Source of the DNA: a virus | Strand: one strand, 5' to 3' | DNA length: 64,000 bases | Virus record (IMG/VR): IMGVR_UViG_3300020156_000022 | Span: 1-64,000 of that record | Shown: positions 1 through 64,000 of the stretch, in pieces | Numbering within the stretch: position 1 is the stretch's first letter | Layout of the letters: each line of letters starts with the position of its first letter | Position numbers and translations under genes: made by a program | The notes under the pieces: generated by a model | Seen by the model: the letters and a program-made list of their open reading frames with translations, nothing else | Database searches by the model: none | Told to the model about the DNA's origin: nothing

Positions 1-49
1 GTCTCTTCGATGATCATTGCGATGCCTTCCGTTGAAATATTCTGGCGTT

Positions 50-78
50 AGCCTATCAAGCAAAGCTAGGGTTGTCAA
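50..78 (-). promoter_or_regulatory. sigma70/HrdB-type promoter (first of >25 similar minus-strand promoters)
   Basis: Minus strand TTGACA-N17-TAGGCT. Same geometry at 1849-1877, 2362-2390, 3173-3201, 3968-3996, 6516-6544, 7632-7660, 7780-7808, 8456-8484, 8747-8775, 11655-11683, 13565-13593, 25096-25124, 26679-26707, 27673-27701, 28983-29011, 35336-35364, 36255-36283, 37311-37339, 44071-44099, 44352-44380, 48437-48465, 48633-48661, 52107-52135, 55044-55072, 56246-56274. Confidence 0.9.
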
Positions 79-144
79 CTGCCAATCTCGTGATCACTCG
101 TAGATCAGTCCTCAACTAGCAATATAACAACCCTAGCATAGGTC

Positions 145-468
145 TTACAGGTCCGCAACCAACATGATCAGCTCATCAATATCTGATTCGATCAGCCATC
201 CTCGCACGTCGTCAAACTCAAACCCTGGCAAATGCTCGGTACGGCCGATGAAATCCCAATCACGCCACTCATTGCTGTTGAACCGAATAGCTGCGGCTTC
301 CCACTGCCCAGAAGCAGAGCCGTAACTGTACATGTGACGAACAATAGACAAGCCGTAACCATTCGGGAATCGAATGTAGACCTGCACACCATCGTGCAAC
401 GGCTTGACCAGGTAAGAAAAGTCTTCAGGCAACGTCAACGAACTGTCGAAAACTTCAAGATCAGACAT
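145..468 (-). CDS. hypothetical phage protein
   Basis: 107 aa ORF with RBS; FPNGYGLSIVR..SYG motif is common in small phage proteins. Confidence 0.7.
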   Translation of the reverse strand: MSDLEVFDSSLTLPEDFSYLVKPLHDGVQVYIRFPNGYGLSIVRHMYSYGSASGQWEAAAIRFNSNEWRDWDFIGRTEHLPGFEFDDVRGWLIESDIDELIMLVADL

Positions 469-494
469 TGTGTTTCCCTTTGTTTGTTTTATGG

Positions 495-698
495 CTACTC
501 TACGGTGACAGTCTGCATGGTAACTCGCAGAAGGTGATCGTAGTCACCTGACATAGCCTCATTCATGTACTCGTCCACCGCATCACCATGACCTGCACTA
601 CGCAGTGCTGCGGCAACCTTTCCCAGAATAGAGAAGGCATTACCATCCTGCCCAACAAGAGTAACAACAACATCAGGATACTTAATATCAGAAGTCAT
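495..698 (-). CDS. conserved small phage protein
   Basis: LVGQDGNAFSILG...AMSGDYDHLL motif; likely start MTSDIK after GAAAAGGAAAG. Confidence 0.7.
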   Translation of the reverse strand: MTSDIKYPDVVVTLVGQDGNAFSILGKVAAALRSAGHGDAVDEYMNEAMSGDYDHLLRVTMQTVTVE

Positions 699-884
699 TG
701 AGCTTTCCTTTTCTATCAGTATCGAGTGTAGGTAATACGGAACAGACTTCCAATAATCAAAAGCAGATATGCCCACCAAGGGAAGTCTACCGCATCGGAA
801 ACAAGATCCATAATCAATACAGTAGGGACAGCGAAAGTGTAAACACTAATCTTCAATTGAGAAACTTTCTTTAGAAATTAAGAA

Positions 885-1135
885 GGGTAGGTAAGAAACT
901 CGTCAAGTGCCGTACTTGAGTCTTTATCTCTTACCTACCCTGAAGCTTACTACATCTCCCAACGGCCCGCAAGGGCTTCCCGGACGTTCTGGCGTTCACG
1001 TCGTCGTGACTGACGACGATCCTTAGTCCTGCCCTTACCGTTGTCAGCGTGCTCAAAGCAGCAACCACACGCGAATCGGTGCGCATTGAGGTCACGGGAC
1101 AACATCTTTCCGTTGCGCATAGCATCCCCTATGGT
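885..1135 (-). ncRNA. candidate multi-helix structured ncRNA ending in a long terminator-like hairpin
   Basis: No credible ORF; nested helices CAACGGU-AAGGGC/GCCCUU-GCCGUUG, CGUCGUC/GACGACG, UGCGCA/UGCGCA, CAUAG/CUAUG; 12-bp closing hairpin at 885-940. Confidence 0.5.
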
Positions 1136-1354
1136 GTTGTCAGGTCTTGCTTATTTCTGAGCGTAGCTTATCAAGCGAACTAGGCTCTGTCAACCCCACG
1201 ATGTAAAGGTTCGCCTGATCGATGGCGCGGAAAATATCACTAGGCGTTAGCTTAACATATGTCAACGGTCCTAGCAAAATGAAATCATTATCTGTTTCTG
1301 CTACGATAGTCCATTCACCGCACGTGTAACGATTACCTGCGGGTATCCACTCCA

Positions 1355-1810
1355 TTAGGATTCACCACATCCCAGATCAATGATGTAAACCGTACCGTTT
1401 GGAGAAATTAGAACATTCTCACTGTGCAAATCACCAATAGGAATATCTTTTACTGCTTCTGCCCAACAAACATCTTTGCCAGGGCAACTATCTACATGCT
1501 CCGTACGATAACATTCGTTGTCTGGGTGCTTACCCTTAACGTATTCAGCAGCAATAACATTACCTTCAAGCAAATACATTTCAGGAAACTTCACGTTTTC
1601 GGGCAACTCAATCTGAGAGTATCGCTTGTAAGTTTCCCACTCCCACAAATTAGTACCAACACTATTATGTGTGTGGGAATCTACCTTGTAGACCCACCGC
1701 CCACTACGCAGACGATATACGGTTCGGTATTCCCCTTCACCAATGATCTTGCCGTTAGCAAAAGCATACATAGCTTTGCGAAGTGTAGGGAAGCCCTCCA
1801 TGCGAGCCAT
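1355..1810 (-). CDS. minimal protein-kinase-like enzyme
   Basis: IGEGEYRTVY Gly loop, VYK lysine, DLHSENV catalytic loop, IIDLG metal-binding motif. Confidence 0.75.
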   Translation of the reverse strand: MARMEGFPTLRKAMYAFANGKIIGEGEYRTVYRLRSGRWVYKVDSHTHNSVGTNLWEWETYKRYSQIELPENVKFPEMYLLEGNVIAAEYVKGKHPDNECYRTEHVDSCPGKDVCWAEAVKDIPIGDLHSENVLISPNGTVYIIDLGCGES

Positions 1811-2126
1811 AAGGTTACTCCTTAGTTCTTGCTTGCTGTGTTGCCTAGAGCCTATCAGACTTCAACAAGGTTGTCAACGCTTACGACTAGCCTTAAGAGA
1901 CTGCTCATACTCAGCAAGATCCTTAGGACGTTGAGACTTACTGGCGTAGCCTTGTTTCAAATACTTAGGGGTGCGCAGTCTAGAATCTTTCGAAGTTACC
2001 CCCGCAAGATCTGTGTCTCTACCTGTAGTTGCATGACGCTTTCCCATTTTCGATTAAACCTTTCTATTGTTGAATTACTGTTGACCGATAAGGCAGTCAC
2101 ACCATACTACATTCAGATCCATAAAA

Positions 2127-2216
2127 GCGAGGCAGCAGGATTCGAACCTACGATTTCCAAGGAGCTAGTGCCCTAGCTTATCCTTGACGCATTAAACCTA
2201 TAATGCTATTGCCCCA
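2127..2216 (-). ncRNA. tRNA-like RNA with anticodon arm replaced by a long GNRA-capped hairpin
   Basis: GGGGCA/UGCCUC acceptor, GCAU/AUGC D-arm, CAAGG-AGCUAG-GGCA-CUAGCU-CCUUG arm, GUAGG-UUCGAAU-CCUGC T-arm. Confidence 0.7.
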
Positions 2217-3221
2217 CGCACGGACTATTAGGTACCTAATAGTACTGGCGAGTCTCTAGAGTAGCTTTTTGGGAGGGACCGCTACTTTACCCCGCCGTCG
2301 GATTTGCCGTCTGCAACGATAGGCTCCCCGGACCGTTCCTGCCCCTTGCCTTATGTTTGCTAGCCTACGGCTAACCTATCAGCTTGTCAAGTACTAGGTT
2401 TAAGCAGCTTCGATTTCGTACTGAAACAGAGGAAAACCTCCAAGACGTGCATTTACCTTAGATACTACCTCGTTACTACCATCATCATCAAGTCTGACAA
2501 AATAGTCAAAAAAGGCATCATCGCCAGGCATGACCATGACTATAGTACCCTTAGTGCCAGCGGCAACAATACCAGGTTCATTGTCAAAGTCCTTCACCAG
2601 CTTAACTCGATCACCTTCTGTAAACATACTAGCTCCCTTATTGTCAATGACCTTGGGTGCACTTATTGTTGATTACAGCATTGCCACATACATAACAGTG
2701 ACTTTCAGGAATGTTACTTTCCATATTCACTTATCCTCATGTTTCAGGATTGATTGATGATTTTGTCGAGACCTTTAGCGTAAATGAATCGTGGCCCAAT
2801 TTCCGTAACCATACGATTTTCACGGTCTTCAAGAATTGATACCAGCTGCTCAAACTCATTCTCGCTGAGAAAGAAACTGATGTCCGCATCCTCAAGAATT
2901 TCGCGGATGGTAGGGATGTCTTCCGGCTTAGTCATTTTAGGTCTCTTTCTTTAAGTTGAGGCAAGCCTATCAGACCTGCCTCATGCTCGTCAAGACTTCT
3001 GCTTAGCCGCTTTGATCTGTGTGATGATCTCCGTCTGAATTTCCTTCGTGCGGTTTGAACCCTTTAGGCGACGCATAGCTGCGCGCTGCTCCCACTCAGA
3101 CTCTAAAGTTTCTGCTCGCTCTGCCAATGTCCACTTAGCCATGATTACCTCCTAGGTTGTCTTGTTCCTTCCACCCTACAGAAAAGAGGCAGGAGTGTCA
3201 ACCCCTGCCTCTTTCAAATAT

Positions 3222-3929
3222 TTACTTGGTTAGCTCACGGTGAGCATGGACAGCCATAGCTACCAATTCCTCTAGGGTGAGGGTCTGCTCATAGGTGTAA
3301 TTGGTACGTGCAAGCTTTACCGTAGCTCCGATGATGTCGGAGGTTGGCTTATCAGAAGCCATAGTTAGCTGCATAGAACGATAAATGTAATTGTAAGCTG
3401 AGTAATCAACATACCGAACATGCCCGTCTGTATCGATCTTACGAACACAACGACCATTACCAGCTGAGTCAATAAACTTACCAGCATAACTCTTATCAAT
3501 TTCGTTATAATTGTTTTGGTAGCAATAGGTGCCTACATATTCAGTAGAGAAACCGACTCCGGCTAGCATATTTGCAACCTGACGCTTTGCCGTAAGAACA
3601 GTTTCGCCAGTACAGACAAAGTCATCAACCAAAATCCAGCGCTTACCGATAGTGCCTCTGCCGAACTGCCCACAACTGTAGGAATCATGACTGCGCACAT
3701 CAGGCTTTCGCAGCGCAAGAAAAGGCACATCAAAATGACGGGCCAAAATTGGCAGGACCAATACACCAGACAGGCCAATTGCAACCATGCTGTCAAACTC
3801 AACACCAAGCCCCACCAGTTGAGTTTCCGCAGCAATACAAATCTTTTCCGCATCACCAAACGCTGCTTTGAAGTAGCCACCATCAACGGTGAAAAAATCT
3901 TTGGTCTTTGGGGAAGACGTAGTGGACAT
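3222..3929 (-). CDS. type I phosphoribosyltransferase-family protein
   Basis: PRPP-binding motif WILVDDFVCTGET; GLSG loop; LRK. Confidence 0.8.
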   Translation of the reverse strand: MSTTSSPKTKDFFTVDGGYFKAAFGDAEKICIAAETQLVGLGVEFDSMVAIGLSGVLVLPILARHFDVPFLALRKPDVRSHDSYSCGQFGRGTIGKRWILVDDFVCTGETVLTAKRQVANMLAGVGFSTEYVGTYCYQNNYNEIDKSYAGKFIDSAGNGRCVRKIDTDGHVRYVDYSAYNYIYRSMQLTMASDKPTSDIIGATVKLARTNYTYEQTLTLEELVAMAVHAHRELTK

Positions 3930-4543
3930 AGAGATTACCTTTCTGGGATCAACTTTGTTGTGGCTAGAGCCTATCAGACCTTCTCAACTACGTCAAGCTC
4001 GATTTAGTCCAGAGATTACCAAAACAAGAACTACGTATCCTACAGCAATAACTACCGCTCTGATAAATGCCCTCATTCCATGACCATACTTAAAGTAGTA
4101 TACATTGATGAAATAGTTAAGGAAGATCGATATAGCCGAACCAACAATAAGTCCTGTCAACATGGCTCCTACCTTAACAAAGTCATTCAAGCATGTCAAG
4201 CTCGCTAGCGAAGAAACCTAGTTCATCTTTCTCTCCGTCTAGCACAACCACACAGAAACCGCCTCTACGGCTTTTTAAGCGTCCCTTACGGCCTCGCCAC
4301 ATGTCACCCCCACCATGGAAAGATCTTGGGTTAGAGATGACTACAGCAGCACCACGGACTAGCTTAGATCGATCGGTCATCCTGCTTTGCTCCCGATAAC
4401 AGAGATCCACACTTTTACAATAGCAACAATAAGGCACAAAACAATAATGGGTATGAGATAGACAACCAACCTTAGCACACTAGGCACTAATGAAAGTATC
4501 CATCCCATACCCATTAAAGGTACCAGAAGGTACGGTTTCCGCA

Positions 4544-4906
4544 TTAGAGACTGTCGATTACCTTGAGCGCGCTCTTAAGTTCAGCGAGTCGAGACTCAAG
4601 TCGAGCAATTTCATTGAGAATCTGCTCACGCGGGCCACCAGCGGCATTGCTAAAAAGCTTATCCATTTCAGTTTCGTCGAGATTAGACACTACTGAAAGC
4701 TCAGGCTTAACAACCTTCCAAGCCCAGCGGCTCGCCCAAACAAGTCCATCCTTGCCACGGTAAGGCTCACCAACACCTACAGGATAACGAACACCGACTG
4801 AGGCCGCGTCGGTAGCTGCCTCAACAACACCCACATAATCATAAAGATCTTCGCGAGTATTACCAACATAAAGAACTTTCGTGCCGAGAATGTCTTCGTT
4901 AGACAT
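4544..4906 (-). CDS. hypothetical protein with C-terminal coiled coil
   Basis: 120 aa ORF packed against neighbouring genes. Confidence 0.6.
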   Translation of the reverse strand: MSNEDILGTKVLYVGNTREDLYDYVGVVEAATDAASVGVRYPVGVGEPYRGKDGLVWASRWAWKVVKPELSVVSNLDETEMDKLFSNAAGGPREQILNEIARLESRLAELKSALKVIDSL

Positions 4907-4909
4907 TTC

Positions 4910-5155
4910 CTAACCTCTCATTCGCTGAATAAGGCGATTGCTTTTGATTCCAGTACGTGGTCTGTTCAAATAGCTGTCGTTGAAGTCTGAAGGCTTAAGC
5001 TGTCTGCCGATCCTTGTCTCAACGTGTTGTACGCAGAGCATACCAACCTTGCCTAGCCCTGTCAAGCTCCATGTCGAGTCGATCAGCATGTAAAGCTCAC
5101 CCTGTCTAGCAGTATCAACGCCACAGTCAAGGCAAAGAAATTTTTTACGACTCAT
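4910..5155 (-). CDS. small Zn-binding phage protein
   Basis: CLDC...YM...W...LCVQHVETRIGR. Confidence 0.65.
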   Translation of the reverse strand: MSRKKFLCLDCGVDTARQGELYMLIDSTWSLTGLGKVGMLCVQHVETRIGRQLKPSDFNDSYLNRPRTGIKSNRLIQRMRG

Positions 5156-5425
5156 TTCTTTACGATCTTACGAGCTATGTCGAATGCCTTGCCAAAAGCC
5201 TTACGCTCCTTATCAAGGCATTCAGCACATCTAATCTCGTGCCATCCATTAAGTTCCGTACCTGGCTTACAGCCGCAATCTGGCATTCTAGTTCACCTCA
5301 AATAGATAATTTCTTTTGCTTCGGCGAATTTCACCAGTAGTTATACCATAGTCAAGGCAGAGAAACTTTTTACGGCTTATTGATTCTCTCCCAAGCTGCC
5401 TGCACTTCGCGAGCAATTTTTATTC

Positions 5426-5776
5426 CTAGCTAGGAAGTGCTCCCTGCCGGAAAGCCTTACGATAGCGTTGCCTCTGACGTGCCGACATTTTACCACCATT
5501 TCGATCTGCTGCATAGATTTCAGCCTTACGTTCTAGAGTTTGCTTGAAAGGAACCTTAGAATTCTGGCTAGCGGCAACGCCTCGCATCCTACGAGCATCC
5601 TTAGCGTTGCGAATAGCTGCCTTAATGGCCTCTACGACAGATTCTACCTTAGCAGGCTTATCATCGGCGCTAAGAGCTTCGATAAGCTGAGCCTTATTCA
5701 AGGAGCTGTAGCCCTTGATCTTACGATCCTTAGCAACAGCCTTGAGTTCTGGGAGCTTCATTTCGTTGTAATTCAT
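5426..5776 (-). CDS. Rho N-terminal-like (HeH) domain basic protein
   Basis: MKLPELKAVAKDRKIKGYSSLNKAQLIEAL. Confidence 0.75.
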   Translation of the reverse strand: MNYNEMKLPELKAVAKDRKIKGYSSLNKAQLIEALSADDKPAKVESVVEAIKAAIRNAKDARRMRGVAASQNSKVPFKQTLERKAEIYAADRNGGKMSARQRQRYRKAFRQGALPS

Positions 5777-6201
5777 TTACTTACCCTTCTTAGGCTTTTT
5801 ATCAGTCCCAGCGCTACCCTTATATGGGTTACCACCGCGATCAGAAGACTTATTGCGGTTTTCGGCTTGGTTAATCCTGCCTCCACCACCTTTTTCGCCT
5901 TCTTTGCGTTGCTTAGGAATCTTCTTATCTTCTGCCATAGGTTTATCCTCCCACCTGTCAGGAAATGTCTGTTGCCCTTATGTCAACTTTTGCCCTGAGC
6001 TACACTATCCCAGTAGTCGGTACATATTCAGGTGGTAGCTTGCTCCCAAAAGGCTACAAGTTTTCGGATTAAAATTTAGGGGTGCAGGCCACGGATCTAG
6101 ACATCATCCTAAAAAGGAATCCGCTCCCCCGCCTGCTCTGCCAGAGCTTGCGGATGTCTCATGGACAACTCTCTCACTCAGCAGCTTGGATCAGTCTAGC
6201 A

Positions 6202-6342
6202 TTAAACCTTCATCAGGTCCAGGGTATCCGCGAAGTCGATCTCCATTTCATCGAGCATATCCGAAAGGATCTTCTCGGTGATCAGGTCGCGCTCACGGTG
6301 AGCCTGGAAAAGTGCATTAAGGATGTCGATGTAAGAACGCAT
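6202..6342 (-). CDS. 46 aa acidic protein (below ORF-track cutoff)
   Basis: AGGAGG RBS, then MRSYIDILNALFQAHRERDLITEKILSDMLDEMEIDFADTLDLMKV. Confidence 0.65.
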   Translation of the reverse strand: MRSYIDILNALFQAHRERDLITEKILSDMLDEMEIDFADTLDLMKV

Positions 6343-6401
6343 TGTAAATACCTCCTAGAATACAACCCTGATTGGATACTGACCAGTCGTGAGACTGTCA
6401 T

Positions 6402-6490
6402 TGCAACCCTACTAGGTTTCGAACCTAGCCTATCGCTGGTCTCCGTCAGTCAACGGTGCGATGTTCCATCCAGGAATACTATAGGGTTGC
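6402..6490 (-). ncRNA. tRNA-like RNA with extended, interrupted anticodon arm
   Basis: GCAACCCUA/UAGGGUUGC acceptor, UUCC/GGAA D-arm, AUCGC..CGU-UGACUG-ACG..GCGAU arm, CUAGG-UUCGAAA-CCUAG T-arm; own promoter at 6516-6544. Confidence 0.7.
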
Positions 6491-6930
6491 CCCGAACTTT
6501 CTCGGGGATGTTGCTAGTCTAGTACATCATCTTGCGAGTGTCAATACTTGTCTGGACGCTTACGCTTAGCCTTCTCAGGTGCAGCATTGATAGCATGATT
6601 TTCCTTGCGCTTCAAATCTGCTTTTAGCTTTGCTGCCTTACGTTCCGCAATACGATTTTCTACTCGTTTAGCTTTATCGCTCATTACTTGCTAACTTCCT
6701 TAAGAAGGCTGGTAAGGAAAGACAAAGCAAACGTAATAACTAGTGGGAAGAAAACAATCTTAGCGGAAGCGGTAAAATCAATTAGGGGAACGAAGTCCCA
6801 CCAATGCGTATGCGCCATATTGATGAAAGCCATAAGTGAAAGGGCGCTCCCGCCCCAAATAAGAGCAAAGACAAAAATGAAGCCAATTGCTAACATAAGG
6901 AATCAATTCTCAATTCTGTAGTAAATTATA

Positions 6931-6972
6931 TAGGAGAGGTACCTGACTTAATAACCGGGTACCTCTCCTATA
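6931..6972. terminator. long intergenic hairpin downstream of lsr2
   Basis: TAGGAGAGGTACC ... GGTACCTCTCCTA inverted repeat. Confidence 0.6.
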
Positions 6973-6977
6973 AGATA

Positions 6978-7577
6978 TTACTCGCTGTCAGTCTTCTCGT
7001 CAACCTTGGACTTAAGCTCGTTCAGAGTAACCTCGCTACCCTCAGCCTCAATCTCGGCCATCAGCTCAAGAATGTCCTCATCAGAGAGGTTAGTCTCGTC
7101 GGTTACCTCTCGCATTGCAGCAGTGTTGCCCGTAACCTCATCAAGCAGCTCATCAACCTGAGCCTGCTCAGCGGTAATCTGCTGCGTTACAAGTTCATCG
7201 CCAGCAGCCTGAGCATCCGTGTCAGGGTTGGCAATGGCCTTCTGCGCACTATGGTAAGCCTCAACAATATCGGCCTTGATTCGGCCACGGTCACCAACAT
7301 CATAACCATTAGCCTTAGCCCACTCACGAACCTTAGCAAGCTCACCAGAAGCCTTGGGAGCGCTCTTTGCAGGGTTAACAACCTCAACGGTGCGGGAAGC
7401 GGCAACATACTTAGCCAGCTTCTCAAGGTGGTTAGCGAAGTGCTTACGGTTCGCCTCACCAAGCTCAATCTCTCGCTTCTGACCGTTCGTAGGATCGAAG
7501 AAGACAACAGTCTCAACGCCATTCTGAATCCGCTCATCCAGCGAATCGGTCAGGATGGTGGTAGTAACAGTAGCCAT
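6978..7577 (-). CDS. lsr2: Lsr2-like nucleoid-associated protein with acidic C-terminal extension
   Basis: VREWAKANGYDVGDRGRIKADIVEAY DNA-binding domain with RGR hook; N-terminal DSLD...REIEL dimerisation-like domain. Confidence 0.85.
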   Translation of the reverse strand: MATVTTTILTDSLDERIQNGVETVVFFDPTNGQKREIELGEANRKHFANHLEKLAKYVAASRTVEVVNPAKSAPKASGELAKVREWAKANGYDVGDRGRIKADIVEAYHSAQKAIANPDTDAQAAGDELVTQQITAEQAQVDELLDEVTGNTAAMREVTDETNLSDEDILELMAEIEAEGSEVTLNELKSKVDEKTDSE

Positions 7578-7663
7578 AGTGTGATCTTACCTTTCAGGTT
7601 GTGGAGCATTGTTGCTCCGTTGATGGGTAGAACATTACTCGAAAATTTCTTGGCTGTCAAGTT

Positions 7664-7773
7664 GCCCGGTCTGACTAGTTTACCAGACTGTAATCAGCGC
7701 AGCACGGTCTCGGCTACCCACACGATAAGGCTTTCGCCCAGGTGGACCCCACGGTTTAGCTGACTAGCGGGCA
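7664..7773 (-). ncRNA. candidate stand-alone structured small RNA between two promoters
   Basis: GCCCG/CGGGC closing stem, AGUCAGC/GCUGAUU, GGC-GAAA-GCC, GUCUG/CAGAC; promoter at 7780-7808 upstream. Confidence 0.5.
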
Positions 7774-10076
7774 ACTTGAAACTTACTAGGTCTTACTCAG
7801 TTTGTCAAGCTCGCTTCGCATTGACAGATTCAATATAGAGCTGCACTCTGGACTTGAATGGTTGACTGAGATACTCATCTCGCCGCTCAAGATGGGTGCT
7901 TGTCGGCTTTCCATAGTTATGCACAGTAATACTGAAACACCTTTGCCCCGGCTGTGCACCACACTTAGGACAAACTCTCATGCTTTTACCAGGAGTGGCA
8001 AGTGCCTTTACAGCCTTAGCTCTTGACTTAGCTTGCACGAAGATCTATCCCTTCAAATAAAACGGGCAGGTATGGTGATCATCTGCTTCTCTGTCTTTCG
8101 ACTCCACATACTACCATACCTGCCCGGGGCACTACAATATGTCAAGACATTCTGTAGTGCCCAACCCTATCAGAATACCTGGTCTTACATCTCAGATGCG
8201 AGCTTACAACCATTGCTCCAAGTATACACAAGGTTAATACCAACCTTCTGCTCAAGCTCTAGGCAACTGCGCCGCTCATAATTAGCATCGATACAGCCAA
8301 TTATTAAACCACCAACAATTACACCAAGAATCCATCCTACGACTGCTGCAAAAAACCTATCCGGCATAAAGACCCTTTCATAGGAGTTTGGTCTCAGCAA
8401 GTCAAGTTGTGTTAGCCCTGACTGTTCAGGTTACGTCTGCCTGCTGATGAAAACTACCTTACTAGGTCGTTGCCCGGCTGTCAAGACTGAATCTCGTCAA
8501 AATCTAGCAGGATGACAGTATGGCAACGCCAATACCTAGGATTCATAGCTGCCATGAAGGCAGACAGCTTGGTCGGATAGTAGTCATAAAAACTGACATC
8601 GTTCGAGCTGTGATAGACCACATAGCGAAAACGAGTCGGCTTTTTCTGATTCCTACGCATCGCACTGATCTGCTGGGAAACAAGATCCTTCGTCATAATT
8701 ATCCTCTCAAAGGAAAAGTCCCTGCCAACATCTGCTGACAGGGACTAACTTACCAGGAACAGCTCAGGCTGTCAACCGTGACGAGCTTTGCGGAACAGCC
8801 ACATAATGCCAACAATAATCAGAGCAATTCCGAGGATGTTTGGCGGTATAAGCTCAAAAGCAGCCTGGATAGCATTGAACAATGTAGCAACTAAGTCAGA
8901 AATGCCGTTGAATGCACTCTCGACATCCTTGTTTTCCATTGTGATCCTTTCAGTATTAGGTAGAATTACATCGGGCGAGCGGCGCATAAACACTCTTTCG
9001 CTTAAACCTGCACTCTTACCTAGTGTTAGGCCCGAATTGCAATGGGGGTGAGTTACTCCCAATCAACAATAAGATTCATAACTCACCCCCATTCTTTATT
9101 TAGCTTTAGGTCCACTACATGCGTGGCCGAATGGACCTATTTCTTTGCCGCATACACTACAGTGTCGTGGGCTATGAGCAATTAGCTCCACATGCTCCTA
9201 CCCTTACGGGGTTCAGGAGCCTTACCTACACCCTGAGCACCCTTGCGACCGTTCTTAAGGTCAGAAAGTCCAGCGCGGATATCGCCACCACGCTTTACCT
9301 CTCCTCGTGCACGACGCTTCAGGTCTTCGATTTCCTTCTTAGACTTACCCTTTAGGGCACGAGGATTACCTAGAAGCTCCTCAGCCTCAGATAGACTGAG
9401 AGAATCCTTCTTGCCACCAAAAAGACCCATTACTTAGCTACTCCTTAGTTTTTCTCTGCATTTGCCCGACGGGCACGATTGATTGCTACATTCTCTCGTG
9501 CTGCGAGAATTCGCTTCAGTTTAGCACGATCAGCCGCAATAGCCTCAGGTTGAGACTGGCCGTAGGTCTTGCCACCACACATAGAGCACATGAGATTGTT
9601 CTCCTCGGGTTGATTATGTCTTGGTTAGTCTAGCAGAGCTACAACCAAGATCACAACACTACCGACAAGTAGATAGTACCAAAGATCAAGGTGACACTAA
9701 AACAGAAACTTACCAAAGTGCTGATGGACATGAACTTATATGCATTGGTGTAATAGTCAATAATAGGAATTATTGTCGTTACTAGCCAGCCACAAAGAAT
9801 AATAAGGAGCACAGGAAGGTTAGACATAGCGTTACCCTTTCTTTTTCTTAGCTTCAGTAAAGATTCGGACGCTGCCGATTTGCTCAACAAATTCGTCAAT
9901 CTCATCAACAGAAACTTCAGAATCGAGAATAAGAGGGTCACCTACACGCATAACCTTAATTACAGACCCAGCTAGATACGGCTTACCGACTTCATAAGTA
10001 CGGCCATCCATTCCAACTACTGTATAAATACGCATCAGATCCCCTCCTTCGTTGTTAACGTGAAGTAACTCTAGCA

Positions 10077-10451
10077 TTACTCGAAGGGGCTGTCAAGTAG
10101 GTCTGTCAACCTAACAGGATCAGGCTCAGGAGCTAACCCATAGCGTACACGCTTAGCATCTCGCTCGCAAGCCCTACACCTACGATGCAGATACCCGTCC
10201 TGTTCTTCCAGGCGAACATTATCCCCTGAATACGGGTGATTCCTAGGGCAGACAGGCTTTAGGTTGTTGCTGCTACGTAATAATTGCTCTAATGATTTAA
10301 CAGGAGGCTTTTTATGTTCATAAGAAACTCCCATTCTTTTATTCTGCGTATACCTTTTTTGAGCTTCGGCATGGCAAGGGCGACAATATGAGAATTTGCC
10401 TTTAACATATCTATCAAAGGCACCACACTGCTTGCAAGGTTCATCTCTCAT
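10077..10451 (-). CDS. Zn-finger protein (HNH-associated CxxGH-type motif)
   Basis: CKQC, CRPC, CPRNHPYSGDN...RRCRAC. Confidence 0.65.
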   Translation of the reverse strand: MRDEPCKQCGAFDRYVKGKFSYCRPCHAEAQKRYTQNKRMGVSYEHKKPPVKSLEQLLRSSNNLKPVCPRNHPYSGDNVRLEEQDGYLHRRCRACERDAKRVRYGLAPEPDPVRLTDLLDSPFE

Positions 10452-11172
10452 ATTGCCGCCCTTCGACTAATCAGTATTAGTAATTAATCGACTAACTCAA
10501 TAATAGTAATAACAAAAAATCCTCCTGCGACCCCAAATAGCAAATATTGAAGTAGCCCTGTTGTTGTATTTGCTGCAATTATGGCTAGCAAGGTTACTAT
10601 AATAGCCCACTGGAAATTTTGCATTTAACTAATACCTGCCGCACTCATAGGGTAGACGATCCAAATTCCCCAACCCAGGATAGCTGTCAGAAAGATCAGG
10701 AACACACCTACCACCAACGCTTTAACGCTGCCTGCCTCAAAGCCGTAACCGACACTGCCAATTGCAGAGCATGCTGAAATTATAGTTGCAATAATTAGCA
10801 ATACCCATACTAGGGTAGCCACTTGATAAGACATAGTGCTCTATTCCTTATATTCATCTTGACTGGTAATGTGGAAGAATCCACAGCCGCCTTCGTCAAT
10901 TTCACATTCATATACCCTGACAGGCACCTTATTCCTATCAGAACTAGATCGTATTTCATCTACAGCAATTTGGGCTCGGTATCCTGTAGTAAATACAGTC
11001 TTATCCGGGAACCTCCAACACTTCGGAACTGAACGACGTTCCTCCTTAATTGGAGGAAGATAGGTGTCTAGTTCAATTCGCTTATTCTTGCGTCCCATTA
11101 GTTTCCTTTTACCATGATCATAATTTTATCAAAAAGATAGGTGACCCTTTCGAGTCACCTACCAAAGATTTA

Positions 11173-11625
11173 TTACACCTTCACAAGGCTCTTACGTCGC
11201 TTCTCGTCTCGATCGATAAGAGGCTTCATCAATGCCACCAGTGCCGCAGCGCGATCACGACCTGCCTGCTCGCGAAGTTCACGTTGCTCCTCAGAAAGAG
11301 TCTCCGCACGGATAGCCTCAATCACACCATCGTCGTTAGCACGGTAAACAGTACCCGCATCGCGACATGCCTCACACTTGCTAGGACGTCGGCCACGACC
11401 AATAGTGGTTACCATGAACTTCTTACCACAAGGACAGTCACGCTCAACCTGCTCAGGCTTGCCCTCAATATTCTGCTTACCACGAGGAGCAACAGGAACC
11501 TTGTATGCCTTACAAGCATTGCAGTTGACCTGAGGCCTGCCTCGCTTGATCTCTCGGTTGAAAGTCTTGGTGCACTCAGGGCTGAGCTGGTCACGGCAAG
11601 TCTCAATCGTGTACGAGATCTTCAT
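11173..11625 (-). CDS. tandem Zn-ribbon protein
   Basis: Two C..C/RGRP..CxxC units; promoter at 11655-11683 places the start at ATG 11625. Confidence 0.6.
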   Translation of the reverse strand: MKISYTIETCRDQLSPECTKTFNREIKRGRPQVNCNACKAYKVPVAPRGKQNIEGKPEQVERDCPCGKKFMVTTIGRGRRPSKCEACRDAGTVYRANDDGVIEAIRAETLSEEQRELREQAGRDRAAALVALMKPLIDRDEKRRKSLVKV

Positions 11626-12644
11626 GGTGATTGCCTTTCGTTGAAGTTGTCTACAGCTTAGCAACTAACCGCAGCGGTGTCAACTGCCTTCAGAAAACTA
11701 CTATGTGTAAGTCTCTGCCTTGATTATTGCGAGTCTCTATCAAATCGTGTAGAAAGGAAATCATATTATGTGATAAGTTGTTAATTCGAATTTCATGTGT
11801 CTTTTTTAGCTGCCACCACCTCTTACTTATTTTGTAGCTAGAGGCTGGAAACATAATTTTTATGCCACTTATTACTAAACCATTCTTTTTTCCTTTACCA
11901 GAAATAAAGACAGTATTCATTATTCCTCTACTTTAACTTTGACCGCATGCCCTGCTGGCATTTCAAAGTCTCCTTGAGACGTATACAACGTCACCCAAGG
12001 TTCGCCGGTGTTGGCATCATACCACTCTGTACGCCGAAGCACAACGGCGTAGCCGAAGATAGCAAACTCGTTATCCCCGTATTCATCACCATCAAGATCC
12101 AGTTCAAAGTCTGGTTCGATATCTTCAGCAAGAACATCTTTACAAATATTTATACTCATTATGTGTTTCCTTACTAACTTACGATAAAAGCCAGCCCATA
12201 AAAGAGCTGGCTAACTAGCCTATACTCTGCCAGCACCTCGGCAAACAGAGCAAGAGAACTTACCTTTAATACCTGTCCCCTTGCAGGCTGCGCAGGTAGA
12301 GTATTTAGAATTCAATTTTTTGATAGCTGCGCTCACAGACTTCTGATCAACTTTCTTACCCAAAATACTAAGCTCCTAAAATATCTGATTCAGCACGAAT
12401 AAAGCTGGATAAATTAAAGTAAAATAAGTGCCAATAGCATAAATATGGTACTTCAAAGGAATGTCTTCCTCTGCGTATCCTTTATGCCTGGAAAATATTA
12501 CTAAGCCTTTTCTGATGGGATAAATTATTGCAAAGCAAAATGTTAGCCAAATTACTATTACTAGTAATACGTCCATATCAGTGACTTTCGATAGATGTCC
12601 TATTTATATGATTAGGATACCATCTATCGAAAGTCACGTCAACG

Positions 12645-13019
12645 TCACCAATAAACAGTCATCAGATACTTTCCTGAGGGAATGATGTCATCCTTGTATA
12701 GACGATGTAGCACATGCCTCACTTCAACGCGCTGACTATACGAATAAGGGCGATCTGAAAAACTATCGTATTCTGACATATCAAGGCCTAGTGTTTGACC
12801 TGTCCTGATCCATTCGGCAACAATATCATCGTCACCAATAAAATCAAGCTCAGACTCACCATCTACGGTGAACTGATGATAAGTATTCTGGTGAATCAAT
12901 TCATCAGGAACCATGAAACCAAGAATACTGATATCTAGATCGTAGACTTCCTTGACGAGATCTTCAAGATCTTTGTACCAGAAAACCCTGACGTTGTTTT
13001 CCATCTTAAGTGTTTGCAT
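12645..13019 (-). CDS. hypothetical phage protein
   Basis: ORF ending L..LYKDDIIPSGKYLMTVYW, a common phage protein ending. Confidence 0.6.
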   Translation of the reverse strand: MQTLKMENNVRVFWYKDLEDLVKEVYDLDISILGFMVPDELIHQNTYHQFTVDGESELDFIGDDDIVAEWIRTGQTLGLDMSEYDSFSDRPYSYSQRVEVRHVLHRLYKDDIIPSGKYLMTVYW

Positions 13020-13819
13020 AACGGGGAACCCTTCCAGAGCCTAGGTAATAAAAACGACGCATAAAGAAAATCTTGTTGTGTCCACTACATCCGTGGAAAT
13101 TGCGAGGGATAGGGCCAAGAACAATATTACCAGGAACAATAAGACTAATAGCTGCTGAACCGTAAAGTTCGGGCAACAAAACAGAGGGGTTTTCCTCCAG
13201 CACAAAGAATTTCGTCTCAGAAAGATCATAGTCGTGGGTCCTTCTTAGACGGCCAGTCCTGTTCTCATAACCTCGCAACCAAACCCTGTAATCGTTTGCT
13301 GTAGCTGGGCGGCAGAATTGCAAGAATTCCTCCCTGCGCTCCCAAACCAGATCTTCTGGGCTTCGTTGTTTAGGCTCTTCTGAGTTTACTTCAATTTTAC
13401 TTAGAAGTATAGCTGAGAATTTGATAATGTCCTCAGCAGCGGAACGTGCAAGCTTGAGATGATGTGCAATCCAAGCCTTATCGTCAGCAGTGAGATAACT
13501 ATTCATAGCGATTCCTCTACAGTAATAATCTCTGGGTTGCAATTACAACCTCGGCATGGCTAAGACACTACCAGGTGGTCAACGAGATGTCAACCACCTG
13601 GCAAAATTACTTAGTTTGCCTGCTCAGCATACATAACTAGTTCCCCAGCTTCCTCACGCATAACAAGCCGGGTATTGTCAGGGAAATTACTATCCCAAAA
13701 ATCTTTATCCCGAGAAATAACTACCCTACCACCTAATAGGTGAGTCAGCCACCATACTACCGCGACCACCTGATCCATATGTTCAGGATCGAATAGCTCT
13801 TCATCAACTAATTCATCCA

Positions 13820-14689
13820 TCATACAGACACAGATCCTGTTAGTTTTGGGTGATGAAAATAGCCATGAAGACTGAAATCATCCAGCTCATAATCAAAAAT
13901 GCCCTGGCCTCGCTCGCGCTTAATAAGGACAGGAAGATTATTGTAGGCAATTCTGGTTAGTTGCTGCTTGATCTGATCAACATGGTTAGTATAGATGTGT
14001 ACATTAGTTAGATCGTGAATAAGTACTCCAGGCATATATCCAGACTGATCTGCGAATATATGTAGCAGCAATGCATACTCGGCAATATTATATGGCACGC
14101 CAAGGAATACGTCACATGAACGCTGATGCATTTTCATGTTCAGAGTGTTCCTGGAGAAATCAACATAAAGCTCAAAAGCCCAATGGCAAGGAGGCAAAGC
14201 CATTTCGTTTAGTTGATTGGGATTCCAAGCACTGACTACCATTCTACGAGAATATGGATTAGTCTTCAGTTCGTTAAGAACCCATTCAATTTGATCAACA
14301 CCCTTATAATTTAGATCTAGGCCGTTAAACCCAATATTGAAAGGATTATAAGGGTACTGCCCATTGAAATTACGCCATTGAAAACCATATACAGGTCCAA
14401 GATCTCCAGATTCATTTTTAGCCCACTTACGCCAAATACCAAAGCCCATATCAGCTAATTCATTAGCATCAGTAGAACCTTTGAGCATCCAAAGAATTTC
14501 TGCTTTAATATGCTCAAACCCGGCAGTCATGTCTTTAGTTGTCAACAAAGGAAAACCCTCACTCAGATCAAACTTCATCTGATGCGAAAAAATAGATAAT
14601 GTTCCTGTACCTGTCCTATCTTCTCTCAATTCCCCCTCTGTCAAAATCTTTTTACAAAGATTCAAATATTGGTTGTCAGCGTTATTCAT
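13820..14689 (-). CDS. thyA: thymidylate synthase
   Basis: DRTGTGT, LGPVYGFQWR, SRR, MALPPCH, QRSCDVFLGVPYNIAEY, HIYTNH. Confidence 0.97.
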   Translation of the reverse strand: MNNADNQYLNLCKKILTEGELREDRTGTGTLSIFSHQMKFDLSEGFPLLTTKDMTAGFEHIKAEILWMLKGSTDANELADMGFGIWRKWAKNESGDLGPVYGFQWRNFNGQYPYNPFNIGFNGLDLNYKGVDQIEWVLNELKTNPYSRRMVVSAWNPNQLNEMALPPCHWAFELYVDFSRNTLNMKMHQRSCDVFLGVPYNIAEYALLLHIFADQSGYMPGVLIHDLTNVHIYTNHVDQIKQQLTRIAYNNLPVLIKRERGQGIFDYELDDFSLHGYFHHPKLTGSVSV

Positions 14690-15153
14690 TTATCTCCTTT
14701 ACTCGAATACCTAGACCGTTGCCATACACCTTTGGCTCCTTCAGGAAGGCATCTCTAGCTGCCCTGAGTTTATCGTACAATCCCGACGGGCGAGGTACGG
14801 TGCCTGAGTCTAGAAGAGTACATAATTCCACATAATTTAAATCAACACTTACTATTTCTTCCATGCCTTACAATCCTCGCTCCAATACTCCATTAGTAAC
14901 AGGACTCAGCTCAAGAATAGGATCAAAGCTTTCACGCTCAATATACTTTTCACGAAGTTTCTTATATATATAGTAAGGGACTCTCACTTCAAAGTACAAG
15001 ACCTCCTGAGGATTATCCCAGTATTGCATAGCCATGACAGCCGTAACTTCATATCGTTGATAATTGAGTCCAGCTAATCCAGAAAAACTTCTCATCCAAG
15101 CTAGCAGTTTTCCTAGTTCTTCTGGAGTATAACACTTAACTATCTTGGCTTTC

Positions 15154-15309
15154 TTAAACAAGCCCATATCGTTTCCTTAACCTATCAGCAATCTGATCCT
15201 TGGTTGGCTCTTGCCACTTATGCCAGCCTGTTTCCTTAGTCCAGATCTGACCGTAGTTCTTTACGTGCCAATCAAGATTGCATGCTCCACATACTGTGCT
15301 ATGACTCAT
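15154..15309 (-). CDS. 51 aa CxxC protein, paralogue of 15572-15736
   Basis: MSHSTVCGAC...TGWHKWQEP; starts just after a repeat copy. Confidence 0.6.
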   Translation of the reverse strand: MSHSTVCGACNLDWHVKNYGQIWTKETGWHKWQEPTKDQIADRLRKRYGLV

Positions 15310-15571
15310 GTCTTGTCCAATCCAAGTGTAGGTAAGTATATATTCCTAAGGGATAGGGTCTATGCTAGGTCTTACACCAGTACAAAAATTGATGTGATCC
15401 TCAGATCCCCAAAAGTAACATTCAGCTAACCACTCTGCTACAGCAGCAACATCATTGAGCCCAAGCCTATCTTTAATTTTCTCAAATTCGTCTTCTGTCA
15501 AAGAAACTTCAAACTGTATCCTCATTCTACTCCAATCCAAGTGTAGGTAAGTATATATTCCTAGCGTAGGG

Positions 15572-15736
15572 CTACCATGGTGATTTACGTCTAGATCTTT
15601 TCTGGCTTTTGCGTTGCTCAACTAAACGCTCTGATGGTTTTTTCCAGTCATGCCAAGCACCGTTAAAGAATATTTTCTCTGTGTGGTAGCAATTGCAGAT
15701 AGCACAATCCAGCTCATATACATGACCTCTTGGCAT
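15572..15736 (-). CDS. 54 aa CxxC protein
   Basis: MPRGHVYELDCAIC...GAWHDWKKP; AGAAAGGA RBS. Confidence 0.6.
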   Translation of the reverse strand: MPRGHVYELDCAICNCYHTEKIFFNGAWHDWKKPSERLVEQRKSQKRSRRKSPW

Positions 15737-15820
15737 GGTGATCCTTTCTTGTTTGAAGTGTAGGTAAGTATATATTCCTAGGTAGAGCCAGCCTTACTGA
15801 ATACTCTACCTAGATCAAAA

Positions 15821-16066
15821 TCAGATGTCGAATTCCCCATCCTTGGCACCATCGATAAATGCAATCCATTCATCGCGAGTGAAGGTCAAGATTGGACCAC
15901 TACCATTATCCTTGGTGTCTCGCACTAGAACCTGATCAGGATTCTTCATGACTTCAACACAGTTACCTGATGGATTGCTCCTGGTGCTCTTAGCCCAGAC
16001 TGCATTAACCTCAACGCAGTTGTTTCCACCATTACCATTACTGCGACTTGACTTCTTCCAACTCAT
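15821..16066 (-). CDS. DUF397 (BldB-like) protein with duplicated N-terminal motif
   Basis: WKKSSRS...NCVEV twice, then VLVRDTKD...LTFTRDEWIAFIDGAKDGEFD. Confidence 0.9.
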   Translation of the reverse strand: MSWKKSSRSNGNGGNNCVEVNAVWAKSTRSNPSGNCVEVMKNPDQVLVRDTKDNGSGPILTFTRDEWIAFIDGAKDGEFDI

Positions 16067-16554
16067 TTTCTATCTCTCTTTCTCTAGTCTGGAATCCTTG
16101 TGATTCCAAGTGTAGGTAAGTATATATTCCTAGCTAGGGTAGGTACCTGATATAGCTTACAACCTTCACAGGTTTCGTTACCTCAGCCAAGGCTTCATCG
16201 AAACTGTCCTTGACGAACATCAGATCATATCTTCTGGTAAAGCCATTCCAGAAATATACCAGCCATTTATCCGGCTTACCTTTTCTAATTTTGTAGCGAG
16301 GTCTGTGCCGTTTCATTAGAATTTCCATCTTGTATTTTCGTCGATGACAGCTTGAACACGCCTGAAAGTTACATATCCTTGTTCGTCTACTTGCAGTTTT
16401 CCGTCAATCAGTTTAGTACCTAAGTAACTTACAGATTGATAGCTTTCTAGATCCTCAATTACTAAAAAATTATCGTGACAGGAAAGTGTACTCCAATGCC
16501 CAGCATAGCCCTTTCCATTTAGAAATCCTTGAGCATAATCTGCTTGCATTCTCA

Positions 16555-16644
16555 TTAGAATTCCTCTACCTTAGTTATTCCGTTAACCAGCTTGAAGCGA
16601 TACCTACGATCTGCGAATTCACTGAAAGCATCAGAATGGGTTAC
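16555..16644 (-). pseudogene. displaced original 3' end of the Rad50 C-terminal gene
   Basis: Reads VTHSDAFSEFADRRYRFKLVNGITKVEEF*, matching the C-terminus of 17502-18167; no start codon. Confidence 0.85.
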
Positions 16645-16796
16645 TTCTCTAATCTCTTATGAAACTTCTCATGTAAGGCTACATCAATCACATAAGTTCC
16701 GCAGTCCAAGCAGGCTTGTGCGTTGGGATGTGATATATCTCCATAGCTAAGCTTTCTATATCTGTATTCAGTAATTTTAGTTTCTTTATCTGTCAT
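16641..16796 (-). CDS. 51 aa C2H2-like Zn-finger protein
   Basis: CLDC...LHEKFH; overlaps the HNH stop (ATGA). Confidence 0.6.
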   Translation of the reverse strand: MTDKETKITEYRYRKLSYGDISHPNAQACLDCGTYVIDVALHEKFHKRLEK

Positions 16797-17521
16797 TTAG
16801 AGATCATCCTTTTATACACTTTAAGCATTTCCCAGACTGTAGGAATACTATCTTTTTTTGAACAATTACAACTAGGACATAGCACTTGAGCATTAGCATA
16901 CATATGCAGTCCATTACGGGCAAGAGGCCAAATATGATCTAGATGCCATTGATCTAAATAATTTAGGGCTATCCTGCATCTTTGGCAAACTCCAGCATCT
17001 CTCTCCCATAATACGTCCTTCTTGATAGTTTCAACGAACAACCCTTTTTTCTTTAGTTTTCTTGCTGTATTGGACGCTCGTCTCCATGCTTTACCGGCGT
17101 CAGATTTCTCCCATGCCTGGTATCTCATCTTAGCCAGTTCTGGATTTTCCAGTCTATACTTGCGTTGTCGTAGAGCTGCTGATTTTCTATATTCCGGCGT
17201 TTTGTGCTTAGCTAAAATAATTTCTTTGTTTGTGTTGTAGTATTCTTTAGAATACTTTTTGATGGTGTCTGGGTGTCTTTCTCTATATCTCTGAGATTTT
17301 GCCGTACTAACATCTTTGTTAGATTTAGCATATTTAGTAGTAGCTAATCTTGTAGCTTCTTTACCTTTCGGAGTTGCTCGATATTCTCTAAATCTCCGAG
17401 CAACACAAGCTTTGCATGTAGTATTGTATCCTGTCTTATGTCTTTTAGATTTTCCAAAGTTAGATAATGGCTGAGGCATTGCCTCAGCACACTCAGGATT
17501 CTTACATTTTTGTGTTTCCAT
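16793..17521 (-). CDS. free-standing HNH homing endonuclease
   Basis: CQRC...HLDHIWPLARNGLH..NAQVLCPSCNCSK; basic N-terminal CxxC region. Confidence 0.9.
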   Translation of the reverse strand: METQKCKNPECAEAMPQPLSNFGKSKRHKTGYNTTCKACVARRFREYRATPKGKEATRLATTKYAKSNKDVSTAKSQRYRERHPDTIKKYSKEYYNTNKEIILAKHKTPEYRKSAALRQRKYRLENPELAKMRYQAWEKSDAGKAWRRASNTARKLKKKGLFVETIKKDVLWERDAGVCQRCRIALNYLDQWHLDHIWPLARNGLHMYANAQVLCPSCNCSKKDSIPTVWEMLKVYKRMISK

Positions 17522-18167
17522 GAATCTCTTCCACCTTCGTTACACCATTTACGAGTTTAAACCTATATGCTCGATCGGCGAATTCGGTGTAAGCATCACT
17601 ATGTGTGACTAATATTACGGAAACTCGTGTCTTGTCTACTAGCTCTTTGATGAATTCAGCCAGAGGTCTTTCGTATTCTGCTGAGACATGAGAGAATGAT
17701 TCGTCTAGCACTAGAAGAGGTTCCTTGGAATCCTTACTTAGGAGCAGGACAACCAATCTCAGCAGGAAGCCTACCACGGCTGCCAATCCTCCGCCACGAG
17801 AGTCCATAACGGAGGTCTCTACAAGAGTGCCGTTAAGGCCCCTAGATTGAATTGTGAATTTAACTTCTGGCGTCTTGCCCCTCTGGGTCTGGGTAAGGTG
17901 AAAAGAGATGTCCTCGCCGAAAATAGTAGTCAATCCTCTGGTTACTAATTCTTCAATCTGCTGTTGTGCGTCTGCTTGTCGTTGCTCACCAATAGAAGCC
18001 AGGGTGATTGCTACTTTGTTGTACAGATCTACATCTTGAGAGGCTAATTCAATTTCCTCAGTAAGTTGTTTTCCTGTAGTAGCAATCACCCTGGCTTCTG
18101 CGATTCGGCGATCAATGATTTTTCGAGCAGATTGAACTCTCTTACTTAATTCTGTTAGATTGTCCAA
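17502..18167 (-). CDS. Rad50/SbcC-like ATPase, C-terminal half
   Basis: Coiled coil, signature-like SRGGG, Walker B LLVLDE, H-loop LVTH; no Walker A. Confidence 0.85.
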   Translation of the reverse strand: MDNLTELSKRVQSARKIIDRRIAEARVIATTGKQLTEEIELASQDVDLYNKVAITLASIGEQRQADAQQQIEELVTRGLTTIFGEDISFHLTQTQRGKTPEVKFTIQSRGLNGTLVETSVMDSRGGGLAAVVGFLLRLVVLLLSKDSKEPLLVLDESFSHVSAEYERPLAEFIKELVDKTRVSVILVTHSDAYTEFADRAYRFKLVNGVTKVEEIHGNTKM

Positions 18168-18816
18168 TCGTAATATCCTCTTCCTTCATACCTACTGCTT
18201 TTAGCAATTTTATTGCTTCCTTCAGTTCCTTTTCGTGTACTTTCTTTTCAGCTTCAAGAGCTTTGTTACGCTCAATGGTGACAAGCATTTTTTCAGGGTC
18301 AGTCTTTGGCAGAAACTTCTCAATAAAAAGAAGTTTTAGGTAGATAAAGTGGAGACTAAATCCAATCAGAAAGAAAGGCCAGAAAAATCCACCAAGTACG
18401 GCAGCGGCATTATAATCCATACTGTCATATCTCTTAGTATCTTTGATGGCTTCACGAATCTTTCCTTCTTCAGTGGAGGAGTACGTTCTGCCGTACCACC
18501 TTTTAAAGGACTTATTAAAAGACCTGTTACGAGAATAGACTGAGACGGGCAGACCAATGCCCGTATAAGCCAGAATGCTGAGAATAACAATTAATGCAGT
18601 CATAGTGATTTTACTTTCTTGTTGATGAAATAGTTGGCGATACAAGTAAGTACGAAAAGGCTAGTAGGAATAGCTACGATTTTACTAGCAGTAATGAGCG
18701 CAGCCTTATTCTCTTTTAGAAGATCTGCCCAGGACATTTCAATCCCAGGCAGATCTTCATCATACATCAATTCCAAACCATCCATACCTTCACCATATCA
18801 CAGGTGGTTGCGTTGG

Positions 18817-19251
18817 TCAAGTAGGGTTTGACCTGGAAGAACAGTAATTTTGCTCGGCATCCTGAGCGAATTCTACAGCATCGTTCTCAGCCATACCGGC
18901 CGCAGAGACAACACCTTCGATCAGACTCTTTCGTGGCTCATCTTGCCAGTTTCCTGAGGAAATCAAGTCACAAGTGCTGTTAGCAGTCTTAAGAATGACA
19001 AACTCAGGAATTGCAGGATACTTCTTCCCCCAACGCTCAGCAAATTGAGTAGCAGGAGTACCTGCTTCTGAAGTAGTAGCGGTTGGCTCAGCATCGCGAG
19101 TAGGCACCGTAGAAGGCTCTGTAGTGGCCGTAGACGGTTTAACAGAAGTAGTTGGTACGGAAGGGGTGGTTCCGGTAATAGAGCTGCTGTCACAGGCATT
19201 TAATCCCAATGCTGCGAAGACCATAACAGCAATAACAGTAGTGCGTTTCAT
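18817..19251 (-). CDS. lipoprotein with Thr/Pro-rich linker
   Basis: Signal peptide with lipobox LNAC. Confidence 0.75.
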   Translation of the reverse strand: MKRTTVIAVMVFAALGLNACDSSSITGTTPSVPTTSVKPSTATTEPSTVPTRDAEPTATTSEAGTPATQFAERWGKKYPAIPEFVILKTANSTCDLISSGNWQDEPRKSLIEGVVSAAGMAENDAVEFAQDAEQNYCSSRSNPT

Positions 19252-19313
19252 CTAATTCTCCTTAAATACAGCAAGAGGTAGACCCTTATGAGCCTACCTC
19301 CTACAGAATAGTA

Positions 19314-19604
19314 TCAGTTATAGTAAATCTTTACAGCTCGACGAATCGCATCAAGGTATGGACGATCCCATTCTTGAACTTCTTGACTAAGCTCCTCGAA
19401 AGGAATCAAATCCTTGTGATTTGGCTTTGTACGATTACGCCAGATTGCCCAAGCTTCATGGACATCCTTTAGTGTAACATCTAACTTCTTAGTCATGCCA
19501 AGAAGTTCATACATTTCAACAAGATCGTCGCAATTATTCATGTAACTATCAATTGCGACTAGTTCAGCCTTCAGAATATCGAAAAAGGTCTGTACATAAT
19601 TCAT
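19314..19604 (-). CDS. RyR-domain-like small phage protein
   Basis: VHEAWAIWR...HKDLIPFEELSQEVQEWD. Confidence 0.6.
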   Translation of the reverse strand: MNYVQTFFDILKAELVAIDSYMNNCDDLVEMYELLGMTKKLDVTLKDVHEAWAIWRNRTKPNHKDLIPFEELSQEVQEWDRPYLDAIRRAVKIYYN

Positions 19605-20239
19605 AGGGATTTAGCTTCTCCTAAATTAACACGTCTCTTCGCGTGTATCTACAATATCACCAGCATCAAGCATCTCTTGAAAAGTTGCAATCATAGATTC
19701 TTGGTTTTTTGATGTAAGATTATCAAAATTAAGTTCAGGGATGGTTACCAAATTCTGTTTTTCTCGGTAGATTTCCCAATGTCGCCGAGCCAGACCTTCA
19801 GCACTATCTTCGATCATCATATTCCTCACCCTAACAGAAAAAGGCAGGCCCGTCAAGACCTGCCTTTTGTGGATCATATCAGTAGGCTAACCCCACCAGG
19901 ACCTACCAGCAATCCAATAATGATCAACGCAACTCCCCATACAATATCACGTTGAACAATTTTGACGATTCCGAATACTACTAGAATTACCGCTATCAGC
20001 CACAATAGAAATTCCATAATTAGCTCCCAATGTCTGTTTTGAACTAATTACTATTATCGGCCTCAGAGATAAACTTAATATACTCGACTTGAGCCCAGGT
20101 AAGCAATAGGGCTAGCAAAATACTAGGAATAAGAAATACTAGATTACCATCTACAGCTATCACAATAGCTATGAACCAACTAAAGCCCATAGATGCCATT
20201 AGCAATTTTTCGAACCTATTAACCGTCGTTCTCTCCATG

Positions 20240-20321
20240 AGGAAGATAAAGGAATCGAACCCTCACCCTTGCGGACGGCACTCCTTAGCAAGGAGTTTCA
20301 CTGACCTCAGCGCTATCTTCC
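20240..20321 (-). tRNA. tRNA-Ser(GCT)
   Basis: ACTCC-TTGCTAA-GGAGT arm, long variable arm, TTCGATT T-loop. Confidence 0.85.
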
Positions 20322-20481
20322 AGGTGCCCGTCTTTCCGAGCTGTCAACAGTATACAGCATCTCTCAGCGTACTGCAACACCTACTCACGAGGCATAGAGC
20401 ATTTCACACACTTCTTAGCTTCATAAGTATTAGACTTACTACAGAAATAGCAAATCCATCCAAAAATACTTAGCGACATAG

Positions 20482-20781
20482 TCAATTCCTTATCATATAA
20501 CGACGACCCCATATGGTTATATCACCTTTTAGCGTTGCCTTGATTACACGATGATGGCCGTTATAAAGGAATAATTTATATGTCCACATAACTACATGGA
20601 CATAATCATCATCTGTAGGATTACGTTTACTCGTCTGGAATAGTTGAGCAATAACTAAACAGTCCTGAGTCAAATAAAGCTCATTGAATCTTATTAATTC
20701 AATAGAGCAATTCATCCAAGACTCAGGACCATCAGGCAGTTCTTTACGATCTACTATTCCCGCAAAGGGGAAATTACTCAT
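20482..20781 (-). CDS. ParB/Srx-like domain protein
   Basis: LYLTQ...VV..LYNGHHR. Confidence 0.6.
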   Translation of the reverse strand: MSNFPFAGIVDRKELPDGPESWMNCSIELIRFNELYLTQDCLVIAQLFQTSKRNPTDDDYVHVVMWTYKLFLYNGHHRVIKATLKGDITIWGRRYMIRN

Positions 20782-21218
20782 TCGTAGAAAGTAACCAAAC
20801 GTTCTTGAGGTTTTACTTCAGTAGTGTCGCCATCAAGATAACCACCATCGTAAGAAGCGTACCAGCCATCCTTACGGAAATAGCGAGTAGTTAGTCCATC
20901 AGAAATAGAAACAACCACCCAATACTGATCTCCTTCACCTTCACCACCATGCTCGGCTACTCGCTCAGCAGTCCAGTCGTCAACGGTGTACTTACCACCT
21001 TCATACTTAACCTGCTTCCAAGCTGATTCGTTCTCTTCCAGATTAGAGAAATCGTCATCCTCATCTAAGTCGTATTCAGCCCTTAGACTATCTTGCCAGG
21101 TCTGCCCATCACGATAGCTATACTTAGACTGATACTCAGCATGAGCGCCAGCCAGGATAACCTCTAGTGCCTTTGAAGCAGCTTCACTTACTGACATATC
21201 GTTTAGTGACTTTTGCAT
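20778..21218 (-). CDS. phage protein, paralogue 4 of tandem SY-motif family
   Basis: GGEGEGDQYWVV...YFRKDGWYASYDG...VKPQERLVTFYE. Confidence 0.75.
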   Translation of the reverse strand: MQKSLNDMSVSEAASKALEVILAGAHAEYQSKYSYRDGQTWQDSLRAEYDLDEDDDFSNLEENESAWKQVKYEGGKYTVDDWTAERVAEHGGEGEGDQYWVVVSISDGLTTRYFRKDGWYASYDGGYLDGDTTEVKPQERLVTFYE

Positions 21219-21443
21219 TTATTTTCTTCTTCCCTTTGTTGGTCCAGGACACCTTGATTTATCTTGAGGATTGTTTGTTTCTGTGCCGCAATCTCGACAT
21301 ATCCAATGCTTATGCCCTTTATATTCCCACCAGTGCATTATAGCTCCTTACATAAGGGCAAGGGGACTTATCCTGTGAGGTTGAACTTTGTGTTTTGTAT
21401 GCCTTACACACCCACAACTTACCTTTACGTTCCCACTGATGTG

Positions 21444-21785
21444 TCATTGAACTTCCTCATATACAATAATAGTTTTTTCTTGAGGCACAACGATTTTTAA
21501 TCCGTCGTCCCATTCAGAGCCAATGTAAGATGTATATTTGCCTGTAGCCTTGTACAGAAGTCCACCAATAAGGAATACAATCCACAGATCTTCGGACCAG
21601 CCATCGTAGTTCTTATCCTGATCATAGGTATGTCCATCAACAACTCTAACTAAGCCTAGGCCAGGAATGTTATATTCCTTACCGATGAAGCTATAGTAAT
21701 TTTGATAGAAACCAAAGCTGCCCCATCCATCAACTTCTTCAGCATATTGAAGTAGGGCAGCTTTAATCAGTGCTGGATCAAACAT
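21444..21785 (-). CDS. phage protein, paralogue 3
   Basis: LYKATGKYTSYIGSEWD...VVPQEKTIIVYE. Confidence 0.75.
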   Translation of the reverse strand: MFDPALIKAALLQYAEEVDGWGSFGFYQNYYSFIGKEYNIPGLGLVRVVDGHTYDQDKNYDGWSEDLWIVFLIGGLLYKATGKYTSYIGSEWDDGLKIVVPQEKTIIVYEEVQ

Positions 21786-22155
21786 CAGTCCACTCCCAAG
21801 TGGTAACTACTTTCTCACGCTTTTCTACTTGTGAGATCTTGCTAATATCCCAAGACCATCCTTCATAAGAGGCATAGTAATAAGGAATCTTGAAGTTAGC
21901 TGAACTGCCATCAATACCTGTTACAGAAAAAACAATATAGCCATCATCAAGTGAGCGATACCCGTAAGAGTCATACTCCCTATTGATGTTAGTATGCTCA
22001 ATTTGTAGTTGGAAGTCAGTTACACCAGGTAGTTCAAACACATGACCAGCATCATACATAGGTAGATCTATGAGAGTGTTTTCCAGCTCGTAATAATCTT
22101 CTGAATCATCTTCAGGGGAAAACCAGCTTTTTATTTCTTCAATATTAGGAATCAT
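21778..22155 (-). CDS. phage protein, paralogue 2
   Basis: FKIPYYYASYEGWSWD...VEKREKVVTTWE. Confidence 0.75.
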   Translation of the reverse strand: MIPNIEEIKSWFSPEDDSEDYYELENTLIDLPMYDAGHVFELPGVTDFQLQIEHTNINREYDSYGYRSLDDGYIVFSVTGIDGSSANFKIPYYYASYEGWSWDISKISQVEKREKVVTTWEWTDV

Positions 22156-22559
22156 TCGAAAACGTCAATAACCTTCTGCTTAGGAGTTACTGGAAGCAGA
22201 TCCCCGTCCCAGGAGATTTCACCATAAGAATCACCGGTACCAGTCTTCTTAAAGAAGGAGTCGCCCACCTTGATAACTACGTAAACAGAAAATGTAGTAC
22301 CCTGAGGAAGCTCTCCGTCATAGAATCCAGCAGCATCGATGTCACCAGAATCGTAAGAAGTCTTACGAGCAACTACAGTAGCCTTTCGACCACCCATATC
22401 GAATGCTCGGCCAACAGGATAACCGTATCGAGTATTATCAGACTCGAAAATGCTCCAGCCACCTTGCTTAGTAACCCAAGCAGATAGCTCAGTAAGTAGG
22501 AAAGCTGGGTGGTCACTAGGAATTTCTGAATTACATAGCGGACAGTTAGCAGTAGTCAA
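22152..22559 (-). CDS. phage protein, paralogue 1
   Basis: FFKKTGTGDSYGEISWDG...VTPKQKVIDVFE. Confidence 0.75.
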   Translation of the reverse strand: MTTANCPLCNSEIPSDHPAFLLTELSAWVTKQGGWSIFESDNTRYGYPVGRAFDMGGRKATVVARKTSYDSGDIDAAGFYDGELPQGTTFSVYVVIKVGDSFFKKTGTGDSYGEISWDGDLLPVTPKQKVIDVFE

Positions 22560-22693
22560 TTTAATATCTCCAATTTAATTCGCGAAAGAATTCAAGCAAC
22601 GCTGACAAGTAACCTTAGCCCAAACCTTAGTTACCTGGACTTGATCTGCCGGGCGATTACAGGCAGTCATTTGCTTGCTGAACATGTAGTGTA

Positions 22694-23494
22694 TCACATC
22701 ATGCCCTTCTTAGCCTTATCTAGAGGCTTCAGCTTATCTTTCTTAGCATAATGGATGTACATGTATGGGTGCGGAGTCTTAAAGTGCTCAAAGTTGGTAA
22801 CGATAAACCTGGCTGACTTGCCTTTTGTGAGAGACGTAATAGTCTTCTTCAGTGCAAGCTTATATGCTAATCCAGGACTGAACTTGTAATTTGTAGGAAT
22901 CATCCAACGCTCAAGAGCAGTCGCAGCAATCTCCTCACGGAATAGAAGAACCTGATCCTCAAAGGTCATGCCATTCCAGAGCTTATCAGGATCGATATCT
23001 ACAGTTTCTCCATTCTTCAAGATCCGCTCGTAAAGAGGACGATCATTGAAGGCTACAGAATCGTGAATACTGTCATGATCGTAAATTCGCACAACAGCAT
23101 CATCAAAAAAGTCTCCAGCAGCTTGAGCTAGGTTCATCTTCTTCTTACCGTGAGTTTTTTCCCAAACCCTATACAGCAGCTTGTGCAATTCCATATCCAG
23201 AACAGCACCATGATTCTTAAGGAACATCAAATCTACCATATGCTTATCCCAAGAACCGTTCTTCAGTTCCCAGTATGCATGAGAAACCTTAATAGTGTAA
23301 AGCTCATCAATGTTAGCAACATCATTGCGATCAAGCTGAGTACCTTCAAACAAAGGATGCCAGAATGGCTCAACCTTATCGTAGCCACTCACAAGAAAAG
23401 CCGGGGACTTGGTACCAAAAAAGTCTAGATCCTTGGGCTCACGGTAGCCGGGAAACCAGTAGTTCATTGCGACTGATCCAATAATCAGCGCCAT
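22694..23494 (-). CDS. putative Pol-beta-superfamily nucleotidyltransferase
   Basis: N-terminal LIIGS...REPKDLDF (hhGS, DxD); later YTIKVSH and HDSIH. Confidence 0.65.
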   Translation of the reverse strand: MALIIGSVAMNYWFPGYREPKDLDFFGTKSPAFLVSGYDKVEPFWHPLFEGTQLDRNDVANIDELYTIKVSHAYWELKNGSWDKHMVDLMFLKNHGAVLDMELHKLLYRVWEKTHGKKKMNLAQAAGDFFDDAVVRIYDHDSIHDSVAFNDRPLYERILKNGETVDIDPDKLWNGMTFEDQVLLFREEIAATALERWMIPTNYKFSPGLAYKLALKKTITSLTKGKSARFIVTNFEHFKTPHPYMYIHYAKKDKLKPLDKAKKGMM

Positions 23495-23895
23495 AAGTGT
23501 TCTCCTTAAAACATAGTCTTATGCTTGCCGCAAATACAGAATACAAAACATTGTGGTTTAGAAGGCCGCTTAAGCCACGTGATAAATCTAGTGATTAGGG
23601 AATTCCCCGAATGCGTCTTCATCAACACCAACACCTTCATGTAAGCTTATTTTAAGAGCATTGAAATGCAGGCTACATAGAAAAAAAGGGACGACCATAT
23701 CCTCGGCTGGCTTAAATGCTACAGAATAAACCGGGACTTGCGGGCATCCTTCAAATGTTGATAGACCTCGAATTTCAGCGGACTGAATAGCTCCGTGATC
23801 TACCATGTCGCAAACAACTTCATGCTCTAATGCTTCTATTTCTGTAATTGGTACAGCAGTAATTAACATCATATATTGCCTCTTTCTCTTAGAAG

Positions 23896-23980
23896 CGGAA
23901 ACTAAGAGAATCGAACTCTCACCTCATTACAAGATGGCCCAGCTTTCCAGACTAGTTAGGTACCATACCAGCTAGCTTCC
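23896..23980 (-). tRNA. tRNA-Ser(GGA)
   Basis: Loop CTGGAAA, long variable arm. Confidence 0.8.
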
Positions 23981-23983
23981 AAG

Positions 23984-24063
23984 AGGAAGGTAAAGGAATT
24001 GAACCCTCAGGATTTCCCTGGCATCACTTTCAAGGCGAATTTGCCACCATGGCGCTACCTTCC
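23984..24063 (-). tRNA. tRNA-Ser(TGA)
   Basis: Loop CTTGAAA, long variable arm. Confidence 0.8.
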
Positions 24064-24897
24064 ATATTCAATTATATCAGTTTTCCCAGCTTATCTCAAC
24101 TTTTCTTGAGTCATGAAGAAAATCATTTATTTCAGAAAACTCAAGAATGCTTTCAAGACCTTTAGTGTCGATAGCTAGCATTTCTTCAGGGTCAGTAGTT
24201 CCGTAGTATTCTTCGGCATTAGCCATATCGACTTCATAATAGCCTGTAATATTTACTTTAATACGTGGCATATCTAATCCTTTTTAAGTTCGAGCCTAAT
24301 CGTAGGTAGAGTCTTCATATCCTGAAGCATTTCTTCAACCAACTCTAGTACATCTTCCGCATCGTATGCGCCGGGCTTAGATAGGCTTGCAAGTTCATGT
24401 TCGACAAATTCATCAAAACTGGCGGTACCTAAAACATCATCAGGCAAATCATCTGAGATTAAGTAATACCCAGTAATGCTTACTTTAACTACTCTTTTCA
24501 AAACTTTATCCTATCCAGCGAAGTGATTTACCAGCTTGATGATAGCCCAAATTACAACTGCAAGAAAACCTAGGCTAGCAAGTGCACTGAATACCCAGAC
24601 AAAGATGAACCCACCAAAAACCTTGGCAAAGCTCTTGTCGTCGTTATCCAAAACGAATTCCTTAATTAGAAGTTACGTACCACTGTAGTATGTGTGGAAA
24701 TACAAAATACATAAATACAAGAGCAAAAATGGTATTTCTGATTACAACCCACTTTTCACGCGGAGTGAGGTTACCCATAGCGTCAACCTTTCTAGTTGCA
24801 GCCCGAGCTAACTAGGGAAGAAATTCCTTCCCAGACCAAGAAGCCAATAATAGATCCCAGTAAAATTGCACTTATATCTGAAATTACATTTTTCATG

Positions 24898-24970
24898 TAC
24901 GCCATGAAGGAGTTGAACCCTCTACGCGCTGTTGATAAGACAGCCGCTCTAACCGTTGAGCTAATGGCGC
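24898..24970 (-). tRNA. tRNA with TAT anticodon (Ile AUA reader) and atypical C37
   Basis: GCTGT-CTTATCA-ACAGC; full cloverleaf. Confidence 0.75.
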
Positions 24971-24975
24971 TTGAC

Positions 24976-25088
24976 AGGCAGTGGCAGGTCTCGAACCTGC
25001 TAGCACCTCTCATCCTACCATGGATTCTGGATGCTGACTACGTGTACTTTGTCGTCAAGACGAGTATCTTCCCCAAACGTTCACTGCC
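24976..25088 (-). ncRNA. tRNA-like RNA with non-tRNA interior
   Basis: GGCAGUG/CACUGCC acceptor and GCAGG-UUCGAGA-CCUGC T-arm around ~80 nt of other structure; promoter at 25096-25124. Confidence 0.6.
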
Positions 25089-25126
25089 AAGAACTACCTT
25101 ACACTAGCAGCCCTAGGCTGTCAACC

Positions 25127-25702
25127 CTAGAAGTTGTTGATTTGCGTGTTGTCAGAACCTAGTTGTACGCCTTTGTTGATTTCGTTTCGCACAAGATTAT
25201 ATTCATAATTAATTAGCCAACGATGCATACGCATCTCCGCAACAGCATCGTCTAGCGCATGGTGTACATTTTCATTGAACTTTCGCAGATCAGGAATTCG
25301 AGGATTTCCCAGTCGATGTACTTCCTGCCTAATATCATTAGTATACATAGGAACATATCTAGGAAGATTGACCATAGCGCGAAACAATTGTCCTAGGCAT
25401 ACATGATCATACGCTGAATACCATCCCCACAATTCTAACTTACCCTCGTTATTGTGAGCTGAGGCGGCATTTAAGAAAGTTTTTACTTCTGCGCGGATAG
25501 CTTGGGTAGTTTTACCATGTTCTTCCAAATTAAGAAGAGGTACTACATTATGCAAAAGCCAAGGATGACCTTCTACTTTATCCCAAGGTGCATCCAAAAA
25601 TTCGTAGTAAAGGCTCTTTCCGTCTTCTCGAATCATACCTACAGAAATAGGATAAACGCTATTTCCAGTTTCTAAAAATTCCCAGTCATGGTAAACTCTC
25701 AA
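25127..25702 (-). CDS. DEDDh 3'-5' exoribonuclease (Rv2179c/RNase AS-like)
   Basis: YHDWEF, WGWYSAYDHV, NDIRQ, HHALDDA. Confidence 0.85.
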   Translation of the reverse strand: MRVYHDWEFLETGNSVYPISVGMIREDGKSLYYEFLDAPWDKVEGHPWLLHNVVPLLNLEEHGKTTQAIRAEVKTFLNAASAHNNEGKLELWGWYSAYDHVCLGQLFRAMVNLPRYVPMYTNDIRQEVHRLGNPRIPDLRKFNENVHHALDDAVAEMRMHRWLINYEYNLVRNEINKGVQLGSDNTQINNF

Positions 25703-26196
25703 TTTAACTCCAAAGTGCGGGGAAAATTTCAGCCAATTCCTTCATGGCTTGCTGACCTTCTACAGTAATCGCCATCTCTTCTGCAAAACTAGCAGTATCG
25801 AACTTTTTGGAATATTTTTCAAGACGTTCTGCAATGCTAGATAGTTGAGACTTCCATTCTTCCTCAGTCATTCCAGATGGATGACCACCAGCATTTCTAA
25901 TAAATTCTCTTAGCTGAAAGCTAATGACCTCAGCAAGATAAATATCCAAATTCCACCAAGCGGGACCGCTAGTTACTTCAGAATTAATTAGTACTTCAGC
26001 CATTAGCTTTTAACCTCTTTACCAGATATATGCTTGCTTCTTTTCATCCCACCAGTAATTTCCGCTGCAACCTATGGAATAAGGAATATCTTGGTCGTAG
26101 ACTACAATAGTCTCTTCAACCCAGATACTACTCTTATTAGATTTAATAAGCTCACCATCTAATATGCCGCCAATACATTTTCCAATGTATTTAAAT

Positions 26197-26640
26197 TCAG
26201 CCACCACCAGAACCTCCACCCTTAGCTCCACCACCAACAGGAGCCTTAACAGCTGATCCTGGACCGCCCTTACCTACAACGCCAGTCTTTACTGTTCCGT
26301 TAGAGACCCTACCAGATGAAGGCAAGCCAAATTTCTGACGAGATGCCTTGTCGGTAACAGAAAATCTCTGAGAATTAGCAGGTAGACGACTACCTACAGG
26401 ATAGGATGAGCCTCCATGAACAGAGCTGCCCATGTAGAAAAAGAACATACTGGAATCGTAACTTCCACTACCGTCATCGCAGAGGTCTTCATCGACAACA
26501 TTGCCATTAGCATCTGCGCAATAGAAGTGTCCGTCTTCATTAGGATTTTCTTCGCTATCACAGGCGGCCATACCGCCCATAGCTAGCATAGCGAATGTTG
26601 CAGTTAAAGTTACTCGACGTGAATGCATGCGTCGGGTCAT
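26197..26640 (-). CDS. lipoprotein with Gly-rich tail
   Basis: Lipobox MAAC; promoter at 26679-26707 places the start at MTRR. Confidence 0.7.
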   Translation of the reverse strand: MTRRMHSRRVTLTATFAMLAMGGMAACDSEENPNEDGHFYCADANGNVVDEDLCDDGSGSYDSSMFFFYMGSSVHGGSSYPVGSRLPANSQRFSVTDKASRQKFGLPSSGRVSNGTVKTGVVGKGGPGSAVKAPVGGGAKGGGSGGG

Positions 26641-27446
26641 CTGAACCGATCGCCCTTTCTGTGATTTGTTATGGCTCAATCCTAGCAGGTTAGTTTATCT
26701 ATGTCAAGAAAAAGGCTAGTCCGAAGACTAGCCTTGTGTAAATGAATGAGGAAGCAACTGCTTCCTCATTTGATTGAAAGGACGATGGTGAAGGTCTTGC
26801 ATCCTCCTGGGATCACCCGGCACTCAGAATTACAACGGAATCGAACCGTTCCCTCTATATGACCTCGCCCGTTACTTTTAAGTTAAATGAAATTGTTGGG
26901 ATTGGTTATGCCTTTTATTTCAAGGGACCATCCATGCCCATACAATTTCAAGTGCTCCGTCTGAGAATCGAACTCAGCTAGCGCAAGCGCATCGGGGTTA
27001 CAGCCCAATATCTGTCCCAGCAGCCGAAGCATGGAGCCAAGTTTCCTTGGCTGTAGATCTATCTTAGCAAAGCTCTCAGTACCTGTCAAGCGATCTTACG
27101 AGAAGATGTCCGTGAGTTACTTCTGTTACATATTGCCAATAATCAAAGTTGATAGCAGGATCTGTAAAATCCTTGGCAAACTCAGCAGGAATCTCATAAT
27201 TTTCTAGATCAGGAAACTGAGCCTTCAAGTCTTCAACAACCTCTTCAACGACCTCAAGAAAATGTAGCATAGTTAAACGAGGCGCACCTGCACGAGCTTC
27301 TTCACAGAAATTCTCGTCATTACGCATGAACTGCACAAAATCATAAAGCATGTCTATGTTATTACGGTCATTTGTAGTTAGCATCCGCCCGCTGATTAGC
27401 GTAAGGACTTCTGTAAAGGGAAAGGTTCGATACTGGTATGTCATTT

Positions 27447-27665
27447 TTACCTCTTACAATCTGGCCAGCGGTCTCCAACCTTGCAACGCTTAGAATTACG
27501 ATACTTATGCTTATCCGTTTCTCCGTCATCCTCAAGAATAGTAACTCGCTTGTGAGTCTTCTTAATAACGACTCCTGAGTCTATGCCATCAGACTCGCCA
27601 GCACAAGCCGTGAGACCCGTAACTGCCATGATGCTTGCTAGTGCAATACCAATCATCTTCTTCAT
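27447..27665 (-). CDS. small lipoprotein
   Basis: MKK...LTAC lipobox. Confidence 0.7.
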   Translation of the reverse strand: MKKMIGIALASIMAVTGLTACAGESDGIDSGVVIKKTHKRVTILEDDGETDKHKYRNSKRCKVGDRWPDCKR

Positions 27666-27697
27666 GTCAACTACACTAGCAAGCATCAAAGATCATG

Positions 27698-28963
27698 TCA
27701 AGGGTTGACTTGGCCTGATCCGTCTGCCCAGACGTTGTTACGCCAGACATTGGTTGGATCAGTTTCCCATGCTGCTACAGGCCCATACCAGCCACAAGTA
27801 CGTCCATTTTGGCTAGCATATTTTTTTCCAAATGAATTATTCTCAATAGTAATATTAGTACCATGAGGATAGGGCTTTCCAGAAGTAGTTCCTGTAGATC
27901 CAGCATATAGACAATAAGATCCACCATCGAATAGGTTTTCTCTAATTTCTACTTTATCTACAGGATGGAAGTCACCATACATTACTAATGCACCAGAGCA
28001 TCCTTGTGCTCCGCAGTCAAGACGATTGTGAATAATTCTGTTATTTGAACCACCATTAGATCCTGCTGCTGATTGATGTGCTCCAGATACATAGAAGAAA
28101 TCATGAGCCCAAGAATCTTGAATAGTTACATTGTTCTGGAAATTGAATCCTCGTCCAGAATGGTGGATGTTACAGCGAATACAGGTATAGTTGTCGTATC
28201 CAATAGCAGCTTCACCATTAGCTGTTACCGCACCAGTACCATCAATTTCAACATCTTTAAGTGTTAATCCTGATAGATTCCAGTTTAATACATAGTCAGC
28301 GGCTACTAAACCATTAATTTTGGAACGAGTAACTGTTACATTTTTACCTCTAATAAGTAAGCCGCCCTCAAAGAGACAAGAATCTAGCTTAGCATTATCG
28401 GTAGATACCGTAGTACTGCAAGTCTTTAAGACTACACCAGCTGGAACTCCTGTGCAAGCAGCATCAGGGAAAGCTGGGTAACTAGGACAACTACGTTCAG
28501 TAGGCTCTGGGGCTGGGGTAGTTGTAGTTGGTACAGTAGTTGGTGGTGTTGTAGTAGGTGTAGAAGTCACACTAGGACTTACAGTAGGAGAAGAGGTAAC
28601 TACAGAAGGCTTGTAAGCTGCTACTAATTCTACAGTAATAGCAGTTGATGCCCAAGGAGTTACGGTGCCGTTAGCAGCTACAGATTTTGCTGCCAGAATA
28701 GTAACGGTCTTATTAGTTTTACTTTGTACTCGTACCAGGCCAGAACGATTAACTAATGATGCAGTAATCCCAGCAGGTACCACTCCTAGATTGTGGGTCA
28801 ATACACAAGACCCACTAGTATTCGTAGTACAGGATAATTGAGCACCCCATGATTGCATAATTGTAGTAGGTGCAGCTTGAGCACTAGTACAAGCTGTTAA
28901 GAGTAATAAAAGGCCAACAAATAAGGCCCAAGGTCTTACAGTTTTCATGTATTTACCTTTCAA
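27698..28963 (-). CDS. secreted/lipo-protein with parallel beta-helix (pectin-lyase-like) domain
   Basis: Signal peptide, Thr/Pro linker, repeated Asn-rich turns (NVTIQDSW, NNRIIHN, VEIRENL, NITIENN). Confidence 0.65.
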   Translation of the reverse strand: MKGKYMKTVRPWALFVGLLLLLTACTSAQAAPTTIMQSWGAQLSCTTNTSGSCVLTHNLGVVPAGITASLVNRSGLVRVQSKTNKTVTILAAKSVAANGTVTPWASTAITVELVAAYKPSVVTSSPTVSPSVTSTPTTTPPTTVPTTTTPAPEPTERSCPSYPAFPDAACTGVPAGVVLKTCSTTVSTDNAKLDSCLFEGGLLIRGKNVTVTRSKINGLVAADYVLNWNLSGLTLKDVEIDGTGAVTANGEAAIGYDNYTCIRCNIHHSGRGFNFQNNVTIQDSWAHDFFYVSGAHQSAAGSNGGSNNRIIHNRLDCGAQGCSGALVMYGDFHPVDKVEIRENLFDGGSYCLYAGSTGTTSGKPYPHGTNITIENNSFGKKYASQNGRTCGWYGPVAAWETDPTNVWRNNVWADGSGQVNP

Positions 28964-29171
28964 AAGGGATCGACCTTTTATTACTCTAGCAATCTATTGG
29001 TCTATTGTCAATGGCGAGGAATACTTATATCAGGGTGTCCACCAATTTTAGAAATTGGTTGTTGACAAACAGGACATATAGTTTTCTTTTCATGCTTAAC
29101 CCAACGCTTTCCTGTGCCCGAACAATTAATTATCGTATCCGGCAATTTTCTTCCCACCGAGCTTCCTTTCC

Positions 29172-30407
29172 TTATAACCCTACTCGATATGCTAACATTT
29201 GAGGAATAGTTGCAATAGCCATTGTGTCGTCATTTTTTAGCAAGATAGAAGCTTTGTGTGTTTGGGTATCTTTGCCCAACAAGAATCTACACTCTGGCAA
29301 ACTATAGGCTTTAAGCATTTCTACCAGATGCAAATAGTTAACAGCTAATGTTTTAGGCTTTCCCGTCCACTTGCAAGGAATTACTACTGAAGCAGAATTT
29401 TCAATGTCTTTAGCTACAATCTTAACAAATTCATTTTCAATAATTAGCCCAATAGCATTAGATGAGCTGTCAGAGGCTACTTTAACTTGCTTGATGGCAG
29501 TAATCAGCTCTTGGCGATTGACAATAAATTCTTGATCGTTGCTTAAAGCAGGGCGTAGCCATAACTGCTCAACTTTAGGATAAGGATCATCTAGCTTGTT
29601 GACGTAGAAAATTACGTTGTTAAGTCTAAATACCAGACGGCCCTTAGTTTCGCCAATTTCCAGAATTTCCTGATCAGTAGAGGACAAAGTTTTAATGATG
29701 GTATTAATACTATATGTTGGCAACTGCATAGATAGTTTAAAATCTTCTACTCTAACTTGCTGGAATCGAGATCCATCGCAAGCAGTAAATTTGCCACCAC
29801 GGATGTGGATCATCCGCAAAGTATCTAAACCAGAATGATCTTTACCAGGTAAAGCATATTTGACATTAGTAATTGCATCAATAAAAGCTTGTCTTTGTAC
29901 TTCATGGAATACTACATTATCTAGTATGTCCATAGGAGGAAAGTCGGAACCATTCATGATTCTGATTTCAGCCGAAAAGCCTCCAGCAACGATTACAGCT
30001 CCTGTGGTACTTACCTCAATAAAAATAGTACTTCCAGCATTAGCTTCTTTTACAATAGTTAAAAGAGTTTTAGCAGGAAGTACTTCTGTTCCTGGAATTT
30101 TAGTATCTACTTGGTTAGTGCTGACTACAATAGCCATATCAAGGGAACTAGCAATAACTTCTAGTTTGCCTTCAGTAACTTTTAACTGAAAATTAGTCAG
30201 CACAGGAATCATATTACGAGTAGGTACTACACTAATAGCTTTTTCTAGCAGAACGAGAAGTATTTCTCGTTGAATTTCAAAGCTAGTACCAACTATTTCC
30301 TGCGAAGTCAAAGTGTCAGCATGAGCAGACTTAACAGGAAATGCTGGTGCCTTCGGTTCTTCTTTTTCCAGCCAGCTCAAGATATCTACATCATCTAACA
30401 CTTCCAT
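29172..30407 (-). CDS. dnaN: DNA polymerase III beta-clamp-like protein
   Basis: PVLTNF, ASSLD, DFPP, ACDGSR, YPKVE, NYLHL motifs; three-domain length. Confidence 0.85.
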   Translation of the reverse strand: MEVLDDVDILSWLEKEEPKAPAFPVKSAHADTLTSQEIVGTSFEIQREILLVLLEKAISVVPTRNMIPVLTNFQLKVTEGKLEVIASSLDMAIVVSTNQVDTKIPGTEVLPAKTLLTIVKEANAGSTIFIEVSTTGAVIVAGGFSAEIRIMNGSDFPPMDILDNVVFHEVQRQAFIDAITNVKYALPGKDHSGLDTLRMIHIRGGKFTACDGSRFQQVRVEDFKLSMQLPTYSINTIIKTLSSTDQEILEIGETKGRLVFRLNNVIFYVNKLDDPYPKVEQLWLRPALSNDQEFIVNRQELITAIKQVKVASDSSSNAIGLIIENEFVKIVAKDIENSASVVIPCKWTGKPKTLAVNYLHLVEMLKAYSLPECRFLLGKDTQTHKASILLKNDDTMAIATIPQMLAYRVGL

Positions 30408-30417
30408 GCCCTAACTC

Positions 30418-30666
30418 CTAAAGGTTTAACTTGTCTAATGTTTCAGTGATCTCAGTAAGTAGAGTCTGAAGATCTGTTTGTAGCTCTACCAGAGTAGCAC
30501 GAGCATCAACTACATTGTCAACCCCAAAACTGGCATAAAGTTCGGCTAGCGCTTCTGCTTCAGCTTTTTCAGCGTTTTCCCTGACTGCCTCTGCACGAGC
30601 CTTAGCCATTCTGGCAGCATCGAGTCTTGATTTAATTTCAGCAATCTGGGCATCGATACTGCTCAT
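30418..30666 (-). CDS. small coiled-coil protein
   Basis: 82 aa heptad-rich ORF within the clamp/nuclease operon. Confidence 0.65.
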   Translation of the reverse strand: MSSIDAQIAEIKSRLDAARMAKARAEAVRENAEKAEAEALAELYASFGVDNVVDARATLVELQTDLQTLLTEITETLDKLNL

Positions 30667-30802
30667 ACAAATCTCTTTACTGTCGAAGTACTTTTACATT
30701 TATTACAGTAGGTAACTCCCACCGAAGACATATATTGGCTACCATTATCTACTACCTTGACATGGCCACAAGACAACACAGCCATCAATTTCTTTTCTGG
30801 TT

Positions 30803-31636
30803 TCATTTAAATAGCTTCCTTTGAAATTTACTACAGGCATGTTGAACTTCACACCATGAGCATCCAACGTTATCAGATTTTGGGGCATGATCGCCAGCCC
30901 ATTGTGACTGCATCATGGCTGAAATCCTAGCCCACATTTCAGCACGATCGTCGTTGGTAAAATAAAATTCTTTAACCTGCTCGTCACAGATAGGTTGGAT
31001 AAATCCACATTTATTTGGAGGTTCACCAAACATACTAATGATTACTAGATCATAGAAGATTAATTGCCCTAGACTTTTTTTCCAATAATCGTTGTCTGCT
31101 GTAGTCTTGAGATCCCACACAATGAACTTACCATTGTTGTCTCGGACCAGCAAATCAAATTCACCACGAAGCACAATTTCATCAAGTTCGCCAGTTGGTC
31201 GTTTGATCTTGACAACTTCATAGAATCTTTTCCCCGGCTCATAATCAAAAGGCAATACTCGTGCCTCTAAAATAGGCTGAAGCAGTAAAGCTGCGCCGGT
31301 ACATACAGTATGAATTTTCTTCTTATCGTTTTTGTTTCGCCATTTGATAGTATCCTTTTCTTGGGCACTCACAATAGCCTTTTCGAAATGCTCATCTACT
31401 AGATCCACCATGTTACCCACAGGATTATCTAGCCAAGCCTTCTGTACTGAGTCTACGACTGTACCAGCCAAGAAATTACGTACATCTTTGCCAGGAGCAG
31501 ATAAGCCTTGAGTAATAAGATAATGCTTTTGCTTACACAGTTCGAAACGTTGTAGGCTACTCCAAGAAACTTTGAAACGTTCATCTTTTTCAGTCATATT
31601 TATCCTTCGATAGTTGATCTCTCTATTATACCTCAA
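30803..31636 (-). CDS. PD-(D/E)xK (RecB/Cas4-like) exonuclease
   Basis: SWSSLQRFELC, GEFDLL, WDLKT, QLIFY, CSWC...C. Confidence 0.85.
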   Translation of the reverse strand: MRYNREINYRRINMTEKDERFKVSWSSLQRFELCKQKHYLITQGLSAPGKDVRNFLAGTVVDSVQKAWLDNPVGNMVDLVDEHFEKAIVSAQEKDTIKWRNKNDKKKIHTVCTGAALLLQPILEARVLPFDYEPGKRFYEVVKIKRPTGELDEIVLRGEFDLLVRDNNGKFIVWDLKTTADNDYWKKSLGQLIFYDLVIISMFGEPPNKCGFIQPICDEQVKEFYFTNDDRAEMWARISAMMQSQWAGDHAPKSDNVGCSWCEVQHACSKFQRKLFK

Positions 31637-31848
31637 CTATCTTAGCAGCTCAAGACTGGTTTTTGCAGTAAACTTATCCCAGTATTTGTCTAAAGCGTTC
31701 TTCAGTAGCTTTAGGGTCTTTCATCGCACAAGAAAAACAAATCATAGTTTTTCCAGGTGGCCCGTATGGTCTAAGTTCTTCAATTTCACCGCAATCATCA
31801 CACTGTTGAGATTTCTCAGTATATGCGACAAATACATCATTGATTTTA

Positions 31849-32826
31849 TCAGACATTAGTAAGTAATTCCTCTACAATTCTTTCAAAATCTTTGCCTAGC
31901 TTAAGTACCCTAATCTTGTCCATAACAGATTCAACGGTAGTCACTTCAATTCTTGACTGTCCTACCGAAGCAAGAAATTCGTCAAGTTTTAATTGTGTAG
32001 TTTTTACTTCTTCGATTTCTTTAATTCTAAAGACTTCAGAAGCCGGTTTAGCTTTAAGTTCAACAAATTCAAACGATCCTGTAATACTGTCCCATATGGT
32101 GACTCCCACAGGTCTCGTAAGATTCGATTCCGTAAGACTACCTCTCGACAAGGCACCGAAATTGCAGAATCTAACACCGTTGACAACGTACTGACCATGC
32201 CAATCATGAATGTGACCATAGACAACTTGGACATTAGCTTTCCCATCTGGATTGACTAGTCTAGCAAATTTTTCAGTAGAGTAGTGCTCATACGCAGGAT
32301 TAGCCCCTGGTGGAAAGAAAGGTGCATGAGTAACAATAAGCTGAGGAGTATCACTAGGTTTAAAATGTTTTAGTGCTTCTTTTACAGCTTGATCTGCTAC
32401 TGACGGTTCAGCATCCCAATACATCTGCCAAGGAATGCCATACACAGGTGGTTTGCCTGACAAGTATCTATCTGCAATAAATACTCTTCCACTTGAATAC
32501 ATTACACCTAATGGTTGGCCTTCATGCAAGGATTCCAGCCTATCGTTAAGTAGATCATGATTTCCTGGTACGATCCATACAGGCACATAACAATCAGCAG
32601 CCCACCTAATAGCACGTTGCACCAAGGCATGAGAATTTCTTCCGGGGGTTTTAATATGAAAGAAATCTCCAAGTTGAATAATAGCTGAACATTTACGATC
32701 TGCTGCTAGTTCATTAGCCTGGTACAGCAAATCAAACAAATCATCTGTGTAACTGGAAGTACAGCTCGCCGGATGACTATTTTCGTTTGTCAGATGTACA
32801 TCATTGATGATTAAGTATTTACTCAA
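31849..32826 (-). CDS. Mre11/SbcD-like metallophosphoesterase nuclease
   Basis: DVH, LGDFF, PGNHD, VTH, GHIH motifs. Confidence 0.88.
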   Translation of the reverse strand: MSKYLIINDVHLTNENSHPASCTSSYTDDLFDLLYQANELAADRKCSAIIQLGDFFHIKTPGRNSHALVQRAIRWAADCYVPVWIVPGNHDLLNDRLESLHEGQPLGVMYSSGRVFIADRYLSGKPPVYGIPWQMYWDAEPSVADQAVKEALKHFKPSDTPQLIVTHAPFFPPGANPAYEHYSTEKFARLVNPDGKANVQVVYGHIHDWHGQYVVNGVRFCNFGALSRGSLTESNLTRPVGVTIWDSITGSFEFVELKAKPASEVFRIKEIEEVKTTQLKLDEFLASVGQSRIEVTTVESVMDKIRVLKLGKDFERIVEELLTNV

Positions 32827-33691
32827 GTTCCGTCAACTTCCTAACTGCTTGATCAATCTCATCTTCAATCATTACCGCATGAGTCAAAATAACCTCAGCA
32901 AAATCAATAGCTACATCTGATGGAATGCTGAATTCAATACTGTCATTAGTATTATCAGCATTGGATATGGTAATCTTTACTTTTCCATCTCGTGTCTCTA
33001 CTAGAACAATGCTATTACTCCACTGCTTTTGCATACTTTTCCTTAAGCTCTTTTACCTTCTCAGGGCTCATCGACGCAGCTACATTACCAATATATGTAG
33101 GTGTAGGCTTTGACTTGATCTTATATTCAAATCTACGAATAGCTGTATGGATAGACATGCGAGCCTCCATCAATCCACTGGATTGATCCAATTCGTCTTC
33201 TTCAATTGCTCCTGCAAGCTGTAATTCTTTATATGCAGCTTGAAGTAATTCTTTTGCGCGAGAGAAGTGGTCATTGGCCTGGCGTAATTCAGCTTCTACC
33301 GCTTTACGCAACTCAGGGTCATTTCTCTGCTGGTCATTATATTTTTTGTAAAATGTCATAATACTATATAGTCCTTAGAATTTTTCCTATCTCAACAATT
33401 GCATCCTCTGGCAAACCAGAAGTTTTAAGTTCCACTGCTTTAGCTAACCAATGTTTGTGTGCCCAATTTTCCCAATCATTTTCAAAGAACCAAGTGCAAT
33501 TATCATCATGACCTAGCCTACAAAATTCTGAATGTAAGCGTTCAGCGAATAATTTAACTTGATTTTGATATTTTGGCTGCTGACGTTGATAATCTGCCCA
33601 ACCTGTGGGGTCTGGGAAATAGTTTTTCATGATGTGATCCTATCACACAACACAAGAAGGGACCAGCCTCTCGACCGATCCCTTTTGAAAC

Positions 33692-34066
33692 TTACCTTAG
33701 CATATCGACAATTTGCTTCGCCCAAAGCTGGGCATGTCGATCTCTATCAAATTGAGGACGTAAATCCCAATCACGCATTTCGTATTCAAATTCTTTCAAA
33801 TCAAAGAATCTGTGTACGTGAGCACAAAAATACCATTCATCCTTCATAACATCTAAGGATCTACGTCCTCTGATATCTATCGCCATAGCGTCTGAGTCCA
33901 TAACGAAAACATGAGCCATGTAATCAGGACTGCCCGCAGGATTATCGCTAATCATTGCAATAGTCCATCCTGTCAGTTTATGAATCTCATAAGCTAGAGC
34001 TGGGCATTGCCCCTCAGTAAAATAGGCAATAACATCTTCATCATCTGTAAAGGTTAATGTATCCAT
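33692..34066 (-). CDS. hypothetical phage protein
   Basis: FTEGQCPALA...H...DIRG. Confidence 0.6.
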   Translation of the reverse strand: MDTLTFTDDEDVIAYFTEGQCPALAYEIHKLTGWTIAMISDNPAGSPDYMAHVFVMDSDAMAIDIRGRRSLDVMKDEWYFCAHVHRFFDLKEFEYEMRDWDLRPQFDRDRHAQLWAKQIVDMLR

Positions 34067-34255
34067 TCACCAATATAGTCCAGTATAGTGACCGAATGCC
34101 CAAATACAGGCCAGCAACCAAAGACCCCAGAAAATTATAAATCCTAGAACTACAAAAGGTTTTAGATTATCTAATTTTTCTAACCTACCTACTACCTCTA
34201 AATGAGTCTTTTCACTTTCCGTTAACTCACTCCATGGCTTACTTATTCTCATTGT

Positions 34256-34714
34256 TCACCTCGACAGAAATTCATCGATCTGGTCAAGATGCTCGGGACG
34301 TAAACCACGGTTAGGTTTGGGGGCTATCAACAGTTGTCTGCTGTTGCTTTTCCAAGCATAGGGGATAGCTTCATCATCTGTCCAGATCAACTTATTACCA
34401 GAAGCCAAGACCTTCTCGGCCGCTGCAACCTTGTCATCGTTGTACATGCGCGTAGACCAGGCTGAGCGCAACGCTGGCAATTTAAATAATTTCTCTAGTT
34501 GGTCAGTATACCCACACCAGGAAGTCGCCCATAAAACCTCTACGTGCGGCAAACTGTGGACCTTCCTGACCCGCTCCATCAGCTGTGGTGCCCAACGCAT
34601 CTTCCAAGATGTTCCTAGGTAGTACGCTGTCCCCGAATGAGGCGCGGCTGACCAACCGGATTTGTTTGCGTTTAACACACCATCAACATCAAGGAGCCAT
34701 GTAAATTCATGCAT
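34256..34714 (-). CDS. HAD-domain protein (RNA-repair-associated type)
   Basis: LLDVDGVLN, WATSW, IWTDDE, P..GL. Confidence 0.8.
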   Translation of the reverse strand: MHEFTWLLDVDGVLNANKSGWSAAPHSGTAYYLGTSWKMRWAPQLMERVRKVHSLPHVEVLWATSWCGYTDQLEKLFKLPALRSAWSTRMYNDDKVAAAEKVLASGNKLIWTDDEAIPYAWKSNSRQLLIAPKPNRGLRPEHLDQIDEFLSR

Positions 34715-35031
34715 AAAATAGCTCCTTTCACTTTAAGTGATATGATCTGTGTAAAGCATAAAAGAGGGCCTATAGTCGGTTACGGTGTAATACCACTTGC
34801 CATTACGTGATGATTGAAAACCCCACACATAATGCCTTACACCAAAATACTTAGCTTTCTCGTATGCAAGAATCATAGCTGCTCGATGACTCATACTGAT
34901 TCCCTAATCAAGCTAGATAGAAAAATCCCGGGCAGTCTCGGAAGACGCCCGGGAACAAATTACTTACACCTGTGATTTCCGTTGTGTGGCGTACCACACT
35001 TTAAACATACATACTCATATTTTACCATAAG

Positions 35032-35105
35032 GGTGTCTGGTGGGAATTGAACCCGACGCTCTTCGGTGCCACAAACCGACGCTTTAACCATTAAGCTACA
35101 GACAC
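35032..35105 (-). tRNA. tRNA-His(GTG)
   Basis: TCGGT-TTGTGGC-ACCGA; C discriminator. Confidence 0.85.
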
Positions 35106-35176
35106 AACTAAGAGAAATGGTGAAAGGCTGCCTCTATTAAATAGAACCCTTTCCTGTGAGCGATACCATTTCTAAG

Positions 35177-35249
35177 TCGGGAATAAGGGACTCGAACCCT
35201 TCGCCTGCTGTCCCCAAAACAGCCCGTCTACCCCATGACCTAATTCCCG
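35177..35249 (-). tRNA. tRNA-Pro(TGG)
   Basis: GCTGT-TTTGGGG-ACAGC; CGGG acceptor start. Confidence 0.85.
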
Positions 35250-36123
35250 ATAACACAAGGTGTGCTTACCATTACACTAAATAGGTAACCCTCAAAGCCC
35301 TGCATCCGTACTCACCGGATCTTCCTTGTGCTTTAATCTTACATCAGCATCTTAATCCTGTCAAGACAAGACTGCTGATAATTTTGAAGCAATGTAATTG
35401 TCTCGCTGATCGGCATCCATCTCGGATTCTGCCGGGAAATCAGTTTGACTAACAAATTTGTTGTTGTAATAGATGGTTAATCGCTTGCCAATTACATTGC
35501 TGTTCTCATCAAGCATAGGCTCAAATGTAGAAGTAATCATCTCAATCCTCCCATAAACGACTTATAGGAGTAAATCGGCTATCCTAGCATACCCAGAACC
35601 ATCTTGCTTTATAGGCCTTTAGCTTATTTTAAAGTGGCCTCCAACATGAGCACTCACAAAGGTGCATCTTTTTTGCACAATCATAGTGCTTTCCTACAGA
35701 ACATGGCCAGCATTCCTTTTTAGGCTTAGGTAATTTAAAACTCATGGAGCAATACCTGTGTCCCACTCGCATTGAGGATTTCCATCATCATCGCGGTCTT
35801 CATAATTCTCAAGCCAAGTTTCATAATGCTTGCCTGTCAGAATGCGAACTATTTGATCCAATATCCATTGCTTGTGGTGACTACCGTCAATTCCACCATA
35901 ATTCTCGATTAGGTCTAGTGTGCGCTCAATCTTACCTTCATCATCTGCCATGCGTAACGTACAGGAATTGAACCTGTTCCTGATACTCGCTCCTATTTCG
36001 CTTACTAGGTCCAGGATAGGACTCTTCGGGTACTCTGTCGGCTTTCTCTGTGCTACCGTACACCACGTCACTCACTAAGTTGATCAGACCTAGTGCAGCT
36101 AAAGGGTAGCTAATCCTTAAGCG

Positions 36124-36190
36124 TGGACATCAGTCGTATTGAACGACTCAGGACGTTCCCCGAAGGGAGCCCTGCAAACCTTGGATGCCC
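36124..36190 (-). ncRNA. D-armless tRNA-like RNA with UUCG-capped arm
   Basis: GGGCAUC/GAUGUCC-A, CAGG..UCCC-UUCG-GGGA..CCUG, AGUCG-UUCAAUA-CGACU. Confidence 0.6.
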
Positions 36191-36426
36191 TTGGTGCTGG
36201 TTTCAGACATATTAGGGAGGTCGTAACCAGCAAACTCCGTCCTCGTTGACTACTACTCTAGCTTAGAGGTTAGTCCTTGTCAAGAAGATAATTTGTGGCA
36301 TCGTACAGTTGATGCACCTAGTGTTGATCACAATGCCACCGCAGTACCTACAAAACATATTACATACCTGCGCAATTCCTACAGAAGCCCATAGGGCTTA
36401 AATCTGCACCACATCGATGACACATA

Positions 36427-36945
36427 TTAGCTGACATCGGATATGGTCTTTTGGATACCCTTAGCTTTTTTGTGGGGAGTATTCTCCTGTTCAGGCAGTG
36501 GATACTCTTCAAGTTCATTAACATAATGAAATGTCTCCGTGGCTATCCCAAATTTATCGGCCGCATCCCTACAACCTGTAGCACCGCTAGATCTGTCTTT
36601 AATAAAGGCTAGACATGCATCGGCATTTGATTTTTGAACCATTTGTAGATTACGAACTGGCCCAGCTCGCTTGCCATATTTTTTCCAGTCTGCCTGATAA
36701 ACAATCACTTTACACTTCAGTGTATTTCTAGCAAAAATATCAGCTAGCCTATCTGCCCCTCTAGGGCAACCACCATGGACTACAGTTAGCCACTCTGACA
36801 TAGGAATTTTACTGTATTCTGGGTTTTCCTGTAACCATTCGGCAATTGCTTGAATGATTCTATGCTTGATGCTTTCGAAATTGTCCCAGTCCCTTGAACC
36901 AGTAATAAGAATGACGAATTTTTTTCTCAAGGGCACCTCGGGCAT
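36427..36945 (-). CDS. SLOG-family (DprA/YspA-like) protein
   Basis: ITGSRDW, VHGGCPRGAD, AGPVRN, SSGAT. Confidence 0.85.
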   Translation of the reverse strand: MPEVPLRKKFVILITGSRDWDNFESIKHRIIQAIAEWLQENPEYSKIPMSEWLTVVHGGCPRGADRLADIFARNTLKCKVIVYQADWKKYGKRAGPVRNLQMVQKSNADACLAFIKDRSSGATGCRDAADKFGIATETFHYVNELEEYPLPEQENTPHKKAKGIQKTISDVS

Positions 36946-37167
36946 TTAAAATAACTCAACTTTAGACAGTCAGGGCATGTAGGTTTCTTGCAAGCAGGGC
37001 AAGGATCATCAATGCCACCATCAGTGTTTATCCATGCCACATTACATCTATTAACCTTGTATGCCCCACACAAAGTAATATGCGGATGACAACATAGTAG
37101 ATGGCAATATTTAATTTCATCGTTTGCCTGTAGCTCCTCTACAGGTCTTTCCTGTAAAGTTATCATG

Positions 37168-37239
37168 TAGTCCCAGAGAGAATTGAACTCTCTTCCTGAG
37201 GGTGAAAACCTCAGATCCTAACCAATAGACGATGGGACC
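37168..37239 (-). tRNA. tRNA-Glu(TTC)
   Basis: TGAGG-TTTTCAC-CCTCA. Confidence 0.9.
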
Positions 37240-37341
37240 AGGCTGATAGTCAAATTGCTTTTATCCTCGCGGACTATCATTCACGAGTACTTCACCCGGC
37301 TTCGTGTTCTAGTCTAGCTCAATCTTACTAGATTGTCAAGC

Positions 37342-37848
37342 TCAGTCAAAACTTCCAGAAGAACTACTTGTGTCAGAAGAACTGCTTGAAGATGAGCTGC
37401 TGCCATAGTCAGATCCACCAGAGCTATAACCTGTTGAAGGAGAAGATGGTGTATCTGAACTAGGAGTATATCCTGAGTAATTTGATGTAGTTGGTGCTGT
37501 ATAATTGTCAGTACTTGGAGTGTAATAGTCTGTAGTAGGCTCTACAGCCCAAGAGCTATCTACCTCAGGAACTTCTACTGCACCAAAACTTGAATCCTCT
37601 CGATCGTACCGATGTTTCGCGGCGCTAGGCTTTGAATTTACAGACTTTGGATATGCGTATGTAGCAGAATAAGTATGCGGCGCATTATCTGTTAGATTAC
37701 GCCTTGTTTCTAAGTCTGCACGTACTTGCTCACGAATAGCTGTTTGGACACTTACCGGCTTTGACTTCTGGCTACGACGCTGAAGGAAATAGCCTACAAC
37801 AAATAGCACTACAGCAATAACTAGAATTAGCAGAAAAATCTTGAACAA
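37342..37848 (-). CDS. membrane-anchored protein with Ser-rich tail
   Basis: N-terminal TM helix; low-complexity S/D/G C-terminus. Confidence 0.65.
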   Translation of the reverse strand: MFKIFLLILVIAVVLFVVGYFLQRRSQKSKPVSVQTAIREQVRADLETRRNLTDNAPHTYSATYAYPKSVNSKPSAAKHRYDREDSSFGAVEVPEVDSSWAVEPTTDYYTPSTDNYTAPTTSNYSGYTPSSDTPSSPSTGYSSGGSDYGSSSSSSSSSDTSSSSGSFD

Positions 37849-37933
37849 AGCTGTTCCAATCTTAGTAGATATGAGTAACGTCCTGTTGCTGGAACCTATA
37901 CTAGCATTACAGCAACAGGACGTTAAGGTAATT

Positions 37934-39553
37934 TCAGATTCGACCTGCTGAGAAGTCAGCGATCACTGACGGAGCGTTGGTGTCGAAACCTGCAACATTC
38001 AGGGTGCCGTTCACATCGTTAGGGTCGCCTACAGTAAACGGAGTAGCTGCCGCACCTACAACTACCAGCTTGGCGTCAATACCCATCTTCTGACGATAAT
38101 CCTTCAATGCACGCTCAGGCTTAATACGTCCAGCCCAAGTTTCGTTGTCGGTGTAAATCTGGAAGGTGTCAACTTCAATCTTGTTCTGCAATGCCCAAAC
38201 CATAGGCTGAGCAATATCAGTACCACCAAATGCCTGACCCTGCAACTTGCGGTTAACAGTAGCCAGATCCATCTTAGCAGTAATACCAAGATCACGGAAG
38301 GAAGTTGAGAAGCCCATGATCTGATACCAAGGCTCAACACGAGCAGTAACCATAGCCATAGCAGCAGTCACCTGTGCACAGCTTAGATCAATACCCAGTG
38401 CCGCAGAACCCATAGAACCAGAAACATCCAGAGCAAGCAAGGTTCGCTTGTTAGCAGGAGTAATGGACTTGAATGCAGCGTGGAATCCAGCATCCAAAGC
38501 ATCAGCAATTACAGGATTAGTTACCCAGTCCTTCTTACGAGTAATTGCATACCAACCATAAGACTCATTACGCTGCATCTGGCCCTCAGTATGAGTAACC
38601 AGAGCTAGAAGATACTGGATTGGGTGAAGACGAGTCTTCGCAATCATGTCAGAATCAACTAGAGCATTAGCAACTGCACGGGTAAACACCATATCGTTGA
38701 ATGCGCCAATACGAGAAAGGCGAGTAATCTGACGAACAAGTGCCTGACCCTTAAGCTGACCGTTAGCGAAAAGCTGCTTCCAAACCTCAGGCTCCTTAAG
38801 GAACTGAGTAGGAATAGTCTCCCAAGGAAGGTTAGTGAAACGCCCCAGAATATCGATAGCCTCAACAGAAGAAGAAGCAAGCTGCATCTTCTGAAAACCA
38901 TCGATAATGTCAGAATCGCCGTCTAGATCAATAAAGACAGGCTTACCAAGGATAAAATTACCTACACGTTGATCAACGCCAGTAGGGTGAGACAGGCGCA
39001 TAAGGTCACGCATAGTCCAACCATCACGCTGACGGTATTTAACAGCCTGGTACGCAAGCTGGTCAGCAGTCTTAGACTCAAACCACTTAGAGATTGCACG
39101 ACGCTTTGCACGACCCCAACCTCCAAGACCTTCGATGAAGGCAGCAAGCTGGTAAACGTGAGTAGCGATACGAGCAACCCTAGGAGCAGCCTCAACTACG
39201 GCCTGCTTAATACCCTGAACAGCCTCAGGCTCAGAAAGCATAAGAGCTAGGACGAAAATAGCAGCCTCGTTACGGTAGGCACGCCCCTTGTCGGACACGT
39301 CAATAACAGTAGCGAGAACAGTCTTAGGGTCCTTAGCGATCATCTTACGGATGAAGTCGACGTTCTGCTTAGTAAGATCCTTCTCACCCACGTAGTAGGT
39401 GCCCTTATCGGTACCAAGAATAAGGAAACGCTCAAGGCGCTGAATGTCAGATACTTCGAAAACGTAACCACCAGCGTTGTTCTTCACCTCATCGGAACGA
39501 GACTTCTCACGCTGAGTAGGTACAGCAGTAGAAAAATTCTTTAGTGCAGACAT
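37934..39553 (-). CDS. rsr: Ro60/Rsr TROVE-vWA RNA-binding protein
   Basis: NNAGGYVF, RFLILG..GTYY, GWGRAKRRA, KYRQRDGW..RDL.RLSHP, RLHP, vWA MIDAS LALDVSGSM, GGTD, YTDNETW; start MSALKN. Confidence 0.96.
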   Translation of the reverse strand: MSALKNFSTAVPTQREKSRSDEVKNNAGGYVFEVSDIQRLERFLILGTDKGTYYVGEKDLTKQNVDFIRKMIAKDPKTVLATVIDVSDKGRAYRNEAAIFVLALMLSEPEAVQGIKQAVVEAAPRVARIATHVYQLAAFIEGLGGWGRAKRRAISKWFESKTADQLAYQAVKYRQRDGWTMRDLMRLSHPTGVDQRVGNFILGKPVFIDLDGDSDIIDGFQKMQLASSSVEAIDILGRFTNLPWETIPTQFLKEPEVWKQLFANGQLKGQALVRQITRLSRIGAFNDMVFTRAVANALVDSDMIAKTRLHPIQYLLALVTHTEGQMQRNESYGWYAITRKKDWVTNPVIADALDAGFHAAFKSITPANKRTLLALDVSGSMGSAALGIDLSCAQVTAAMAMVTARVEPWYQIMGFSTSFRDLGITAKMDLATVNRKLQGQAFGGTDIAQPMVWALQNKIEVDTFQIYTDNETWAGRIKPERALKDYRQKMGIDAKLVVVGAAATPFTVGDPNDVNGTLNVAGFDTNAPSVIADFSAGRI

Positions 39554-39575
39554 TTGGCTTCTAGCCTTTCTGTTA

Positions 39576-39693
39576 GAACGAATATGTATGGATGATTGGG
39601 GTGCCCTACCATTTTGGGCGTCTGGTTGATCTGCGTACAGCCTACCAGACAGGGATCGAACCTGCAAGATAACCAATCAAGATCGACTCGTTC
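39576..39693 (-). ncRNA. Y RNA 1 (YrlA-like, permuted tRNA-like domain)
   Basis: GAACGA-GUCGA..UGAUUGG-UUAUC, T-arm GCAGG-UUCGAUC-CCUGU, CUGGU/ACCAG, D-arm GCCC..UGGUA-GGGC, CCAAUCA..CAUAU-UCGUUC. Confidence 0.85.
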
Positions 39694-39702
39694 AGAGTCA
39701 AG

Positions 39703-39830
39703 TGTTTCTGACAGGGTATGAACCTGCACATTTGTACTTCTTCAAAGATACTCCCCATAGCTAAGCTATAAGTTTCACTTCCGTACAAACCACCGAGGTT
39801 TCTCGGCTGCTATACTTTGCATACAGAAAC
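39703..39830 (-). ncRNA. enlarged tRNA-like spacer
   Basis: GUUUCUG/CAGAAAC-A acceptor, D-like arm, extra CCGAG/CUCGG hairpin, branched UUUGUAC/GUACAAA arm, T-arm. Confidence 0.65.
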
Positions 39831-39833
39831 AAG

Positions 39834-39957
39834 TGCGGCGAAAAAAGGATTCGAACCTCTTCAGTGAGATGAGCTTAGCACGTCTAGTCCATGTTCGTCA
39901 ACATGCTAAAAACGTGCAGCCTATGACACTCATCCTAGTCTCATAAACCAAAGCCGC
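39834..39957 (-). ncRNA. tRNA-like spacer with long rod insert
   Basis: GCGGC/GCCGC-A, GAGG-UUCGAAU-CCUU, nested GAUGAG/CUCAUC, GCACGU/ACGUGC, CAUGUU/AACAUG. Confidence 0.55.
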
Positions 39958-39963
39958 AAGTAA

Positions 39964-40123
39964 TTGATGAATATGGGAGCGTAAACGAATAATATACAGA
40001 CGCTCTGCCATTGAGCTATACCCCGTTCATCTATATAGCGTTGTTTGCGCTAGTCGGGGCAGGAGGATTCGAACACTCCAACATTCTGTTTCCTCAGATA
40101 ATCGTATTACTTCGACTCATCAA
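39964..40123 (-). ncRNA. Y RNA 2 (YrlA-like)
   Basis: UUGAUGA-GUCGA..ACGA-UUAUC, T-loop GUUCGAAUC, CCCCG/CGGGG, D-arm GCUC-AAUGGCA-GAGC, CAUAU-UCAUCAA. Confidence 0.85.
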
Positions 40124-40125
40124 AG

Positions 40126-40182
40126 TGTCCCCGGTTGGATTCGAACCAAACTTACACTACCAGGCGCTAACTGGCAAGGGAC
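40126..40182 (-). ncRNA. minimal D-armless tRNA-like spacer
   Basis: GUCCC/GGGAC-A, GCCAG/CUGGU hairpin, UUGG-UUCGAAU-CCAA. Confidence 0.6.
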
Positions 40183-40189
40183 TATAATT

Positions 40190-40357
40190 TTACTTTCTAG
40201 GCTTAGGCCAGCGATCAATTACTACCCTAAGATTTTCACATTCCTTCATTGCAGCATCAAAAGCTTTAGTATCTTTAGCTTCTCTCGCTTTTGCTAACTT
40301 TTCTCGTGCTTGCTGTAAAGCCTCTTGAGCTTCTCGTTTACTAGAATAGCTAGCCAA
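40190..40357 (-). CDS. 55 aa basic helical protein inside the Y-RNA array
   Basis: GAGG RBS, TTG start, MASYSSKREAQEALQQAREKLAKAR... Confidence 0.6.
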   Translation of the reverse strand: MASYSSKREAQEALQQAREKLAKAREAKDTKAFDAAMKECENLRVVIDRWPKPRK

Positions 40358-40366
40358 GGTTACCTC

Positions 40367-40522
40367 TCAGAATAGATTAGCTACAGTTTGAGCGTTGTTA
40401 ACTTCCTTCTGAAGTTGTGCAATAGTAGCTGCGTCAGCCTTGTTCTTTTTAGCTGCTTTTAGTGCAGCCTTAGCCTCTGCAAGTTTCTGAAATGCTTCGT
40501 GGCTGCTTGTAATCTTAGCCAA
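40367..40522 (-). CDS. 51 aa basic helical protein inside the Y-RNA array
   Basis: GGAG RBS, TTG start, MAKITSSHEAFQKLAEAKAALKAAK... Confidence 0.6.
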   Translation of the reverse strand: MAKITSSHEAFQKLAEAKAALKAAKKNKADAATIAQLQKEVNNAQTVANLF

Positions 40523-40558
40523 TTTAAATCTCCACAAGATTAGTAATTAATTAATAGA

Positions 40559-40691
40559 AGTGAACATGTAAGTGAAAAACGGGTTTTTAAGTGCTGCCAT
40601 TACACCACCCGCCCATGAAATGGACGAGCTGGGATTCGAACCCAGACCTTTCCTTTATAAGAGAAGATAACCGTTATTCGTTCGGCTCACT
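40559..40691 (-). ncRNA. Y RNA 3 (YrlA-like)
   Basis: AGUGA-GCCGA..AACGG-UUAUC, T-arm CUGGG-UUCGAAU-CCCAG, CUCGUCC/GGGCGGG, D-arm, CAUGU-UCACU. Confidence 0.85.
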
Positions 40692-40694
40692 AAG

Positions 40695-40771
40695 ATCTCC
40701 TGGCAGGACTCGAACCTGCATGAGGGGTGGCACTAATCCTCGCCAACGTCTACCAATTCCGCCACAGGAGA
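40695..40771 (-). ncRNA. degenerate Leu-like tRNA spacer with non-canonical anticodon arm
   Basis: UCUCCUG/CAGGAGA, Leu-type D-arm GGCGGAAUUGGUAGACG, perfect T-arm; no clean 7-nt loop. Confidence 0.6.
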
Positions 40772-40778
40772 AAATTAC

Positions 40779-40844
40779 TTCGAATATGTGTTGATGATGG
40801 TTATTTTTATTTTCAGTAAGATAAACCAACATCTCCGACTCGAA
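40779..40844 (-). ncRNA. Y RNA 4 (minimal, A-rich loop)
   Basis: UUCGA-GUCGG..UGGU-UUAUC..A-rich loop..ACCA..CAUAU-UCGAA. Confidence 0.75.
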
Positions 40845-40847
40845 TTG

Positions 40848-40921
40848 TGTTTCTGGCAGGAATCGAACCTGCTACCTTCGCTGTATATATTACGCTGCTC
40901 AATCCAATGAGCTACAGAAAC
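40848..40921 (-). ncRNA. tRNA-like spacer with collapsed anticodon loop
   Basis: GUUUCUG/CAGAAAC-A, good D- and T-arms, irregular GCGUA-AUAUA-UACAGC arm. Confidence 0.65.
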
Positions 40922-40927
40922 ATATAA

Positions 40928-41014
40928 TCAGGATATAATTTAGACATCGGAAAGCCCAGACAACGCTGAGCGAATTCACCATTTGAAAGATAACCGATGA
41001 TCCTTCGACCCTGA
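40928..41014 (-). ncRNA. Y RNA 5
   Basis: UCAGG-GUCGA..CAUCGG-UUAUC...CCGAUG..UAUAU-CCUGA. Confidence 0.75.
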
Positions 41015-41020
41015 AACTTG

Positions 41021-41112
41021 AAGTTGAACATGTGTTTGAGATCAAACTATGCCACTATGGGCAATTAATTTTGGAGTAATTATCTGATAATCGATCTCAT
41101 TCGGCTCAACTT
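41021..41112 (-). ncRNA. Y RNA 6
   Basis: AAGUUGA-GCCGA..GAGAUCGA-UUAUC...UUGAUCUC..CAUGU-UCAACUU. Confidence 0.8.
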
Positions 41113-41113
41113 G

Positions 41114-41189
41114 TACTCCGTACCGGATTTGAACCGGTGCTCTTCTGATTGAGAATCAGATGTCTTAGACCAGACTAGACGAACGGAGC
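41114..41189 (-). tRNA. tRNA-Glu(CTC)
   Basis: TCTGA-TTCTCAA-TCAGA. Confidence 0.9.
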
Positions 41190-41221
41190 ATGTCTGTAAG
41201 CACTAGCTGCTTACAGGTATT

Positions 41222-41250
41222 ACCTTACACTACCTTCAGGCTGTTGTCAA
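41222..41250 (-). promoter_or_regulatory. promoter of the tRNA-Glu / Y-RNA array / Ro60 transcript
   Basis: TTGACA-N17-TAAGGT. Confidence 0.8.
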
Positions 41251-41683
41251 CCGCATCATAAAAAGATCGACTATCTCCGTACAGATATGCATCAACAATT
41301 CGAGGCACAGTAAAAAAAGTATTGGCAGGAAGGGCATTCATATTAAACCAACGCCATTCTTCACACTTATCAGGTTCCATTACCTTAGGGTTGCCTGAAA
41401 GCCATATGCATACCATGCCAATATCAACATAATGCTTAGGCATGTATTCAGTCAGATTAATAGTGGAAATAGGGATAGGCCGAGTAGTCTTTACCTGAGA
41501 GCCAATTTCTTCTGCCATCTCACGGTAAGCTGTATCAGCAAACGACTCACCATACTCAAGTGTTCCTCCTGGAAGACCCCATTGCCCTGCACCATGAGAA
41601 CCCTTACGCTTACCTAGCAGGATAAGCTCCGGCATTCTTACTACAAGAACACCAATACCTACCTTGGTAATATTAGACATCAA
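41225..41683 (-). CDS. NUDIX hydrolase
   Basis: Nudix box GGTLEYGESFADTAYREMAEEIG; RKGSHG; EPDKCEEWRWF. Confidence 0.92.
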   Translation of the reverse strand: MMSNITKVGIGVLVVRMPELILLGKRKGSHGAGQWGLPGGTLEYGESFADTAYREMAEEIGSQVKTTRPIPISTINLTEYMPKHYVDIGMVCIWLSGNPKVMEPDKCEEWRWFNMNALPANTFFTVPRIVDAYLYGDSRSFYDAVDNSLKVV

Positions 41684-42487
41684 ACTCTCCGGCCTTTACA
41701 CCTTTAATAAATTCACGCCATTCGCGTTTATCAAAGCATACATAGTCTCCGTCAGAATCTCTGACAAAAACAACATCAGCTTCTATCAGAACTTCTACAC
41801 AGCAATCATTACCACAAAAAGAGGATTTCTTATGCTCAGGCATTATTTTTCTTTTCGAAAGATATTCTTAGGGCGATCTTGCCCTTTCTTAGTGCCACAA
41901 TTCCAGCACTTTTTCTCTTCTTCTCGTACCTCAGTATGGCAATATTTACATCGCCAGTGATTAAACGTATTCACGTACCATCAGCTCCACAAAGGTTACA
42001 AGTTAATTGGGTACCGTTAGAATTCCAGGTATTCAGTTTATGCTCGCACATTACAGTCCAATAAGCACAAGCATCACATTCTTCAACCTGGATTGAACCC
42101 AGCCAGTTCTCCATATAAAAAACGGAGGCTGAAAAACCTCCGTGCTCATCATGTTCCTTCAGATAGGACATTTACTTAATACCTAGTTCCTTCAGAATAA
42201 GGTCATGCTCTACTGCATGGAATACATGCTCAGGAATCTTAACTCGATAGACCATCTTTTCGAATTCGTAGCTAATACTCATCTCTAATTCTTGATGCAT
42301 ACCATCGCTATCGAGAAAAGCATTAGCTGCTTGGAGACGCTTAGTAATTTCGGGCAAAGCTTCAGAACGAACTTTTACCCATCGACCCTTATAAGTTCTG
42401 TCAAAAATGCCGAAGCCATTAGTGAATAACCCTATAACTAGGATAATTCCTAAGACTACTATTAGGGTTTCTAACCAATCAGACATG

Positions 42488-42569
42488 TACTCACGGTGGG
42501 ATTCGAACCCACAATCCTTTCGGCGCAGCATTTTAAGTGCTGAGTGTATACCAGTTCCACCACGCGAGC
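42488..42569 (-). tRNA. tRNA-Leu(TAA)
   Basis: CAGCA-CTTAAAA-TGCTG, long variable arm. Confidence 0.92.
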
Positions 42570-42670
42570 ATTGGTTTTGTAATCAGGAATAGTATCAGCA
42601 TACGTTCTGACGTTTACCTGAACCAGACCTATCAACAAAGGCCCGTTCTAACATTAAACTATTACAAAAG

Positions 42671-42746
42671 TAGCGTCGGAGAGATTCGAACTCATCACTG
42701 TCAGGTTCCTAAGACCTGTGCCTCCTACCAATTGGGCTACGACGCC
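42671..42746 (-). tRNA. tRNA-Leu(TAG), short variable loop
   Basis: CAGGT-CTTAGGA-ACCTG. Confidence 0.8.
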
Positions 42747-42751
42747 ATTGT

Positions 42752-43318
42752 TCATTTATATAGATTACGCATCTCGGCAACTTGTGCTGAGGTCTTCGCA
42801 ACTGCTGCACTTAAGTCTGCCATACTAGAAGCTAGCTTGTCAACACTTGTCTGCAACTTAGCTAAGGCAACTTTAGTGTCATCCACATAAGGCCATGGCT
42901 GCTGCACACCTAGTCTAGCATCTGGAAGGTACTGCTCGTAAGGTGCTGGTTTATCTGGTGCAGGCTTTTCAAAGACCATCCAAGACTTAAATGTTCTTCC
43001 TGCACCCTTAAAGATATCATAAGCTATCTTAACATTAACTTCAGGATCACGCCATCTACCACCGTTAGCCTGAATCTTAGGATACTGCCAACGACCTGAC
43101 AACTGAAAGATACCGTGATCTCTGTTTCCTACAGAACCAGGATCACTAGTTAACGGTGCAGTAGTACGAGAAATAGATTCAGTATCCGCAGATGACTCAG
43201 CTAACGCCACAGCAACGGCTACTACTGCCTCAGAATCATTAGTTCCGGGAACAATAGTAGTTTTACTAAAGCCTGCTTTAATGCATAGATCCGCAACTTC
43301 ATGTGGTGATAGCTTCAT
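42752..43318 (-). CDS. lysozyme-like/lytic transglycosylase with C-terminal coiled coil
   Basis: VALAES, DHGIFQL, DPEVN..IA, ..W. Confidence 0.75.
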   Translation of the reverse strand: MKLSPHEVADLCIKAGFSKTTIVPGTNDSEAVVAVAVALAESSADTESISRTTAPLTSDPGSVGNRDHGIFQLSGRWQYPKIQANGGRWRDPEVNVKIAYDIFKGAGRTFKSWMVFEKPAPDKPAPYEQYLPDARLGVQQPWPYVDDTKVALAKLQTSVDKLASSMADLSAAVAKTSAQVAEMRNLYK

Positions 43319-43694
43319 GTCAAGTCCTAATTCTTATCAGCATTCTTTAGTTGCTCAGAATACATCTCTCTACGACGGATAGCTTCTTTACTAAACATCG
43401 GCGGCTCAACCTTTGTAGCTTTACGTCTAATGTCTGCCATTTCTTTATCTGAAATGGTATTAGGAATTTTATTCTTTTTCAAGACGATTTCCTTTTGTCA
43501 GATTTATTGGATCTTTTGACAGGATTTCTTCTTGCTTTATCTCCGTTAGCATCTACTCGAATAATCTTAATCTTACCGTCTGATTGCTTTTCGGGGTACT
43601 GTGCCAAGATAAAAACACCTCATAAATTAGCTTTTCTTGCACTTAGGGCAATATTTTTCCATGATTCTACTATACCATAAGTTTGGAGACCTTG

Positions 43695-43768
43695 CACGGA
43701 TGGAAGGACTCGAACCCTCGACAACGCAGGTTTGGAAGCTGCTGCTCTAGCCGCTGAGCTACACCCGT
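43695..43768 (-). tRNA. tRNA-Trp(CCA)
   Basis: Loop TTCCAAA; full cloverleaf. Confidence 0.85.
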
Positions 43769-43908
43769 ATAAAATTTTAATTCAGAAGAAAGGTCCGTGT
43801 ACCGACCTTAACGCCACCCATTGCTACACTTGGTGACTACTTCCTAAGTAGAGAGAAGACCAACTCTTCTATGCGCATCGCAGGACTCGACCTGCACTCT
43901 CTAATTTG

Positions 43909-43984
43909 TAGCGGAAGCCGGATTTGAACCGACGATCTCAACCTCATGAGGGTTGCGAGGACGACCGAACTCCTCTACTCCGCA
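43909..43984 (-). tRNA. tRNA-Met(CAT), initiator-like
   Basis: CAACC-CTCATGA-GGTTG; 1:72 mismatch. Confidence 0.8.
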
Positions 43985-43986
43985 AG

Positions 43987-44058
43987 TGCCGAGTACTAGA
44001 ATTGAACTAGTGTTTCAGGGTTATGAATCCTGTGTTCTAACCATTGAACTAACCCGGC
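43987..44058 (-). tRNA. tRNA-Met/Ile2(CAT)
   Basis: Loop TTCATAA. Confidence 0.8.
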
Positions 44059-44354
44059 TTGTTACCTACTACCTTACCATGTTGCTCAGCCCTTGTCAAC
44101 AGGTTTCTTGTTTGATTTAGTTAGATAATTGATAATGTATACTTTGCTGTCCGTAACAGGTTTACGTAGAATTCTGCCTTTAAGTTGCTCAGTATTCATA
44201 GCACTTATCTTTTTTCCTGTTTCGACGATATTTCCTGCGATTTTCATGCTTTGATGCTGCACTAGAACGACGAAGCTCAAGGAGCTGACGCTGTTCCTCA
44301 GCAGTGTATTTACGCTTGTAGTTCATCATCAGCTCCTTTCTCATGCTGTCTACA

Positions 44355-44579
44355 CTAGCGGATCAGGTTCTGGCTGTCAACCCACTGTACAACGGTTTTT
44401 CCTTGGTGTCCATGGATATCAATAACGTCTTGAATATTCTTATAGAAGCATAAAGATGTTTTAGAGCCTATCCAACGCATAGCACAACTGCCATCACTAA
44501 ACTGTACACCTTCAGTAACAATACCTGTTCCTGAAATTCCAGTTTCATCTTCTATTCGATTAAGGTAGAATCGTCGCAA
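44355..44579 (-). CDS. conserved actinophage small protein
   Basis: RIEDETGISGTGIVTEGVQFSDG...HGHQGKT. Confidence 0.7.
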   Translation of the reverse strand: MRRFYLNRIEDETGISGTGIVTEGVQFSDGSCAMRWIGSKTSLCFYKNIQDVIDIHGHQGKTVVQWVDSQNLIR

Positions 44580-45031
44580 GATTTGTCTTCTCTCCTCAAA
44601 GAATATTTTCTAAAGATTTCATCTAATTCACCAAGAAGATCATTTACACGTTCTTGGTCTTTAGAGTCTAATTCTTCCCAATCTAGATAATCATTGTTCG
44701 TCATCGCTAGACCTCATAACTACTATCATCCATTCACCTGGACCTATTTTAAGATCTGAAGCTTCTCTTTCAGATAAATAACGACCTTGGTATGAATAGT
44801 TAGTAGCTTCAGCCATACGCATAACCATTTCAGCGTTGCTTGCTGAAATTATAGAATGTACTTCTAATACACCGTCAGTTAGGCACGCCCAAATTTCCCC
44901 GCACTCAAAACCACGTTGAAATTCATTATCAACAGTATCAAATTCTAAAAGAAAATCTGAGGAATCGGCATCTGCGCGGATTCCTCTTCTCTCAGAATTA
45001 CTTTCTGATCTCATGGTGCCTAACACCTTTC

Positions 45032-45976
45032 TTATGCATGAATCTCCTGGTTACATGTCGGACACCTACCAGCTTTGGTCAATGTGTCATGTAGTTCATT
45101 CTCGGCTAGCAGTATACCAGATCGAACGGATTCAATGCTAGTGTCTTGCTCAACTATCGTTCGCTGAGCCTGAGCAAGTCGTTTCAAAATATTTTTAAAC
45201 TTATTAAATTTAATGTAAGCTTTTTCCAGCTCTGCTATGTCAGGGAGGGCTGGAATATTTCTTACTGCCTCAAGGGCCTCTGATGCCTTCTTAGCCTTAC
45301 CTATGAGGTTAGCAAGAAGGTCCATACGCGCCTGGGTAGTTGTTGCTTGGGCAAGTAAAGCTTCTACTTGAGTTATTGATTTAGCTTGTTGCATAACATT
45401 AGCATAATCACCAAGTTGAAGTAAAAGCTTATCTTGATCCTTTTTACGGATATTGACCAAGCCTGATGCATTCTTCGCTCGCCTACTAGCTTCTTTAACT
45501 GCATTGAAAATAGTAGACACATTAGTTAGTTCACCAAGTACACGAGCAACAGAACTAGAACCTTCTTTAAGCAAATAAGGAGCATCGAATTGCCCGGCAA
45601 AATTAATTGATGCTACTTCTTGCGTGCCTGGCGAGATACCCAAAGCTTCTGTAACTTCGGAAGGTACTTGACGATTAAGCTTAGTAAAGCGGGATTCTTC
45701 GCTACCAGACTTAGCAACTTTGTAAACACTACTACCACCTATTTCTCTCTCTATAGTTACTGATGTTTCACTAGTTTTAACAGTAATCGCTGATACTTTA
45801 GTTCCTCTAGTAATGTAATCGGAGTCTAGGCTATTCATAGCAATAGCTTTCATAGCTCTAGTAAGTGCCGATTTTCCACTAGAAGACGCACCTACGATTA
45901 CTGTCAGCTTTCCAAATTCCAATTCTACATCACGTAGACTTTGGAAGTTTTTAATTCTGATGGACTCGATCAACAA
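45032..45976 (-). CDS. Rad50/SbcC-like ATPase, N-terminal half ending at the zinc hook
   Basis: IKNFQS, Walker A GASSSGKS, Q-loop FAGQ, coiled coil, terminal CPTC. Confidence 0.88.
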   Translation of the reverse strand: MLIESIRIKNFQSLRDVELEFGKLTVIVGASSSGKSALTRAMKAIAMNSLDSDYITRGTKVSAITVKTSETSVTIEREIGGSSVYKVAKSGSEESRFTKLNRQVPSEVTEALGISPGTQEVASINFAGQFDAPYLLKEGSSSVARVLGELTNVSTIFNAVKEASRRAKNASGLVNIRKKDQDKLLLQLGDYANVMQQAKSITQVEALLAQATTTQARMDLLANLIGKAKKASEALEAVRNIPALPDIAELEKAYIKFNKFKNILKRLAQAQRTIVEQDTSIESVRSGILLAENELHDTLTKAGRCPTCNQEIHA

Positions 45977-47006
45977 TAATCCTTAACATCAGAAGGATCA
46001 ACGAAAATTACCTCAGCCTCAGGATCTTCGTCCCTTACCTTAGCTAGTTTAACAGGGTAATCAATAGTCTTCAACCACTTACCCAATCTGTGCTGCACAG
46101 TAAAACCTGCTATGATATTATCCGAAGTGTCTAGCACTATCCATAATGATGTGGCTCTAGCCATGTTGTTCTCCCATATAAGTATTATTACCTATCTGCC
46201 GGATTGAGCCCATCTATTAGTGTACAGGTTGGCTTGCAATACTCCTTTTCTCCAACTTTGCACACAGGACACTTACCTTTATTCGGCCTTAGCTTATACC
46301 CATTGATTTCTTTTAATGGCTTTCTAAATGGATTCTTTATTAGCGTCTTTCTATTTTGCAATCAGGGCAAACATACATGTCACTAGAATTTCCACTTTTG
46401 TGCTTGGCGCAAGCTACTAATATTTTTACAGTCAAGACATCTCCCTAAACAAACATAGCCACCTGAATATTCAGGTGGCTATTCTCAAAGTTCTGCTTTC
46501 CACGTCCTACGTCTGGCAATTTGCTTATCTTTAGGCATTTCAGTCTCCCTAGATAGGTCTGCCACAAGCTAGACAAATAAGGTTTCCTCGCTTATCCATC
46601 ATAACTGTCCTACCGTGGTCTTTGCAAGCATCATGCTTACCCATGCCTAGACCTCGATAAACCCTGTACCTTTACAGCCTTTACAAGAACCTTTAGCTGT
46701 TTGCCCGTTATTACAGCCCGCACAACGCAACTTATTGCCTTTTTGCATTCGCTTCTTTAAAGGATACCTGTTATCTCGCGGTGCGACCTCGTGTGGGGGT
46801 GTATTACCCTCTTTATAGCGAGCCATTAGGATTTATCTCCCTTATGGGAACCCTTATCACGGGAATGGTCTGGCTTACTGCCACCACCAGTAGTTCCTCT
46901 ACGACTAGTGTTAGTTCCTTTAGTCCAACGCCTTTCCACTTTCTGGGCATATTCCTCAAGCTGATCGGCAGACAGGTTCTTCTTATCGTCATCCTTTTTA
47001 GTCATG

Positions 47007-47079
47007 CACCCCTGACAGGATTCGAACCTGCGATTTACAGTTTAGAAGACTGTTGAGTTATCCGCTACTCTACAGGGGC
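47007..47079 (-). tRNA. tRNA-Arg(TCT)
   Basis: ACAGT-CTTCTAA-ACTGT. Confidence 0.9.
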
Positions 47080-47128
47080 ATTAAATTAGTTTTGAGTTTA
47101 AAGCGACCAAAACTATAAACAAACTTCG

Positions 47129-47197
47129 TGCATCGAGCGGGTTCGAACCGTATCTCTGGGTATGACCCCAGCGCATTTCCCTAATGCTACTCGATAC
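47129..47197 (-). tRNA. degenerate tRNA (CAT-containing 6-nt loop, short T-stem)
   Basis: 8-bp acceptor, D-arm, CTGGG-GTCATA-CCCAG. Confidence 0.5.
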
Positions 47198-47346
47198 TAA
47201 CATGGTGCCAGCCATGCTTTTACCATTACGAAAGACCCGGCTGCTACCGCATACCACACTTAATGCTGGCACACTAAGCTGATCACGTTCGTACTCTCGG
47301 ATTCCGTTTCTTAGCGTACGAAAGTCACCCGAGTATAACCAAACTG

Positions 47347-47418
47347 TACGCCGAGAGAATTACGATATCTCGTCCCGCGAGTTAAAAGCTCGCTGCTCTG
47401 CCTCTGAGCTACCGGCGC
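47347..47418 (-). tRNA. tRNA-Lys(TTT), atypical T-loop
   Basis: GCGAG-CTTTTAA-CTCGC. Confidence 0.8.
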
Positions 47419-47463
47419 TAGTCTTACAGAATACTACCAAGAACGTCTACATTTTGCTGAAAG

Positions 47464-47536
47464 TACGCCATAAGGGACTCGAACCCTTGACCCACCGATT
47501 AAGAGTCGGTTGTCTCTGCCGCTGAGCTAATGGCGC
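47464..47536 (-). tRNA. tRNA-Lys(CTT)
   Basis: ACCGA-CTCTTAA-TCGGT. Confidence 0.9.
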
Positions 47537-47694
47537 TTGGTGAGATATTTGTTAGCCTCTCACTGGCATCAGCCTCACCCATTTTACATCACGGAGGACA
47601 TGATGTCTAGCTACTAGAAAGTTGACATGACATACCTGCACCAGCTAGGAATCGAACCCAGTATGCCACTGAACAGGTTTGCAACCCTGTTTTG

Positions 47695-47766
47695 TAGGGG
47701 CAGGGAATTTCGAAATCCCGACCTGCGGTATGTAACACCGCTGCTCTGCCTCTGAGCTACGCCCCC
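47695..47766 (-). tRNA. tRNA-Val(TAC)
   Basis: GCGGT-GTTACAT-ACCGC. Confidence 0.85.
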
Positions 47767-48312
47767 AAGCTACGTTTGAATTTATACCATCCAAACTGTT
47801 TTGCCGTTCTTCTTTTATGGCAGTTAGCACATCGTACCACACACTTCTCAATTTCTGCAAGTACTCGATCCCATTTAATTCCGTTTCTTACAGATTTACC
47901 TATATCAAAACTTTTTTCTTCTGGAATTAGAAGGCTAGAACCGACTAAGGAAACTAGCCTTGATTGGCTTGCTGATAAAGCTTTACTAGCTGAACCTTCA
48001 TTATGGGGTACTTTATCTGACAGTTTAGGGTATTGTATGAACTACCAGTTAACACAAACTAAGTCTAATGGTACATCCTTAGATTTTATGTGTGCTTGAA
48101 CCTGGCAGGATCTAACTATAACTTAGGACTGCTTCCCCTGTCAAGCCAGGCTCGGCTGCCACTATTACTGCATATCGTTAAGCCTGTGCTAGGTCATTCG
48201 CCTACTTGCAGCATTGAGCTTATAGTTATCATACGTGCTTTGTCAACAGCCTTACTGTATACGCGCGCCGTTCGACGTAGTTTATTACATTGTGGAATGT
48301 GATATACTTGCG

Positions 48313-48384
48313 TGGAGAAATAGGGAGTTGAACCCTATCTTGAACTTTGCAAAAGTCCCGTGCAACCCTTAACACTTTATCCCC
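48313..48384 (-). tRNA. tRNA-Ala(TGC)
   Basis: Loop TTTGCAA; G3:U70. Confidence 0.85.
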
Positions 48385-48882
48385 ATAGTAAGCGCAAGTG
48401 CGTCCAGTTTGCCCGGTCCTCGCGCTTACATCTACTACTTTACATCGTCTTGGCTAGCTTGTCAACCCTCTAGACTCATAGAATTTGCCAGAAGGATGTA
48501 GCCCTTTGCTGCTTCAGCCAATGCTTGAAGTCGATTCGCTTGAGCTTCACTCAAGTTGTAGCCCTGCGAGTCTTTTACCTTCTTCAGGCATTCCTCTGCT
48601 GACCTGAGTGCTTCATTTCGTGTCATGCACCTAGCCTACAGGACTCTGACAGGATCGTCAAGGCTACGTATCTGTTATTTCTTAAATCTTCCTCGGCCTA
48701 TAGCTCGTTGACTAATCAAATCAAGTAACTGCTCACGAATATCCATATTACGATTAAGAATTTTACGAGTATTAGCGATAGTAGTCTGACAGTTTGCTAT
48801 GGCCGTCTCGACATCTAATAACTCTTCAGACAACTCTTTATCTGACCAATCACCGTAATCTGGTTGTTCAGTAAGCATTTAT

Positions 48883-49488
48883 CTATTCCTTTTCATTTGG
48901 GTAAACATCATAGATCTTAAAATTATCAAAGGATCGGCTTATAGTTGGCCCAGCCTGGTACTGATAGTGCGATCCAGCTGCTCTTGAACCATACAACAAA
49001 GTAGTCGGCTCTGGTAAGTGGTAGAAGCCAAGTTGACTAACTTTCATACCTGGCCATAACAACAAAGGCATAGTTCCACTATTACTTAATTCTAAGGTAA
49101 TTTGCCCTTCAAATCCTGGATCAATAAACCCCGCAGTAGCATGAATAACCAACCCTAGCCTGCCTAAAGAACTTTTACCCTCAAGCTTAGCGGCTATGTT
49201 AGCACCTAATGCAATAGTTTCAAAGGTACAACCTAGCACAAATGCTCCTGGCTCTAATACAAATGCAGAACCCTTTGGAACAAATACATCTGTAAAGTAA
49301 TCAGTTGAGTCTTCTTTAGGATCTACCAACGGCGCGTCCGCAGGGGAATCAAATTGTAACTGTACCTTAAACTCAGGAGAAAGTGTCATATCATAACTGG
49401 CAGGCTGAATTAGCTCTTCCCTGAAAGGCTGGATGATAATATTTTGGAATCTAATCTCTTCAAGAATTCCTCTATTAGATACTAGCAT
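48883..49488 (-). CDS. dcd: dCTP deaminase
   Basis: IQPASYD, EGKSSLGRLG, TAGFIDPGFEGQITLELSN, YQYQ.GP. Confidence 0.95.
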   Translation of the reverse strand: MLVSNRGILEEIRFQNIIIQPFREELIQPASYDMTLSPEFKVQLQFDSPADAPLVDPKEDSTDYFTDVFVPKGSAFVLEPGAFVLGCTFETIALGANIAAKLEGKSSLGRLGLVIHATAGFIDPGFEGQITLELSNSGTMPLLLWPGMKVSQLGFYHLPEPTTLLYGSRAAGSHYQYQAGPTISRSFDNFKIYDVYPNEKE

Positions 49489-49805
49489 GATCTTCTCTCC
49501 ATTCTAGTTTCACCTTGCCGCTTTCATGGAAAGCAAGATCAAGTATGGTATTATTATATACCTTTACCAGATCAATCTCAATCTTTTTACCTAAAGGTAC
49601 ATATTTTCTTAGCAATGCCGCTGCGACAGCCTCATAGATTCTTACTTTTTCTTCAAGCACATCAAAAGACCTGGATGCTAGGTACTCATCCAGGTCTATA
49701 AATTCATTTGACATTACTTACCTTTCTCAAGAAAATAGGAGCCGCATCGACAAACAACTTGCGGATCTTTGCCTACAAGTTATCCTGGAGGTTGGCTCCT
49801 ATTTG

Positions 49806-50156
49806 CTAGTATGCCTTATATTCAGCATGTCCAGCACTGACCATTCGATCATTGATGCTAGGAGTTTTAGTAGGGTCTTCTCCCCAAAGCCATAACTCTC
49901 CTAAATATCGGCCATACTTTTCTTTTTTATCCTTGGTAGTCATAACATATAGATACTTAAAACTACCATCAGGATTAGTAAGTAATTTCAATAACCATGC
50001 CCTGGCATTCTTACCGGCTTGTGTGGGTAGCTCAGGAGCATTAATTCTGTTGAATCTAATATGCATGTCTTGAAGAAGATCACAACCAGCGTCTCGCCTT
50101 ATTGTGATTGTATCAGCATCATAGACAGTTAAGATTTCAGCAGGGTAATCATACAT
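49806..50156 (-). CDS. SNase-like thermonuclease
   Basis: VYDADTI, IRF.RINAPE, EKYGRYLG, IN..MV..GHA. Confidence 0.85.
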   Translation of the reverse strand: MYDYPAEILTVYDADTITIRRDAGCDLLQDMHIRFNRINAPELPTQAGKNARAWLLKLLTNPDGSFKYLYVMTTKDKKEKYGRYLGELWLWGEDPTKTPSINDRMVSAGHAEYKAY

Positions 50157-50278
50157 ATTTATCTCCCATCGTATAAGAGATAAATCGGTAATAATTGAGG
50201 GTTGCAACTTCCAGTACAGCCGTGCAGCTTTCCCGGTTAACCAGATAGCTTTCTCACCTGTTCGTGGACCTCAATAAG

Positions 50279-50357
50279 AGCAGATAGGCGGAATCGAACC
50301 GCAGACATAAGACGCCTTTTGCAGAGGCGCGGCTATCACCAATAACCTTCTATCTGC
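50279..50357 (-). tRNA. tRNA-Cys(GCA)
   Basis: CGCCT-CTGCAAA-AGGCG; U discriminator. Confidence 0.75.
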
Positions 50358-50504
50358 ACGTAAAGAATAATATTATTCTTTACTAATAGAATTTACTTTT
50401 TACCAGTACCTTTACATGCATTACAATCTATAGGAGGAAGACTATTACGTTCAAAAAACCCTCTACCTCTACATGACATACATATTTCTTTTTCTTTTTC
50501 CATG

Positions 50505-50579
50505 AGCCACCAGAGAGAATCGAACTCTCGACCTTTTCCGTACCAAGGAAACACTCTGACCAAACTGAGCTATGGCGGC
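50505..50579 (-). tRNA. tRNA-Thr(GGT)
   Basis: TTTCC-TTGGTAC-GGAAA. Confidence 0.9.
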
Positions 50580-50666
50580 AAAACTAGTTTTTAGAAGCAG
50601 CCATTTCCCTTCCGGGCGGTACTGTGGAGAGACCCTTAGTTTCAAGGCTGAACTAGAAACCTTCCG

Positions 50667-50741
50667 AGCGGCCAGTGTGGCTCGAACACACTACTCTCTG
50701 CTTACGAGGCAGGGGCTTTAACCTGATTAAGCTACAGCCGC
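50667..50741 (-). tRNA. tRNA-Thr(CGT)
   Basis: Loop CTCGTAA. Confidence 0.8.
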
Positions 50742-50905
50742 AATATTAGTTAGACAATCTTTTTTGTTTTGTGCCGCAAGGCACATGAGTAACTACCTTA
50801 TTCTTGATTCTCCATCCACGAGTGCCTTTGCAATTGTCGCACACCCTAGGACCATTCTCATCAATGAGTCTTCCTCCGATTGTTGCATTATCTGTATTTG
50901 CCATG

Positions 50906-50976
50906 AGCGGAAGACGGGAATCGAACCCGCGACAAAACGTTGGAAGCGTCTTATGTTACCTCTACACCACATCCGC
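50906..50976 (-). tRNA. tRNA-Gly(TCC)
   Basis: AGACG-CTTCCAA-CGTTT. Confidence 0.9.
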
Positions 50977-50978
50977 AT

Positions 50979-51061
50979 TGGTGCAACCGTACAGCCTGCG
51001 AGAATCTATTAGGCACGATTCTCATTGTCCTAGTGCCTGTAGGGACCAGCTTATCGGTTGC
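50979..51061 (-). ncRNA. ACCA-tailed kissing-loop RNA
   Basis: GCAACCG/CGGUUGC-ACCA stem enclosing two hairpins with complementary loops AGGCAC/GUGCCU. Confidence 0.6.
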
Positions 51062-51145
51062 GTTGAGAAGTTTTCTAAGGCATAAGCCTCGCATCTGAGC
51101 GGCCACTCTAGCATTAGCGCCCACCTATTCTCCCAAATCTCCGCG

Positions 51146-51216
51146 AGCGGCTAACGAGAATCGAACTCGTGCTTAAACCTTGGCAAGGTTTCGTGATACC
51201 ATTTCACTATAGCCGC
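51146..51216 (-). tRNA. tRNA-Gly(GCC)
   Basis: AAACC-TTGCCAA-GGTTT. Confidence 0.9.
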
Positions 51217-51640
51217 AATATTTACTTATAGAAGTTTCTTGTCTATATAACCATTCTTACACTTGCCAGGACAATCTTTTATTTTGCCTGCTTTAACTAT
51301 AAAGCCCCTACCTCTACATGTCAAGCACATGACCAAGGCCATAAAAGTTAACCTCTTTTTCTAGGAGTATTCTTTACTCTTTTAATAAAGTCTTGTTGAT
51401 TTTTCTTTGAAGTAGTTGCCAACAACGCAGCCGCATCTTCAAATTTCTTTTCTCTCAGAAGAGAGGCAGCAGTAAGATTAGCTTTTTTATCTAAACTGCT
51501 ATGCTTTCCCATTGCGCTTAGCCTCCAAGTATTCTGCTTCTGAAAGCTTTGCTTTTGCAAGGTTTCTTATAGAAGGAGTCTTAGCTGCTTTACGTGTAGC
51601 TTTATTTAATTTTGTCCAAGGATCTTTTTTCTTAAGCATG

Positions 51641-51715
51641 CGCGACTGAAGGGATTTGAACCCTCGATCTCTTGATTGACAATCAAGTGCTTTAACCAGG
51701 CTAAGCTACAACCGC
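51641..51715 (-). tRNA. tRNA-Asp(GTC)
   Basis: CTTGA-TTGTCAA-TCAAG. Confidence 0.9.
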
Positions 51716-51725
51716 ATAGAATTTT

Positions 51726-51841
51726 GCTGGAATCGAACCAGCGATGCAGGCTTTGCCCCGCATACCTCTCCAGAGGTGCTGTTATATAGGAATCGAACCT
51801 ACCACCATAGTGTTACCTATGTCCTCCCCAAGAGGGTCAGC
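51726..51841 (-). ncRNA. two tandem mini tRNA-like modules
   Basis: Twice: CCUC-(U)UGG(G/A)-GAGG hairpin, middle hairpin, GG-UUCGAUU-CC T-arm. Confidence 0.55.
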
Positions 51842-51842
51842 G

Positions 51843-51915
51843 CGCTCACGACCGGATTCGAACCGGCGACTTCTTCCGTGACAGGGAAGCACTCTTACCG
51901 CTGAGTTACGCAAGC
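51843..51915 (-). tRNA. tRNA-Asp(GTC)
   Basis: CTTCC-CTGTCAC-GGAAG. Confidence 0.9.
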
Positions 51916-51971
51916 ATGGAGCTGGGAACAAGGGCCTACCGTCAAATCCCTTGATAAACGGATTCCCAACG

Positions 51972-52047
51972 CCCGAGCAACAGGATTCGAACCTGCATGT
52001 TTCCGTTAACCTTTCAACTGGTTCGTAGCCAGAGGGTATACGCCCGG
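51972..52047 (-). tRNA. rearranged tRNA-Arg(ACG)-like RNA lacking a 5' D-arm
   Basis: CCGGGCG/TGCTCGG acceptor, CTGG-CTACGAA-CCAG, long 3' segment containing AACGG, perfect T-arm. Confidence 0.65.
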
Positions 52048-52143
52048 ATGATGTAAGCGAAACCTGCTCAGTAAGGATAATTTTGGTTGTCCTGCTTACA
52101 TCTACTACTCTACATCAAACTTCTAATCGTGTCAAGCCCTCAA

Positions 52144-52773
52144 TCAAGGTGCGTTTACAGCAACTATTGGAGACACATAATAAAAGGAGTTGAACACATT
52201 TAGCGATGAAGAGCTGCTAGGAGGACTGTTAGATACTCCTAGTCTAGACACTTCGTGGAAAACATTATTGGACGGTGATTTTACCACCCACGTACCTGGA
52301 GCACCAGGGGGACTAGCAAATACATAGTGCCAAGTATACACAGCAGCAACATAATCATATGTAAACCCGTCTAATAACCTTACGGGAGAATCAAACATAA
52401 CATTATTATACTGCCCAGGTACGGGAGTAAACTCTTTACTAGCCAGAAGTGAATTATCTTGCTTACGATAAAGCATTACTCGGTGGTTAACTGTAGGTAA
52501 TCCTGGATTAGGTGTGTTAGTAGGTGCGCGCCATTGAATACCTAAGCAATCTCGCTGGCCGACTCCACCAGTTAAGGCAAACTCCGCACCCATAGCATAA
52601 TACGTTGAACCATCTACACCGTCAACCCCTGTAGGTTGATAAGGCCAAGTTAATGTTTCTGTTAGAACAGGAGCACTGGCACCAAAATCATCCCAAGCTC
52701 CTTCATAACGTACTTTACCTTGGTTACTGGCATTTACCCACGCCCCAGATCGGCGACCTTTAATTACACTCAT
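52144..52773 (-). CDS. tail-fibre-associated beta-sandwich protein (DUF4082-like)
   Basis: MGAEF, GIQW, FDSPV.L, YVAAV; overlaps the upstream fibre gene stop. Confidence 0.5.
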   Translation of the reverse strand: MSVIKGRRSGAWVNASNQGKVRYEGAWDDFGASAPVLTETLTWPYQPTGVDGVDGSTYYAMGAEFALTGGVGQRDCLGIQWRAPTNTPNPGLPTVNHRVMLYRKQDNSLLASKEFTPVPGQYNNVMFDSPVRLLDGFTYDYVAAVYTWHYVFASPPGAPGTWVVKSPSNNVFHEVSRLGVSNSPPSSSSSLNVFNSFYYVSPIVAVNAP

Positions 52774-54488
52774 GCGTCTGTATCAATCCAAATAGATCCG
52801 TCAGGAACAGTACCAGGATCATTTGGACCAACATATATCCTGGCAGTTGAAGCTTCTACGTATGCGGAACCATTCCATAGCATAACAACTGGTGTCATGT
52901 CTTCCACAGCAGTAACTCTGTTAGAAATTGCTGTAACAGTAGAAGTAGCTGCTTTAGCGTCTAAAGCTGTTTGAGTAGCTGTTGAAATAGGCTTATTCAA
53001 GTCTGAGGTATTGTCGACATTGCCTAAACCTACATCGCCCTTAACTAAGGTTACGGTGCCGGTTTTTCCAGCTACGCTGTCTACAGGGAAATCTAAATCA
53101 GTTATCTGAGACTGTGTATGAGTATGGCTGGTATTAGCTTTTCCATTAAGTGCGGTTTGTGTAGCAGAGGAAATAGGCTTATTAGCGTCAGAAGTATTAT
53201 CTACGTTAGCAAGACCTACATCAGCCTTTACAAGAGTAACCACACCAGTTTTGCCTGCAACACTATCGACAGGGAAATCCAAGTCAGTAATCTGTGCCTG
53301 AGTATGGGTATGCCCTGTATTGGACTTTCCATCCAAAGCGGTCTGGGTTGCGGTACTGATTGGCTTTGATAGGTCTGAAGTATTATCTACATTAGCCAAC
53401 CCTACATCTGATTTTGTCAAAACTACATCACCAGTTCTACCGGCAACACTATCTACTGGATAATCAATGGTTGGAGTATCTTCCAAATCATTATAACTAC
53501 CAGAAGTAGCTACATCTGCCAAAGATGAGATATTAGCTTTAGCATCAAGCGCAGCTTGAGTAGCAGTACTGATAGGTTTGCTTACATCAGAAGTATTGTC
53601 AACATTAGCTAATCCAACATCAGCCTTAGTTAATACAACATCACCAGTTCTGCCAGCAACGCTAGATACTTCAGATGAGCCTCCTACTGGCTTATCGAGT
53701 AAATCATTGTAACTTCCTGTAGTTGCTACAGTTGCTAAATCTGATATATTAGCCTTACTATTTAAAGCTGTTTGTGTAGCTGTGCTGACAGGCTTAGCCA
53801 GATCTGCGGTGTTGTCAACATTAGCAAGACCTACATCAGTCTTATTTAACGCTACTGCTCCTGTTTTACCCGCTACGCTAGTCACACTAGCCGTTGGAAT
53901 TGTAGGCTTGTCAGCTAGGTCATTATAGCTTCCTGTAGTGGCTACAGTTGCCAATGAGCTAGTGTTCGCCTTACCCGCTAAAGCAGTATTTACCTCAGTT
54001 TCGGTATAATACCTATCATCGTGCAGGTGATCACCAAAAGCTACTTGAGAATGAGTAGTACCTACTGGCAATCGTGCAATAGACAATACACCTGAAGTAA
54101 TATCTGAAGCTGAATGCTCATGAGGCCCAGATGGTTGCTGAGTAACAGGTGCATTAACTACAGGAACTAGCTTTGATACTGGCAAGATATGATTAGGAGT
54201 ATCGTAAGGAATGGCAACAGTCATAGTAGAGTAGTCACCAGACAACTTAAATACTAAGGTATAAGTCCAGCCAGAAGGAGTCCATTCAGGGTCATCGGTA
54301 GCTGGTAAAGCTACAGACACATATCCCTGAGAATTCAATGTTGCTTTGATCATAGAAGGTACTACTGTAGTAGTTCCGGCAGATTCAAGAACATAGCCTC
54401 TGGAATAGAATTCTAAACTTCCTGACTCAGGTGTTCCATCTGCCTTTAGAAAGGTTCCTTGCACAGTAATCATTGTAGGCATTCCCAC
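52770..54488 (-). CDS. tail fibre/minor structural protein with tandem repeats
   Basis: Five SVAGKTG.V.L.K.DVGL.NVDNT.D..KP.S.ATQ.AL units plus VAT.GSYNDL and HTH motifs. Confidence 0.8.
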   Translation of the reverse strand: MGMPTMITVQGTFLKADGTPESGSLEFYSRGYVLESAGTTTVVPSMIKATLNSQGYVSVALPATDDPEWTPSGWTYTLVFKLSGDYSTMTVAIPYDTPNHILPVSKLVPVVNAPVTQQPSGPHEHSASDITSGVLSIARLPVGTTHSQVAFGDHLHDDRYYTETEVNTALAGKANTSSLATVATTGSYNDLADKPTIPTASVTSVAGKTGAVALNKTDVGLANVDNTADLAKPVSTATQTALNSKANISDLATVATTGSYNDLLDKPVGGSSEVSSVAGRTGDVVLTKADVGLANVDNTSDVSKPISTATQAALDAKANISSLADVATSGSYNDLEDTPTIDYPVDSVAGRTGDVVLTKSDVGLANVDNTSDLSKPISTATQTALDGKSNTGHTHTQAQITDLDFPVDSVAGKTGVVTLVKADVGLANVDNTSDANKPISSATQTALNGKANTSHTHTQSQITDLDFPVDSVAGKTGTVTLVKGDVGLGNVDNTSDLNKPISTATQTALDAKAATSTVTAISNRVTAVEDMTPVVMLWNGSAYVEASTARIYVGPNDPGTVPDGSIWIDTDA

Positions 54489-54551
54489 AGCAATACCTCA
54501 CTTAAAATAAAAATGGTAGCCGACTAATGATATAATCGGCTACCATCTTAA

Positions 54552-55037
54552 TTACTTCCTGTTGTAAAGATCAGTCCACTCGGGCACTCGTGGTGCAAAC
54601 AACAAAGGCATCCTAGCTTCGTCAGGTGTTCTATCCCTCTTTTTGTTATTACATGGAGAGCATGCAGCAACAGTATTCTTCCAGGAATTCTTACCTCCCT
54701 TAGAACGAGGAATTACGTGATCAATAGTGTTCGCCCTGCCGTTACAGAAAGCACAAACATACTTATCACGTCTCAATACGCCAGATTTAGACCATTTAGG
54801 CTGCCTTTGATACCTCCAAGTAGTAACAACATACCTTAGAAGTCTGACAGAAATAGGACGTATGAAAACACCTATTAACTCATCTGCTGCCTCATGTACT
54901 TCAGCCACACCGCGAACGATCATTCTAATCGCATGATTTAGAGATACGGTGTGAAGTACTTGAAGGTCTGCGTTTAATACTGTTACATTTCCACTCATCA
55001 CCGCACTCCTTTCAAATAAATCGCGGTGTAAAATCAT
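54552..55037 (-). CDS. HNH endonuclease (actinobacterial type)
   Basis: VLNA, VLRRD, CAFC, TIDHVIPRSKGG.NSWKNTVAAC..CN..K. Confidence 0.9.
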   Translation of the reverse strand: MILHRDLFERSAVMSGNVTVLNADLQVLHTVSLNHAIRMIVRGVAEVHEAADELIGVFIRPISVRLLRYVVTTWRYQRQPKWSKSGVLRRDKYVCAFCNGRANTIDHVIPRSKGGKNSWKNTVAACSPCNNKKRDRTPDEARMPLLFAPRVPEWTDLYNRK

Positions 55038-55076
55038 GCGCCTAGCTTACCACCAAGCGCATGACCTGTCAACATC

Positions 55077-56192
55077 TTAGTGAGTGTGCCCTAGCAGACG
55101 ACCACAAGGATGATCTGCATTACATACACCAGTCTCAGCAGCTACCGGAATATCGCCACCTACCAGCATCAAACGGTTTACATCCGTCGGAGAAAGGTCA
55201 GCGTTATTAGCAGCTTGAGTTACTGCCTGCATAAGAGAGTACATAGTCAGATTACTCTCGTTGATCATGTTATTGGTGATGGTATTACGAAGATTACCAG
55301 GCAGGCCGTACTCACGGAACATCTCATTCATAGTTTCGCGAGTCATTCCATCAAGATGAATATCAGTCATGGACTGAACACCATCAAGAGCACCTTCTAG
55401 ACCACCTAGAACTTCGTCAACAGCATCGCGAGCCCACTCGAATACAGCATCGTTGCGACCGTTAGCGCCTCGACGAGACCAAATGCTGTTAGCACTGGTT
55501 CGAGTATCGATAGCACCATTAGTGCACCAATAACGGAAAAGATATCCATTGATCTGAGTCTGCTCAAGGCCTGTGAGTGAGTTGACTAGCTGAATACCTG
55601 TTGACCAAGTATCGTTCTCAGTTCCGGTATTCTCGATTACTCGCACATACTCAGGAACAATCAGACGAATGTGGGTCTGCTGAAGAGTATGAGTAAATTT
55701 GTAGTCAGCGAATACCTCACCACTACCGTACTTAGCCTCAATACCGTCCAGAAGAATTTCCAGTAGCCGAAGGTTTGAATATGGCTGAACAGCAGCACGA
55801 GCTACAGCAGCAGCCTTATCACCGCGAACACCAAGAACCTTATATTCACCCTTCTCAAGGCCAGCACGGAAGAAATGGTTAAAGATTTCTTCCGTGATAT
55901 GAGATGGCGCTTTGTAGAGGAAGCCCTTAGGCAGCTTAATTTCCTTCGCAAGGTCGTAAATACCACTCTGAGTTAGCTGTAGTTCCCGGCCACCTACGCT
56001 GATAAAACCGTTAATTTCGTTGTTAGGCTGGAGAGCCTTCAATCCATGGTTATAATCCTCGCCAAGGCGAAATGATACACCTTCGCCAACTTCAAACTCA
56101 TGAATAGCTAGAGGCTCAGTATATGCTAGACGCTCACGAACGTCATCCAGCGAAAGTAGCTTGTCCTTTACGTCATCGATAGTAACTGACAA
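55077..56192 (-). CDS. DUF932-like phage protein
   Basis: GIQLVNS.TG...FRYWCTNGA; YSLMQAVT. Confidence 0.65.
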   Translation of the reverse strand: MSVTIDDVKDKLLSLDDVRERLAYTEPLAIHEFEVGEGVSFRLGEDYNHGLKALQPNNEINGFISVGGRELQLTQSGIYDLAKEIKLPKGFLYKAPSHITEEIFNHFFRAGLEKGEYKVLGVRGDKAAAVARAAVQPYSNLRLLEILLDGIEAKYGSGEVFADYKFTHTLQQTHIRLIVPEYVRVIENTGTENDTWSTGIQLVNSLTGLEQTQINGYLFRYWCTNGAIDTRTSANSIWSRRGANGRNDAVFEWARDAVDEVLGGLEGALDGVQSMTDIHLDGMTRETMNEMFREYGLPGNLRNTITNNMINESNLTMYSLMQAVTQAANNADLSPTDVNRLMLVGGDIPVAAETGVCNADHPCGRLLGHTH

Positions 56193-56529
56193 AATCGGCT
56201 CCTTAGTATATGAAATAGAGGGGCATCGGTTGCCCGTACCCCTCTATCCTAGCAGAATCAGCTACCCTCGTCAACAGGTTCTTGTGGAGCTGGATTCTTC
56301 TGCTCATACCACCAGGCTACAAAGTCATTAGCTCGCTTTGTAGCATTGCCAACAGCCCAGCCTTCCTCACGGACCAACATGTAAAAAGATCTAAACAATG
56401 TTTCATCTGTTGGAGCTACAAAGTCTATGAATTGATCTACTAGCTTACAAGAATTAGCATGAGATAGTCCTAATTCTCTAAGATGCTCATACAACTTCAA
56501 ATCAAAAAAGTCATTAGCTTGCATAAACT

Positions 56530-57621
56530 TTACTCCTCATCAATAAGTGATCCAACCTTCTTACTTTCTCGGTCCCGTTGCAACAGCAATTCTGCTTCAG
56601 AGATAAGCTGCATTCGCCACGTAGGATCACTAGCGGCCTTAGAATTAAATTGAGCTGTACCGTTAAGGCTGTCCCCACCAAGGGTATCATCTAGCTTAAT
56701 CCAAGCTCCTGAAGATTTAATCAACCCATTATGCTCAAGGATCTTACGAGCTGACCATAGATTATCAAAGCCTAGACCATAACGAACTAAAGCTTTACCT
56801 TCACGCATAGGAATGCCAATTTTATTTTTGGTGCACACCATCTTGACTTCAGTAGCTATTGCTACTTCCACAAGTTCACCGTAGATGTTTTCTACCTTAC
56901 CCTTTTCCTTAGTAGTGCTGATAAATTCTACCATCACACTAGAATAGTAGGTAAGCTTCTCGCCACCAGGACGAGTCTTCTGCGCACCACCGAAAGTAGG
57001 CATCCCACCAATCGCCAAATGCACGTGATTGATAAAAATAGCGGCAGTTTCAGTTTTAAACAGAATAGAATTCAGCATTCCAAGAAACGGAGACATAACT
57101 CTAGCTAGCGGTGCTACAGCAGCCTTACCTACTTCATCTTGAAATACCTGTGAAGGAATCATAGCAGGAACAGAATCCCAGATAGCTAAAAGAATTTCGC
57201 CAGACTCAATAAGTTCTTTAGCCATATTAGCTCCGGTCTCAAAATCTTCGGGACGGAGCATAATTACTGTAGAAGTATCATGAATATTTAAGCCTAAACT
57301 CTCAGCATAATCTGCATCAAGTGCACACTCATAATCCATATATAAGATAAACTTATTAAGACCTTCTTCACGAATTCTCTTCTGGGCTAATGCTGCTGTT
57401 TGTAGTGCAGCGGTAGTCTTACCACTCTGAGACTTTCCGTAGAACTGAGTAATCCTACCTAAAGCAACGCCGCCACCCATAATATCGTTTAGTGCCATGT
57501 TACCGGTATCCAAGAATTTCACATCACTATGAAACCCAAGTGAAAACTTATCTGCATATTTTTTATTCGCAGATGCTAAAATATCTGCTACGTTTGCTTT
57601 TGCTTTGTCTTTAGGGGGCAT
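56530..57621 (-). CDS. recA: RecA/UvsX recombinase
   Basis: TG..ALN.IMGGG..GRI, GKSQSGKTT, D.ECALD, WDSV, FINH, PGG, KNK. Confidence 0.93.
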   Translation of the reverse strand: MPPKDKAKANVADILASANKKYADKFSLGFHSDVKFLDTGNMALNDIMGGGVALGRITQFYGKSQSGKTTAALQTAALAQKRIREEGLNKFILYMDYECALDADYAESLGLNIHDTSTVIMLRPEDFETGANMAKELIESGEILLAIWDSVPAMIPSQVFQDEVGKAAVAPLARVMSPFLGMLNSILFKTETAAIFINHVHLAIGGMPTFGGAQKTRPGGEKLTYYSSVMVEFISTTKEKGKVENIYGELVEVAIATEVKMVCTKNKIGIPMREGKALVRYGLGFDNLWSARKILEHNGLIKSSGAWIKLDDTLGGDSLNGTAQFNSKAASDPTWRMQLISEAELLLQRDRESKKVGSLIDEE

Positions 57622-57799
57622 TAGATATATTTCTCCCTAAGCATCTAATAATTCATTAATTAGTTTTTCCAGCTTTAACTTATCTTCAGGACTCAACTTG
57701 TCGATTCTTTCGCGGCCCTTATCTAGGGAATCCTGGATAGCCCTGTGTATACAATGATGAATTATGTGTCCATCACTTACACAGCAATAAGGGTTTTCT

Positions 57800-58273
57800 T
57801 TAGTTCCCACGAATCTCCCTTAATAAACCTTGAGCTGGTGGATTTTGTAAGTAGTTTATATAGCGCTGTAATCTGTCAATAGCATGCCCAGAAGAATCTC
57901 CTACTTGCCCAATAAGTGAATTACATGGACCACAAATAAGACCTCTAATGCATTTTCCACAGATAGGGGGTGCCGGGCAGCAACTATGATCATGGTCAAC
58001 AGACAGTCTTTTACTCAATCCTCTATTACCTGTCCACTCACCACAAGTATAGCACATGCCACCTTGAGCTGCATAAAGAGCATCGTATTCACCATCAGAA
58101 AGGTTATACATCTTCTGCATTCTTCCAGAATGGTTTTTAGCCTTTAGTTCTTTCTTTCTTAATCTATAACAAGTAGTACAACGAGGGCCAGGATAAGGCA
58201 ATTTCCTAGTCGTAGATCCACAATCTTTACATGATCTCTTTTTAGGTTCTGCCATATTTATCCTGACCCTCAT
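57800..58273 (-). CDS. endonuclease VII (Holliday junction resolvase-like)
   Basis: QGGMCYTC, LSVDHDH, IRGLIC..CN..IG. Confidence 0.9.
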   Translation of the reverse strand: MRVRINMAEPKKRSCKDCGSTTRKLPYPGPRCTTCYRLRKKELKAKNHSGRMQKMYNLSDGEYDALYAAQGGMCYTCGEWTGNRGLSKRLSVDHDHSCCPAPPICGKCIRGLICGPCNSLIGQVGDSSGHAIDRLQRYINYLQNPPAQGLLREIRGN

Positions 58274-58310
58274 TAACTATACGATATTTACTTGTCTAGT
58301 ATAGCAGCTA

Positions 58311-59198
58311 TCAGTCTTCAATGCCATTAAGAAGGTCATCAAAACTGACAGCTTCTGCGCGCTTATTAGAATTCTTCTCAGCATCAGCCATTGGCTTAGC
58401 CCAAGGGTCTTCCTTATCCAGAAGCCCATTAAGTCCTGCATCGAGATTGCGCTCAGCACCAACAAGACCATCAGAAGAACTTTCACCTGACAGGCCCTTA
58501 GCCTGTGCCCACTTACGCTTTACTTCATCAACCTTATCTTCGATGAAGTCCTTACCCATCTTGCGGCCGATGTAGCGGTAAATATCCTTGGACCTATTTG
58601 AAGCTACATTCTCTTCAAAACGCTGACGGGTAGATTCATTGGCCTGCCAACCAGTCTTCTGACCAGCAATGATTTTAAACTTCTGGTATCCAGCATTCTC
58701 ACATGGACCAAGAATCAGATCTACGTCCTGAGGAGCCTTTTCAGCTTCCTCGTAAATATCAATCAGCTCGCCGAACTTCTGATCGGCAAAAGCCCAAACC
58801 TTTACAGTTCCCTCACCATTAGCAGGAGCCTTGTTAGTTCCGTTGGTCTGGTACTGGTAAACGTGAGTAGCGTACTTACGCTTTGGCTTGGCGAACATGT
58901 CAGGAGCATCCTGAGCAGCCTTGCAAGCAGGGCAGTTCTTAGCGTCTAGGCCACGCTCCTTGATGATATTCTCATCACCAATACAGATTGGATTACCTAG
59001 GAACTCAAAGTCCATCTCTTCGCCTTTGTACTGGACTTCACCGTTAATCATCTTCGGTGCACGAAGATTGTGCACATAAGCTGACTCAGGCTCTTCCAGG
59101 ACAACAATACGGGCGGATTCCTTATTCTCAAGCCTTAGCTTGGGAAAGTTTTCTACTTCTGCGGCACGGTTATTGGAAGTAAAGGACATCTTAGCCAT
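58311..59198 (-). CDS. single-stranded DNA-binding protein (gp32-like)
   Basis: H...C...CPAC Zn motif, VKVW, acidic FDDLL C-terminus; position among replication genes. Confidence 0.65.
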   Translation of the reverse strand: MAKMSFTSNNRAAEVENFPKLRLENKESARIVVLEEPESAYVHNLRAPKMINGEVQYKGEEMDFEFLGNPICIGDENIIKERGLDAKNCPACKAAQDAPDMFAKPKRKYATHVYQYQTNGTNKAPANGEGTVKVWAFADQKFGELIDIYEEAEKAPQDVDLILGPCENAGYQKFKIIAGQKTGWQANESTRQRFEENVASNRSKDIYRYIGRKMGKDFIEDKVDEVKRKWAQAKGLSGESSSDGLVGAERNLDAGLNGLLDKEDPWAKPMADAEKNSNKRAEAVSFDDLLNGIED

Positions 59199-59276
59199 TA
59201 ATTATCTCTTTTCTCTTTTAACTGAGCGAACACTTCTGGAACGCTATGTCTATTCTACCATGATCCGTACCTTGGA

Positions 59277-59768
59277 TCAAGCTTGGTAGTAGCTTGTTTG
59301 TTGCAGGTCTAAACGCTTTCTAAGGTCTTGGCGAATCTTATCCAGACCATAGTAATGAAGCCTGATAATATCAACAGCCTCATTAGCAAAACTCAATAAT
59401 TCTTCTGCTTGATTTAATTGTCTAGCCTCTTCAAAAGCAGCTAGATTAGCATCTGCGGCACGTTCTTTTCCTGTGCTGTAATCACCAAAGCTAGGACGTT
59501 TTCCAGCATTAACAATAGCTTTATCCCATACTTCCTGCCACTGCATTCTGAAAAGTGATACTCGCCTATCAGCAGCAGACTTAGCACGCATTGAACGAGA
59601 CAAATAATTTTCTATACTGGTGAGAACTTCCTGTACAGCTACTAGGGCTGAATGAATCTCTACAACATCAGCAGAGAAATCAGGATTTTGAAATTCAAAT
59701 CTTGCTTGAATAACAGCTTCAATATATTTTGTCAGCTCAGTCTGTAGTTCTTGGCTCAATAGGATCAA
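59277..59768 (-). CDS. helical protein, possible UvsY-like recombination mediator
   Basis: All-helical 163 aa next to the SSB; context only. Confidence 0.35.
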   Translation of the reverse strand: MILLSQELQTELTKYIEAVIQARFEFQNPDFSADVVEIHSALVAVQEVLTSIENYLSRSMRAKSAADRRVSLFRMQWQEVWDKAIVNAGKRPSFGDYSTGKERAADANLAAFEEARQLNQAEELLSFANEAVDIIRLHYYGLDKIRQDLRKRLDLQQTSYYQA

Positions 59769-60321
59769 TTCCTTTCATGAACAAAAGCAGTCGAACATCT
59801 TCTTCAAGCTGAGCGATTGAACTATTGTTATTGAGTATGTAGTCAACTTTATCTCTAATTGCTACAGATTCTGATGCATGTCCGTCCGAAGTCACCTCGG
59901 GCCGATCAATCCAGCAGATAGATCCATGCTTTTCATGAACAAATTCGACTTCGTTTTCAAACCGACAATCAGTGATAACGTAACGAGTGTCATCCCAACT
60001 CAGCCCTGGAAATTGCTTATTGAGAATTTCAATCCAGACATCTTCGTGAAAGAAGTTTCGCCCCGCTTCAGTACCAATAACCTGAAGCAGCTTACGAACC
60101 TCGGAAATATTTCTCTTAGCCCAATCCCAGCCTGCATCAGCAATCAACTCTGAGAGCCGGATCATTCCATAATAGTGCGTAGGAATCCAAGGATCAATAA
60201 TAAGTGCTAGTTCTCGTACAGCATCTGCAAAGGCTACTTTAGTAAATCCATACTCTGAAATAAGAACCTTTGCAGCAGTATCTTTACCCGATCCCTTGAG
60301 CCCAGAAAATGCAATTAGCAT
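59737..60321 (-). CDS. deoxynucleoside monophosphate kinase
   Basis: GLKGSGKDT, AFAD, RKLLQVIGTE, ITDCRFENE, HASE. Confidence 0.92.
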   Translation of the reverse strand: MLIAFSGLKGSGKDTAAKVLISEYGFTKVAFADAVRELALIIDPWIPTHYYGMIRLSELIADAGWDWAKRNISEVRKLLQVIGTEAGRNFFHEDVWIEILNKQFPGLSWDDTRYVITDCRFENEVEFVHEKHGSICWIDRPEVTSDGHASESVAIRDKVDYILNNNSSIAQLEEDVRLLLFMKGIDPIEPRTTD

Positions 60322-60895
60322 CAGACCTCGCTATTAAAGTTGTCTTTGATTTTATTCAAAATCTTGTTGGCTCTGCCTCGTGCATCTTCAAAAGATATGT
60401 CGCCGACTGCACCTAATTGAGTCATCTTGGCAACTACAAGAAATTCAGCTTCGGCCTCTAGTAGCTGAAAAGCGTCTCTGACAGAAAGAACATGACCAGC
60501 TATATCGTTAGCAATCAGAATTCGCTGGATATCGCTTTCATCAAGCTCTACATCAAATTTAACCCACTTGCCGGATGCTGTTTCGGCTGAGCCACCTCTA
60601 ACTATTCTCAATCTTCATCCTCCTCCATAAGCAGCTCCTCATCTAAAAATTCAATGAACAGCCGTCCCGTATAGTCTATGATCTTGCACCAACCTGTGTC
60701 AAGGTTGATTTTCCAGTCGGGGAAGTCCACAGCACACCCACACGACAAATAAATAGTCTGTCCAGCTTGGTAAGCTGCACTATTAGTGAGCGTATAAGTA
60801 ATGGATTGTGTCCAATTGTGGACTCTCCCGCCACAGCTATGACACTTAACTGAAAAGTCCTCAGTATCCATGCCACAAGTCTAGCAAGATCTCAG

Positions 60896-63484
60896 CTAGA
60901 ACGCAATATCTGCCGTCAGCCTTTGGAATTGCTCAGGAGTCATGCCAGAAAATTCATACTGCACTATGGCCCCTCCTAAAGCCATAGAAATTATGTTTCT
61001 ATGCTTCTCAGCATCTAGCTTAGTATCAGTCTGTGGCATCAACAATTCCCCCTCCGGAGTCTGGAGAAGAACATTCCTGGAGCCGCCTGAGAGCTTGTCT
61101 AGCAATTTATTGAAATTAACCCACTGTTCTTCTGTAGGCATGTGATCAATAATTACAACAACTCTTTCAGCTTGCTGCTTAGGACCGCAACCCTCAGGGT
61201 CTTCTAGATAAGCTTTTTCTTTTAGCTTCTTATCAATTTCTGCTGTAGAAGTGAACTTCTCTGCCTCAGATCCAAGTGTAGGTAAGTATATATTCCTAGG
61301 AGTATGGGCTACAGTCTCATCTACTTCTTCAGGAGTTGGAGGTTCCATTACAGTACCTTCAGAGATTCTGTTTGCTGGTTCATCTTCAAGTGTAGGTAAG
61401 TATATATCTCCTGGAGTAAGTACAGGACCATCTTCTACTTGGATAGCTCCATCTTCAAGAAGCTTAATCTCCTTAACTGATCCCCAACGCTTTCCTACAT
61501 GCCAATCAGCTTTCATCATAGGCCACCCCGGTACTGGAAAGATTACCGCAGGTTGAAGAACACGAATAACGTCAGCTGGATTAAGGCTGCGATGCACATA
61601 AAACTCCAGTGCATCGTGGACATTCATGAACAGCCTTACTTTATCTTTCCAACCCATTTTACGAATAGCCTTACGAGCACGAACCATTCCAATTCTGACG
61701 TAATCACCAGTAGCTCCACCTTGTACAGGATAGTTGAAGCAAGCTCTTTCTCCGCCTTCACGAATCCAACGGCGAGAATCGGTAAGTTCCCAAATAGGAA
61801 TCATACGACCAAATTTGGTAACTACATGTCCGTGCTGATAGCCGAATTCAACCTGCTTTTCGGTAAATCGCTTAAGCTTAGGAAAAGCAGCAAAATATTG
61901 ATTGAACAGATCTTCTGCCTCTTCTCTGGAGACATTAAGTCTTTTACCCAAAGCAATAGGAGTCATACCGAACAAAAGGCCGAAACCAATAGTCTTAGCC
62001 TTGGATCGATATTCTTTTGTTACTTGATCTTTAGATAGCTTGAACATCATCATAGCTACCTTGGTGTGAACATCCTCATCGTTTTCGAATGCTTCGATGA
62101 GTGCTGTCTCATTTGCCAATCCTGCGGCTGCTCGATATTCAGCCTGAGACAGGTCAAATCCTAGAATATAGTAATCATCAGGTGCGATTACCGCGTCACG
62201 GAAATTCAATTTATAGCTGGTGCCGTCTGCCAACTTGTAGTAATAACTCAGCGGAGTCTTACCATCATCATCTTTCAGGTTTACTGATGGCTGATTTTGC
62301 TGGTTAGGATTAGCGGAACTGAATCGAGCAGTGCGCACATAACTTTGGTTCAATGAAGGATGCACCATACCATCCGGAGCATATCCGTAATCCTTGGCAT
62401 ATTTATCCAAGAAAGATGTAGTCAGTCGCTTCATGTTCTTATAGTTGGAAATCTTCTTAACTACAGGATTCTTTTCTGCCAAAATATCCAGAGCCATCTT
62501 CCCAGTAGACATTTTTTTGTCTTCCTTGGCGGCACCCTTAGTACTTGTGGTATAGACATTTACCGTCAGACCCAGACGCTCGAACAGGATCTCAGATAGC
62601 TGTTTAGGGCTCCCCAGATTAATGTTGAGCTTAGTTCCTGGCATGCCTAGTAGTTCGGCTAGCTCAGACTGAATTTCGTCATTTAATTTGGCTGTAAACT
62701 CCTTGGCTCGATCAGACGCCTCCTGCATGAAAAACCAGTCATAGCGGATGCCGCAGTCCTCCATATCACAAATGACATAGACAACTTCCATATCCACTTT
62801 ATAAACTAGTTGATCTTTCACTTTAGGGTACTGATCAAGATGTAAAGCTAAACACCATAGGGCGTCTTCACATGCATACGTTACTACCTTTGAACTGAGA
62901 TCTAGTACATTAAATCGAAAAGCCTTTTTCTTCTTCTCAGTAAGGTGCTCGAACAGTTCTTCGAACTTAATCATCTTGTGTCCGAATTTGTTCAGTACCA
63001 GATCCTTTAGACCAAAATCCTGAAACTCTCGGGTGATATAAGCTTCTACCTGAGTATCTGACCTGGCAGGAAAATACCCGCTAGATTCTCGAACGTCTTT
63101 TCCAAAAATAGGATGATCTGATAATATCTCACGAAAAAACCGTGCCATGCGTCTAAGTTCGAAACCTAAATTGTGCGCAACGATCAATCCTGATTGGAAT
63201 GACTTCCAGAGAATTTCTGCGATAGCTAGATGATCAGTAAGATTTTCAGCAAAGTCATGAGCCATAGGAACATACCTTGCCCAATTAAGAGAATTGGTAA
63301 AACTGAAACCTACTAACAGATTTGTTTCTAGCTTTAGTGATCCTCGATCATCATCTTCTCCATGATACCCTGTTTCAATATCAAAGCCGATAGGCAGACC
63401 CTTATCGATCATGCCTGCCCAGAATTTTTCTAATTCCTCTACAGATCTTACAATGTCGTAGTTTTTAGTTACTACAGTTGACAT
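60896..63484 (-). CDS. polA: family A DNA polymerase with 3'-5' exonuclease and C-terminal extension
   Basis: FDIET, AHN, YACEDA; RFSSANPNQQN, DLSQAEYR, RSKAKTIGFGLLFG, NYPVQG, VHDAL. Confidence 0.95.
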   Translation of the reverse strand: MSTVVTKNYDIVRSVEELEKFWAGMIDKGLPIGFDIETGYHGEDDDRGSLKLETNLLVGFSFTNSLNWARYVPMAHDFAENLTDHLAIAEILWKSFQSGLIVAHNLGFELRRMARFFREILSDHPIFGKDVRESSGYFPARSDTQVEAYITREFQDFGLKDLVLNKFGHKMIKFEELFEHLTEKKKKAFRFNVLDLSSKVVTYACEDALWCLALHLDQYPKVKDQLVYKVDMEVVYVICDMEDCGIRYDWFFMQEASDRAKEFTAKLNDEIQSELAELLGMPGTKLNINLGSPKQLSEILFERLGLTVNVYTTSTKGAAKEDKKMSTGKMALDILAEKNPVVKKISNYKNMKRLTTSFLDKYAKDYGYAPDGMVHPSLNQSYVRTARFSSANPNQQNQPSVNLKDDDGKTPLSYYYKLADGTSYKLNFRDAVIAPDDYYILGFDLSQAEYRAAAGLANETALIEAFENDEDVHTKVAMMMFKLSKDQVTKEYRSKAKTIGFGLLFGMTPIALGKRLNVSREEAEDLFNQYFAAFPKLKRFTEKQVEFGYQHGHVVTKFGRMIPIWELTDSRRWIREGGERACFNYPVQGGATGDYVRIGMVRARKAIRKMGWKDKVRLFMNVHDALEFYVHRSLNPADVIRVLQPAVIFPVPGWPMMKADWHVGKRWGSVKEIKLLEDGAIQVEDGPVLTPGDIYLPTLEDEPANRISEGTVMEPPTPEEVDETVAHTPRNIYLPTLGSEAEKFTSTAEIDKKLKEKAYLEDPEGCGPKQQAERVVVIIDHMPTEEQWVNFNKLLDKLSGGSRNVLLQTPEGELLMPQTDTKLDAEKHRNIISMALGGAIVQYEFSGMTPEQFQRLTADIAF
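61270..61407. repeat. two further copies of the 15.3-16.1 kb repeat inside the polymerase ORF
   Basis: 61270-61299 identical over 30 nt to 15535-15564; 61388-61407 matches 20 nt of the core. Confidence 0.95.
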
Positions 63485-63514
63485 ATATTCTCCTAGTGTT
63501 GATTACAGGGAACA

Positions 63515-63943
63515 CTATATCCCATATGATTTTTCATCTTCTTTAGATTTTTTCGTATGGCAAGTACTACAAAGCATCTGTAAATTATCTGGGTGGTGCT
63601 TGCAACTAAAACGAGACTTATCTCCGCGACGAGGAATAATATGATCGCAGGTCATCTCGTCTCCACGTAGTCTTACTATGTTCTCACACAGGCCACAGTC
63701 AGCGCAATGGCTATGGCGAGGTTCACCATGACTACGTATACAGTTACATTTGCGCCTAGATAACTTAACAGCTAACTGTCTAGCTAAAAAATAACGGTGG
63801 TGCAGACGCCATGCCTCAAGACATGATCCACTGCACCACCTTTTTTGTTCAGGTTTAAGCTGTCCAGAACACCAGCGACAATCACTATCCTTGCCAGACC
63901 AGCTAGATAGCGTACAATGAAGAGGATTTACTGTCATAGGCAA
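63515..63943 (-). CDS. HNH endonuclease
   Basis: CRWC, CADC, DHIIPRRG...NLQMLCSTCHTKKS. Confidence 0.88.
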   Translation of the reverse strand: MPMTVNPLHCTLSSWSGKDSDCRWCSGQLKPEQKRWCSGSCLEAWRLHHRYFLARQLAVKLSRRKCNCIRSHGEPRHSHCADCGLCENIVRLRGDEMTCDHIIPRRGDKSRFSCKHHPDNLQMLCSTCHTKKSKEDEKSYGI

Positions 63944-64000
63944 TCACAATAGAGCGAAAAGCCCAGCCGAAACCCACAAGGCTAATTTGTGTAATGATTG

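Follow-up and report, generated by a model that had tools for sequence, protein, structure and literature searches.

A repeated 16-nt core element at gene boundaries of uncultured siphoviruses, a crossover point for gene cassettes and putative phage-specific promoter

INTRODUCTION

Mobile regulatory cassettes have been described in T4-type myoviruses, where a consensus sigma-70 promoter and a terminator in the form of a stable G/C stem-loop make up the promoter-early stem-loop (PeSL) elements (Arbiol et al. 2010, PMC2839356; Comeau et al. 2014, PMC4122927). As described there, PeSL and the element reported here are alike in being repeated and intergenic, extending from the upstream stop codon to the Shine-Dalgarno sequence (SD) or start of the next gene. 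Both lie mostly before small ORFans, in a hyperplastic region between conserved core genes, with a few copies in core modules that include the plastic DNA polymerase locus. In both, close relatives differ at the elements by indels and replacements attributed to homologous recombination. Unlike PeSL, the present element has no sigma-70 promoter, no AT-rich upstream region and no stable stem-loop; it is built on an invariant, non-sigma-70 core of 16 nt without degenerate copies in the record studied, and it occurs in siphoviruses with actinophage-type genes, where copies are also read in frame inside two proteins. The element works like the PeSL cassettes but falls outside their definition.

The SAS/ESAS sequences of Cluster K mycobacteriophages are asymmetric and are found in one orientation, in 11-19 copies, upstream of the starts of non-structural genes; the SAS itself, a 13-bp sequence that includes the SD, is located 3-7 bp from the start codon (Pope et al. 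2011, PMC3203893). The SAS shares with our element the actinophage-type background, the asymmetry and the occasional upstream stop, and is absent from the host genome. Unlike the SAS, our element has a 16-nt core that lies upstream of the SD, with the start codon 12-25 nt away in 21/32 array copies; it is also found inside ORFs and marks recombination breakpoints. In sequence, the motif does not resemble the SAS consensus given in that paper. Cluster A mycobacteriophages carry stoperators, sites of 13 bp to which the immunity repressor of temperate phages binds (PMC9283540, PMC6550527, PMC3203893), and these likewise are many, asymmetric, spread genome-wide, co-oriented with transcription and close to gene ends. 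Unlike stoperators, the conserved stretch here is longer, and no repressor or integrase was found, though many of the proteins are of unknown function.

The promoters of T7-type single-subunit RNA polymerases are contiguous, near-invariant sequences of ~20 nt with no degenerate tail, 3' purines and short leaders. The present element shows the same contiguous near-invariance without a degenerate tail, purines at its 3' boundary and short leaders to the SD; unlike in the T7-type case, neither the record nor a complete relative revealed a cognate polymerase gene. Integrons recombine at imperfect inverted repeats that adopt a hairpin fold. Unlike an integron array, the locus has no hairpin-folding site, and no integrase was found among the G000 and G002 proteins scanned (see below).

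A full-text literature search retrieved no paper that contains the motif, a 14-nt segment of the motif or the reverse complement, and the motif appears to be new relative to the literature searched. The idea of mobile regulatory cassettes, known in T4-type phages of Gram-negative hosts, is here extended to large uncultured siphoviruses, with a signal that is different from PeSL and far stricter. The locus provides base-level evidence for the gain, loss and reordering of accessory genes without a dedicated recombinase, and its 16-nt core is a concrete starting point for work on what may be a new promoter class. The motif may also serve as a marker for the clade's accessory-gene pool in metagenomes and, should a host be identified, as a portable signal for expression and recombination.

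RESULTS

An all-or-none repeat on the coding strand

The window analysed comprises 64,000 nucleotides (positions 1 to 64,000) of IMG/VR record IMGVR_UViG_3300020156_000022, whose full length is 104,982 bp (G000). The 25-mer TAGGAATATATACTTACCTACACTT is present in four exact minus-strand copies (15324-15348, 15539-15563, 15756-15780 and 16108-16132) spaced 215, 217 and 352 nt from start to start, which bears out the array reported in an earlier note on this DNA. A fifth exact copy, missing from that note, was found at 61274-61298 on the same strand; the five copies in the window compare with a mean of 0.00 in 100 shuffled sequences. A sixth copy (61388-61407) has an identical 20-nt core and a variant 5' part, and the seventh, at record position 75676, falls beyond the window. 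The genome-wide scan that the earlier note had proposed thus gave seven copies in the whole record, all on the minus (coding) strand, with 0 matches to the reversed pattern. When mismatches were allowed, the record yielded the seven exact copies, nothing at 1-2 mismatches and, from 3 mismatches upwards, only as many matches as chance predicts; the repeat family is all-or-none in this genome, without a degenerate tail. The most repeated 12-mer of the record, as of the complete relative G002, is part of this motif.

The array separates small minus-strand genes, and the claim of one ORF per interval was confirmed. Copy 1 (16105..16134) consists of a C-rich/stop region, GGAATAT, the invariant 16-mer and GGA, and heads the gene of an 81-aa DUF397 protein (15821-16066, family F16; Pfam PF04149, E 1.4e-28), with 41 nt from the 16-mer to the ATG and the stop of an upstream 64-aa ORF 10 nt before the 16-mer. 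Copy 2 (15753..15782) stands 19 nt before the ATG of a 54-aa CxxC protein gene (15572-15736, family F19), for which a Pfam scan gave no match. Copy 3 (15536..15565) heads, at 13 nt from the ATG, the gene of a 59-aa protein (15346-15525) without relatives among the eight arrays compared below; its 3' flank GGATTGGAG provides the SD, and a longer 91-aa ORF running through this copy is probably an artefact. Copy 4 (15321..15350), whose own TAG is the stop of the 59-aa gene, 6 nt before the 16-mer, lies 14 nt from the ATG of a 51-aa CxxC gene (15154-15309, family F22), which is followed by a 99-aa gene (14868-15167, F10). The two CxxC proteins had been taken for paralogues. Their likeness within the genome is weak (BLASTP E 9e-4 over 16 residues), and each has clear orthologues in relatives.

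Two backbone genes, also on the minus strand, anchor the locus: an SMC/SbcC-like ATPase upstream (17502..18167, family F5; PHROG 15167, E 3e-36) and thymidylate synthase, thyA, downstream (13820..14689, family F12; PHROG 160, E 1.5e-105). An HNH endonuclease gene (16793..17521, minus strand, F30) lies between the ATPase gene and the array only here and at locus L182. The other two copies of the window are situated in the DNA polymerase ORF, on the minus strand: copy 5 (61271..61300), read in frame as IYLPTL, and copy 6 (61385..61412), 114 nt upstream of it and with the variant 5' part GGAGATAT. A search of the window with Rfam returned 22 tRNAs and nothing else.

Anatomy of the element

We have gathered 60 distinct copies from related phage contigs. 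They delimit an element of ~30-40 nt made of a C/T-rich run, a stop triplet (TAG, TGA or TAA), GGRAM, 2-3 nt, ATACTTACCTACACTT and SRA, usually followed by an SD and the start codon of the next gene. The 16-mer core ATACTTACCTACACTT contains no G and is invariant in all but two of the 60 copies, which have one mismatch each. The 5' half is constant within one genome and varies across genomes (GGAATAT, GGGACAG, GGAACTAG, GGAAGAAC), as would be expected of a site co-evolving with a phage-encoded reader, and the region upstream of the core is C/T-rich rather than AT-rich. Neighbouring copies are separated by 57-400 nt or by tens of kilobases, and a gene lies between every two of them. In the genomes G000-G003, 24 of 25 copies are co-directional with the next gene; five further arrays contributed 23 more copies, one of them inverted, and in two arrays an inverted copy directly follows the ATPase gene.

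That each copy sits at or shortly after a stop codon holds more sharply than the earlier note had it, the stop triplet belonging to the element itself (at its 5' edge in 44 of 59 copies). The stop of the upstream ORF falls 6-8 nt before the 16-mer in 15/32 array copies. The element is free of stops in two frames and has an optional stop in the third. If ORFs did no more than run on to the sole frame with a stop, about one third of copies would be expected to end an ORF; the 15/32 are read as compaction, and the embedded stop as a special coupling device was dropped. On the other side, in the 21 of 32 array copies with a start codon 12-25 nt past the 16-mer, a GGAG, GAGG or AGGAGG stands in between.

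The absence of a TTGACA promoter and of a hairpin, both stated in the earlier note, was upheld. A sigma-70 scan of positions 14800-16700 found 5 sites against 5.2 expected, and one of the four array copies overlaps a weak (9-of-12) match whose -35 hexamer lies in the non-conserved flank. Six motif regions were no more structured than their shuffles (z from -0.35 to +2.22). A C-run/G-run inverted repeat at the 5' side averages -2.6 kcal/mol, against -2.4 kcal/mol with permuted arms (4/500 permutations as low), and this mini-hairpin was set aside as a weak effect.

Cassettes are exchanged at the copies

We have compared the loci bounded by the ATPase and thyA genes in which the ATPase is at least 69% identical to that of the window. 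All eight such loci, the window included, have 3-7 copies between the two genes, each heading one or two small genes; the ATPase is 63-97% identical among them. The same gene families recur across the eight arrays in differing combinations and permuted order; DUF397, for instance, is found in five of the eight, at differing positions. Gene content and order between copies thus vary among relatives, which answers the question that the earlier note had raised.

Two of these loci, L183 and L184, have backbone proteins 97-99% identical. Their nucleotide identity runs mostly at 95-100%, falls to 35-55% up to a copy, is about 75% up to the next and then 93-100%, followed by a 351-nt indel, a stretch of 72-90%, a further copy and again mostly 95-100%. 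The 351-nt indel is exactly one copy-to-copy unit. The lone L183 copy matches one L184 copy in its upstream flank (44/45) and the next L184 copy in its downstream flank (39/45), whereas the reciprocal flanks are unrelated (13/45 and 17/45). Such a pattern is that of a clean copy-to-copy crossover, as read from the alignment. A second single-unit indel ([M]J4) distinguishes G003 from three other junctions. Together, one near-identical pair and the gene-order comparisons indicate that identical copies have been the crossover points for cassette deletion, insertion, allele replacement and reordering. We note that recombination could be a by-product of any repeated sequence.

The earlier note had suggested a recombination site for cassette gain and loss. 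This part is supported by the varying content of the eight relatives and by the breakpoints and indel falling on copies, while a dedicated integron-type system is not: no integrase was found, and homologous recombination at short identical repeats is therefore the likely route. The phage itself encodes a UvsX/RecA-like recombinase, Mre11/SbcD-like and SbcC-like proteins, endonuclease VII and several HNH endonucleases. No integrase, recombinase for integration or transposase was recovered among 106 G000 proteins (PHROG) or among the G002 proteins scanned (35 G002-specific proteins and 14 further Pfam scans). The only "integration and excision" match among the 35 was a secondary AAA+ match of a clamp-loader protein.

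Copies inside the DNA polymerase gene

Tandem copies occur in the DNA polymerase ORF of five phage contigs (the window's record, G001, G002, L023 and L030). In the window's 862-residue product, the Pfam DNA_pol_A match extends to residue 634, and copy 5 lies in the linker ahead of the C-terminal extension. The next start is 327-516 nt away in the three contigs measured, a distance more in keeping with a signal in the DNA than with a translational signal.

The carriers form one clade

The element belongs to one clade of uncultured, soil-type siphoviruses of roughly 105-140 kb. They carry actinophage-type genes (Lsr2, DUF397), and the nearest isolate is Microbacterium phage Magritte. Homologues of the phage sigma factor and of gpX (both described below) are found on many contigs of 130-139 kb. 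Three distant ATPase relatives (52-58% identity), G+C-rich as judged from their repeat sequences, had neither the 16-mer at up to 2 mismatches nor a comparable repeat. Cellular genome contigs (596 Gb) gave 108 matches to the 16-mer, all single, against about 280 expected (2 x 596 Gb, equal base use assumed). The GGRA flank was present in 0/108, and these matches offered no clue to a host or prophage.

A copy heads a divergent unit

In the complete genome G002 and at three other junctions, a short unit oriented leftward, away from the rightward genes, has a copy at its head. At this junction, conservation between G002 and G003 is confined to a hairpin, a rightward TTGACA-17/18-TAAGNT promoter seen as its mirror image, the motif, and a leader with its ATG; no other leftward promoter is conserved there. 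A 45-aa minus-strand ORF is called upstream of the G002 head copy and, if it is a real gene, the start of the unit moves further upstream. An RNA run (X1, share 0.05) contributed two 151-nt contigs on thyA and none on the array, and is uninformative on transcript ends.

Candidate readers

PHROG and Pfam scans of the G000 and complete G002 proteins revealed no phage RNA polymerase. PF00940 matched in 0/4 records including complete G002, a scan that is weak alone as its positive control was also silent. The longest ORFs are those of the tape measure, a tail protein and the DNA polymerase. One sigma factor, of FliA/WhiG type, is detectable per genome, no ECF sigma is, and a single-sequence sigma query of viral contigs gave no match. 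The -10 element of sigma-28 (FliA/WhiG) is close to GCCGATAA, with TAAA upstream; the motif, compared by inspection, shares at most 4 of 8 positions with this -10 element. In G000, perfect GCCGATAA sites show a strand bias (0 plus, 8 minus, the coding strand), and conserved sites of this kind precede the capsid gene in three genomes. The single phage sigma more probably serves these separate, GCCGATAA-type late promoters than the motif. Its candidacy as reader was lowered for this competition and because Magritte has a sigma homologue and no motif. An ECF-like geometry (GGAAY, 17-18 nt, TCAAA/TGGA) was likewise discarded, since it would make a spacer of the invariant part and since no ECF sigma was detected. 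A run of sixteen invariant bases is in any case unusual for a sigma-dependent promoter.

A different candidate is gpX, an early gene of relatives that comes first behind a sigma-70-type promoter. Its ORF carries an internal motif copy at 3/4 junctions and reads through it in frame; the copy is degenerate in G003 and absent in L199. The product has a predicted winged-helix domain (pLDDT 81) with generic VIA matches at Z 5.4-7.2, a level that VIA rates as common, and with Fur, CAP and ORC at Z 6-7. A Foldseek search with the gpX model returned no match at E <= 0.001. In the search for further relatives, the diverged gpX variants P0170 and P0176 gave no matches. gpX is present in the motif-bearing G002 and G003 and absent from the motif-less Magritte, a pattern drawn from three records. 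We regard this predicted early winged-helix protein as a candidate reader only.

DISCUSSION

On balance, we favour the view that the element is an intercistronic expression signal of one phage clade that doubles as cassette crossover point and phage-specific promoter. Its primary function is most likely that of a phage-specific promoter, one of the options named in the earlier note; this reading is made from sequence comparison and preferred since one copy is the only conserved element heading a divergent unit. Each copy would start transcription of the gene behind it, with host RNA polymerase and a phage factor using the copy as promoter. The invariant 16-mer would lie just upstream of the transcription start, and the purine-containing SRA at or near +1. 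Cassettes are exchanged at the identical copies, most likely by homologous recombination.

A more elaborate form of this proposal, for which we have limited confidence, makes the element both the promoter of an as yet unrecognised system of phage transcription specificity and a selected recombination linker. Here gpX, and not a sigma factor, would guide host polymerase to the 16-nt site. The optional stop would permit co-infecting phages not only to exchange whole-gene cassettes but also to swap domains in frame (the DNA polymerase tail, the gpX tail), which would amount to an integrase-free viral integron. The clade-wide invariance would be kept by the need to stay readable and compatible for recombination.

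An unlikely competitor is a signal acting at the mRNA level, the 16-mer being part of the leader, 5-8 nt upstream of the SD. It could be a translational enhancer or standby site, a device for re-initiation after the embedded stop, or a site where a phage RNA-binding protein binds or cleaves. The spacing of 12-25 nt to the start in 21/32 array copies, with an intervening SD, the embedded upstream stop in 15/32 and an orientation that tracks gene direction all agree with it, as do the G-free core and regions less structured than shuffles (z up to +2.22). The SAS, as described by Pope et al. (PMC3203893), is similarly asymmetric, one-way, placed before starts, sometimes with an upstream stop, and absent from the host genome. 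The tight spacing and the G-free, unstructured core suit such a signal as well as they suit a promoter. Against it, the tandem polymerase copies in five contigs lie far from the next start (327-516 nt where measured), internal copies also exist in the early gene gpX, and the divergent unit would need a promoter apart from its head copy, none being conserved there. Sixteen invariant bases also exceed the need of a generic enhancer, and we know of no complementarity of the 16-mer to ribosomal RNA.

Less probable still is an operator or roadblock of the stoperator type, at which a phage DNA-binding protein such as gpX would stop or pause transcription at gene boundaries. The sites are indeed asymmetric, in multiple copies, co-oriented with transcription and at stop codons, and gpX would be a suitable protein by its early position behind a sigma-70-type promoter, its own internal copy at 3/4 junctions, its predicted winged helix, and its presence in G002 and G003 but not in Magritte. 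On the other hand, the phage looks lytic, as neither an integrase nor a recognisable immunity repressor turned up, and conservation extends over twice the 13 bp given for stoperators in PMC3203893. The winged-helix match is generic, at a common Z level, the phyletic pattern comes from three records, and the head-of-unit copy would still require a promoter.

Dedicated site-specific recombination, with an unrecognised recombinase or nuclease acting on the motif as in a viral integron, is very improbable to us. Variable cassette content and order, indels that are exact copy-to-copy units, the inverted copy right behind the ATPase gene in two arrays and the several HNH endonucleases, one adjoining the array in G000 and L182, would be compatible with it. 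Yet neither G000 nor complete G002 revealed a tyrosine or serine recombinase or a transposase, the site forms no hairpin, and the crossover product is that of plain homologous recombination between two identities of 16-30 nt. Copies are found in essential genes too, following gene direction.

Some phage origins are located inside initiator genes. Origin iterons, as the earlier note had also suggested, or another replication-polar signal would agree with identical direct repeats and with a copy inside the gene of an early two-domain DNA-binding protein, but we give them almost no credence, as the copies are dispersed genome-wide with a gene between each pair, come in every case with a stop codon, an SD and a start codon, share the direction of the genes on either strand, and include a gpX-internal copy that decays in G003 and is lost in L199.

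In agreement with the promoter reading, the distant relative Magritte also has conserved promoter-plus-leader cassettes repeated before its small genes.

A conserved element on the coding strand

The repeated 25-mer described in the earlier note recurs exactly at 15324, 15539, 15756 and 16108 on the minus strand, and the single small ORFs in the intervals match their first description; the paralogy proposed for the two CxxC proteins proved weak within the whole record (G000). A fifth exact copy lies at 61274 (0.00 expected by chance in the window). The 20-nt core occurs seven times in G000, always on the coding strand. Further exact cores were detected in other viral contigs, three of which (G001, G002 and G003) were fetched whole, G002 being complete (135,654 bp, with a terminal repeat). 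Additional copies came from metagenome loci, and the consensus was built on 60 distinct copies. The element reads C/T-rich run, stop-type triplet, GGRAM, 2-3 nt, ATACTTACCTACACTT and SRA, often followed by GAG. The triplet is TAG, TGA or TAA in 44 of the 59 anchorable copies, and the 16-mer ATACTTACCTACACTT is invariant save for two copies with one mismatch each. A degenerate tail is absent: G000 has its seven exact copies, no sequence at 1-2 mismatches, and from there on only as many matches as chance predicts. Inside any one genome the 5' half is uniform, and it differs from genome to genome. In cellular genomes, the 16-mer matched only as singles, never with the element's flank, and a full-text literature search for the motif returned no paper. 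The element is neither sigma-70-like nor structured, in line with the reported lack of a TTGACA match and of a hairpin.

The copies share the orientation of the next gene in 24/25 cases in G000-G003; five further arrays added 23 copies, one of them inverted. Among the 32 array copies, 15 have a 16-mer that follows the stop of the upstream ORF at 6-8 nt, and 21 have a start codon 12-25 nt past the 16-mer, with an SD in between. Some copies fall inside ORFs and are translated through in frame. In the DNA polymerase gene (60896-63484, minus strand), two tandem copies, translated as (I/R/T)YLPTL, occupy the linker ahead of a C-terminal extension, an arrangement found in five genomes. The extension begins at these copies, comprises ~190 aa past the family A domain (Pfam match ending at residue 634) and is protein-conserved in G002 (73% identity, whole ORF). 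The linker of gpX, an early protein of the relatives, carries one in-frame copy in 3/4 of the divergent junctions discussed below.

Gene content between copies

The arrays, located through the conserved ATPase upstream of the window's array, lie between this gene and thyA. This interval contains 3-7 copies in all eight loci with an ATPase at least 69% identical to the window's (window included), and none in three distant relatives (52-58% identity). The earlier note had proposed asking whether gene content between copies varies in relatives, and both content and order did vary: across the eight loci, the backbone is fixed and small-gene families occur in varying combinations and permuted order. 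Nearly every family (F9, F10, F16 [DUF397], F19 and F22 [CxxC], F27, F36, F37, F40 and F42) is headed by a copy.

Two array loci, L183 and L184, have backbone proteins 97-99% identical, yet differ in one whole unit and two diverged alleles, and their nucleotide identity profile changes state at copies. A 351-nt indel between them equals one copy-to-copy unit. The surviving copy has one flank from each of the two parental copies (44/45 and 39/45 identical), the reciprocal comparisons giving 13/45 and 17/45. The divergent junction provided a second single-unit indel. The proposed reading as a recombination site for cassette gain and loss is supported by the varying gene content and by copies being breakpoints (L183/L184); however, no integrase or recombinase was found in PHROG/Pfam protein scans of G000 and G002. 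Since the phage encodes UvsX/RecA-like recombinase, Mre11/SbcD-like and SbcC-like proteins and endonuclease VII, and given that negative result, the copies are read as the likely crossover points of homologous recombination.

An inverted copy directly follows the ATPase gene in 2/8 arrays, L186 (G003; 6665) and L187 (6584). Inverted copies have the 5' half of their own genome's type, and the inverted copy of G003 abuts the first forward copy in opposite orientation, 91 nt apart. Such copies could act as antisense promoters, serve as substrates for inversion or give the sense transcript a long hairpin.

A putative promoter

The argument on primary function that carries most weight is the divergent junction seen in G002 and in three other contigs. 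There, one or two genes, with a copy before each, form a short leftward unit that faces away from rightward genes. Upstream of the unit's first gene, G002 and G003 share only four conserved blocks: a hairpin in which changes compensate each other, a rightward TTGACA-17/18-TAAGNT promoter in mirror image, the motif, and the leader with ATG. A promoter would have to exist ahead of this unit, with the motif as its only candidate, and we infer from this arrangement that the motif primarily functions as a promoter. Counting against this, its sequence fits no known sigma class. The spacing to the SD equally suits a role of the element at the mRNA level; ORF-internal copies far from any start favour a DNA-level signal.

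Candidate readers of the putative promoter

No phage RNA polymerase was found in PHROG/Pfam protein scans of G000 and G002 or in a record-level PF00940 scan (0/4 records), in which the control gave no match either. Each genome encodes one FliA/WhiG-type sigma factor (record 71622-72341 in G000), with ~110 close homologues. The sigma-28 -10 consensus is GCCGATAW, which is strand-biased in G000 (0 plus vs 8 minus). Sigma-28-type -10 elements (GCCGATAA/GCCGATTA) occur on the coding strand only. Beyond the window they lie at 97664, 89259 and 89750 of the record (loci L002/L003), and window candidates are at 20054, 36554, 49905 and 54533 (minus strand). G000, G002 and G003 have all kept the site that precedes the major capsid gene, although the flanks diverged. 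The closest isolated phage, Microbacterium phage Magritte (133 kb; OR553905.1), has a sigma homologue and lacks the motif, and repeats GYCGATATCCCTG before late genes. The strand bias and conservation of the GCCGATAW sites, together with Magritte's sigma and late-gene repeats in a genome lacking the motif, suggest that the FliA-like sigma reads sites other than the motif. It therefore probably serves late promoters, the GCCGATAW-type sites being the probable ones.

A candidate reader, and only that, is gpX (306-333 aa; L013:218-1138, i.e., G002 100218-101138; homologues P0121-P0178). It is the first gene behind a sigma-70-type promoter, and its confident structure model has a winged-helix domain with generic structural matches. 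G002 and G003 have gpX, Magritte lacks it, and the G000 contig (77% complete) does not cover its region. The gpX promoter is TTGACA-17-TAAGCT, and the gene is also preceded by a terminator-like hairpin that shows compensatory changes. The winged-helix domain spans residues ~90-192; in the linker, the motif is translated as KEYILTYT.

Comparison with known systems

In its mode of action, the present system resembles the PeSL cassettes described for T4-type phages in PMC2839356 and PMC4122927, but it lacks their defining sigma-70 promoter and stem-loop and belongs to a different phage lineage. The SAS of Cluster K mycobacteriophages, as outlined in PMC3203893, share position and orientation with our element and differ in length, distance to the start and link to recombination.

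In Magritte, a ~90-nt unit is repeated before many small genes at 87-118 kb (L177/L178). It consists of cTTGTGC-GTTAGCGCGT...-AATAAT (sigma-70-like), a leader hairpin and CCCACGAAGGGAAT just ahead of the ATG. The unit is an independent case, within this phage group, of a promoter-leader cassette that occurs in repeats.

The phage and its genome

G000 is a linear virus record of 104,982 bp, 77% complete by estimate, with all substantial genes on the minus strand. PHROG and Pfam scans revealed a siphovirus structural set (tape measure, Dit, portal and major head proteins), a large set of genes for replication and nucleotide metabolism, and Lsr2-like, DUF397 and Ro60/TROVE proteins besides the one sigma factor. 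The host is likely actinobacterial, given that Magritte, the nearest isolate, has the same gene order (38% identity for DNA polymerase, 33% for the sigma-like gp47). Rfam identified 22 tRNA genes between 2128 and 51915, all on the coding (minus) strand, with most of them in a cluster at 40.8-51.9 kb; these genes account for ORF-poor stretches of the window.

The Ro60/TROVE protein, with a vWA domain, is encoded at 37934-39676 on the minus strand (Pfam E 4e-59 and 2e-34), and its Magritte counterpart is annotated "Ro-like RNA binding protein." The adjoining ORF-free 39677-40190 (~500 nt) could hold a Y-RNA-like gene; Rfam at gathering threshold returned only tRNAs over the window and no Y-RNA-like match in this stretch. 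Dispersed through the genome are four or more genes for HNH endonucleases, along with one endonuclease VII-like paralogue (window 10077-10451, 16793-17521, 54552-55037 and 63515-63943, minus strand; record 95666-96433). The HNH gene at 16793-17521 occurs at that place only in G000 and in the array locus L182.

Follow-up and report, generated by a model that had tools for sequence, protein, structure and literature searches.

The 64,000-nt window analysed here, the whole stretch at positions 1–64,000 of virus record IMGVR_UViG_3300020156_000022 (an uncultured phage, 77% complete; 105 kb in all), carries six elements beside a Ro60 gene. These quite probably encode six paralogous Y RNAs, small RNAs that would partner the Ro60 ring made by the phage itself. 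Their architecture, the specificity with which they can be found, the covariation of their helices, their linkage to Ro60 and their conservation in relatives are shown directly and support this reading. The array represents a known kind of Ro60 particle with an unusually large RNA set, and it is not unique.

The Ro60 gene and the array upstream of it

Six elements had been placed upstream of Ro60 by the first-pass annotation, and we find them there, between 39576 and 41112, 23–1560 nt from the gene and all on the minus strand; positions 39576, 39964, 40559, 40779, 40928 and 41021 are their 3′ ends on that strand. The Ro60 gene and the features of the array, the latter named as candidates, are as follows.

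37934–39553, minus strand: Ro60/Rsr gene, 539 aa, ATG at 39553, identified by Pfam domains and PDB matches
39576–39693, minus strand: Y1, putative YrlA-type Y RNA (handle, T-arm, closed acceptor-like stem, D-arm)
39702–39830, minus strand: X5, tRNA-like spacer of ∼128 nt, from sequence reading and RNAfold
39833–39957, minus strand: X4, tRNA-like spacer of ∼124 nt (GCGGC/GCCGC acceptor stem, T-arm, long insert)
39964–40123, minus strand: Y2, putative long YrlA-type Y RNA with a 7-bp acceptor-like stem, from a strict-descriptor match and its fold
40125–40182, minus strand: X3, mini tRNA-like element of 57 nt, adjoining Y2 on its 5′ side
40190–40537, minus strand: two small Lys/Ala-rich ORFs (∼51 and 55 aa) within the array
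40559–40691, minus strand: Y3, putative YrlA-type Y RNA (V hairpin, T-arm, tetraloop-sealed acceptor stem, D-arm)
40694–40771, minus strand: X2, tRNA-Leu-like element with an 8-nt anticodon loop (ARAGORN tRNA-???; fold)
40779–40844, minus strand: Y4, putative short hairpin Y RNA (handle and 17-nt A/U-rich loop)
40847–40921, minus strand: X1, tRNA-like element with a defective anticodon arm (Rfam tRNA 44.2 bits; fold)
40928–41014, minus strand: Y5, putative Y RNA whose non-tRNA insert is one GC-rich hairpin (descriptor match; fold)
41021–41112, minus strand: Y6, putative Y RNA with a non-tRNA insert, beginning at the base after C74 of tRNA-Glu
41113–41189, minus strand: tRNA-Glu(CUC), head of the array (Rfam 64.6 bits and ARAGORN)

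Judged by its sequence, the phage gene is a real, intact, full-length Ro60. Its product combines a TROVE HEAT-repeat ring (Pfam TROVE, 1.4e-34) with a vWA domain (vWA_Ro60, 3.3e-59) that contains the MIDAS motif DVSGS, and it aligns over its full length with Deinococcus radiodurans Rsr (PDB 2NVO, E 3.5e-104) and also matches Xenopus Ro60 (1YVP, E 3.7e-82). The N-terminus, MSAL, is kept in a relative.

Several parts of the array recur in the related locus L001. The tRNA-Glu(CUC) heads the arrays there and in L036, the sequence AAAAUUAAUU is common to Y6 and L001-Ya, the counterpart of X4 is conserved at L001 3716–3836, and the pair of Lys/Ala-rich ORFs, for which Pfam and PHROG gave no informative match, is conserved at 3339–3497 and 3506–3688. 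Among the tRNA-like units, X5 has a 7-bp acceptor stem, a T-arm and a long insert but lacks an anticodon arm, and was called as a tRNA by neither ARAGORN nor Rfam; X3 has an acceptor stem, a D-like arm and a T-arm, and it too lacks the anticodon arm; X2 had no match to the Rfam tRNA model; and X1 has, according to ARAGORN, an anticodon of four bases.

A shared handle

The proposal that the six elements share one architecture held for all of them: a terminal stem (S1, 5–7 bp), GYCGR, an inner stem (S2, 7–10 bp), UUAUC, a variable insert, the 3′ strand of S2, (C/U)AURU and the 3′ strand of S1. It had also been claimed that the stems differ in sequence and still pair, and indeed the S2 sequences are all different while the helices are kept in 6/6. 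Folding gives a closed hairpin for every element, and the z-scores against dinucleotide shuffles run from −2.0 to −3.7 (Y5, −2.4; Y6, −3.7). Between the stems lies a conserved bulged helix that pairs as G·U, Y-R, an unpaired C and G·U.

These features can be compared with the hallmarks of YrlA-type bacterial and phage Y RNAs, namely GNCGAA, YUAY, a tRNA-like module of T-arm, AS and D-arm, an optional V, and a position <4 kb from Ro60 on the same strand (Chen et al. 2014; PMC4201824). All six elements lie on the Ro60 strand within ∼4 kb of the gene. UUAUC occurs in every one, 10–11 nt past GYCGR, and agrees with the conserved YUAY that opens the V loop. The motif GNCGAAN0–1G near the 5′ end is exact in Y2, Y3, Y5 and Y6, and Y1 (GUCGAU) and Y4 (GUCGGA) are each one base off GNCGAA.

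Covariation of the handle helices

Both handle helices covary strongly. As the first-pass annotation had it, four copies combine GUCG with AUAU and the other two combine GCCG with AUGU. Among 16 elements from three phages, 11 have U-A at the Y-R pair and five have C-G, with no exceptions. For S1 together with the bulged helix, 96.9% of positions are paired, with 34 double-change cells against 11.7 ± 3.4 in shuffles (0/500), among elements that comprise both paralogues and orthologues and hence are not independent samples. Plain MAFFT (alignment A3) of whole elements aligned both ends well and misaligned the 3′ strand of S2, so that S2 was measured by duplex folding and on a model-fitted alignment (A9). 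For S1 and S2, counted on the model-fitted alignment, which biases pair counts towards structure, 91.3% are paired and 74 double-change cells are seen against 23 ± 4 in shuffles (0/500); slid controls for the same two stems are 32–46% paired.

Detection and specificity

A first covariance model (R1), trained on three short elements, followed their loop too closely to detect the long elements, with Y5 (E 0.11) and Y6 (E 0.05) as its independent matches, and it was iterated to R2 and R3. R2, whose training set was limited to five short elements, nevertheless recovers the three long elements (Y1, E = 2e-4; Y2, 8.6e-3; Y3, 9.2e-3) and has no further match in the window below E = 1; the next best, at 62332–62383 (E 1.2), was dismissed as chance. 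Applied to the whole 105-kb record, R3 returned exactly six matches, Y1–Y6. A strict descriptor gave seven matches in the same genome against a chance expectation of 0.69 per genome from Markov shuffles. Six are the elements themselves, and the seventh, a weak match within the Ro60 ORF (38843–38928), was dismissed as chance. A relaxed version, which required neither UUAUC nor the AU in the 3′ motif, returned mostly noise and was dropped.

Outside this phage, too, the modules go together with Ro60. In 17 other Ro60 loci, all 51 of 51 R3 matches fall on the Ro60 strand, and in 15 IMG/VR loci the strict descriptor matches 45 times out of 45 on the Ro60 strand and upstream of the gene. Building covariance models and searching related phages, much as had been suggested, recovered the six as well as arrays in relatives. 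At gathering thresholds Rfam reported tRNAs only, and a megablast of the locus against phages gave no match.

Two classes of insert

All six inserts are mutually different, and they fall into the two groups previously described for them. Y1–Y3 contain a circularly permuted tRNA-like domain (T-arm, closed acceptor-like stem, D-arm), as seen in Rfam YrlA alignments and by alifold; for Y3, L001-Yc and Belfort-B6 aligned together, 18 of 38 pairs are kept through compensatory changes. Y4–Y6 carry unrelated short inserts whose folds have no T/acceptor/D domain, and without it these three are not YrlA RNAs in the strict sense. The search with the YrlA model that the first-pass annotation recommended was borne out in part: Y1–Y3 align over the full length of the model, with scores (Y1, 29.8 bits, E 1.3e-3; Y2, 21.0; Y3, 18.2) that all lie below the gathering cut-off of 69, which none of the six elements reached. 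Neither Y5 nor Y6 matched any Rfam family even at E ≤ 10, and the animal Y_RNA family (RF00019) likewise had no match at that level.

The tRNA-like nature of so much of the locus raises the question of whether Y1–Y3 and the spacers X1–X5 serve mainly as tRNA decoys, independent of Ro60, for example for host anticodon nucleases or tRNA-modifying enzymes. The sealed or permuted acceptor stems, the five neighbouring tRNA-like units with defective anticodon arms and the phage's heavy investment in tRNAs are all consistent with such a role; however, it leaves unexplained the shared Ro60-type handle, the existence of Y4–Y6 and the strict linkage to Ro60 across lineages, and we consider it most improbable.

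Arrays in related phages

The size of the array had been thought novel, a claim that goes too far in view of related public phage genomes, in which four to seven such modules adjoin Ro60. The nearest two relatives have four modules each against six here, while Belfort has six, Blueeyedbeauty five, Faust five and a 55-kb contig (L029) ∼7; among Ro60 phages the copy number ranges from one to ∼7. Nowhere in the literature searched did we find a description of more than two or three Y RNAs, or of the arrays of Belfort, Blueeyedbeauty, Faust and L029. None of the GenBank records examined annotates the modules as Y RNAs, and several modules overlap tRNA calls in those records.

The Streptomyces phages Belfort (MW365952), Blueeyedbeauty (NC_048720) and Faust (NC_070783), of the Stanwilliamsviridae/Loccivirinae, share with this locus both the handle and the Y-tRNA-Y packing, a tight spacing that also repeats in L001. 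Their Ro60 proteins are 53–58% identical to this one and have 5–6 modules upstream, including orthologues of Y3 and Y4. They differ in the handle variant, GGGUCGG, and the DNA polymerase of the window has its best match in Microbacterium phage Magritte (38%) rather than in any of these three. The Y3 and Y4 types can be followed to phages with a Ro60 identity as low as 57% (Y4 orthologues at L001 3014–3077 and Belfort L010 2563–2629). The Y1 orthologue (L001 3846–3979) has an identical S1 and a different S2.

This variation bears on the possibility that only some of the six are working partners of Ro60, the rest being recent duplicates or decaying copies, so that the size of the array reflects turnover rather than a toolkit. 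The smaller arrays of the nearest two relatives, where Y2 and Y5 lack orthologues, the range in copy number among Ro60 phages and the departures of Y1 and Y4 from GNCGAA would fit such turnover. On the other hand, both helices, the covarying Y-R pair and UUAUC are kept in 6/6, GUCGG is the standard variant in Belfort-type phages, and all six inserts differ, which argues that these are not recent near-identical duplicates. We therefore regard turnover as an unlikely explanation, and prefer to see all six as Y RNA genes.

Interleaving with tRNA-like units

Five of the Y RNAs start 0–8 nt past the 3′ end of a tRNA or tRNA-like unit and three stop 6–7 nt short of one, and no convincing intrinsic terminator lies between tRNA-Glu and Ro60. 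A scan for sigma-70 promoters was uninformative, with fewer sites than in shuffles. This close packing, and the fact that Y1 ends 23 nt before the Ro60 start with no terminator between them, might suggest that the hairpins are cis-acting structures (processing, stability or insulator elements of a tRNA operon or of the Ro60 leader) rather than trans-acting RNAs, with Y1 in particular a potential autoregulatory Ro60 binding site. But the window has 28 tRNAs over 32 kb and the handle modules are confined to 1.5 kb beside Ro60; the handle contains a Ro60-recognition motif, and in three elements the insert is a complete YrlA-type domain; and bacterial YrlA and YrlB are co-transcribed upstream of rsr and yet act as separate RNAs (PMC4201824). 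We give a cis-acting role very little credence.

Rather, we infer that Y1–Y6 are transcribed, processed and bound by Ro60, and they may be functionally specialised. Most likely there would be one long transcript with tRNA-Glu, the five tRNA-like spacers, the Y RNAs and the Ro60 mRNA. From it the Y RNAs would be excised by the tRNA-processing enzymes of the host, with RNase P cutting at tRNA-like 5′ ends and 3′-end maturation acting at 3′ ends, which is plausible because of the spacing just described. A precedent exists in Mycobacterium smegmatis, where a single precursor is cleaved to give both YrlA and YrlB, the former being a substrate of RNase P (PMC4201824).

Comparison with known Ro60–Y RNA systems

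By homology, the docking site for Ro60 would be the handle, comprising S1, the bulged helix G-Y-[C]-G-R/A-U-R-U, S2 and UUAUC, which corresponds to GNCGAA and YUAY in YrlA and, in animal Y RNAs, to GGUCCGA. Human Y1 and Y4 read GGUCCGA, ∼10 nt, GUUAUC. The human paralogues Y1, Y3, Y4 and Y5 have, like the phage elements, one Ro60-binding bulged helix and differing loop domains, and a helix analogous to the animal bulged-C helix (GGUCCGA/UUGACU) is present and covaries in the phage elements. However, each animal Y RNA has its own Pol III gene and a La-binding U tail, whereas the phage RNAs would lie in a tRNA-punctuated operon.

In the Rsr–YrlA/YrlB systems of S. Typhimurium, M. smegmatis and mycobacteriophage (RF02553), the RNAs also lie upstream of Ro60 on the same strand, have GNCGAA and YUAY, and comprise one permuted-tRNA-like class and one plain-hairpin class; they are co-transcribed and processed, as we propose for the phage array. 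The array differs in having six RNAs where two are described, three further insert types, the covarying Y-R pair, the fixed (C/U)AURU 3′ motif and the tight interleaving with tRNA(-like) units. YrlB/Yrn2 is a long hairpin with the Ro60 motif and a small pyrimidine-rich loop; Y4, a plain hairpin that has the motif but a 17-nt A/U-rich loop, may be of this type. In D. radiodurans, several small RNAs (Yrn1, Yrn2) lie upstream of rsr and beside a tRNA, as in the phage, and in the Rsr–Yrn1–PNPase complex (RYPER) the Y RNA tethers the Ro60 ring to the exoribonuclease. RYPER uses PNPase, but the phage record (77% complete) encodes no PNPase, and no RtcB or CCA-adding enzyme either, so any partner enzyme must be the host's. 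The Ro60 of Thermus phage phiLo binds two phage Y-like RNAs and host PNPase; these RNAs, Yrl1 and Yrl2, likewise lie just upstream of the phage Ro60 and were found by a CGAA motif and stem-bulge-stem shape (PMC12135203). For phiLo, binding of two RNAs was shown and no tRNA-like modules or tRNA punctuation were reported; here there are six candidates.

Possible roles of a multi-RNA set

More speculatively, the variable inserts would present different surfaces, three being sealed, permuted tRNA look-alikes and three unrelated, and a single Ro60 ring could form several distinct particles, for instance with host PNPase as in Deinococcus, Salmonella and phiLo. It is pure conjecture that the individual RNAs direct Ro60 to different effectors or decoy a defence system, as the first-pass annotation supposed; the same thought has been put forward before for multiple Y RNAs in general (PMC4201824). 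A broader proposal, which we offer tentatively and think somewhat doubtful, is that a panel of at least six structurally distinct RNAs redirects Ro60 among host partners or substrates during infection, that the tRNA-like spacers are processing signals and that the Y3 and Y4 classes have been kept since before the divergence from the Streptomyces Loccivirinae phages. Possible partners for such a panel are PNPase, tRNA-handling enzymes and RNA-targeting defence nucleases.

From bacteria to humans, it is a puzzle why one Ro60 protein should have several Y RNAs, and the phage operon offers a tractable system for studying it. Near-equivalent arrays occur in Streptomyces phages that are in culture and amenable to genetics (Belfort, Comrade, Gilson, Blueeyedbeauty and Faust), where Y RNAs could be removed or exchanged one by one and the partners of each established. 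For annotation, the candidate Y RNAs described here escape the Rfam YrlA model, and the handle model R3 detects them specifically.

The Ro60 gene and its phage

The IMG/VR virus record is 104,982 bp long, with an estimated completeness of 77%, and the window covers its first 64 kb. Almost all genes of the window lie on the minus strand, and 28 tRNA or tRNA-like genes fall between 20 and 52 kb. The ORF at 37934–39553 (minus strand) encodes a full-length Ro60 with Pfam TROVE and vWA_Ro60 domains and a retained DVSGS MIDAS motif. The protein aligns with Rsr of D. radiodurans (2NVO; E = 3.5e-104) and with Ro60 of Xenopus (E = 3.7e-82). Its closest relatives among deposited phages are in Streptomyces phages of the Stanwilliamsviridae (53–58% identity), followed by those of Mycobacterium, Gordonia and Microbacterium phages (36–40%). 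Given these neighbours, and a DNA polymerase whose best match (Microbacterium phage Magritte) is only 38% identical, by sequence comparison the phage represents a lineage of its own, probably within the actinobacterial phages. A small DUF397-like protein (41673–41843) agrees with an actinobacterial host.

A probable Y RNA array punctuated by tRNA-like units

Upstream of Ro60 lie six Y RNA-type elements (Y1–Y6, numbered outward from the gene), with tRNA-like spacers (X1–X5) between them. The positions assigned to the six in the first-pass annotation are correct, and correspond to their 3′ ends.

Units of the Ro60 locus, in 5′-to-3′ order on the minus strand
41189–41113, minus: tRNA-Glu(CUC), first unit of the array
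41112–41021, minus: Y6, beginning one base after tRNA C74
41014–40928, minus: Y5, 6 nt from X1
40921–40847, minus: X1, tRNA-like with defective anticodon arm, 2 nt from Y4
40844–40779, minus: Y4, 7 nt from X2
40771–40694, minus: X2, tRNA-Leu-like with 8-nt loop in the anticodon arm, 2 nt from Y3
40691–40559, minus: Y3
40367–40537 and 40190–40357, minus: two small, helical Lys/Ala-rich ORFs within the array
40182–40125, minus: X3, mini tRNA-like without anticodon arm, 1–3 nt from Y2
40123–39964, minus: Y2, 6 nt from X4
39957–39833, minus: X4, tRNA-like, 2 nt from X5; conserved in the nearest relative, L001 (3716–3836)
39830–39702, minus: X5, tRNA-like, 8 nt from Y1
39693–39576, minus: Y1, 23 nt from Ro60
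39553–37934, minus: Ro60

Read 5′ to 3′, the six elements share one plan: a terminal stem (S1, 5–7 bp), G(U/C)CG(A/G), an inner stem (S2), UUAUC, a variable insert, the 3′ strand of S2, a short spacer, (C/U)AU(A/G)U and the 3′ strand of S1. This common architecture, proposed in the first-pass annotation, is borne out by the minus-strand reading, by folding (closed hairpins in 6/6, z-scores −2.0 to −3.7), by a strict descriptor and by covariance models. As also proposed, the stems pair despite differing in sequence, with an S2 of 7–10 bp directly below UUAUC in all six, each of a different sequence. A U.U mismatch or bulged U recurs within S2, 4–5 bp below UUAUC, in most elements (Y2, Y3, Y4 and Y5, module Yb of L001 and module B5 of Streptomyces phage Belfort), and may be a conserved recognition feature.

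The shared frame, or handle, is specific to the array. On the array strand, six occurrences of GYCGR-N(7-14)-T[TA]ATC fall within 1.5 kb, against just seven in all of the other 126 kb, both strands counted. The strict descriptor, which also demanded a fully paired S1, an S2 duplex, AURY and the covarying Y-R pair, picked out from the whole genome the six elements and one weak match within the Ro60 ORF; Markov-shuffled genomes gave 0.69 matches. A first covariance model, built from three short elements (Y4 and counterparts from two other phages), detected Y5 and Y6. Its successor R2, rebuilt from five short elements only, so that the long window elements were absent from training, recovered all three of these (E = 2e-4, 8.6e-3 and 9.2e-3; 83 kb searched, both strands), the next window match having E = 1.2. 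The final model, R3, found exactly six elements in the entire 105-kb record, which leaves no stray copy in the other tRNA clusters.

To assess covariation, the six window elements were aligned by plain MAFFT with four elements of L001 and six of Belfort, 16 in all. In this alignment, 96.9% of cells in S1 plus the bulged helix were paired (24–56% in slid-register controls), with 34 double-change cells versus 11.7 ± 3.4 after shuffling, a value reached by 0/500 shuffles. For S1 plus S2 in a model-fitted alignment, whose counts are biased towards structure, the figures were 91.3% (controls 32–46%) and 74 versus 23 ± 4, again with 0/500 shuffles reaching the observed value. The Y-R pair to which the first-pass annotation drew attention is U-A in 11 of the 16 elements and C-G in the other five, without exception; among 53 non-redundant modules from many loci, with the 3′ partner placed by S1 complementarity alone, those correctly closed comprised 28 U-A and 12 C-G. 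In its geometry (G.U, Y-R, unpaired C, G.U) the helix resembles the one with a bulged C in animal Y RNAs.

Inserts and published Y RNAs

The division into three tRNA-like and three unrelated inserts proved correct. In each of Y1, Y2 and Y3, a T-arm (GGUUCGAnnCC) is combined with a closed acceptor-like stem and a GG-containing D-arm, the layout of YrlA, the bacterial Y RNA class with a permuted tRNA-like domain. Against the Rfam YrlA model, Y1 aligned end-to-end (29.8 bits) and Y2 and Y3 over the tRNA-like core (21.0 and 18.2 bits), but all three scored well below the 69-bit cut-off. RNAalifold, applied to Y3 with its orthologues from L001 and Belfort, supported S1, S2, the T- and D-arms and an acceptor stem of 8 bp that is closed by a short loop, in Y3 a tetraloop; compensatory changes occurred at 18/38 pairs. 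The other inserts resemble neither these nor one another: Y4 forms a simple hairpin whose 17-nt loop is A/U-rich, Y5 has one GC-rich hairpin and Y6 two small hairpins. Y5 and Y6 matched no Rfam family at E ≤ 10, the animal Y_RNA family included.

The features by which Chen et al. (2014; PMC4201824) defined YrlA RNAs are a 5′-proximal GNCGAAN0-1G, compared there to the GGUCCGA that Xenopus Ro60 contacts, a YUAY conserved at the start of the V loop, the stem-loops T, AS and D, and a same-strand position ≤ 4 kb from Ro60. GNCGAA is exact in four of the six window elements and one base off in Y1 and Y4, while UUAU, the counterpart of YUAY, is present in all six.

Arrays in related phages

Counterparts of Y1, Y3, Y4 and Y6 occur in both nearest relatives (Ro60 71–76% identical; four modules each), Y2 and Y5 being extras of the window. 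Belfort, like the window, has six modules; Blueeyedbeauty, Faust and two IMG/VR loci (L024, L031) five each; L033 (IMG/VR) four, by descriptor; Gordonia phage GMA2 three; Mycobacteriophage Catera 2–3; Coruscant and BearBQ two each; and Mildred21 one. The largest array, about seven modules in 950 nt, is on L029, a 55-kb IMG/VR contig (Ro60 38% identical). The uniqueness of so large an array is thus not upheld: arrays of four to seven recur in this Ro60 clade, and the window stands at the high end. All 51 R3 matches in 17 other Ro60 loci lay on the Ro60 strand, as did all 45 descriptor matches in 15 IMG/VR loci, the latter upstream of Ro60; on this evidence the module accompanies Ro60 specifically.

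In the literature searched (YrlA, phage Y RNAs, actinobacteriophage), we found no description of more than two to three Y RNAs beside a bacterial or phage Ro60. Salmonella, M. smegmatis and D. radiodurans have two each (PMC4201824), as does Thermus phage phiLo, for which binding to Ro60 and to host PNPase was demonstrated (PMC12135203); for a Listeria phage with three strongly transcribed candidate regions, Y RNAs were offered as one possible reading (PMC12282133). No module bears a Y RNA annotation in the GenBank records examined, and three, located with R3, overlap tRNA calls: tRNA-Ser(tga) in Mildred21 (L011 2610–2724), tRNA-His(gtg) in Blueeyedbeauty (L012 2908–3047) and tRNA-Arg(tct) in Magritte (L017 3428–3555). 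These may be mis-called YrlA-like domains or tRNA-Y chimeras.

The L029 modules lie back-to-back immediately upstream of Ro60 (3540–4470) with a variant handle, GAGCCGG ... UUACGCC (the latter its 3′ motif), a difference that points to co-variation of handle and Ro60 between lineages. In a metagenome relative (L034 1–816), an HNH-endonuclease-like ORF is inserted between Ro60 and the last Y module, itself cut by the contig end.

Possible processing and roles

The spacers X1–X5 have intact acceptor stems and T-arms, whereas their anticodon arms are defective, 8-nt-looped, absent or swapped for a long insert; their role may be confined to signalling RNase P/Z processing, or they may act as decoys. 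The tRNA-Glu and X1–X5 (3′ ends 41113, 40847, 40694, 40125, 39833 and 39702) encode the discriminator and one C but no CCA, and the next Y stem follows within 0–8 nt. No convincing intrinsic terminator was found within the array. The tight Y-tRNA-Y packing, repeated in L001, Belfort and Blueeyedbeauty, suggests that tRNA processing would release the Y RNAs from the transcript; in M. smegmatis, YrlA and YrlB are cut from one precursor and YrlA is an RNase P substrate (PMC4201824).

The identification of a Y RNA array is supported, and the six elements are, on this sequence evidence, probably genuine Ro60 partner RNAs from a tRNA-punctuated transcript. We consider it improbable that they are instead cis-acting, a reading that would apply especially to Y1 in the Ro60 leader, and slightly more so that the tRNA-like members are tRNA decoys working independently of Ro60. 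As for what partner RNAs would do, which we infer, the stronger claim of functionally specialized adaptors is tentative and less likely than not, and the adaptor idea is not new, having been put forward for multiple Y RNAs generally by Chen and colleagues (2014; PMC4201824). Any effector would be host-derived, since a search of the phage record (77% complete) found no PNPase, RtcB or CCA-adding enzyme. That some of the six copies are partly redundant or decaying fits the variable copy number among relatives, but seems to us unlikely. Because cultured Streptomyces phages carry equivalent arrays, the question of why a single Ro60 ring should have many Y RNAs can be put to a practical test.

The two small Lys/Ala-rich ORFs have no informative Pfam or PHROG match and are kept in L001 (3339–3497 and 3506–3688); a link to the Y RNAs is possible. 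Directly upstream of the array is a NUDIX hydrolase gene (41225–41683, minus strand), which could be relevant to RNA 5′-end chemistry or processing, and between it and the tRNA-Glu lies a 9-bp hairpin without a U-tract (41193–41217, minus strand).

What the first reader, a model, noticed from the sequence alone, without database searches (positions are those of the whole stretch)
39703..41250. Anticodon-defective tRNA-like spacers punctuate the Y-RNA array
Seen transcript order from the promoter at 41222-41250: tRNA-Glu, Y6, Y5, tRNA-like, Y4, tRNA-like, Y3, two ORFs, tRNA-like, Y2, tRNA-like, tRNA-like, Y1, Ro60, mostly with gaps under 10 nt. The five spacers keep an acceptor stem and T-arm but have lost or rebuilt the anticodon arm; two share the acceptor GUUUCUG/CAGAAAC-A. 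Established: RNase P and RNase Z recognise mainly the acceptor stem and T-arm. Inference: the spacers are kept as processing signals so that host enzymes cut out each Y RNA, a tRNA-punctuation mechanism as in mitochondria. They could also be Ro60 cargo or decoys.
Basis: partly seen in the sequence, partly recalled or inferred. Interest (0 to 1): 0.8.

Follow-up and report, generated by a model that had tools for sequence, protein, structure and literature searches.

The report
tRNA-shaped spacers in phage Y-RNA operon
In this uncultured soil-type phage, six small Ro60-partner RNAs (Y RNAs) lie almost flush between one real tRNA and five tRNA-shaped RNAs that cannot read codons. Host tRNA-trimming enzymes probably cut most of the Y RNAs free, but no RNA ends have been mapped, and at least one "spacer" looks like a functional RNA in its own right.

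Summary
Observation confirmed. On the minus strand a conserved promoter (41250-41221) is followed by tRNA-Glu, Y6, Y5, A, Y4, B, Y3, two small ORFs, C, Y2, D, E, Y1 and Ro60, with gaps of 1-9 nt. A-E keep a 12-bp acceptor/T-arm stack and a canonical T-loop. They share the flank signature of the phage's 26 real tRNAs (U-1, N73-C74, no CCA). None has a 5-bp/7-nt anticodon arm.

Interpretation partly supported.
- In 31 related Ro60 phage loci, 29 of 68 Y RNAs start within 20 nt of a tRNA(-like) 3' end (1.8 expected).
- The slot before Y3 holds a real tRNA, a dubious tRNA or a dummy, depending on the relative.
- Only 8 of the 12 Y termini abut a tRNA shape.
- About nine more tRNA-like elements lie outside the array.
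- D carries a conserved structured insert (7 compensatory pairs, none broken), so it is more than a spacer.
- C contains a weak promoter-like match.

Co-transcription of Y RNAs with a tRNA is already shown in Deinococcus (Chen 2014). This scan has noted the same layout in several other phage genomes. No RNA-end data exist. My classification: a new variant of a known kind.

The parts
41221..41250 (-). Promoter TTGACA-N15-TGTAAGGTA at the head of the array
   Evidence: TTGACA and TGTA..GTA are invariant in four relatives. There are 3 exact copies in the window against 0 expected. All 29 copies with up to 3 mismatches lie on the minus strand.
41114..41189 (-). Genuine tRNA-Glu(CUC), first gene of the transcript
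   Evidence: ARAGORN; Rfam tRNA 64.6 bits.
41021..41112 (-). Y6, short Y-RNA-like hairpin with GCCGAAUG motif
   Evidence: Terminal stem and motif; found by the Y scanner.
40928..41016 (-). Y5, short Y-RNA-like
40848..40921 (-). Spacer A: perfect acceptor, D and T arms. The anticodon arm is replaced by an AU-rich stretch that cannot pair.
   Evidence: ARAGORN 4-nt 'anticodon'; Rfam tRNA 44.2 bits with the anticodon arm skipped; z -3.5.
40778..40845 (-). Y4, short Y-RNA-like; homologue of the second Y in L051
40695..40771 (-). Spacer B: 7-bp acceptor, tRNA-Leu-type D arm and canonical T arm. The anticodon and variable region is rebuilt.
   Evidence: ARAGORN 'tRNA-???'; no Rfam tRNA match; recovered by the scanner.
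40558..40691 (-). Y3, YrlA-type Y RNA with internal T and D arms
   Evidence: Partial YrlA match; homologues in many Streptomyces-phage loci.
40190..40537 (-). Two small conserved ORFs (56 and 55 aa, TTG starts after GGAG/GAGG)
   Evidence: Two small ORFs sit at the same place in L001, L049 and L051; sequence similarity was detected for ORF1 only.
40126..40182 (-). Spacer C: 57-nt minimal tRNA top half (6-bp acceptor plus 6-position T stem). It contains a 3-mismatch promoter-like match at 40177-40148.
   Evidence: positional analogue in L049.
39965..40122 (-). Y2, YrlA-type Y RNA
   Evidence: YrlA 21 bits; Y scanner.
39834..39957 (-). Spacer D: 5-bp acceptor plus 7-bp T stem, 4-bp D-like hairpin, and a long helix with an inner hairpin in place of the anticodon arm. 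It has a conserved unpaired GUCAUAGGCU.
   Evidence: RNAalifold against L001: 38 pairs, 7 compensatory, 0 broken; z -4.7; interior conserved at least as well as the frame.
39703..39830 (-). Spacer E: same acceptor as A, a hairpin with a 4-nt loop, a 61-nt extra arm and a T arm. It is absent from L001, and both D and E are followed by CUUG.
   Evidence: z -2.8; no homologue found.
39576..39693 (-). Y1, YrlA-type Y RNA just upstream of Ro60
   Evidence: YrlA 29.8 bits, E 0.0017.
37934..39553 (-). Ro60 gene (TROVE plus Ro60 vWA domains)
   Evidence: Pfam E 1.8e-34 and 3.8e-59; 52-58% identity to the best-matching Streptomyces-phage Ro-like proteins.
37875..37925 (-). Strong 16-bp hairpin after the Ro60 stop, likely the 3' end or stabiliser of the operon
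   Evidence: z -5.2.

Best explanation
The array is one operon of non-coding RNAs and mRNAs, driven by a conserved sigma-70-type promoter. Each tRNA-shaped element (tRNA-Glu and A-E) keeps what host RNase P and the 3' tRNA-processing enzyme (RNase Z or equivalent) recognise.

Cleavage at its 5' end would release the upstream RNA with a 2-9 nt tail. Cleavage after N73 would release the downstream Y RNA with a 1-9 nt leader starting at C74. Exonucleases would then trim to the Ro60-protected stem. This accounts for 8 of the 12 Y termini; the other four need another nuclease.

The spacers are former tRNAs, or copies of them, whose decoding part was freed from selection. At least D, and probably E, has been re-used as a scaffold for a structured RNA with its own unknown role.

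Shown here: the layout, the folds, the flank signature and the comparative pattern. Inferred: co-transcription, the cleavages and the trimming.
For: 1. Map with gaps of 1-9 nt.
2. The promoter is invariant in four relatives and recurs only on the minus strand. The consensus scan finds no sigma-70-type promoter on the minus strand of the array and only two weak U-poor terminator-like hairpins, one in E and one at the start of Y1.
3. All 26 real tRNAs have C74 and never C75, and 20 of 26 have U-1. The five spacers have C74 in 5/5 (C frequency on this strand is 0.19), no C75, and U-1 in 4/5.
4. In 31 related loci, 29 of 68 Y RNAs have a tRNA(-like) ending within 20 nt upstream (1.8 expected, P 2e-27). 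23 have one starting 3-11 nt downstream. Most of these neighbours are real tRNAs.
5. The slot before Y3 holds B here, a tRNA-like with a 5-nt loop in L049, tRNA-Lys(UUU) in L001, and a tRNA-Val call with C33 in L051.
6. tRNA-like elements are enriched over real tRNAs inside the array (5:1 against 9:25, Fisher P 0.014).
7. In a fold of the 1676-nt precursor, 10 of 12 modules stay autonomous.
8. Precedent: Deinococcus Yrn2, tRNA-Asp and Yrn1 come from one precursor, M. smegmatis YrlA/YrlB come from one precursor, and RNase P cuts YrlA (PMC4201824).
Against: - No RNA data exist for this or any related phage.
- The Y6/Y5 junction, the Y3 3' end and the Y1 3' end have no tRNA shape. Y-Y pairs without a tRNA are common in relatives.
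- D and E in tandem are redundant as punctuation.
- D's acceptor is only 5 bp in this phage, with two extra bases between the stems.
- B and C fold no better than shuffles.
- C overlaps a TTGCCA-N15-TGTAAGTTT promoter-like match, which could give Y2 to Ro60 its own start.
- Loci in the clade-wide count are not phylogenetically independent.
Confidence: 0.6

Rival explanations
1. The tRNA-shaped elements are mainly functional, non-decoding tRNA mimics. They could be partners or cargo of the Ro60-Y RNP, or sponges for host factors that bind the tRNA top half or 3' end. Their tRNA-type processing would then only be how they are made, and release of the Y RNAs would be a by-product.
For: - D's insert has 5 of the 7 compensatory pairs, no broken pair, and an unpaired stretch 83% identical, against 64% at Ro60 four-fold sites.
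- D-E tandems here, and two tandem tRNA-likes between a Y RNA and Ro60 in L064, are more than punctuation needs.
- tRNA-likes are enriched next to Ro60.
- YrlA-type Y RNAs themselves mimic tRNA and receive CCA (PMC4201824).
Against: - A, B, C and E have no detectable homologues, so there is no evidence that their interiors are conserved.
- The same slot is filled by ordinary tRNAs in relatives.
- About nine other tRNA-likes lie far from Ro60.
- No binding partner is indicated.
Confidence: 0.25
2. The spacers are decaying, redundant tRNA genes with no selected role. Their position merely reflects the ancestral tRNA cluster into which the Y RNAs were inserted.
For: - The phage has other Lys and Leu tRNAs.
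- Relatives have real tRNAs in the same places.
- Turnover is fast, and most elements lack homologues.
Against: - Damage is confined to the anticodon region. Acceptor stems, T arms, T-loops, U-1 and C74 stay intact in all five.
- D is conserved with covariation.
- C-type and anticodon-defective elements recur in L049, L051 and L064.
- A and E share an acceptor, so at least one arose by copying a module that was already defective or was then remodelled.
Confidence: 0.1
3. The array is not one transcript. Internal promoters, such as the match inside C, drive sub-operons, and Y ends are set by transcription starts and other nucleases.
For: - A 3-mismatch promoter-like site lies at 40177-40148.
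- All 29 promoter-like matches lie on the minus strand, although only about 7 are expected by chance over both strands. Most are therefore probably real.
Against: - Only this one weak site lies inside the array, and it is not conserved in the L049 analogue.
- The scan finds no sigma-70-type promoter on the minus strand of the array and only two weak U-poor terminator-like hairpins.
- An extra start in C would not explain the other flush junctions.
Confidence: 0.05

Closest known systems
Deinococcus radiodurans Yrn2 / tRNA-Asp / Yrn1 precursor, and M. smegmatis YrlA/YrlB precursor (Chen et al. 2014, PMC4201824)
   Same: Y RNAs lie upstream of Ro60 and are made from one polycistronic precursor that includes a tRNA. 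RNase P can act on tRNA-like parts.
   Different: Those loci have one real tRNA or none. Here five stand-alone tRNA shapes that cannot decode are interleaved with six Y RNAs in a phage.
t-elements of plant mitochondria (Forner et al. 2007, PMC1920247) and animal mitochondrial tRNA punctuation
   Same: tRNA-like folds without decoding function sit at the borders of mature RNAs and are cut by RNase P and RNase Z.
   Different: Those are organellar mRNAs and rRNAs. Here it is a bacteriophage operon of Ro60-partner RNAs, cleavage is not yet shown, and punctuation is incomplete (8 of 12 ends).
MALAT1/mascRNA and murine gammaherpesvirus 68 tRNA-miRNA units (from my own knowledge, not checked here)
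   Same: A tRNA-like module recruits tRNA-processing enzymes to define the end of a neighbouring non-coding RNA. The viral case uses non-aminoacylated tRNA-like RNAs.
   Different: Those are eukaryotic, with a different partner RNA and a different transcription system.
Phage T4 stable RNAs species 1 and 2 in the tRNA cluster (from my own knowledge, not checked here)
   Same: Small non-tRNA RNAs are co-transcribed with phage tRNAs and matured by the tRNA-processing machinery.
   Different: T4 uses real tRNAs as neighbours, and its stable RNAs are not Y RNAs.
YrlA-type Y RNA (Rfam RF02553)
   Same: It is a tRNA mimic with T and D arms. Y1-Y3 of this array belong to this type at sub-threshold scores.
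   Different: In YrlA the tRNA-like domain is internal and permuted, and closed by the Ro60-binding stem. Spacers A-E have normal tRNA topology and no GNCGAA stem.

Membership tests
Canonical tRNA (RF00005) | 7-bp acceptor stem, T arm with 5-bp stem and UUCRANY loop | tested here: met
   Met for A, B and E. C is 6+6 bp and D is 5+7 bp, but each totals 12 stacked positions.
Canonical tRNA (RF00005) | Anticodon arm with 5-bp stem and 7-nt loop carrying U33 and a 3-nt anticodon | tested here: not met
   ARAGORN gives 4-nt anticodons for A and B. Infernal skips A's arm. C has none. D and E have long inserts.
Canonical tRNA (RF00005) | Score above the Rfam gathering threshold (29 bits) | tested here: inconclusive
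   A scores 44.2 bits. B, C and E have no match, and D has only a 17-bit match below the threshold.
YrlA / bacterial Y RNA (RF02553) | Stem of the 5' and 3' ends carrying GNCGAA(N)G, next to a Ro60 gene | tested here: not met
   The spacers lack the motif and the stem. The six Y RNAs have them. Best YrlA score is 29.8 bits against a 69-bit threshold.
tmRNA tRNA-like domain | tRNA-like domain joined to a tag-encoding reading frame with pseudoknots | tested here: not met
   ARAGORN finds no tmRNA. Rfam tmRNA matches in the window are absent or far below threshold.
tRNA-like processing signals (t-elements, tRNA punctuation) | Non-decoding tRNA-like fold that keeps the acceptor/T-arm determinants | tested here: met
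tRNA-like processing signals (t-elements, tRNA punctuation) | Placed at the borders of the mature neighbouring RNAs | tested here: met
   Gaps of 1-9 nt to the predicted Y stems. The same holds clade-wide. Only 8 of 12 Y ends are covered.
tRNA-like processing signals (t-elements, tRNA punctuation) | Mapped RNA ends coincide with RNase P and RNase Z cleavage sites | not testable with these tools
   The phage is uncultured and no transcriptome is available.

The most novel reading that the evidence does not exclude
This phage, with about 14 tRNA-shaped non-decoding RNAs, makes a family of stable, CCA-tailed tRNA mimics. D and E carry dedicated structured inserts on a tRNA handle. These RNAs would work together with the Ro60-Y RNPs, or soak up host factors that attack or bind the tRNA top half or 3' end. 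Under this reading the 'spacers' are effectors, not punctuation.
Probability: 0.25. Interest if true: 0.8.

Novelty: new variant of a known kind. Interest (0 to 1): 0.55.

Why it matters
Ro60/Y-RNA systems are widespread in large phages of actinobacteria, but how their Y RNAs are matured is unknown. If dummy tRNAs are kept purely to recruit RNase P and RNase Z, phages have arrived at the same solution as mitochondria and some herpesviruses.

It would also mean that tRNA finders miss a whole class of phage RNAs. Unannotated examples sit in the cultured Streptomyces phages Gilson and Comrade.

The flush tRNA/Y junctions in those cultured relatives make the idea directly testable. D shows that a tRNA frame can also serve as a carrier for new structured RNAs.

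Tried and rejected
The many 65-78% identical Ro60 proteins on long contigs could therefore not be turned into loci, and covariation tests rest on very few sequences.
- A 15-nt pattern from D's conserved core found only chance matches in IMG/VR, apart from the L001 contig.
- blastn of every module against all fetched loci found no homologues for E, C, Y1, Y2, Y6 or ORF2, only T-arm-length matches for A and B, and only L001 for D.
- Rfam has no family for C, D or E.
- No CCA-adding enzyme or RtcB is present in the 77%-complete record.
- Two reviews on bacterial Y RNAs were not held.
- My first, loose tRNA-like scanner gave too many hits and was replaced by the strict one.
- Frameshift-suppressor tRNAs with 8-nt loops were rejected as a reading of A and B, because neither has a proper anticodon stem.
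- Evasion of anticodon nucleases by loop mutations (PMC10264068, title and abstract; the paper was not read) seems a poor fit, because these elements have no anticodon loop left with which to decode.

Full report
**What the window is.** It is the first 64 kb of a 104,982-nt IMG/VR virus record with 42.8% G+C, estimated 77% complete. ARAGORN finds 28 tRNA-type genes in the window, all on the minus strand. The ORF at 39553-37934 (minus strand) is a Ro60 protein with TROVE and Ro60-vWA domains. It is 52-58% identical to the best-matching 'Ro-like RNA binding protein' genes of Streptomyces phages of the family Stanwilliamsviridae, and 71-75% identical to uncultured relatives.

I defined each module by its closing stem. 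The minus strand then reads:
- promoter 41250-41221;
- tRNA-Glu(CUC), Y6, Y5, A, Y4, B, Y3;
- two small ORFs;
- C, Y2, D, E, Y1, then Ro60.

Gaps are 1, 4, 6, 2, 6, 3, (ORFs), 3, 7, 3 and 9 nt (the Y2 boundaries, and so its two flanking gaps, follow the Y scanner). All six Y RNAs carry the GNCGAA(N)G-type motif after a 5' strand that pairs with the 3' end.

Y1, Y2 and Y3 also give sub-threshold YrlA matches with an internal T arm and D arm.

The five spacers:
- A, B and E have 7-bp acceptor stems and 5-bp T stems.
- C is a 57-nt top half (6+6 bp).
- D has 5+7 bp.
- All therefore keep a 12-position coaxial stack, a UUCRANN T-loop, or UUCAUAC in E, and a discriminator.
- None has a 5-bp/7-nt anticodon arm.

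**This is more than chance.** A strict acceptor-plus-T-arm scanner gives 35 hits on the minus strand and 1 on the plus strand of the whole genome.

**Evidence for one transcript.** It occurs three times exactly in the window against none expected. With up to three mismatches it occurs 29 times, all on the minus strand. The consensus scan shows no sigma-70-type promoter on the minus strand inside the array, and only two weak U-poor terminator-like hairpins, one in E and one at the start of Y1. One caveat remains: a three-mismatch promoter-like match lies inside C at 40177-40148. A strong hairpin follows the Ro60 stop codon.

**Evidence that the spacers are treated as tRNAs.** All 26 real tRNAs of the phage are followed by C74 but never by C75. 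20 of the 26 have U at -1. The five spacers have C74 in 5/5, no C75, and U-1 in 4/5. C makes up 19% of this strand. In a fold of the whole 1676-nt precursor, 10 of 12 modules keep their own closing stems.

**Comparative evidence.**
- With a Ro60 alignment I fetched 80 phage loci and annotated them with ARAGORN, the tRNA-like scanner and a Y-RNA scanner. The Y scanner finds exactly the six Y RNAs here and none on the reverse strand.
- In 31 non-redundant loci of the closer clade, 29 of 68 Y RNAs begin within 20 nt (mostly 0-3 nt) of the 3' end of a tRNA or tRNA-like. 23 end 3-11 nt before one. Chance predicts 1.8 for each.
- In most relatives the neighbours are real tRNAs. Examples are the contigs whose lengths equal those of Streptomyces phages Gilson and Comrade.
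- In the closest relatives the slot before Y3 varies. It holds tRNA-Lys(UUU) in L001, a tRNA-shaped RNA with a 5-nt loop in L049, and a tRNA-Val call with C33 and a possible 5-nt loop in L051. Here it holds B.
- A C-like minimal element follows the two ORFs in L049.
- L051 has a tRNA-like between Y1 and Ro60.
- L064 has two in tandem there.
- So a tRNA shape is retained at these positions whether or not it can decode.

**Limits of the 'spacer' reading.**
- Only 8 of the 12 Y termini abut a tRNA shape. Y-Y pairs without a tRNA are common in relatives.
- About nine other tRNA-like elements lie elsewhere in the genome. Even so, tRNA-likes are enriched over real tRNAs inside the array (Fisher P 0.014).
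- D has a homologue in L001 at 75% identity. The consensus fold has 38 pairs, 7 with compensatory changes and none broken. Five of the seven lie in the insert.
- D's unpaired interior is 83% identical, against 64% at four-fold sites of Ro60. It contains GUCAUAGGCU, which resembles a CAU anticodon loop followed by a 46-nt insertion. D is therefore a selected structured RNA, not filler.
- E is absent from L001 at the same junction. Both D and E are followed by CUUG, and E shares A's acceptor. This suggests module copying.
- B and C fold no better than shuffled sequence.

**Relation to what is known.** Chen et al. 2014 showed that Deinococcus Yrn2, tRNA-Asp and Yrn1 come from one precursor. They also showed that M. 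smegmatis YrlA and YrlB come from one precursor, and that RNase P cuts YrlA. Their screen discarded matches that overlapped tandem tRNA genes. tRNA-like t-elements that guide RNase P and RNase Z are known in plant mitochondria. A 2025 paper on a Thermus phage Ro60 describes Y-like RNAs but no tRNA-like spacers. I found no paper describing non-decoding tRNA shapes interleaved with phage Y RNAs. This scan has noted the same layout in several other phage genomes.

**Verdict.** The processing idea is the best-supported mechanism for most junctions, but it is untested and incomplete. At least one spacer has a function of its own.

Noticed in passing
window 52071-51973, 47197-47128, 42669-42572, 36190-36124, 36071-35953, 25088-24976, 24063-23984, 6488-6404, 2216-2127 (all minus strand): About nine further tRNA-shaped elements with aberrant or missing anticodon arms lie outside the Y array. 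Most have the same N73-C74 flank, and their inserts share no sequence with each other.
   Followed up: partly
window, 29 sites on the minus strand, e.g. 25124-25095, 48465-48436, 44099-44070, 52135-52106: The promoter family TTGACA-N15-(T/G)GTAAGGTA occurs only on the minus strand. The copy at 25124-25095 ends 7 nt before the tRNA-like at 25088, so that element may start at the transcription start.
   Followed up: partly
window, all 26 real tRNA genes: Every tRNA gene encodes N73-C74 but never C75-A76, and 20 of 26 have U at -1. No CCA-adding enzyme was found in the 77%-complete record.
   Followed up: yes
window 41214-41190 (minus strand), and the same place in L049, L001 and L051: A leader hairpin lies between the promoter and tRNA-Glu(CUC). 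It is conserved as a structure in the relatives.
   Followed up: no
window 40537-40367 and 40357-40190 (minus strand): Two small Lys/Ala-rich ORFs with TTG starts sit inside the RNA array. Two small ORFs sit at the same place in L001, L049 and L051. Their function is unknown (only a weak DUF7623 match).
   Followed up: partly
L075:6934-7007 and L054:7040-7113: A tRNA-shaped element without a normal cloverleaf follows tRNA-Arg(GCG), 3 nt after it in L075 and about 140 nt after it in L054. These contigs have the lengths of Streptomyces phages Comrade and Gilson. In the related phage Belfort this space after tRNA-Arg(GCG) is unannotated.
   Followed up: partly
window 39702-39683 (minus strand) and L001:5852-5871: A conserved small hairpin (GACUC-N5-GAGUC) pairs the 9-nt leader with the 5' strand of Y1's Ro60-binding stem. 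In the untrimmed precursor it would compete with the Y1 closing stem.
   Followed up: no
L047:60-780: In one relative, ORFs including an HNH-like one are inserted between the last Y RNA and Ro60.
   Followed up: no
L045:1077-1234: A sub-threshold manA RNA match (45.6 bits, E 9e-9) lies between tRNA-Gln and tRNA-Trp of Streptomyces phage TunaTartare.
   Followed up: no
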